DNA of 24,000 nt, from the NCBI GenBank assembly GCA_000317655.1, contig CP003940.1:1845547-1869546 (forward strand), in the 5' to 3' direction. The DNA comes from Cyanobacterium stanieri PCC 7202 (lineage in GTDB: Bacteria; Cyanobacteriota; Cyanobacteriia; Cyanobacteriales; Cyanobacteriaceae). The notes under the pieces were generated by a model. That model did not search any database and had not been told where the DNA came from. It saw nothing but the letters and a program-made list of their open reading frames with translations. This document shows positions 1 to 24,000 of the stretch, piece by piece. The position numbers and the translations under genes are program-made. The first letter of the stretch is position 1. Every line of letters begins with the position of its first letter.

Positions 1-345
1 GTAGGCATTCTGTTTACTGAAACTGAAGAAAGTTACACCAGCAAAAGCTCTTTTTTAGACGGAGACTTATTACCAAAATATGGTGAAAAACCCAAGGAGT
101 ATAAGTTTAGTGGGAAAAGAGTAGAGCGTGGATTGTACAAAATTGCCAATGGTAAAATCATCAATGCTGATTGCTTAGGAGCGATTAATATATTAAAAAA
201 AGTAAGCACACAGCTAGGTTTAGACTTAGCCAAGGTGCGTAGGGGAGCATTGACTCTCCCCAAACGGTATGATGTTAACAATTTAGCTAAATCATATCGT
301 AAGCACAGCGAACAGGTTTTAACCTGTGTTGCGACATCTGCTTAG
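1..345 (+). CDS. tnpB: IS200/IS605-family TnpB (OrfB) RNA-guided nuclease, C-terminal fragment (5' end lies outside the window)
   Basis: Frame 1 is open from base 1 (VGILFTETEESYTSKSSFLDGDLLPKYGEK...GKIINADCLGAINILKK...LTCVATSA*). The YTSK and NADxxGAxNI (RuvC-III-like) motifs are typical of TnpB C-termini. Stop TAG 343-345 is followed directly by a terminal stem-loop. Confidence 0.8.
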   Translation, partial: VGILFTETEESYTSKSSFLDGDLLPKYGEKPKEYKFSGKRVERGLYKIANGKIINADCLGAINILKKVSTQLGLDLAKVRRGALTLPKRYDVNNLAKSYRKHSEQVLTCVATSA

Positions 346-379
346 AATCCACGTCATTTTAATCCGTGGAGAAGTCAAC
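345..379 (+). mobile_element. Putative right-end terminal stem-loop of the TnpB element (likely 3' part of the omega-RNA scaffold)
   Basis: GAA-TCCACG-tcattttaatc-CGTGGA-GAAGTCAAC: 6-bp stem 348-353/365-370 with an 11-nt loop. The layout (TAGAATCC, stem-loop, GGAGnGTCAA) matches the end of the second TnpB element at 11882-11930 on the minus strand. Confidence 0.5.
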
Positions 380-601
380 TAGAACTGGCACTTAATGATT
401 TTTGATCGTGGTTTGATCAACTAAATAAATAATTAAGGATTATTTAATAAAAAGAAACATAGGCTATTACTGATATAAGATATAAGCTATGTTAGTTAAC
501 TTTGAAGAATATTTTTATGCAATCTTTTTTGATGAGCTTATTAAGTTAAGCTGTCTTTGTTTTATAGGTATTTAGTTTAAAATTTACTTAAATATAAATT
601 A

Positions 602-1537
602 GTGAATAATATTGTAGTCAGTATTTTTTTACAGCAAATTTTAGAACAAGTAAGTCTTGCATGGCAAGAAAAAAAAATTCATAAGTCCAATAATTATCTA
701 CCAGATGTATGTTCATTGAAGCTCAATAAAAATAATCAAAAAATAACTTTTAATAGCGCAATTTGTTTGAAATTAGCACAGTATTATTCTTTGAATCCTT
801 TAGATATAGCTGAAGATTTTATAATCATTTATGAGGGATTAGTGTTAAACCATGATTTAATTTTTTTTTCAGCCTCGGAAAATAAATTACAGTTTGCACC
901 ATCTGATTTGAAAGGATATTCAGAAAATTTGATTATTAATAATAATGTATTATCTATTTGCGATGATCCATTACACAAATTTTATTTTACTCTAAATATT
1001 TCTGGTAATGGTTGGTTAGAGTTAACCTTAACTGATGAATATTTGAGAGATTATCTTTTTCTTTTATCTAATTATAACTTTACTCATCTAGTTAGTAAAC
1101 AAAATAAAATTAGTGCTGATTTTGAATACATTTATATCCATAGTCGTTTTTGTTCTATTTTAAGATCTGCTCATGATCAAGGAATTATTAATCTCAATGA
1201 TTTTGATTTTCATCATAACTGGGGTATTCAGGGAATAGATAGAAATATTTTTAATTATTTAATAACCGAAAAAAAAGATTGTTTAGGTATAATAAAAACA
1301 ATAATATATTGTTTGGAAAACGGTTGTCATAATCAAAAAAAACAGTATTTGACTATGATAAAAGTAATGTGTCAAGCCCTTTATAAATGGGAAAAAAGAT
1401 GTAGTATTTGGGGTGCAATAAAAGACGATAACTTACCTTTAGCCCAAGGAGAATTAGCACTAAGTGCGATCGCCCTTAAATATTACCAAAGTTTATGTAA
1501 ATTAGTATTTACAGAGGATTTTCCCATAGAATTATAA
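602..1537 (+). CDS. Stand-alone DALR (arginyl-tRNA-synthetase-like anticodon-binding) domain protein; hypothetical
   Basis: 311-aa ORF with a GTG start. YIHSRFCSILRSA resembles the ArgRS motif YAHARICSILRKA. The C-terminal block LAQGELALSAIALKYYQSLCKLVFTEDFPIEL resembles the ArgRS C-terminus (ARLALV...GISAPERM). No Rossmann-fold catalytic motifs (HIGH/KMSK) were seen. Confidence 0.55.
   Translation: MNNIVVSIFLQQILEQVSLAWQEKKIHKSNNYLPDVCSLKLNKNNQKITFNSAICLKLAQYYSLNPLDIAEDFIIIYEGLVLNHDLIFFSASENKLQFAPSDLKGYSENLIINNNVLSICDDPLHKFYFTLNISGNGWLELTLTDEYLRDYLFLLSNYNFTHLVSKQNKISADFEYIYIHSRFCSILRSAHDQGIINLNDFDFHHNWGIQGIDRNIFNYLITEKKDCLGIIKTIIYCLENGCHNQKKQYLTMIKVMCQALYKWEKRCSIWGAIKDDNLPLAQGELALSAIALKYYQSLCKLVFTEDFPIEL
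1466..1473. repeat. HIP1 (highly iterated palindrome GCGATCGC); one of at least 15 copies in the window
   Basis: Perfect copies read at 1466, 2343, 4313, 5427, 7059, 7496, 7673, 13551, 14309, 14473, 17139, 18815, 19136, 22583 and 23119 (start positions). Confidence 0.9.
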
Positions 1538-3439
1538 CTACTCCATCACCCAAACATTAATATTAATTCTGCCATTAATCTTTCTGATCTGACCATTCCA
1601 ATTTGCCACACTAAAAGATCTCAAATCCGTTTCTCCATCATTCACTTGTCGTAAAGCCTCTCGTACCACAGGAGTTAAATTCCCCCTCAATAAACGGTCA
1701 AAAGTCGCCGCCATGGTTTCCATGTCCGTAGAAGTTGGAAAAGATAAATCTACTTCCCTAACACGACCACTACTATCATCGATTTTATAACTAACCTGAG
1801 CACTGCTATTGAAAATATTATCATAACTCCAAATAGTGGCATTTTCCGAAGGATTAGACTGTCTTTGACTAGGTTGTCCAAGTCTACCGACAATTTCATT
1901 AACCACATTACCAGTAGTCAACACAGGTAAAGAATTTCCACCGCCAGAGTTACCACGGGGAGGACTATCACCCCTACCTCGCCCTTGAGAGTTATTATTA
2001 TCCACGGGGGGAATAGTAGTAGGGGGTTGATTTTGTCCACCAGAAGACTCTGGAGGTATGGTGTCTGGGGAGGTGGTTTCGTTATCCGTAGCACCTGTAT
2101 CACCTTCTTGATTTTCTGCCGATTCTTCAGGGGGAATCTCTTCCTCAGTTATTTCCTCTTCTGACTGAGGACGACGGAATATATCAGGGTTTAAAATGGG
2201 GTTACGGCGATTTGATTCAATGGTAGGGGGTTCAACATCCTCGGGGGTTTCGGTGGTTTGATTTTGTCCTGATTCGTTAGCAAAGTCACCGTTAGAATTA
2301 CTAAATAAATTGGCAATTACCCCATAACCGAGGGTGAAAGAGGCGATCGCAATGAGAGATAACCATAAAATGGGTAGTAAGGCGCCAAAGAAGCCTCTTT
2401 TTTCCTCCTCCTCATATCCCTCCGTCGGAGAATCAACCGCCATAGTGCCACCATTACCCCTTCTGATGGTGCCATTATGGGAATTATTAACAATATTTGG
2501 ACTACCATAACGTCCTCCCACAGCAATGGTGGGTTCATTACTAATGGTGTGGGCAGGAGGTACATGATTGGGTATTGCAGGACTACCAAAGCCCATCGTC
2601 GCCTGATGGGAAGTATTCGGTTTCAATGCCTCCAACATTTCCGAGGCACTAGAAAAACGCTCTCGAGGACTGAAACGAATCGCTTTATCTATAACTCCTG
2701 CTAAGTTAGAATGTAAATCAGGAATTTCATCCCGCCACAAAATTTCCCCCGTACGATTATCACTACGCAAATGTTGGGGGGATTTGCCTGTCAATAAATA
2801 TACCGCCGTCAAACCTAAGCTATATAAATCACTAGAATAGATGGGGCGCCCTGCCGCTTGTTCAGAGGACATATAGCCGGGGGTACCGATTGCCATAGAG
2901 TAGGCGGACTGTCCTTGAGAATAAACAAAAGTGGTAAGGGCTTCTTTTACCGCCCCAAAATCAATTAAAACAGGTAAATTATCCTTGGCACGGAGAATAA
3001 TATTATCAGGCTTGACATCTCGATGGACAATATTTTCTCGGTGAATGTAACCCAACACAGGCAATATATTTAATAAAAATTTCTCGACCTCTTCAGGGGA
3101 CATTTTCCCCTCCTGTTGAATTTTTTTGGTAAGGGTAATACCTTCAACCCATTCCTGCACCAAATAAAAGTTTTTATCCTCGCAAAAATAAGCATGGAGA
3201 CGGGGTACTTGATTCTGCTCATCTCCCACGTGTTCTAATATACGAGCCTCTTGTTCAAAGCGATCATACATCCATTCAGGAATGCTAGACTCATTAATAA
3301 TCGGCTTGAGTTGTTTAATCACGCATCGTTTGCCCGAAGGGGAGTGGGTGTCAACCGCCAAGAAAGTTTCACCAAATCCTCCTCTACCAATCGATTCTAT
3401 GACTTTATAACGATTATTTAACAATGTTGTGGTATTCAT
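1538..3439 (-). CDS. Hanks-type Ser/Thr protein kinase with one TM segment, a Pro/Glu/Thr/Gly-rich linker and a C-terminal extracytoplasmic domain of unknown function
   Basis: 633 aa. Kinase motifs present: GRGGFGETF (P-loop), VIKQL (Lys), HRDVKPDNIIL (catalytic loop), DFG, GTPGYMSSE. A hydrophobic segment FFGALLPILWLSLIAIASFTLGYGVIANLF follows, then low-complexity sequence and a globular tail of about 110 aa. Confidence 0.9.
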   Translation of the reverse strand: MNTTTLLNNRYKVIESIGRGGFGETFLAVDTHSPSGKRCVIKQLKPIINESSIPEWMYDRFEQEARILEHVGDEQNQVPRLHAYFCEDKNFYLVQEWVEGITLTKKIQQEGKMSPEEVEKFLLNILPVLGYIHRENIVHRDVKPDNIILRAKDNLPVLIDFGAVKEALTTFVYSQGQSAYSMAIGTPGYMSSEQAAGRPIYSSDLYSLGLTAVYLLTGKSPQHLRSDNRTGEILWRDEIPDLHSNLAGVIDKAIRFSPRERFSSASEMLEALKPNTSHQATMGFGSPAIPNHVPPAHTISNEPTIAVGGRYGSPNIVNNSHNGTIRRGNGGTMAVDSPTEGYEEEEKRGFFGALLPILWLSLIAIASFTLGYGVIANLFSNSNGDFANESGQNQTTETPEDVEPPTIESNRRNPILNPDIFRRPQSEEEITEEEIPPEESAENQEGDTGATDNETTSPDTIPPESSGGQNQPPTTIPPVDNNNSQGRGRGDSPPRGNSGGGNSLPVLTTGNVVNEIVGRLGQPSQRQSNPSENATIWSYDNIFNSSAQVSYKIDDSSGRVREVDLSFPTSTDMETMAATFDRLLRGNLTPVVREALRQVNDGETDLRSFSVANWNGQIRKINGRININVWVME

Positions 3440-3584
3440 TCCTGTTAGGAAGTTATTGCTTCAAACATATTTTTCCCATCTATCATAACGATAATTTTTA
3501 AAATTTTGAGAGGGTAATTTCGACACTTTTTCCCGTAACGCTGATAAAAATGGGTAAAACGAAGGATCTTTTTTCTATTTTACC

Positions 3585-3613
3585 TTGTAAATTTTTTTTA
3601 GATTAGCTATAAT
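3585..3613 (+). promoter_or_regulatory. Sigma70-type promoter for tRNA-Ser
   Basis: TTGTAA (3585-3590), 17-nt spacer, then TATAAT (3608-3613). The tRNA 5' end lies 18 nt downstream of the -10 box. Confidence 0.5.
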
Positions 3614-3630
3614 ATTTAACTGTGTCATCT

Positions 3631-3717
3631 GGAGAGGTGGCCGAGCGGTTGAAGGCGCAGCACTGGAAATGCTGTTTGGGGGTAACTTCAACGAGGGTTC
3701 GAATCCCTCCCTCTCCG
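3631..3717 (+). tRNA. tRNA-Ser (anticodon GGA), class II with long variable arm; CCA not encoded
   Basis: Acceptor GGAGAGG/CCTCTCC plus discriminator G. D-arm GCC-GAGCGGTTGAA-GGC. Anticodon stem CAGCA/TGCTG with loop CT-GGA-AA. Long variable arm. T-arm GAGGG-TTCGAAT-CCCTC. Confidence 0.95.
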
Positions 3718-3725
3718 TACCCCAC

Positions 3726-3764
3726 AAAAAGAGCTAAGGTTAAACGCCAAGGCTCTTTTTTTTA
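3726..3764. terminator. Possible bidirectional intrinsic terminator between tRNA-Ser (+) and the PPOX-class gene (-)
   Basis: AAAAAGAGCT...GGCTCTTTTTTTT: A-run and T-run flank a short GC stem. The loop is long (about 15 nt), so the structure is weak. Confidence 0.4.
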
Positions 3765-4343
3765 TGGGTTTATGGCGGTCATTATCCAGTTATGTTGTGT
3801 GTCCAACTGATATAAATATCTATGTTGGGGATTGCCTTTGAGTAGGAGATGATCTACTTTTTGGGGTTTAAACAGTAATAAGCAAAAGGTATCGAGAGGA
3901 TTATCAAGATTCTCAGGAGTTATGGCAGATTCATTATTGAGCTTTTCTCCGGGGTTTGCCCAGCTAAATTGAATTTTGGCGTTATCGCTTAACTTTTCCC
4001 ATACTTCTTGACGGGCATTGAGCATTATTTTTTCTTCTTCTTGGTGGGTGATAATCTGAATATGACCATCTATCCTAAATTGTTCTCTGGTTTTGGTAAA
4101 GTACCAACAGATTTCGCTTCGGGATTGTTGTTGGAGATGCTGATATTTTTCGCTTCTGATGTCGGTAATGATTTGTAGCCAGTTGGTATCATTATAAAAC
4201 CCTCGAAAAACTACTGTACGATTGCTTGGTAATCCTTCGGGGGTGACGGTGGCCAGTTGAAAATAACGACTGAAGGGTTTTGACCTATTCAAATGTAGTG
4301 CTTTGGCTAAGGGCGATCGCCACGGTGCTATATTATTAGTCAT
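3762..4343 (-). CDS. PPOX-class (pyridoxamine 5'-phosphate oxidase-like) FMN-dependent protein, Alr4036-type
   Basis: 193 aa. WRSPLAKALHLNRSKPFSRYFQLATV...RTVVFRGF...ITDIRSEK...EICWYF..TREQFRI.G matches the conserved N-terminal pattern of the cyanobacterial PPOX-related family. Confidence 0.7.
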   Translation of the reverse strand: MTNNIAPWRSPLAKALHLNRSKPFSRYFQLATVTPEGLPSNRTVVFRGFYNDTNWLQIITDIRSEKYQHLQQQSRSEICWYFTKTREQFRIDGHIQIITHQEEEKIMLNARQEVWEKLSDNAKIQFSWANPGEKLNNESAITPENLDNPLDTFCLLLFKPQKVDHLLLKGNPQHRYLYQLDTQHNWIMTAINP

Positions 4344-4381
4344 AATACTAAATCCTGTTTGAATAATATACTAATTAGGGC

Positions 4382-4405
4382 GGGGAACAGGGAACGGGGA
4401 ACAGG
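4382..4405. repeat. Three 7-bp-period GGGAAC units (GGGGAACA GGGAACG GGGAACA GG)
   Basis: Read directly: GGGAAC at 4383-4388, 4390-4395 and 4397-4402, upstream of the PPOX-class gene start. Confidence 0.8.
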
Positions 4406-4525
4406 CAAAAGATAACAATTGTTTATTGTCAATTGTGACACAGTGAATAATAGTAAACTTTACTAATCGGATTTGGTATAAGGTATTCTCGAAGATAATC
4501 GGGCAACGCTCTTTAATATACCCTG

Positions 4526-5464
4526 TTAGTCTGATGCCCTTTCGATTTTTTTTCCAAAAAACAACCCTCCCCCCAGAAATAACAATCCCATGAGGGAATT
4601 TGCTTCAGGTATTGGTACGAAATCAGGATCATTTAAAGAAGCCATTGATAAAAAAGTTTCATTTTCTGGATCAAGTTCTAAAGCATTCAAACCGTAGTCA
4701 CCAAGACTTTCTGCCCAATCATTTTCCTCCGAAAAAGGATTGATGAGGGGGGATTCTTCATCCTGCAAAAAAGAAACTCCTTGGGTGAGCATATCTGCCA
4801 ATCTTCTTCTATGGGAGTTATCTCGTGACAAAGAATCTTGTTGGGCAGAATCAGATTGCCTTCTAGCATTATTTGATGGGAAATTTTGTTGGTCAGAAAA
4901 AGATTCACCTGTGCTACGGTTAGATGAGGAATTTTCCCCATTAGAAATACTATTGCTTCCTTCTGGGGAATTGCTGACAATGTCAGTGATATATCTTCTA
5001 CCGAGGGAAGGGCTAACAATATCTGTGATGGAGTCATTTCTACCTGAGAGTCTCCTTCTCAAAGGATACCTCATCCATGGAAATTGAGAGTTTAGCCCAT
5101 AAATTATTTCTGATTCATGATTGATGCCTTCTGCTAAGGGGAAAGAGAAAGATTGAATTCTTGATGCTAGAGAGGGGGAATTTTGCCTGTTGTTAGCAGA
5201 GGAATTATTATCTTGAACGTTATCACTTCTTCTTTGATTTGATGGGTTTGTGTTATTCTCTGGGCGAATATTTACTTCTACCCCTGTTAAACTCTCCGTT
5301 ACAGTTGTTTCTATGGAACTTTTCATGATTTTTTGCCAAATGCTTGATAAAGCATTGGTATTGATATAGAGAGTCGCTCCCTGCACTGGTTTTAGCACCA
5401 TGGAACTCATTATTATTGTGGTCGTTGCGATCGCACTTTTTAAAATAACTGTTGGTTCTCTCAT
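4526..5464 (-). CDS. PEP-CTERM sorting-domain protein, Ser/Asn/Arg-rich and low-complexity, with N-terminal signal-like segment
   Basis: 312 aa. The C-terminus DFVPIPEANSLMGLLFLGGGLFFGKKIERASD has a P-x-PE motif, a hydrophobic helix and a basic cluster, which is the PEP-CTERM architecture. The N-terminus AIATTTIIMSSMVLKPVQGA looks like a signal peptide. Confidence 0.7.
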   Translation of the reverse strand: MREPTVILKSAIATTTIIMSSMVLKPVQGATLYINTNALSSIWQKIMKSSIETTVTESLTGVEVNIRPENNTNPSNQRRSDNVQDNNSSANNRQNSPSLASRIQSFSFPLAEGINHESEIIYGLNSQFPWMRYPLRRRLSGRNDSITDIVSPSLGRRYITDIVSNSPEGSNSISNGENSSSNRSTGESFSDQQNFPSNNARRQSDSAQQDSLSRDNSHRRRLADMLTQGVSFLQDEESPLINPFSEENDWAESLGDYGLNALELDPENETFLSMASLNDPDFVPIPEANSLMGLLFLGGGLFFGKKIERASD

Positions 5465-5900
5465 TATCTAATATGGACTTATGGAGTAAAGAAAATTCAA
5501 TAAAAAAACAATCTTTTATCTTCATACAAAAGATTAATTTTTTTGTTGTTGGTGTTATGAAATGGGTTTTTATTTACTTACATATATTATTGTAACACTT
5601 ATGAATATTTGATTAATAACTTTATAAAAACAATACATTTTTTGATAAAAAAAGATTAAATACCTAGGTAAAATCAAGATTGAGACGGATATTTATCTTA
5701 TTGATTAATATAAAAAATAAGTATTTATATGTAGATATAATTTTATTTATAATTAACCATTGATCCCATCACTAGAACCTCACTGACAATAATTAATGGC
5801 TTTGTCAAGGAATGATAATGATCTTAAGAAAACATCAAGGTTCAGGTAAATTCGGGGTTAGTGGTCATAGGATAGTGATATTCAAGCACACAATTTGATT

Positions 5901-7364
5901 ATGAACTCCACAACATCCTCACTATTCCGACAAATCACTATGGATATTCCTCCCCTATCAGGAAAAGAAAAAGAGATAGAAAAGATTGTCAATGATCAAG
6001 AAACGGTTTTTTTAAACAAAACCGATATTAACTTAGAAGAAAAAAAAGCTCTGTTTGCCTGTGCTTTACACATGCACCAACCTACAATTCCAGCAGGATA
6101 TAAAGGGGAATTAATTTGTAATTTGCAACAGATGTTTGAGCATCAAGGGGAAGGGGATAATCATAACGCTTCTGTTTTTGCTTGGTGCTATAGTCGTATG
6201 GGGGATTTTATTCCTGAATTGGTGGCAAATGGTTGTAGCCCTCGCATTATGTTGGATTATTCGGGTAATCTTTTATGGGGATTACAACAGATGGGTAGGG
6301 AAGATATTTTAAATAATCTTCGTAAAATTACTGTAGATCCCACTTATCAACCTTATGTAGAATGGTTGGGTACGATGTGGTCCCATGGGGTGATTCCTTC
6401 TACACCTATTCCCGATATTAAGTTACATATTCAGGCATGGCAACATCATTTTATGGCTATTTTTGGGGAGGATGCTTTAAGACGGGTGAAGGGTTTTTCT
6501 CCTCCTGAGATGCACTTACCAAATCATCCTGATACTTTGTATGAATATATTAAGGCTTTAAAGGAGTGTGGTTATCGTTGGTTGTTGGTGCAGGAGCATT
6601 CGCTGGAAAGGCTGGATGGACAAGGATTGCACCATGATGATAAGTATATTCCCAATCGTTTGATGGCTAAAAATTCTCGGGGAGAGGTTATCAGTATTAC
6701 GGCGTTAATCAAAACTCAGGGTTCGGATACTAAGTTGGTGGCACAGATGCAGCCTTACCATGAGGCGAAAACCAAAGATAAGTTATCGGTAAATGGGGTG
6801 ATGATTCCTCCTTGTGTGACGCAAATTGCGGATGGGGAAAATGGGGGCGTGATGATGAATGAGTTTCCTCGGGATTTTCCTCCTCTATGGTATGACATTA
6901 AAAATTCTGATGTGGTGGGGGTAAATGGTACTGAATATCTGGAGTTGTTGGAGGCTTCTGGGGTGTCTGAGGATGATTTTCCCGTATGTCAGGCGGTGGG
7001 CCAACATAAGATATGGCAAAGGGTGGGGGATAATATTACTCCTGAAGGGGTACAAGGTGCGATCGCCTTTTTAACGGAAAATGATCATCAATTCCATACC
7101 GAAGGCGCTTCGTGGACTAATGATTTAAGTTGGGTAAAGGGTTATGAGAATGTATTACAACCCATGAATCAATTAAGTGCTTTATTTCATCAGAAATATG
7201 ATGTTTTAATAGAAGAAAGTCCTGAAATTACTAAAAGACAAGATTATCAAGAAGCCCTTTTATACAATCTTCTTTTGCAAACCAGTTGTTTTCGTTACTG
7301 GGGACAAGGCACATGGACGGATTACGCTAAACAACTATATCAGCGAGGATTGGAAATTCTCTGA
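5901..7364 (+). CDS. Glycoside hydrolase family 57-like protein
   Basis: CALHMHQPT (GH57 region I, HxHQP), PPEMHLP (candidate nucleophile Glu), IADGENGGVMMNEF (region IV, DGE..G-like) and QTSCFRYWGQG (region V-like). I prefer ATG 5901 to the TTG at 5895 used in the ORF track. Confidence 0.65.
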   Translation: MNSTTSSLFRQITMDIPPLSGKEKEIEKIVNDQETVFLNKTDINLEEKKALFACALHMHQPTIPAGYKGELICNLQQMFEHQGEGDNHNASVFAWCYSRMGDFIPELVANGCSPRIMLDYSGNLLWGLQQMGREDILNNLRKITVDPTYQPYVEWLGTMWSHGVIPSTPIPDIKLHIQAWQHHFMAIFGEDALRRVKGFSPPEMHLPNHPDTLYEYIKALKECGYRWLLVQEHSLERLDGQGLHHDDKYIPNRLMAKNSRGEVISITALIKTQGSDTKLVAQMQPYHEAKTKDKLSVNGVMIPPCVTQIADGENGGVMMNEFPRDFPPLWYDIKNSDVVGVNGTEYLELLEASGVSEDDFPVCQAVGQHKIWQRVGDNITPEGVQGAIAFLTENDHQFHTEGASWTNDLSWVKGYENVLQPMNQLSALFHQKYDVLIEESPEITKRQDYQEALLYNLLLQTSCFRYWGQGTWTDYAKQLYQRGLEIL

Positions 7365-7398
7365 TAATTGTCTCTTTTTGCCAGATACGCCATTAGGA

Positions 7399-8000
7399 TT
7401 AAATCGATTCGATGGCTTTTCTTTCTTGGGGGGTTAATTCTCTGGTTTGTCCAACATCTAAGTTATTAATGGTAAGCTGAATTTGGGGGGTAAGGGCGAT
7501 CGCTTTTCGTACTAATCTTAGGGTAGGATGGTTTACTGAGGCTGTCATTCTCCTTACCTGTCGATTTCTGCCCTCGGTAAGGGTTAATTCTATCCAAGAG
7601 GTGGGAATGTTCTTACGGTAACGAATAGGGGGATTTCTTGGGGGTAATAGAGGTTCTTTTTCGAGGTGACGGGCGATCGCTCTTTTGGTTTTTTCCCCTT
7701 AATAATTACCCCATTTTCTAGCTTTTTTAAAGACTCTAAAGAAGGGATATTTTCTACCTGTACCCAATAGGTACGAGGATGGGCAAAAGAGGGATCGCAA
7801 AGACGATGTTTAACCCTCGGATTATCCGTTAATAATAACAATCCCTCACTATCTAAATCTAATCTGCCCACTGAATAAATATGGGGTATATCAATATATT
7901 TTTTGAGGGTTTCTCGCTCTGAAGCATGGGGACTATCATCAGTGAATTGACAAAGAACATTATAGGGTTTATAAAATAAAATATAGGTGTATTTTTTCAT
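7399..8000 (-). pseudogene. rluE: RluE/RsuA-family 16S/23S rRNA pseudouridine synthase, interrupted by a one-base frameshift in a poly-A run
   Basis: The N-terminal ORF 7590-8000 carries [10 protein letters not shown] and [16 protein letters not shown] (catalytic Asp motif). The -1 frame from the A6 run (plus-strand T6 at 7689-7694) stays open for 97 codons to TAA at 7399-7401. It encodes [60 protein letters not shown]..., the expected family C-terminus including [10 protein letters not shown]. Confidence 0.8.
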
Positions 8001-9097
8001 AAAAACTGTTTAATAACTTCCAAAGTTTCCTTTCCTGTTTTATCCCAACTAAATTGTTTTACCCTTGCTAATCCTGCCTCTATTAAGGGCGATCGTACAT
8101 TCTCCTTAATAACTTCAACCATCGCACCAGCAATGTCATCCACATCATAAGGATTAACCAACAAAGCACAATCCCCTGCCACTTCAGGCAGAGAAGAAAC
8201 ATTCGAAGTAATCACAGGAGTACCACAAGCCATCGCCTCCAACACAGGAAAACCAAACCCCTCCCAAAAAGTTGGAAACACCAAAGCCTCTGCCTGATTT
8301 AACACTCTCACCAAATCTTGTCGATCAAGATAATTTAAAAATTTAACCTGCTCAACAATACCCAAATCATGAGCCAATTGTTTTAATAAAGGAGTATAAC
8401 GTTCATCCTTACCACCTACTAACCATAACTCATAATCTTTACAATATTTGAAATTAGCAAAAGCAGAAATAATATTCAACAAATTTTTGTGAGGATCATG
8501 TCTTCCTAAATATATAAAATACGGTTTTTGACTCATTTTTTTCAAACCATTAATTACCTTAAAAGTCGCAGAATCAAACCCTAAATAAATAGGAGTAATT
8601 TTTTTGGCAGATACCCCATAAAAATTGACTATATCATCCGCCGTACTTTGAGAATTACATAGAATATGCTTTGCCTGATTACATACCAAAGGCACATAAT
8701 AACGAAAATAAGCACTCAAAGCCGACTTTCTTTGCGGAAAACGCAGGGGAATCAAATCATGTACCATCACCACCGCAGAACATTTAGACGTAAATAAAGG
8801 TACTTCAGGCACAGGAGAAAATAATAAATTTCCTGCTAACTTTTTGTACATCGAAGGCAAACTGAACTGAGTCCATAATAACCGCAAAAAATGCCCTTTA
8901 CTACCATAATCAGGACTAAATTGATGGGAAATATGATAATTACTTTGGGAATTATTGATTAAAATTTCATTTGCCAAACTAATATAATTTAAATCCTTTA
9001 AATAAGGAAAAATATGATTAATATAATTACTAATCCCCGTTGGTTTTTCAATCAACATTGAAAAATTTAAAATTAATTTAGACCCTTGATTTTTCAC
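7997..9097 (-). CDS. Glycosyltransferase family 4 (GT-B, RfaG/WcaL-like)
   Basis: 366 aa. [31 protein letters not shown] is the canonical GT4 E-x7-E region and PTGISNY is the N-terminal motif. GTG start. The stop overlaps the rluE start (ATGA at 7997-8000). Confidence 0.85.
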
Positions 9098-9128
9098 AAA
9101 ACAAAACTCAGTATTTACACATTAACAC

Positions 9129-9145
9129 GGTGGGCATTGCCCACC
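9129..9145. other. GC-rich hairpin GGTGGGC-att-GCCCACC in the gap between the ExbD-like gene and the GT4 gene
   Basis: Read directly: 7-bp perfect stem with a 3-nt loop. No U-tract follows on the transcribed (minus) strand. Confidence 0.6.
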
Positions 9146-9213
9146 ACTAAATAAAAAATTGTAATATTCCCCAGAATACCCACAAAAACTATCAATTATC
9201 CGTTTTCAATTAT

Positions 9214-9918
9214 TTATTGTACTCCCACAGAACGACCACCAGAACCAAACACCAGTAAACTATTTTGTGCAAAAGGTTCCCAACCCACTTCAAAACCATT
9301 ACTAACCGCCTTTTCCCTAGCAGCACGAAAAGCAGGAAAACTGTCAGGACGAACTATAAAAGCAATATACTGCTGAGTAGAATCCAAATTTTGTAAAACT
9401 TGAGCAAATTGCGAATTATCCGCCCTTAACTCTTGATTATCTTCCCCTTCAGCATTAGGATTTTGCTCATATCGCAACGCCCCTCCCTCAGTAAAAGTAA
9501 CAGTATATTGACCATTATCCACTAAAAAATTACTTAAACGACGACGCACGGCTGAGATACAATTATTATAAATATTAATTTCATTAATATAAGATTGATA
9601 GGCACGTTGAGAATTAATGCGAGGTGGTTCGGGAGTATAACAAGTTGGCAAACTAGACTGTAATTGATCGATTTGTGTCTCTATTTCAGGGTCACTAATA
9701 TAAAATAATTGATTGTTTCTAAGCTCAAAAAAAACACCTTGTTTTGTGGTTTCTGCCCTCAAAGGAGTTTTTATTATTCTTTCTGCTTCTACGGTGAGTA
9801 AACTTACAAATAAGCCAATAAACATTAACACACCGACAGTATTTGTTAATATATCAAGGAAAGAATCTAAATTTTGATTAGGATAATTTCTTTTACGAAT
9901 AAGGCGTTTTCTATTCAT
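9214..9918 (-). CDS. ExbD/TolR-like single-pass membrane protein (long form; TM Asp retained)
   Basis: The N-terminus NQNLDSFLDILTNTVGVLMFIGLF aligns with TolR/ExbD (N-I-V-P-L-L-D-V-L-L) and the conserved Asp is present. The C-terminal block YIAFIVRPDSFPAFRAAREKAVSNGFEVGWEP is paralogous to the neighbouring 150-aa protein and follows the ExbD periplasmic-domain pattern. I prefer ATG 9918 to the TTG at 9945. Confidence 0.55.
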   Translation of the reverse strand: MNRKRLIRKRNYPNQNLDSFLDILTNTVGVLMFIGLFVSLLTVEAERIIKTPLRAETTKQGVFFELRNNQLFYISDPEIETQIDQLQSSLPTCYTPEPPRINSQRAYQSYINEINIYNNCISAVRRRLSNFLVDNGQYTVTFTEGGALRYEQNPNAEGEDNQELRADNSQFAQVLQNLDSTQQYIAFIVRPDSFPAFRAAREKAVSNGFEVGWEPFAQNSLLVFGSGGRSVGVQ

Positions 9919-9934
9919 AATATATTTGCTCAAT

Positions 9935-10387
9935 TTATTCCTCAAATCTAAGGGTTAAACCTTCATCTATCGGTTCATAACCAATATCAATATTTCGCGC
10001 TTCAATCAAATCTCTAACCTCATAAAATGTCTCTAACCCTGTAGGTCTTAAAATCACGATAACATATTCACTATCTCGATTATTTTCTACTTGCCTAATA
10101 AGCCTGAGAAGAGGAGAATTACTACTACTTAGTTGATTTCTCGGCACAAATTCCTCACTAGGATGGATGATAATTCCATCTTCTCGACATTCAATATAAC
10201 GGGGGGTTTTAGAAATGTTTTGCCCCTCCTCTGTTTGCCCAATTACGGTTACTTCAGAACTGCTTTCGATGCTTTCTGTACTAATGACAATAATCAATAA
10301 AATTAGTGTGCCAATGGTACAGGCTAAGACAGATAGGAAAGGAAATAACTCCATTTCTATTTTATTAGAGCGAAATCTTCTACGCAT
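9935..10387 (-). CDS. ExbD/TolR-like single-pass membrane protein (short form; TM Asp replaced by Ser)
   Basis: 150 aa. KIEMELFPFLSVLACTIGTLILLIIVI aligns with TolR KSEINIVPLLDVLLVLLLIF, with Ser at the Asp position. The periplasmic part (YIECREDGIIIHPSEEFV...YVIVILRPTGLETFYEVRDLIEARNIDIGYEP) follows the ExbD/TolR pattern. Confidence 0.6.
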   Translation of the reverse strand: MRRRFRSNKIEMELFPFLSVLACTIGTLILLIIVISTESIESSSEVTVIGQTEEGQNISKTPRYIECREDGIIIHPSEEFVPRNQLSSSNSPLLRLIRQVENNRDSEYVIVILRPTGLETFYEVRDLIEARNIDIGYEPIDEGLTLRFEE

Positions 10388-10405
10388 AATAAATGCTTAA
10401 AATAT

Positions 10406-11800
10406 TTATTGATCAATTTGTTCTACTAAACGGACAACTCTTGGTTTACTCAAATCTTTTATAACTGGTTGTAAAAGGGTAATTTGTTCTTGAATGAGAC
10501 TCAGGGAGTTTTCCATTTTTCCTGCACTTTCGAGCGCCCTTACAATGCCATTAAAGCTATTTTCTAATTTTGATAATTCGGCTATTTGTTCACTAGATTT
10601 TTGAAGAGAATCAATTTTTTTATCTAATAGAGAAACTATATTTTCTAATTGATTCTTAAAAGTGCCAATTTGCTGCTCTAGTTCTGTTTTACTAATATTA
10701 TTTTGTTCTTTTATTTGCGTAATTATGGTTTTAATGTCATCTACTAATGTAGCATTAAAATTTTGTTGCTCTTGATAGGATTGGATAATTTTTTCCCTAT
10801 CGGTGAGAATAATTTGATTAACCTCTTTGATTCCCTCCACCAATTCCGACTCTTGGCTTTGAATTTGGTTAAACTGATGGAGAAATTCCTTCAGTAAATT
10901 TTGGGCGGCTTCTCTGGCATACATTTCTGCGGGTTGAATCAATTCTTCAGGAGTGGGCAAAGATTCTTTGATAGCTTGATTGATGGTTTTGCTGATGGTG
11001 TCTTTATCTAAAGAAGGAGAAGATTTCGATTTTTTGTCTCGAAATCTGGGCAAAAGTTTGTCGTTGATGAATATATCAATTTGCAAAAGTAATTGGGATT
11101 CGAGTCTTTCTACCAAGACAAGGGGAATCATTACCACCACACTCAAAAGCAATGCCAAAAGGGTGGTGTCAAAAGCAACAGCTAAACCGCTAGTAACTGT
11201 ACCGATACCATCTCTAATTTGGTCAACTTCTGAGGCACTATCTAAAAAACCAGAAAATCCGCTTACGGCTTGACTAATACCCAATACTGTACCGATAAAA
11301 CCTAAAAGAGGTATTGCCCAAACCAAAATACGGGGAAAACTATAAGAAGACTCTGAGGCACTGAGGTAAAAGGATGAGTCGTCAAGGGCTAACTCGCTGG
11401 AGGCTTTTCTGCTTCCTGAATGTATGTAAGCACTTAATACCCTCGATAGTCTATTATCTACCAATTTTCCTGATTCAGAAAAATATTCATACATTTGTTT
11501 GATTTGAACTGATTTTGGATTATCGAAGGAGATATGGCTAGGTATGTCGATTTTCCTTAAGGATTGTAATTCGGTTCTGATTTTGGTTAATTTATCAAGG
11601 CTACTGGTGATGACAAAACAGGAGATAAATACCACTAAATATTGAGTTATTCCTCTATCTATCAGTAATACTCCTAAATAGGTATCTCTAAAGGGTAATA
11701 GTAATGTATATATAGCTACGGTTAGCAGGGTGGAAAATAGTAAGACAAGGGGAAGATTAATATCTAATTCTTGACGATTATTGACAATGGATTTGGGCAT
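10406..11800 (-). CDS. MotA/TolQ/ExbB proton-channel family protein with a long C-terminal tail predicted to form a coiled coil
   Basis: 464 aa with four hydrophobic segments at roughly aa 16-37, 47-68, 155-178 and 200-228. LLGFIGTVLGISQAV and GLAVAFDTTLLALLLSVVVMIPL match the channel-family signature helices. Residues from about 235 to 464 are Q/E/K/I/L-rich with a heptad-like character. Confidence 0.75.
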   Translation of the reverse strand: MPKSIVNNRQELDINLPLVLLFSTLLTVAIYTLLLPFRDTYLGVLLIDRGITQYLVVFISCFVITSSLDKLTKIRTELQSLRKIDIPSHISFDNPKSVQIKQMYEYFSESGKLVDNRLSRVLSAYIHSGSRKASSELALDDSSFYLSASESSYSFPRILVWAIPLLGFIGTVLGISQAVSGFSGFLDSASEVDQIRDGIGTVTSGLAVAFDTTLLALLLSVVVMIPLVLVERLESQLLLQIDIFINDKLLPRFRDKKSKSSPSLDKDTISKTINQAIKESLPTPEELIQPAEMYAREAAQNLLKEFLHQFNQIQSQESELVEGIKEVNQIILTDREKIIQSYQEQQNFNATLVDDIKTIITQIKEQNNISKTELEQQIGTFKNQLENIVSLLDKKIDSLQKSSEQIAELSKLENSFNGIVRALESAGKMENSLSLIQEQITLLQPVIKDLSKPRVVRLVEQIDQ

Positions 11801-11847
11801 TGGTGAGCGGATAATAGTTTTTCAAGTTACAGTTTAGCTTATTCAAC

Positions 11848-11875
11848 AATTGATAATGGATAATTGATAATGGAT
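11848..11875. repeat. Perfect 14-bp tandem duplication AATTGATAATGGAT x2
   Basis: Read directly: 11848-11861 and 11862-11875. It lies between the motA-like start (11800) and the TnpB element end (about 11882). Confidence 0.9.
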
Positions 11876-11881
11876 GATTAA

Positions 11882-11930
11882 CTTGACACTCCCACCGACA
11901 AATCAAAGATTATGTCGGGGGATTCTTACT
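11882..11930 (-). mobile_element. Putative right-end terminal stem-loop of the second TnpB element (likely omega-RNA 3' scaffold)
   Basis: Minus strand reads TAAGAATCC-CCCGAC-ataatctttgattt-GTCGGTGGG-AGTGTCAAG. The layout and flanking motifs are the same as at 345-379. Confidence 0.5.
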
Positions 11931-13156
11931 TCACAGACACTTAACTAGCTTAGTCAAATTACTTTGGCTAAACCCCGTCAGTACGTCTCCACAAGCATTT
12001 TGACTCACGGTATGTCCTACCGCAATTAATCCTCTATTTCTAATGACTTTTGCACTCACCACATCTCTTGGTGCGGTATAACCACAAAACTGGCAACTAT
12101 GTATTCTCTGAGTCAAATGCTTTTTGCCAGTGTGATTCCCACAGTTACTACATTCTTGAGATGTTCCGTTTTTGTCAACTTTCAGATAAAACTTACTTCG
12201 TTTCCAGCACACATATGGCAAAATTTCATTAATAAACTGCCCTATACCCGAGTCTAAAGATTGCTTTCTCACAATCCCTCTACTCCAAGAAACAAAATTT
12301 ATATCCTCCACAAAAATGTTATCGGTTAAATTACAGAGGTAATTAGCTAACTTAAAATGCCAATCACGGCGAGTGTTAGCTACTTTTTCATGAATTTTTG
12401 CTATCTTGTTTTGGAGTTTTAACCAATTATTAGAGCCTTTAATCTTATGTTTCAAGCATCTTTGTAGCAATTTAAGCTTACTTTGTGCTTGTAACAAAAA
12501 CTTAGGGGCTTTGATTAACTCTCCTCTATCCGTAGCAATAAATGATTCTATCCCTGCATCAATTCCTAAACTTGTTTTTCCCACAGGTGCATCATAGCAA
12601 GATTCTTTAGATTGAAAAGCAATCATCAAATAATAACCTGTAGCTTTTTTCACAATTCGAGCTTGTTTAGGCTCAAACCCAGTGGGATAATCCCTAGATT
12701 GTTTAATCCTTAACCAACCTAATTGTGGTAACTTAATCCTACCTTCAGCTAAACAATTTTTTTAGCATGGCAGGGGAAAACAAAACTTTTCATTTGCTTT
12801 TTAAATCTAGGAAAGCCATAACCCTTAGACTTCATATCGGAGAATGCTTTATCTAAAGTTTTCAGAGTTTGTTGTAATACTTGAGCATTAACAGATTTTA
12901 AATCTGGGTTAGTTTTCTTGGCAATGGTTAAGTTTTTTGCTTGGTTGTTATAACTAGGATATGGTGCGTTAGCGGGGATTATATACTCAGCAAATAATGA
13001 ACAACGATCAACCAGTGATTTACGGCTGTTATACCAGTGCTTACGTTCAGCTAAAGCGTAATTATAAACCGACTTACAGACACTCAAAATGTGCTCCACT
13101 TCTTGAGTTTGTTGTCTATTTAGTTTTAGCCTGAACTGGTAAGTTAAGGTAATCAC
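11931..13156 (-). pseudogene. tnpB: IS200/IS605-family TnpB (IS1341-like, no tnpA), full length but split by a one-base frameshift in a poly-A run
   Basis: The N-terminal ORF 12749-13156 (MITLTYQFRLKLNRQQTQ...) ends at TAG just after an A7 run (plus-strand T7 at 12757-12763). The -1 frame continues NCLAEGRIKLPQLGWLRIKQSRDYPTGFEPKQARIVKKATGYYLMIAF into ORF 11931-12653. RuvC residues (GIDAGI, FVEDINF, PRDVVSAKVI) and the CxxC...CxxC zinc ribbon (CSNCGN...CQFCGY) are intact. Confidence 0.85.
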
Positions 13157-13209
13157 TGGTTATTAGCCAACATTGTTTGTTACTCTAATACTATAACAAA
13201 TTGTATATA

Positions 13210-13359
13210 ATGTTAATGACTAGAGAAAAATTATTGTTGGTTAGGTTAACTGATGATGAAAAAGCAAGACTGGCGAAATTTGCCAAGTCTAAGCAAGTAA
13301 GTATGTCAGAGGTGATTCAAGATTACTGTAAGCAATTACCCGAAGTTGAAGAAAAATAA
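13210..13359 (+). CDS. Small ribbon-helix-helix (CopG/MobC-like) DNA-binding protein, 49 aa, absent from the ORF track
   Basis: Translates as MLMTREKLLLVRLTDDEKARLAKFAKSKQVSMSEVIQDYCKQLPEVEEK. The pattern beta-strand (LLLVRLT), helix (DEKARLAKFAK), turn and helix (SMSEVIQDY) is the RHH signature. It is divergent from tnpB, with 53 bp between start codons. No clear Shine-Dalgarno sequence. Confidence 0.5.
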   Translation: MLMTREKLLLVRLTDDEKARLAKFAKSKQVSMSEVIQDYCKQLPEVEEK

Positions 13360-13400
13360 ATACTCGCTGTCGCTCGGTTTCTTGGTTGCTCAAAATTCAT

Positions 13401-13450
13401 CTCCCGTTGATTTGAAGTGTGTGTTTTTTTGCTGTCAAATTCAACGGGAG
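13401..13450. terminator. Imperfect 15/16-bp inverted repeat; likely bidirectional terminator between the RHH ORF (+) and tsaD (-)
   Basis: CTCCCGTTGA-TTTGA (13401-13415) and TCAAATTCAACGGGAG (13435-13450) flank a 19-nt loop, with one unpaired base in the right arm. Short T-rich tracts follow on both strands. Confidence 0.45.
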
Positions 13451-13476
13451 TCCTCTTTTGAGATTCAAGATAGAGG

Positions 13477-14538
13477 TTATGCCGAGGATGATAAATATAA
13501 ATCTCCTACTCTCTCTATGCTCATCCTTGATGATACTTCAAGATTAAGGGGCGATCGCCCTTGATGGTTAAAATGTTCCGCCGCTGCACAGCCAATCATC
13601 GCCGCATTATCGGTGCAATACTTGAGAGGAGGAAAATAAACCGTCAAACCATGCTCCTGACAAGCGGATTGTAAACAATCCCGTAACCCACTATTGGCAG
13701 CCACTCCCCCCCCTACGGCAATGGTATCTAATCCCAAATCTAAACAAGCCCTAACCGCCCTTTTGGTCAGGGCTTTGGCAACGGTAGCCTGAAAACTAGC
13801 ACACAAATCAGCGATGGGCAAATTTTCTTCCCCCATTTCCTCCTTTAACTTAGTTACCAAACGCAACACCGCTGTTTTTAAACCACTAAAACTCGAATCA
13901 TAGGGATGAAAACCCTGATTATTAGGCAAGGAAACTCGCCCCTCTGGTAACTTAAAGGCTTGGGGATTCCCTTCCCTTGCTAATTTATCAATAACAGGCC
14001 CCCCCGGATAGCCCAAATTTAATAATCTGGCTACCTTATCAAACGCCTCCCCCGCCGCATCGTCACGGGTAGAGCCAATATTTTCGTATTCACCACAACC
14101 TTTAACATGAATCAGGCTAGTATGCCCCCCCGATACCAAAAGACAAAGGAAAGGAGGGTTTAAATTGGGTTCGGCGAGGTAAGAAGCATAAACATGACCT
14201 TCGAGGTGATGAACTCCCAAAAAAGGCTTATTATGTACCATAGCGAGGGTTTTTCCTGCCATGGCCCCCACCATCAACGAACCTACTAATCCCGGTGTCA
14301 CCGTAGAGGCGATCGCATCTATACCATCCCAACCCAACCCCGACTCCTCCAAAGCTCTAGCAATGCAGGGGTTAACCATTTCCAAATGTTGGCGAGAAGC
14401 CAACTCAGGCACTACTCCCCCATAGGTTTGATGTAATTTTATCTGAGATGCCACCACATTACTTAAAACGGTGCGATCGCACACCACCGCCACACTGGTA
14501 TCATCACAACTACTTTCAATTGCTAGAATAGTCGCCAT
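13477..14538 (-). CDS. tsaD: tRNA N6-adenosine threonylcarbamoyltransferase TsaD (Gcp/Kae1 family)
   Basis: 353 aa. Contains [33 protein letters not shown] and [10 protein letters not shown], the characteristic TsaD motifs. Confidence 0.95.
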
Positions 14539-14688
14539 TATTTCGTCAATTTGTTAAGAATAATAAAGTTTCTTCCTATTACTTTACTGCATTTCCCGAA
14601 TCGCTGTAAGATCACGTTTGAAGCAAATTTTTATGCTTCATTTTTTGTAACAATAACTTGTTGTTTCGTAACAAAAGGAAACAATTTT

Positions 14689-15195
14689 ATGGGTAAAATA
14701 TTCAGTCTCGTATTAGCATTTACACTTTCACTAACACTATGGGCTAACTTCAGCGCCCCTGCACAAGCAGATTTATCTCACCTCACTCCCTGTAGTGAAT
14801 CTGCTGCTTATCAAGCAAAAGCCAAAAACTTCCGTAATACCACCAACGATCCCCAATCTGGTCAAAAAAGAGCAGAAAGATATGCCGAAGCCCTCTGTGG
14901 TCCCGAAGGCTATCCCCGTCTTGTGGTAGATGGCAGATTAGATCATGCGGGTGATTTCGTTATCCCCGGTGTACTCTTCCTCTATGTAGCAGGTTGGATT
15001 GGTTGGGTAGGTCGTGCCTATCTTATCGCCATCAGAGGGGAAAAAGACACCGAAATGAAAGAAATCATTATCGATGTACCCCTAGCATTGAATAAAATGT
15101 TACTTGGCTTTAGCTGGCCTCTCCAAGCATTAGCAGAACTAAAATCTGGAGCATTAACTGCCAAAGATTCTGAAATTCCTATTTCACCTCGCTAA
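14689..15195 (+). CDS. psaF: Photosystem I reaction centre subunit III (PsaF)
   Basis: [27 protein letters not shown] signal peptide, then [21 protein letters not shown]...[14 protein letters not shown]...[37 protein letters not shown]...IIIDVPLA...SPR. ATG 14689 is preceded by AAAGGAAA. The upstream part of the 14551 ORF is not PsaF-like. Confidence 0.95.
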
Positions 15196-15235
15196 TATTC
15201 ATTGATTTTTAATTATTTTTTGGGAGATTTTTTTG

Positions 15236-15364
15236 ATGAAAGGTTTACCTGCTTTTTTATCTACAGCACCTGTTTTAATTACTGCATTGTTAGTATTTAC
15301 TGCCGGTTTATTAATCGAATTCAATCGCTTTTTTCCTGATCTTTTATTCCATCCTATGGGATAG
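15236..15364 (+). CDS. psaJ: Photosystem I subunit IX (PsaJ), 42 aa, absent from the ORF track
   Basis: [42 protein letters not shown] matches the PsaJ pattern. GGGAG lies about 10 nt upstream. It sits 40 nt downstream of psaF, the conserved psaF-psaJ arrangement. Confidence 0.9.
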
Positions 15365-15391
15365 TTTTTATAAAAAAAAAGATTAATATCC

Positions 15392-15431
15392 AAGGGTGTA
15401 GCTGGTTTTTTAACTAAGCTATGCCCTTTTT
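15392..15431 (+). terminator. Rho-independent terminator of psaF-psaJ
   Basis: AAGGGTGTAGCT (15392-15403) pairs with AGCTATGCCCTT (15417-15428): 12 bp including two G-U pairs, followed by a T-run. Confidence 0.7.
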
Positions 15432-15579
15432 AATAATCTTTATGTAGTATAATATGTGACATAGAATCAAACAAAAAAAATCCCAAAATGGGGTTTGAAC
15501 AATACAGTCTTTACGATATGATTAGGGTCATTACAAAAATTTATTGTACTTAATTAAAATACCAGAGGAAATAAAAACA

Positions 15580-16593
15580 GTGGTTAGAGTAGCTATTAAT
15601 GGTTTTGGAAGAATCGGACGTAACTTCTTACGTTGCCTATTAACCAGAGAAAACAGTGGTTTAGAATTAGTAGGAATCAACGATACTTCCGATCCTCATA
15701 CTAACGCACATCTTCTAAAATATGACTCCATGTTAGGAAGATTAGATGCAGACATTCAAGCTGATGAAAATTCTTTAATTGTTAACGGTAAAACTATTAA
15801 ATGTGTTTCAGATCGTAACCCTCTCAATTTGCCTTGGGCTGATTGGGGTGTAGATCTCGTGGTAGAATCCACCGGGGTATTTGTCACCGAAGAAGGTGCA
15901 TCCAAACACATCCAAGCAGGTGCAAAAAAAGTATTAATCACCGCCCCCGGTAAAGGTGGTAATGTGGGAACCTATGTAGTAGGTGTAAACCACGAAGATT
16001 ATGACCATGACAAGCACAATGTAGTTAGTAACGCTAGTTGTACCACCAACTGTTTAGCACCTGTGGCCAAAGTATTACACGAAAACTTTGGCATTATTAA
16101 AGGTACCATGACCACCACCCACAGTTACACTGGGGATCAACGCTTATTAGATGCTAGTCACAGAGACTTAAGACGTGCCCGCGCTGCCGCCATCAACATT
16201 GTACCTACTAGCACTGGTGCTGCCAAAGCCGTAGCTCTTGTATTACCTGATCTTAAAGGTAAATTAAATGGTATTGCTTTAAGGGTTCCTACTCCTAACG
16301 TTTCCATCGTTGATTTGGTAGTACAGGTAGAAAAAAGCACCATTGCTGAACAAGTGAATGATGTACTTAAAGAGGCTGCTGAAGGTTCTTTAAAAGGAAT
16401 TTTGGGTTATAACGAATTACCTCTAGTATCCTGTGATTATCGTGGTAGTGATGTATCTTCTATTGTTGATGCTAATTTAACCATGGTAATGGCTGGAGAT
16501 ATGGTTAAGGTTGTGGCTTGGTATGACAACGAATGGGGTTATTCTCAAAGGGTTGTGGATTTAGCTGAGTTAATCGCCAAGAAGTGGAAATAA
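15580..16593 (+). CDS. gap2: Glyceraldehyde-3-phosphate dehydrogenase, Calvin-cycle type (Gap2)
   Basis: [59 protein letters not shown] (catalytic Cys) and [13 protein letters not shown] start at 15580 with GAGGAA 10 nt upstream gives the typical 337 aa. The N-terminal extension from 15544 is not GAPDH-like. Confidence 0.9.
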
Positions 16594-16626
16594 GTTCGGT
16601 TAGTTGGTCATTGACTTGAGTTAAAG

Positions 16627-16654
16627 GAAGGGTAAACAACACCCTTCTTTTTTT
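16627..16654 (+). terminator. Rho-independent terminator of gap2
   Basis: GAAGGGT-aaacaac-ACCCTTC followed by T7. Confidence 0.75.
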
Positions 16655-16666
16655 ATGATTTAAAAA

Positions 16667-16701
16667 GGACATTCTGCCTTGGCAAAATGTCCCGCTTTTT
16701 T
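16667..16701 (+). terminator. Second (tandem) hairpin plus T-run downstream of gap2
   Basis: GGACATT (16667-16673) and AATGTCC (16686-16692), then CGC and T6. Confidence 0.45.
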
Positions 16702-16858
16702 ATATAGAGTTATATATGCTTAAGGTCTTTATATAAGCTGACCTCAATTTATCTTCGAAAACTATAATGACACATATCTAAAGTTTCCTTAATTTTCTTA
16801 ATATTTATTTAATATTTATTTTCAGATTTTGAAGAAATGGTAAGAAATGTTACAGATA

Positions 16859-17383
16859 TTAACTTTTATAAAGGGAAACACCTATTTTCTGGGATAACCA
16901 AACTTCAAAATTACGGATGGAAAAAAGAGGGCTTTTTGACATTTTTGATTCTCCCATCATGGGTTCTACAAAAATAGTAAACATTCCTAAACGATTTCCT
17001 GCCAGTACGTCGGTAAATAATCTGTCTCCTACCATGGCAACTTGTTCGATGGGGTGATTCATGGCGTTGACGGCTTGGCGTAGTTTTTTTCGGGATGGTT
17101 TTCTGGCACCAAATATGAAGGGTAATTCTAGGTTAGAGGCGATCGCACTGATACGACTTTTACTAAGATTATTACTCACCAACCATAAATCCACCAAAGG
17201 ACGAACTTCTTTCACCCAGTCCATCAATTCGGGGGAGAGGGTACTTTCTTTGAAGGGAACAAGGGTTTCATCCACATCTAATACTAAACCCTTTAAATCA
17301 TGCTTTTGAATTAAAGAAGGGCTTAAAGTAGTTACCACATCCCCTAAAACTAAATCAGGTTGTAACAGAAGAGATTTTGACAT
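16859..17383 (-). CDS. HAD-superfamily IIIA phosphatase, YqeG-like
   Basis: 174 aa. LKGLVLDVDETLVP (HAD motif I, DxD), LVSNN (motif II) and MVGDRLFTDVLAGN (motif IV). Confidence 0.7.
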   Translation of the reverse strand: MSKSLLLQPDLVLGDVVTTLSPSLIQKHDLKGLVLDVDETLVPFKESTLSPELMDWVKEVRPLVDLWLVSNNLSKSRISAIASNLELPFIFGARKPSRKKLRQAVNAMNHPIEQVAMVGDRLFTDVLAGNRLGMFTIFVEPMMGESKMSKSPLFSIRNFEVWLSQKIGVSLYKS

Positions 17384-17709
17384 AGAGAAATAAATAGATA
17401 AAATATTACAGACTTAGGCATTTTATCAAGATTCGGCAGGTCAAAAAACGAATTATTTTTATCCTAACTACGCCCATTGTATCCTGCTATACTTAAGTAT
17501 ACCCGTAGTGTAAAAATAAGATGAAAATACCACAAATAATGTAAAGACTATTTAAAGAAGCTAAAACGCTGATACTATATAGAAAAAATAAAGTCTCAGT
17601 ATTTTTACGGAAATTTGAAAAATAAGGGAAAAAATCAGTAAAGATACGTACGTTTTTGCAAAAAATTGGGTATGATTAGATCAACAGTTAAGTATACTGA
17701 GATAAAGCC

Positions 17710-18420
17710 ATGATGCTAATTAATCCCAAAAATCTTACAAAGTCCCCTTTCAACTTCAAAAGAACGTCTCGCATCGAAAACTTAAGCCATCAGTATGTTC
17801 AATTTAGTGAAGAACATTCTTCCATCAACAACCATTGGAAACGTTTAATTGATATTGTTGGTGCCTTCGTAGGATTAACTATTACTGGTATTATTTTTAT
17901 ACCCCTTGCCATTTGGATTTATCTTGATAATCCTGGTCCTATTCTCTATTCTCAAGTTAGATGTGGCTTGAATGGGAAAAGGTTTACCATTTGGAAGTTT
18001 CGTTCTATGACCGTGGGTGCAGATAAAAAACAACATTTAGTTAAAAATCATGCGGATGGTTTTATTTTTAAAAATCCCCAAGATCCCCGCATTACCCGTG
18101 TCGGCAAATTTTTGAGATGTACTAGCATTGATGAATTTCCCCAGTTTTGGAATGTTTTAATGGGAGAGATGAGCTTAGTAGGAACTCGTCCTCCTACTGC
18201 TGATGAAGTTGCGAAATACAATAACTATCATCTCCTTAGATTGAGAGTAAAGCCCGGCTTGACAGGGGAATGGCAAGTGAAAGGTCGCTCTAAATGTTTA
18301 AATTTTAATCAGGTAGTGGCGATGGATTTGGCTTATCAAGACAAGTGGACAGTATGGTATGATTTATACTTGATTTTCAAAACCATTGAGGTTGTCATTA
18401 AGCGCGAAGGGGCTTGTTAA
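17710..18420 (+). CDS. Polyprenyl-phosphate sugar phosphotransferase (bacterial sugar transferase family, WbaP/EpsL-like small form)
   Basis: 236 aa. KRLIDIVGAFVGL...PGPILYSQVRCGLNGKRFTIWKFRSM...DEFPQFWNVLMGEMSLVGTRPP...PGLTGEWQV is the canonical PF02397-type motif set. Confidence 0.85.
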   Translation: MMLINPKNLTKSPFNFKRTSRIENLSHQYVQFSEEHSSINNHWKRLIDIVGAFVGLTITGIIFIPLAIWIYLDNPGPILYSQVRCGLNGKRFTIWKFRSMTVGADKKQHLVKNHADGFIFKNPQDPRITRVGKFLRCTSIDEFPQFWNVLMGEMSLVGTRPPTADEVAKYNNYHLLRLRVKPGLTGEWQVKGRSKCLNFNQVVAMDLAYQDKWTVWYDLYLIFKTIEVVIKREGAC

Positions 18421-18427
18421 TTATTGG

Positions 18428-18946
18428 ATGAATCTTCCCAATACTATTACTTTAATTCGGATTGTTTTAATTATTCCTATTCTCTGGTGTTTGTATCAGC
18501 CAATAGAAATATATCAATGGTGGGCTTTCAGCTTATTTCTCATCGCTGCCCTAACGGATTGGTTAGATGGTTACCTAGCTCGAAAGTTGGATCAAATTAC
18601 GGATTTGGGCAAGTTTTTAGATCCCCTGACTGACAAAATTTTGGTCATTGCTCCTTTATTAGTTTTGATTGAGCGTCAAATAATTCCTGCTTGGGGAGTG
18701 TTTTTAATTTTAGTACGGGAAATTACTATCGCTGGATGGCGGGTAAATCCTCAACAAAAAACTGTTTCTGGGGCTAACCTCTGGGGTAAATTTAAGACTG
18801 TTACCCAAATAGGTGCGATCGCCCTTCTTCTTTTGCCTAAATATCCTTGGGCATTATCAACGGGGATAATAATATTTTGGCTCTCAGTAATATTAACCAT
18901 CATTTCAGGGTTAATTTACCTTATTCCCCCATCTTCAAAAACCTAG
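18428..18946 (+). CDS. pgsA: CDP-diacylglycerol--glycerol-3-phosphate 3-phosphatidyltransferase
   Basis: MNLPNTITLIRIVLIP... plus the CDP-alcohol phosphatidyltransferase motif DWLDGYLARKL...G.FLDPLTDKIL. I prefer ATG 18428, 7 nt after the sugar-transferase stop, to the start at 18386. Confidence 0.85.
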   Translation: MNLPNTITLIRIVLIIPILWCLYQPIEIYQWWAFSLFLIAALTDWLDGYLARKLDQITDLGKFLDPLTDKILVIAPLLVLIERQIIPAWGVFLILVREITIAGWRVNPQQKTVSGANLWGKFKTVTQIGAIALLLLPKYPWALSTGIIIFWLSVILTIISGLIYLIPPSSKT

Positions 18947-20106
18947 TATTCCTCCCTCAGCGAATCAAGACAACGAGGATCAATTAAGGTCGCCTTTTGT
19001 GGCTCTCGGGGAAACCAAAAAGCAGTTTTTTTACAAAACTCCACCAGCATCAACATTACAGGTACTTCGATTAATACCCCCACCACCGTAGCCAATGCCG
19101 CCCCAGAGTTTAGTCCGAATAACATTACCGCCGTTGCGATCGCCACTTCAAAATGATTACTCGCCCCAATTAAAGCCGCAGGTGCCGAATCCTCATAGGA
19201 TAGATTCATCTTCAAGGCAATGACATAGGTAATCAAAAAAATAAAATTAGTCTGCATAAACAAAGGAATTGCAATCAAAAGAATATGCAGAGGATTATTA
19301 ACAATCAATTCTCCCTTAAAAGCAAACAACAAAATAAGAGTAACCAACAAAGCCAATACTGCCACAGGGGAAAGATACTGTAAAAATTGCGACTCAAACC
19401 ACACCCTACCCTTATACTTAAAAATCCAGTATCGACTCATAACCCCCGCCAAAAAAGGCAAACCGACATATATCACCACAGAAAAAACAATAGTTTCCCA
19501 AGGCACCATCAAATTATTCGCAGACAATAACCATTGCCCCAAAGGTGCGTATAAAAACAGCATCGCCAGAGAATTAACCGCCACCATCACCAAAGTATGA
19601 CCTTGATTACCATAGGAAAGATAACCCCACATCAACACCATCGCCGTACAGGGTGCGATTCCTAATAAAATACAACCTGCCACATAGGAATCCGCCAAAG
19701 AAACCTCAACCCCTCGAACTATCTCGGTATCCGACAACAAATTACTAAAAACATAACCGAGAAAAAATTGAGCAAAAACTACCATGGAAAAAGGCTTTAT
19801 CAACCAATTCACCACCAAAGTCAAAATTACAGGCTTAGGAGTTTTAACCGCTTTGAGTGCCTGAGAAAAATCTATCTTCACCATAATAGGATACATCATG
19901 AAAAAAAGACAGATAGCAATGGGAATCGACACATTATAAACACTGATACTGTCCAAAGTCTGTGCAATATCGGGAAAAACCCTACCTAAACCAATGCCTA
20001 CAATAATACAAACGAAAACCCAGAGAGTTAGATATTTCTCAAAAAAACTTAGGTTACTTCCTGCTTTTACCGCTTTGGGGTTGATGTTTATAGCCATTGA
20101 AATCAA
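18943..20106 (-). CDS. acr3: Arsenite efflux permease, ACR3 family
   Basis: 387 aa, polytopic. LSFFEKYLTLWVFVCIIVGIGLG and the rest of the sequence look typical of ACR3/ArsB(Acr3). It lies downstream of arsR on the same strand. Confidence 0.85.
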   Translation of the reverse strand: MISMAININPKAVKAGSNLSFFEKYLTLWVFVCIIVGIGLGRVFPDIAQTLDSISVYNVSIPIAICLFFMMYPIMVKIDFSQALKAVKTPKPVILTLVVNWLIKPFSMVVFAQFFLGYVFSNLLSDTEIVRGVEVSLADSYVAGCILLGIAPCTAMVLMWGYLSYGNQGHTLVMVAVNSLAMLFLYAPLGQWLLSANNLMVPWETIVFSVVIYVGLPFLAGVMSRYWIFKYKGRVWFESQFLQYLSPVAVLALLVTLILLFAFKGELIVNNPLHILLIAIPLFMQTNFIFLITYVIALKMNLSYEDSAPAALIGASNHFEVAIATAVMLFGLNSGAALATVVGVLIEVPVMLMLVEFCKKTAFWFPREPQKATLIDPRCLDSLREEY

Positions 20107-20229
20107 TTTTTTTTATTTTAATCTTGACTTGATAACAATCTACTTTCTCTAAAAAAAGGGAAAAAAGAAAAATAAATTATTATACTCATCATATTATAAC
20201 AAAAAAACTTGTTCTATAAGTCCCTTGAA

Positions 20230-20577
20230 TCAATCACAACATTTTCTCGAAGGCACTAGGGAAGTCATGCGGCGAAAATCTGCCAGATATTGTTCTAAAA
20301 CGACTAATTGCGGTAAATTTAAGCTGTAATAAATCCATCTTCCCTCTTGACGAGTCCTTACCAAACCAGCTTCCTTGAGAGTTTTTAGGTGAAAAGATAA
20401 CTTTGATTGGCTTATATTTAAAACTTCTAACAACTCACAGACACACAATTCTTGAGTCCTTAATAAATCTAACACTTCAATTCTAATGGAGTCAGATAAG
20501 GCATGAAAGCCTTTTTTTATCGTGGATTTATCTGCTACTTCTGTAATGGTCATCAAAACTATATTATAAAGGTTCAA
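20230..20577 (-). CDS. arsR: ArsR/SmtB-family metalloregulator (arsenite-responsive type with CVC motif)
   Basis: HALSDSIRIEVLDLLRTQELCVCELLEVLNISQSKLSFHLKTLKEAGLV is a winged HTH with an ELCVCEL metalloid-binding motif. There are extra C-terminal Cys-Cys residues. Confidence 0.85.
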   Translation of the reverse strand: MNLYNIVLMTITEVADKSTIKKGFHALSDSIRIEVLDLLRTQELCVCELLEVLNISQSKLSFHLKTLKEAGLVRTRQEGRWIYYSLNLPQLVVLEQYLADFRRMTSLVPSRKCCD

Positions 20578-21144
20578 AACTCAACTATAACAATTAACTA
20601 TCAACAATAGGGATTGATCAAAGTTAATTTGTATAGTATTTTGCCTCTATTTATGAAATATTGAACATCAGTAACAAATATTGGGCCTATTATTTGGCAC
20701 AGGTTTAAACCCCTTATCTCTAAATTCTTTATAAGTCATTTTGGATTCCTTGATTCTTACTTATTATATAAAATTTGACTCAATATTGATAGTTATGCTA
20801 TGATTAAAGTCAGCTAAATTACTGCATTAATTGAGTAATTTAAATAGTCAAACTTAAAGGTAACTTATAATACATAATTTTGTTTAAGAGGAAAAAAGCC
20901 TAATATCTAAAAACATTATTTTGTATTTTTAAATATATGATTATATTTGAATACTGATTTAGAAGAAAGATATTAAAACCACGAAAAAAGATGTAAAATA
21001 TATTAAATATTATAGTAAATTAACGTTTTTGTTTAATTTAAAATGCAAAAACAAACTTACTTTTACTTATTAACATCAAATAAAAATTACTAATTACTAT
21101 AATTGGTAAAAAAATACTGTAATTATTCATAAAACATAAAAAAC

Positions 21145-22626
21145 ATGAAATCATCCCTCGTAATTCTCTATCATCGTCAACCCTATGACGAAGTAATCGA
21201 AAACGGAAAAACTTTTTATCGTGATAAAAAAAGCCCTAATGGCATCGTTCCCACCCTAAGAAGTTTCTTTAACAGTGTTGATAAAGGAACTTGGATTGCA
21301 TGGCGACAAGTATCCAAAAAAGAACAGGCTAACTTTCAGGAAAGGGTACAAGTAGAACAGGAAAACTCTAACTATAGTGTATTGAGGATTCCCCTTTCTG
21401 CTGATCAAGTCAAAGAGTTTTATCATATTACCTCCAAGGAGGCATTTTGGCCCATTCTCCACTCCTTCCCTTATCATTTCACTTCTGAATCTTCTGAATG
21501 GGAAAACTTTAAGGAAATCAACCGCTTATTTGCTGAGGCGGCTTGTAAAGAAGCGGCTGACGATGCCTTAATTTGGGTACATGATTATAATCTATGGTTG
21601 GCACCTAAATATATTAGGGAAATGAAGCCTAATGCTAGAATTGCTTTCTTCCACCATACTCCTTTCCCTTCGGTGGATGTATTTAATATTCTGCCTTGGC
21701 GTGAAGAGATTGTTTCTAGTTTATTATGTTGTGACGTGGTTGGTTTCCATATCCCCCGTTATTCAGAAAACTTTGTCAATGTAACCCGCAGTTTATTACC
21801 TGTGGAAGTATTGGAAAGACAACCTGTACAAGGACATTTTACGACTTCTGGAACCGCTTTAGCCGAGCCAGAAATGGTAACTAAGTTAGGTTATAAGGGG
21901 CAAGAGGTAACTATCGATGCTTTCCCTGTGGGTACTAATCCTGATTATATTGCTTCTGTGTTAGCAACTCCCGAAGCCCAGAAAAAATATGAGGAAATTA
22001 AGGCTGAGTTACACGGACGTAAGTTGATTATTGCCGCAGGTAGAATTGATTATGTGAAGGGTAATCAGGAGATGTTGGAGGCTTTTGGTCGTTTGTTGGA
22101 ACGTCGTCCTGAGTTACATGGTAAGGTTAATTTCCTTGTTAGTTGTGTGTCGGCGGCGGCTGGTATGAGGGTATATAAGACTACTCAAAATAAAATTGAG
22201 CAGTTGGTAGGACAGATTAATGGTAAGTTTGCCCGTTTAGATTGGACTCCGATTATTTTGTTTACCCAGCCCATTCCCTTTGGTGATTTGTTGGCTTATT
22301 ATAAGGCGGCGGATATTTGTTGGACTACTCCCCTGCGGGATGGTTTAAATTTGGTGGCGAAGGAATATGTTTCGGCACATAAGGATGAGAGTGGTGTCTT
22401 AATTCTTTCTGAGTTTGTAGGGGCGGCAGTGGAATTACCTCAAGCTCTGTTGACTAATCCTTATTCGGTTACTCGTATGGATATGGCTATTGATCGGGCT
22501 TTGGAAATGCCAGAAGATGAGCAAAAAGAGCGTATAGAAGCTATGTATAAAACTGTGTCTACCTATGATGTCAAGTATTGGGGCGATCGCCTCTTAAAGG
22601 TATTTGGCAACATTCCGACAAAATAA
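21145..22626 (+). CDS. ggpS: Glucosylglycerol-phosphate synthase (GT20 family)
   Basis: 493 aa. The N-terminus MKSSLVILYHRQPYDEVIENGKTFYRDKKSPNGIVPTLRSFF closely resembles the Synechocystis GgpS N-terminus as I recall it. GT20 motifs present: VHDYNLWLAP, FFHHTPFPS and DGLNLVAKEY. Confidence 0.85.
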   Translation: MKSSLVILYHRQPYDEVIENGKTFYRDKKSPNGIVPTLRSFFNSVDKGTWIAWRQVSKKEQANFQERVQVEQENSNYSVLRIPLSADQVKEFYHITSKEAFWPILHSFPYHFTSESSEWENFKEINRLFAEAACKEAADDALIWVHDYNLWLAPKYIREMKPNARIAFFHHTPFPSVDVFNILPWREEIVSSLLCCDVVGFHIPRYSENFVNVTRSLLPVEVLERQPVQGHFTTSGTALAEPEMVTKLGYKGQEVTIDAFPVGTNPDYIASVLATPEAQKKYEEIKAELHGRKLIIAAGRIDYVKGNQEMLEAFGRLLERRPELHGKVNFLVSCVSAAAGMRVYKTTQNKIEQLVGQINGKFARLDWTPIILFTQPIPFGDLLAYYKAADICWTTPLRDGLNLVAKEYVSAHKDESGVLILSEFVGAAVELPQALLTNPYSVTRMDMAIDRALEMPEDEQKERIEAMYKTVSTYDVKYWGDRLLKVFGNIPTK

Positions 22627-22658
22627 AGATTGTTTGGTTAACGCTTCAAATAAAGAGT

Positions 22659-22685
22659 GAGGGGAAATATTTACCCCTCTTTTTT
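22659..22685 (+). terminator. Rho-independent terminator of ggpS
   Basis: GAGGGG-aaatattta-CCCCTC followed by T6. Confidence 0.7.
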
Positions 22686-22715
22686 ATGTATCGAAATGAT
22701 TGATTACCAATCAAT

Positions 22716-22886
22716 TTAAAAACGAGTAAAACTCGCGAAAGTATATCCTAAAAATAAACCAATTACCATTGCCCAAACCTGTCCTGATTCGACAAAATTA
22801 TTCCACGCATTAGTAATTTGACCGATAATATCAGGATCTTCGATCATTTGAGCAAATAAATAAACGGAAAAATCGGCAAGTGTCAT
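22716..22886 (-). CDS. Small hypothetical membrane protein, 56 aa, absent from the ORF track
   Basis: MTLADFSVYLFAQMIEDPDIIGQITNAWNNFVESGQVWAMVIGLFLGYTFASFTRF: an amphipathic N-terminal part plus one C-terminal TM helix. ATG start and TAA stop. It fills an otherwise empty gap between ggpS and nadA. Confidence 0.45.
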   Translation of the reverse strand: MTLADFSVYLFAQMIEDPDIIGQITNAWNNFVESGQVWAMVIGLFLGYTFASFTRF

Positions 22887-23058
22887 AAAATTATAAATTT
22901 ATTTAAAATCAATCCCCTTCAAATTATATATCAAAGCTCAAAAATCAATCATCAAAACCATTTCTTATGGTCTAAGAACCATACCCTGTTCCCCAATGGG
23001 GCTTATTCACGATATGATGGTATTAACTTTTATTAAATCCCCGACGGTTGTTTAGATC

Positions 23059-24000
23059 ATGTTTACTGCTACTCCCCCCCGTAAGATTGAAAATAATATT
23101 CCCGATGATTTATTCAGTGCGATCGCCCTTTTAAAGGAAGAATTAAACGCTGTAATCCTTGCCCACTACTACCAAGAAGGAGACATTCAAGATATAGCAG
23201 ACTATATTGGCGACTCCCTCGGTTTATCACAACAGGCCGCCAACACCTCCGCTGATGTAATTCTCTTTGCAGGGGTACACTTCATGGCAGAAACTGCCAA
23301 AATTTTAAACCCAGATAAATTAGTCTTACTGCCCGATTTAGAGGCAGGATGTTCCCTCGCCGACAGTTGCCCCCCCGATGCCTTTGCCCAATTTAAAGCC
23401 CAACACCCCGATCATATTGTTATCTCCTACATCAACTGTACCGCAGAAATAAAAGCCCTGAGTGATATTATCTGCACCAGTTCCAACGCTGTTTCTATTG
23501 TCAATCAAATTCCCCCAGAACAAAAAATTATCTTTGCTCCTGATAAAAATTTAGGTCGTTATGTCAGCGAACAAACAGGACGAGATTTGGTACTTTGGGA
23601 TGGTAGCTGCATTGTTCATGAAACTTTTTCGGAAAAAAGAATTGTTGAGCTAAAGGTTCAAAACCCCGATGCCCAAATACTAGCCCATCCCGAATGTGAA
23701 ACCCCCGTATTACGCCATGCTGATTACATTGGTTCAACCACTGCTCTTTTAAAATATTCTCAGGGTAGTGAATGCGATAAATTTATCATCGCCACCGAAC
23801 CAGGGATTATTCACCAGATGCAAAAACAAGCCCCTCACAAAGTTTTTATTCCCGCCCCCTCCACCAGCAACTGCAACTGCAATGAATGCCCTTATATGAG
23901 GCTTAATACCCTCGAAAAAGTATATCTTGCCCTCAAAAATAAAACCCCAGAGATTATTATCCCTGAACCGACCAGAAGTAAAGCATTAAAACCCATTCAA
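23059..24000 (+). CDS. nadA: Quinolinate synthase NadA (3' end runs out of the window)
   Basis: [61 protein letters not shown]...CSLADSC...[20 protein letters not shown]...CIVHE. These are NadA signature blocks including the Fe-S cluster cysteines. The frame is open to base 24000. Confidence 0.9.

What the first reader, a model, noticed from the sequence alone, without database searches (positions are those of the whole stretch)
9214..11800. Three-gene MotA/ExbB-like plus two divergent ExbD/TolR-like module with a long tail that looks coiled-coil: candidate uncharacterised 5:2-type ion-driven motor
Seen in sequence: three same-strand genes are separated by only 16-18 nt.
- Gene A (464 aa) has four hydrophobic segments, with the MotA/TolQ/ExbB channel signature in the last two (LLGFIGTVLGISQAV; GLAVAFDTTLLALLLSV). 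A tail of about 230 aa follows, Q/E/K/I/L-rich and heptad-like.
- Genes B (150 aa) and B' (234 aa) are paralogous single-pass proteins. Their N-termini align to the TolR/ExbD TM helix and their C-termini share the block Y(V/I)x(V/F)I(L/V)RP...(Y/W)EP.
- B' retains the proton-relay Asp (FLDIL). B has Ser at that position (FLSVL).

Established knowledge: MotAB, ExbBD, TolQR, the Myxococcus AglRQS gliding motor (one A-type plus two different TolR-like subunits) and the anti-phage ZorAB (MotA-like with a long cytoplasmic coiled-coil tail) all belong to the 5:2 rotary motor class.

Inference: this trio combines an AglRQS-like subunit composition with a ZorA-like tailed A subunit. It may form an asymmetric B/B' heterodimer with a single functional Asp. 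No TonB, no OmpA/peptidoglycan-binding domain and no ZorC/D-like genes are adjacent, so the output of the motor is unknown. From memory, Synechocystis literature lists a third, three-gene exbB-exbD-like cluster (sll0477-0479). Orthology to that cluster is untested here and its mechanism is, to my knowledge, undefined.
Basis: partly seen in the sequence, partly recalled or inferred. Interest (0 to 1): 0.7.

Follow-up and report, generated by a model that had tools for sequence, protein, structure and literature searches.

The report
Tailed ExbB-like motor, two odd ExbD-like partners
Three adjacent genes of Cyanobacterium stanieri encode what looks like an unstudied membrane ion-driven motor, with a ring protein carrying a long cytoplasmic helical stalk and two unequal axle proteins of which only one keeps the proton-carrying aspartate; the module is conserved across cyanobacteria and several other phyla, but its job is not established.

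Summary
Three minus-strand genes, A (10406-11800, 464 aa), B (9935-10387, 150 aa) and B' (9214-9918, 234 aa), lie 18 and 16 nt apart. All quoted motifs are present.

- **A** passes Pfam's MotA_ExbB threshold. Its AlphaFold2 (AF2) model matches TolQ, ExbB, ZorA and MotA structures. Its 230-aa tail is helical, including one roughly 125-residue amphipathic helix whose hydrophobic period is 3.6 residues, not 3.5.
- **B and B'** are true paralogues (hhalign 97.7%). No Pfam, NCBIfam or PDB sequence hit exists for either. A broadened B profile reaches ExbD/TolR (92%, P 5.6e-7) and places B Ser19 and B' Asp22 on ExbD Asp25.
- **The Ser/Asp asymmetry** and an acidic "FDTT" motif in A are conserved from cyanobacteria to Planctomycetota, Myxococcota and Verrucomicrobiota.
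- **Conservation.** The trio keeps its gene order in 62 of 80 loci and has no conserved neighbour.
- **Heterodimer hint.** Secreted single-chain B-domain plus B'-domain fusions exist, which points to a B/B' heterodimer.

My verdict is a divergent, self-contained 5:2-class motor and a new variant of a known kind. It is not a Zorya system and not a canonical ExbBD pair.

It is probably the counterpart of the iron-starvation-induced Synechocystis sll0477-0479 operon, but I did not test that orthology directly. Stoichiometry and motor output remain inferred.

The parts
10406..11800 (-). Gene A, 464 aa: MotA/TolQ/ExbB-family ring subunit with a long C-terminal tail (AFZ47640.1 / K9YMK5 of Cyanobacterium stanieri PCC 7202)
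   Evidence: ORF. Pfam PF01618 at 30.3 bits, above the cutoff of 22.9. Foldseek hits to TolQ, ExbB, ZorA and MotA. Exact-sequence look-up.
11597..11755 (-). A residues 16-68: first two hydrophobic helices, giving a MotA-like four-TM layout
   Evidence: Hydropathy segments 16-34 and 50-68. AF2 helices 16-34 and 51-83.
11117..11368 (-). A residues 145-228: channel helices TM3 and TM4. They carry T171 (aligned with ExbB T148 / TolQ T145), T213 (aligned with TolQ T178) and the family-specific acidic residue D211 in the 'FDTT' motif
   Evidence: Extent of the Pfam match. hhalign against E. coli ExbB and TolQ. T171, T212 and T213 are identical and position 211 is D or E in 80 of 80 homologues across phyla.
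10409..11098 (-). A residues 235-464: C-terminal tail, rich in Q, E, K, I and L. It is cytoplasmic by homology with every known A subunit
   Evidence: Composition and periodicity. AF2 helices 266-279, 284-408 and 416-450. The cytoplasmic location is inferred, not shown.
10577..10951 (-). A residues 284-408: one continuous amphipathic helix of about 125 residues (about 19 nm), the core of the putative stalk
   Evidence: AF2 model, pLDDT 75-88 over this stretch. Hydrophobic period of 3.6 residues, power 148 against a median of 4.5.
9935..10387 (-). Gene B, 150 aa: single-pass remote ExbD/TolR homologue. An invariant Ser (S19, codon 10331-10333) sits where ExbD has Asp25
10283..10348 (-). B transmembrane helix LFPFLSVLACTIGTLILLIIVI
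   Evidence: Hydropathy. 'FPFLS.LACTIG' is invariant in 64 sequences.
9214..9918 (-). Gene B', 234 aa: paralogue of B that retains the TM Asp (D22, codon 9853-9855). Its periplasmic alpha/beta domain ends in FGSGGRSVGVQ
9796..9867 (-). B' transmembrane helix DSFLDILTNTVGVLMFIGLFVSLL
   Evidence: 'NLDSFLDILTNTVGVLMF' is invariant or nearly so in 65 sequences. The counterpart outside cyanobacteria is LDSLLDTMTN.
9448..9687 (-). B'-specific insert, residues 78-157, with two invariant cysteines (C93, C120). It is absent from B
   Evidence: Gap in the hhalign alignment of the B and B' families. Invariant columns. Modelled at pLDDT near 90. A disulfide between the two Cys is inferred.

Best explanation
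The trio encodes a self-contained, vertically inherited inner-membrane ion-driven machine of the MotA/ExbB/TolQ (5:2) class.

**Shown**
- A has the ExbB/TolQ channel helices, including the conserved threonines T171 and T213, plus a family-specific acidic residue (D211).
- A has four TM helices and a 230-aa helical tail.
- B and B' are paralogous single-pass proteins remotely homologous to ExbD/TolR.
- B' carries the Asp at the proton-relay position (D22), while B carries an invariant Ser (S19).
- The three genes stay together in this order across cyanobacteria and in Planctomycetota, Myxococcota, Verrucomicrobiota and Gemmatimonadota.

**Inferred**
- Five A subunits surround one B plus one B', forming a heterodimeric axle with a single protonatable Asp.
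- Proton flow through the A/B' interface drives rotation or a cyclic conformational change of the ring relative to the axle.
- The periplasmic ExbD-like domains of B and B' pair with each other and hold onto the cell wall or an envelope partner.
- The five 3.6-periodic tail helices bundle into a cytoplasmic stalk of about 19-30 nm that carries the output inward, as in ZorA.

**Physiology (inferred).** It is probably the counterpart of Synechocystis sll0477-0479. That operon is induced by iron starvation and linked to Fur, and it is counted among three ExbB-ExbD sets needed for inorganic iron uptake. A role in iron-limited envelope energisation is therefore the most likely one.
For: **Ring subunit A**
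- Pfam MotA_ExbB is above its gathering score.
- The AF2 model hits TolQ (9ddm), ExbB (6tyi, 5sv0), ZorA (8vvn, 8qyd) and MotA (6ykm), with probability 0.87-1.0 and target-normalised TM-score 0.32-0.57 for these entries.
- 'GFIGTVLGI' aligns with ExbB and TolQ 'GLFGTVWGI'.
- T171, D/E211, T212 and T213 are kept in 80 of 80 homologues.

**Axle subunits B and B'**
- B versus B': hhalign 97.7%, E 1.7e-12.
- Broadened B profile versus a 79-sequence ExbD/TolR profile: 92.3%, P 5.6e-7. The alignment is collinear and puts Ser19 on ExbD Asp25. The reversed control gives 0.4%.
- Pfam ExbD is the most frequent weak hit among B homologues, in 10 of 64.
- The B' model is confident in the periplasmic part, with strand-strand-[insert]-helix-strand-helix-strand order.
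- B has Ser in 69 of 70 loci where the motif was found, and B' has Asp in 59 of 63 B'-type ORFs (the motif could not be read in the other 4). This includes the non-cyanobacterial loci.
- At least 12 of the top 150 cluster representatives are signal-peptide plus B-domain plus B'-domain fusions.

**Module and tail**
- The trio is intact in 62 of 80 loci, with no conserved neighbour.
- The tail is helical with a 3.6-residue period.
- The ZorA tail is a right-handed pentameric coiled coil (PMC11946911).

**Iron link**
- sll0477-0479 form one transcriptional unit induced 6.7-fold without iron (PMC4195498).
- They are iron-responsive in two strains, with a Fur box in PCC 6803 (PMC8634477).
- A review states that three ExbB-ExbD complexes are required for iron uptake (PMC7133116).
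Against: - B and B' have no Pfam, NCBIfam, PADLOC or PDB sequence hit of their own.
- The narrow B profile reaches ExbD at only 46-49%, and the B' profile not at all (P 0.1).
- Foldseek of the B' model finds no ExbD/TolR. TolR 5by4 ranks 41st at E 0.8.
- Stoichiometry, the heterodimer and rotation were not modelled or measured.
- A single-Asp axle may not support continuous rotation.
- Several loci hold A alone (Thermosynechococcus) or A plus B only (Gimesia).
- Orthology with sll0477-0479 rests on matching gene order, annotation and a Synechocystis-genus MAG (L054), not on the PCC 6803 sequences.
- No iron-box signal is conserved upstream of orthologues.
Confidence: 0.55

Rival explanations
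1. It is simply a third TonB-coupled ExbB-ExbD set (ExbB3/ExbD3/ExbD4). It energises TonB-dependent outer-membrane transporters through a TonB encoded elsewhere, and the tail and the second ExbD are decorations.
For: - The Synechocystis literature names sll0477-0479 exbB/exbD3/exbD4 and groups them with the canonical sets for iron uptake.
- They are induced by iron starvation.
- The A model is closest to TolQ and ExbB.
Against: - No tonB or TBDT gene is linked in any of 80 loci.
- B and B' fail the ExbD model.
- A conserved 230-aa tail and the Ser/Asp asymmetry have no counterpart in ExbBD.
- The module is kept in a Prochlorococcaceae MAG (L069). From my own knowledge, that lineage generally lacks TonB-dependent uptake.
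- The Synechocystis data, as I could read them, treat the three sets together.
Confidence: 0.2
2. B and B' do not share one complex. A forms two alternative complexes, A5B'2 (active, two Asp) and A5B2 (Asp-less, inactive or regulatory), or B acts as a plug or assembly factor.
For: - All solved 5:2 motors have homodimeric axles (established knowledge).
- Gimesia loci have A plus B only.
- One Prochlorococcaceae locus has Asp in both proteins.
Against: - B (Ser) and B' (Asp) are co-conserved as adjacent genes across phyla.
- Single-chain B-domain plus B'-domain fusions recur.
- Paired heterologous TolR-like genes next to one tolQ-like gene are reported elsewhere, for example AglQS and PVC clusters (PMC12204202).
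Confidence: 0.15
3. It is a Zorya-like anti-phage sensor in which the motor detects envelope damage and the tail signals to cytoplasmic effectors.
For: - Weak hits to ZorA models that include part of the tail: NCBIfam ZorA_2 at 29.8 bits and PADLOC ZorA1 at E 6e-8.
- Foldseek hits to ZorA structures.
- A long helical tail with non-heptad periodicity.
Against: - The score is far below the NCBIfam cutoff of 100.
- There is no peptidoglycan-binding OmpA-like domain in B or B'.
- No ZorC, ZorD, ZorE or any other conserved effector gene is nearby.
- Similarity falls with taxonomic distance (85% within the species, about 50% in Geminocystis, about 44% in Nostocales, 36% in Thermosynechococcus). That fits a vertically inherited core gene, not a defence island.
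Confidence: 0.04
4. It is not a rotary motor. It is a gated ion channel or envelope-stress sensor built from a MotA-like scaffold, and the single Asp and Ser form a static ion site.
For: - Only one Asp per presumed axle.
- An extra acidic ring in A.
- No identifiable rotor or output partner.
Against: - The threonine ring and helix geometry typical of rotating 5:2 motors are conserved.
- Relatives of B carry long periplasmic coiled coils and Pro/Gly-rich spacers reminiscent of force transducers.
Confidence: 0.1

Closest known systems
ExbB-ExbD / TolQ-TolR (Ton and Tol motors; PDB 6tyi, 9ddm, 8odt)
   Same: - The A channel helices align, with the GTV.GI motif and the threonine ring.
- These are the best structural matches to the A model.
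- B aligns collinearly with ExbD, including TM register and the order of periplasmic secondary structure.
   Different: - A has four TM helices and a 230-aa tail.
- Two unlike axle proteins replace one, and only one of them has the Asp.
- B and B' fail PF02472.
- A has an extra conserved TM acidic residue (D211).
- No TonB, TolA, TolB or Pal gene is linked.
ZorAB of the Zorya anti-phage system (PDB 8qyd, 8vvn)
   Same: - A MotA-like ring subunit with a long C-terminal helical tail.
- The ZorA tail is a right-handed pentameric coiled coil, and the tail here has a non-heptad 3.6-residue period.
- Weak profile hits extend into the tail.
   Different: - The tail is about 230 aa (at most about 30 nm), against about 70 nm in ZorA.
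- ZorB is a homodimer with a peptidoglycan-binding domain.
- Zorya needs ZorC/D, ZorE or ZorF/G, and none is present here.
- The distribution here looks like a core gene, not a defence island.
AglRQS gliding motor of Myxococcus xanthus
   Same: One TolQ-like subunit plus two different TolR-like subunits encoded together.
   Different: From my own knowledge, AglQ and AglS are canonical TolR-family proteins that each carry the Asp, and AglR has no long tail. The trio here occurs in many unicellular cyanobacteria. No Glt-type partners are linked.
Synechocystis sp. PCC 6803 sll0477-sll0478-sll0479 ('exbB / exbD3 / exbD4')
   Same: - An ExbB-like gene followed by two hypothetical-protein genes in one transcriptional unit.
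- A Synechocystis-genus MAG carries the A-B-B' trio (L054).
- This is probably the orthologous operon.
   Different: Orthology was not tested on the PCC 6803 sequences. The published work addresses iron regulation and uptake, not architecture, the tail, the Ser/Asp asymmetry or the cross-phylum distribution.
tolQ-like plus paired heterologous tolR-like or TPH-vWA clusters of PVC bacteria and Proteobacteria (PMC12204202)
   Same: Uncharacterised 5:2-type motors with heterologous pairs of axle proteins, found partly in the same phyla.
   Different: Those pairs each keep the Asp and are linked to vWA or TPR genes. Here there are no vWA or TPR neighbours, and the periplasmic domain matches no Pfam family.

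Membership tests
MotA/TolQ/ExbB proton channel family (PF01618) | Score at or above Pfam's gathering threshold | tested here: met
   30.3 bits against a cutoff of 22.9, residues 145-228. Most homologues are pre-annotated PF01618.
MotA/TolQ/ExbB proton channel family (PF01618) | Fold of the A subunit of solved 5:2 motors | tested here: met
   Foldseek top 50 are almost all TolQ, ExbB, ZorA and MotA chains, with probability mostly 0.9-1.0 (lowest 0.87, MotA 6ykm). E-values are only 4e-3 to 0.2 and target-normalised TM-scores 0.32-0.57.
MotA/TolQ/ExbB proton channel family (PF01618) | Conserved threonines lining the pore in the last two TM helices | tested here: met
   T171 aligns with ExbB T148 / TolQ T145, and T213 aligns with TolQ T178. 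Both are invariant in 80 of 80 homologues.
ExbD/TolR family (PF02472) | Score at or above Pfam's gathering threshold | tested here: not met
   No hit for B or B' at E up to 1. Only 10 of 64 B homologues hit weakly, best E 0.0084.
ExbD/TolR family (PF02472) | Detectable homology by profile-profile comparison | tested here: inconclusive
   Broadened B profile: 92.3%, P 5.6e-7, with a reversed control at 0.4%. The narrow B profile gives only 46-49%, and the B' profile gives P 0.1. Confident columns cover only the TM helix and the first hairpin.
ExbD/TolR family (PF02472) | Asp in the single TM helix at the ExbD D25 / TolR D23 position | tested here: inconclusive
   Met for B' (D22, invariant). 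Not met for B (S19, invariant).
ExbD/TolR family (PF02472) | Periplasmic domain with the ExbD/TolR fold | tested here: inconclusive
Zorya (ZorA/ZorB with ZorC/D, ZorE or ZorF/G) | ZorA model score above the curated cutoff | tested here: not met
   NCBIfam antiphage_ZorA_2 at 29.8 bits against a cutoff of 100.
Zorya (ZorA/ZorB with ZorC/D, ZorE or ZorF/G) | ZorB-type partner with a peptidoglycan-binding domain, plus adjacent effector genes | tested here: not met
   No OmpA-like domain in B or B'. No PADLOC hit for B or B'. No conserved neighbours.
Ton system (ExbB-ExbD-TonB) | Functional coupling to a TonB protein | not testable with these tools
   No tonB in the window or in the flanks of 80 loci. 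The rest of the genome was not available.
5:2 rotary motor class | A5:B2 stoichiometry with the axle TM helices inside the pentamer | not testable with these tools
   Only monomer predictions were possible.
AglRQS-type gliding motor | One TolQ-like plus two TolR-family subunits, linked functionally to Glt gliding proteins | tested here: not met
   The subunit count matches. B and B' are not PF02472 members, and no gliding genes are linked.

The most novel reading that the evidence does not exclude
This is an ancient, cross-phylum branch of the 5:2 motors with three distinctive features:
- an obligately asymmetric axle, with one Asp-bearing subunit and one Ser-bearing subunit;
- a compensating acidic ring (FDTT) in the pentamer;
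- a ZorA-like cytoplasmic stalk.

On this reading it is a housekeeping motor whose output points into the cytoplasm, for example coupling envelope or iron status to an intracellular target, rather than towards the outer membrane. Its periplasmic B/B' domain pair would define a large protein family, absent from Pfam, that also exists as free secreted fusions.
Probability: 0.25. Interest if true: 0.8.

Novelty: new variant of a known kind. Interest (0 to 1): 0.62.

Why it matters
Motors of the 5:2 class power flagella, gliding, TonB-dependent uptake, Tol-Pal envelope maintenance and Zorya defence. Each new branch has so far revealed a new way of using the proton gradient.

This branch is present in most cyanobacteria sampled here and in several other phyla. 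It has no Pfam model for two of its three subunits. It also combines features that are otherwise seen separately: a stalked ring as in ZorA, and two unlike axle proteins as in AglQS.

A conserved axle with a single protonatable Asp bears on an open mechanistic question, namely whether both Asp residues of the dimer are needed for stepping.

If the trio is the sll0477-0479 system, then part of what is called "ExbB-ExbD-dependent inorganic iron uptake" in cyanobacteria may rest on a machine quite unlike ExbBD. That is directly testable in a tractable model organism.

Tried and rejected
**Sequence and structure searches for B and B'**
- Single-sequence and family-profile searches of B and B' against PDB sequences gave nothing relevant.
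- Foldseek of the full-length B' model against the PDB returned only low-probability noise. The TM helix and the insert probably spoil a global match.

**Building an ExbD/TolR comparison profile**
- jackhmmer with E. coli ExbD and TolR over all ORFs of the 80 loci found no canonical ExbD there.
- I therefore built the ExbD/TolR profile from a metagenome scan.

**Neighbours and relatives**
- A search for conserved neighbours found none beyond the trio. A response-regulator gene appears in 12 loci only.
- Pfam scans of the non-cyanobacterial B and B' proteins showed only coiled-coil noise.

**Fur box**
- An ATTATC x3 array sits 45-78 nt upstream of A and is non-random (0.01 expected).
- The E. 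coli 19-mer matches only 11 of 19 positions, and orthologous upstream regions show no enrichment.
- I do not count this array as evidence of iron regulation.

**Literature and orthology**
- The primary Synechocystis paper (Jiang et al. 2015, PMC4303624) and the supplements of the transcriptome papers are not held.
- The phenotype of the trio alone, and direct orthology, could therefore not be checked.

**Zorya membership** was considered and rejected: score below cutoff, no effector genes, and a core-gene distribution.

Full report
**1. What is in the sequence**

The finding lies on the minus strand. Gene A runs 10406-11800 (464 aa) and gene B runs 9935-10387 (150 aa). Gene B' occupies 9214-9918 (234 aa from the ATG). 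The B' ORF could start at a TTG at 9945, but the consensus N-terminus of 64 homologues matches the ATG start.

The gaps between genes are 18 and 16 nt. Hydropathy gives four hydrophobic segments in A (16-34, 50-68, 158-176, 212-230) and one each in B and B'.

An exact-sequence look-up identifies A as AFZ47640.1 / K9YMK5 of Cyanobacterium stanieri PCC 7202.

The neighbours are unrelated:
- a GT4 glycosyltransferase;
- a truncated pseudouridine synthase;
- two pieces of an IS605-family tnpB;
- TsaD, PsaF and GAPDH.

There is no TonB, no OmpA-like domain and no Zor effector.

**2. Gene A**

A passes Pfam's MotA_ExbB model, with 30.3 bits against a cutoff of 22.9 over residues 145-228. It hits ZorA models only weakly: NCBIfam 29.8 bits against a cutoff of 100, and PADLOC E 6e-8.

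An AF2 model built from a 66-sequence alignment has mean pLDDT 72.5. With Foldseek it retrieves almost exclusively A subunits of solved 5:2 motors: TolQ, ExbB, ZorA and MotA. For those chains probability is 0.87-1.0, E-values are a modest 4e-3 and upward, and target-normalised TM-scores are 0.32-0.57.

Alignment to E. coli ExbB and TolQ gives these correspondences:
- 'GFIGTVLGI' aligns with 'GLFGTVWGI', so T171 corresponds to ExbB T148 and TolQ T145.
- T213 corresponds to TolQ T178.

These threonines, and an acidic residue two positions earlier (D211 in 'FDTT'), are kept in all 80 homologues examined, inside and outside cyanobacteria. ExbB and TolQ have no such residue at that position in these alignments.

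**3. The tail**

The AF2 model gives helices 266-279, 284-408 and 416-450. Family-averaged hydrophobicity over 284-408 has one sharp spectral peak at 3.6 residues (power 148, median 4.5). Power at exactly 3.5 is at background level.

The tail is therefore a long amphipathic helix whose hydrophobic stripe runs almost straight. It is not a classical left-handed heptad coiled coil. [quoted passage not shown]

The tail here is much shorter. The 125-residue helix spans about 19 nm, and the whole tail would reach at most about 30 nm if fully extended.

Tail length is stable within cyanobacteria, at 250-278 residues after the FDTT motif. It varies elsewhere, with total protein lengths of 346-521 aa. 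That the tail is cytoplasmic follows from homology with all known A subunits and was not tested.

**4. Genes B and B'**

Neither protein matches anything in Pfam, NCBIfam, PADLOC or PDB sequences.

They are nonetheless true paralogues. Profile-profile comparison of the two families gives 97.7%, E 1.7e-12. B' equals B plus an insert of about 80 residues that contains two invariant cysteines.

Evidence on the link to ExbD/TolR:

| Comparison | Result |
|---|---|
| Pfam ExbD among 64 B homologues | most frequent weak hit, 10 of 64, best E 0.0084 |
| 64-sequence B profile vs ExbD/TolR profiles | 46-49% |
| B profile broadened with 61 distant short relatives vs 79-sequence ExbD/TolR profile | 92.3%, P 5.6e-7 |
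| Same broadened profile vs reversed ExbD/TolR profile (control) | 0.4%, P 0.16 |
| B' profile vs ExbD/TolR profile | P 0.1 |
| Foldseek of the B' model vs PDB | TolR 5by4 at rank 41, E 0.8 |

The confident columns in the 92% comparison cover the TM helix and the first hairpin. A relaxed alignment is collinear to the C-terminus. It places B Ser19 on ExbD Asp25. By the B/B' alignment, B' Asp22 falls at the same position.

The AF2 model of B' has pLDDT near 90 in the periplasmic part. Its element order is strand-strand-[insert]-helix-strand-helix-strand. From my own knowledge this matches the ExbD/TolR layout.

**5. The Ser/Asp asymmetry is a family trait**

Ser19 is invariant in 64 B sequences and Asp22 is invariant in 65 B' sequences.

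Across the 80 genome loci:
- B has Ser in 69 of the 70 loci where the motif was found.
- B' has Asp in 59 of the 63 B'-type ORFs; the motif could not be read in the other 4.
- This includes Planctomycetota, Myxococcota, Opitutia and Phycisphaerae, where the motifs read FPFLSIL and LDSLLDTMTN.
- The one exception is a Prochlorococcaceae MAG (L069) with Asp in both proteins.

**6. Distribution and context**

All three proteins have hundreds of homologues in cyanobacteria. Similarity falls with taxonomic distance: 85% within the species, about 50% in Geminocystis, about 44% in Nostocales and 36% in Thermosynechococcus.

A scan of species-representative genomes found at least 555 loci encoding a relative of A. 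Of the 80 loci retrieved, 62 have A, B and B' in this order.

Loci outside cyanobacteria come from Gimesia, Rhodopirellula, Thermoguttaceae, Phycisphaeraceae, Myxococcota, Opitutia and Longimicrobium. There B and B' are longer (about 260 and 370 aa), with a coiled-coil stretch after the TM helix.

Some loci have A alone (Thermosynechococcus) or A plus B only (Gimesia). Clustering of all flanking ORFs found no conserved neighbour. The trio is therefore a self-contained module.

**7. A larger, unannotated family**

An exhaustive profile search with B found 2951 cluster representatives at E up to 0.001. Two architectures stand out.

The first is a set of 500-970-aa proteins with this layout:
- the same N-terminal TM motif, with Ala or Ser at the Asp position;
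- a long coiled coil;
- a B-type domain;
- a long Gly/Pro-rich spacer;
- a second weak B-type domain.

This layout recalls periplasm-spanning force transducers.

The second is at least 12 proteins with a signal peptide followed by a B-type and then a B'-type domain, and no TM helix. These fusions are the best available hint that the periplasmic domains of B and B' work as a pair. None of the ten multi-domain representatives scanned has a relevant Pfam domain.

**8. Mechanism**

Shown:
- the family assignment of A;
- the paralogy and remote ExbD relationship of B and B';
- the helical tail;
- the conserved Thr ring, FDTT motif and Ser/Asp pair;
- the conserved gene order.

Inferred:
- an A5:B:B' assembly;
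- proton flow through the A/B' interface;
- pairing and anchoring of the periplasmic domains;
- a five-helix stalk that carries the output inward.

One Asp per axle would allow proton-driven stepping at only one of the two half-sites. The invariant D211 ring in A may compensate, or the machine may cycle rather than spin. This is speculation.

The main rival is a plain TonB-coupled ExbBD paralogue, which I put at 0.2. Separate A5B2 and A5B'2 complexes get 0.15, a non-rotary channel or sensor 0.1, and a Zorya-like defence system 0.04.

**9. Link to published work**

[quoted passage not shown] It is induced 6.7-fold by iron starvation (PMC4195498).

A later study calls them exbB/exbD3/exbD4. It reports iron-dependent regulation in two strains and a Fur box in PCC 6803 (PMC8634477). 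A review states that three ExbB-ExbD complexes are required for iron uptake (PMC7133116).

The gene order, the annotation pattern and the presence of the trio in a Synechocystis-genus MAG (L054) make orthology likely. I could not obtain the PCC 6803 sequences or the primary paper. Orthology and the trio-specific phenotype therefore remain untested here.

Two recent surveys of 5:2 motors and periplasmic force transducers do not describe this family as far as my term searches of them showed. One of them does report other tolQ-like genes with paired heterologous tolR-like genes in PVC bacteria (PMC12505986 and PMC12204202).

**10. Verdict**

The trio is a divergent branch of a known class of machines, so I rate it a new variant of a known kind.

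It has been noticed in the Synechocystis iron literature, but its architecture, asymmetry, stalk and cross-phylum spread have not been described in what I could read. I score interest at 0.62. The output of the motor and its stoichiometry are the open points.

Noticed in passing
window 11931-13156 (minus strand): Two consecutive ORFs together make one IS605-family TnpB. ORF 12749-13156 holds HTH_OrfB_IS605, and ORF 11931-12653 holds OrfB_IS605 plus the Cas12f1-like TNB domain. The gene is therefore split or frameshifted. It sits directly upstream of gene A on the same strand.
   Followed up: partly
window 11845-11878 (minus strand), 45-78 nt upstream of the start of gene A: A direct array ATTATC-a-ATTATC-c-ATTATC with a fourth degenerate copy. 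Only 0.01 matches are expected by chance. ATTATC is the complement of the GATAAT hexamer of Fur boxes. However, the E. coli 19-mer matches only 11 of 19 positions, and upstream regions of orthologues show no enrichment.
   Followed up: partly
window about 11891-11921 (minus strand): An inverted repeat, CCCCCGACA...TGTCGGTGGG, lies just after the tnpB stop codon. It could be the right-end hairpin or guide-RNA region of the IS element, or a terminator shielding the trio from read-through.
   Followed up: no
proteins P0381, P0384, P0387, P0390, P0401, P0415, P0465, P0477, P0491, P0499, P0500 and P0451: These are secreted proteins with a signal peptide and no TM helix that fuse one B-type and one B'-type periplasmic domain in a single chain. 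The domain pair therefore also exists outside any motor.
   Followed up: partly
proteins P0383, P0389, P0397, P0408, P0466, P0481 and about 40 others: These are 500-970-aa relatives of B with 'FPFLAVLLC', carrying Ala (or in some Ser) at the Asp position. They continue with a long coiled coil, a B-type domain, a very long Gly/Pro-rich spacer and a second weak B-type domain. None of the ten multi-domain representatives scanned has a relevant Pfam domain.
   Followed up: partly
L069:9101-10344 (Prochlorococcaceae MAG): This is the only locus in which both axle proteins carry Asp in the TM motif (FSFLDIL and IMDVLANLVG). It is an exception to the Ser/Asp rule.
   Followed up: no
L065-L067, L071, L072 (Gimesia and relatives); L055, L056 (Thermosynechococcus): The Gimesia-type loci have A plus a 264-283-aa B (with Ser) but no adjacent B'. 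The Thermosynechococcus loci have A with neither B nor B' adjacent. The partners may be encoded elsewhere or be absent.
   Followed up: partly
window 5895-7364 (plus strand): A 489-aa ORF with no Pfam family at E up to 0.001.
   Followed up: no
window 7590-8000 (minus strand): A 136-aa ORF that matches positions 2-118 of the 152-position pseudouridine synthase model. It looks truncated, and its start overlaps the end of the glycosyltransferase gene by 4 nt.
   Followed up: no
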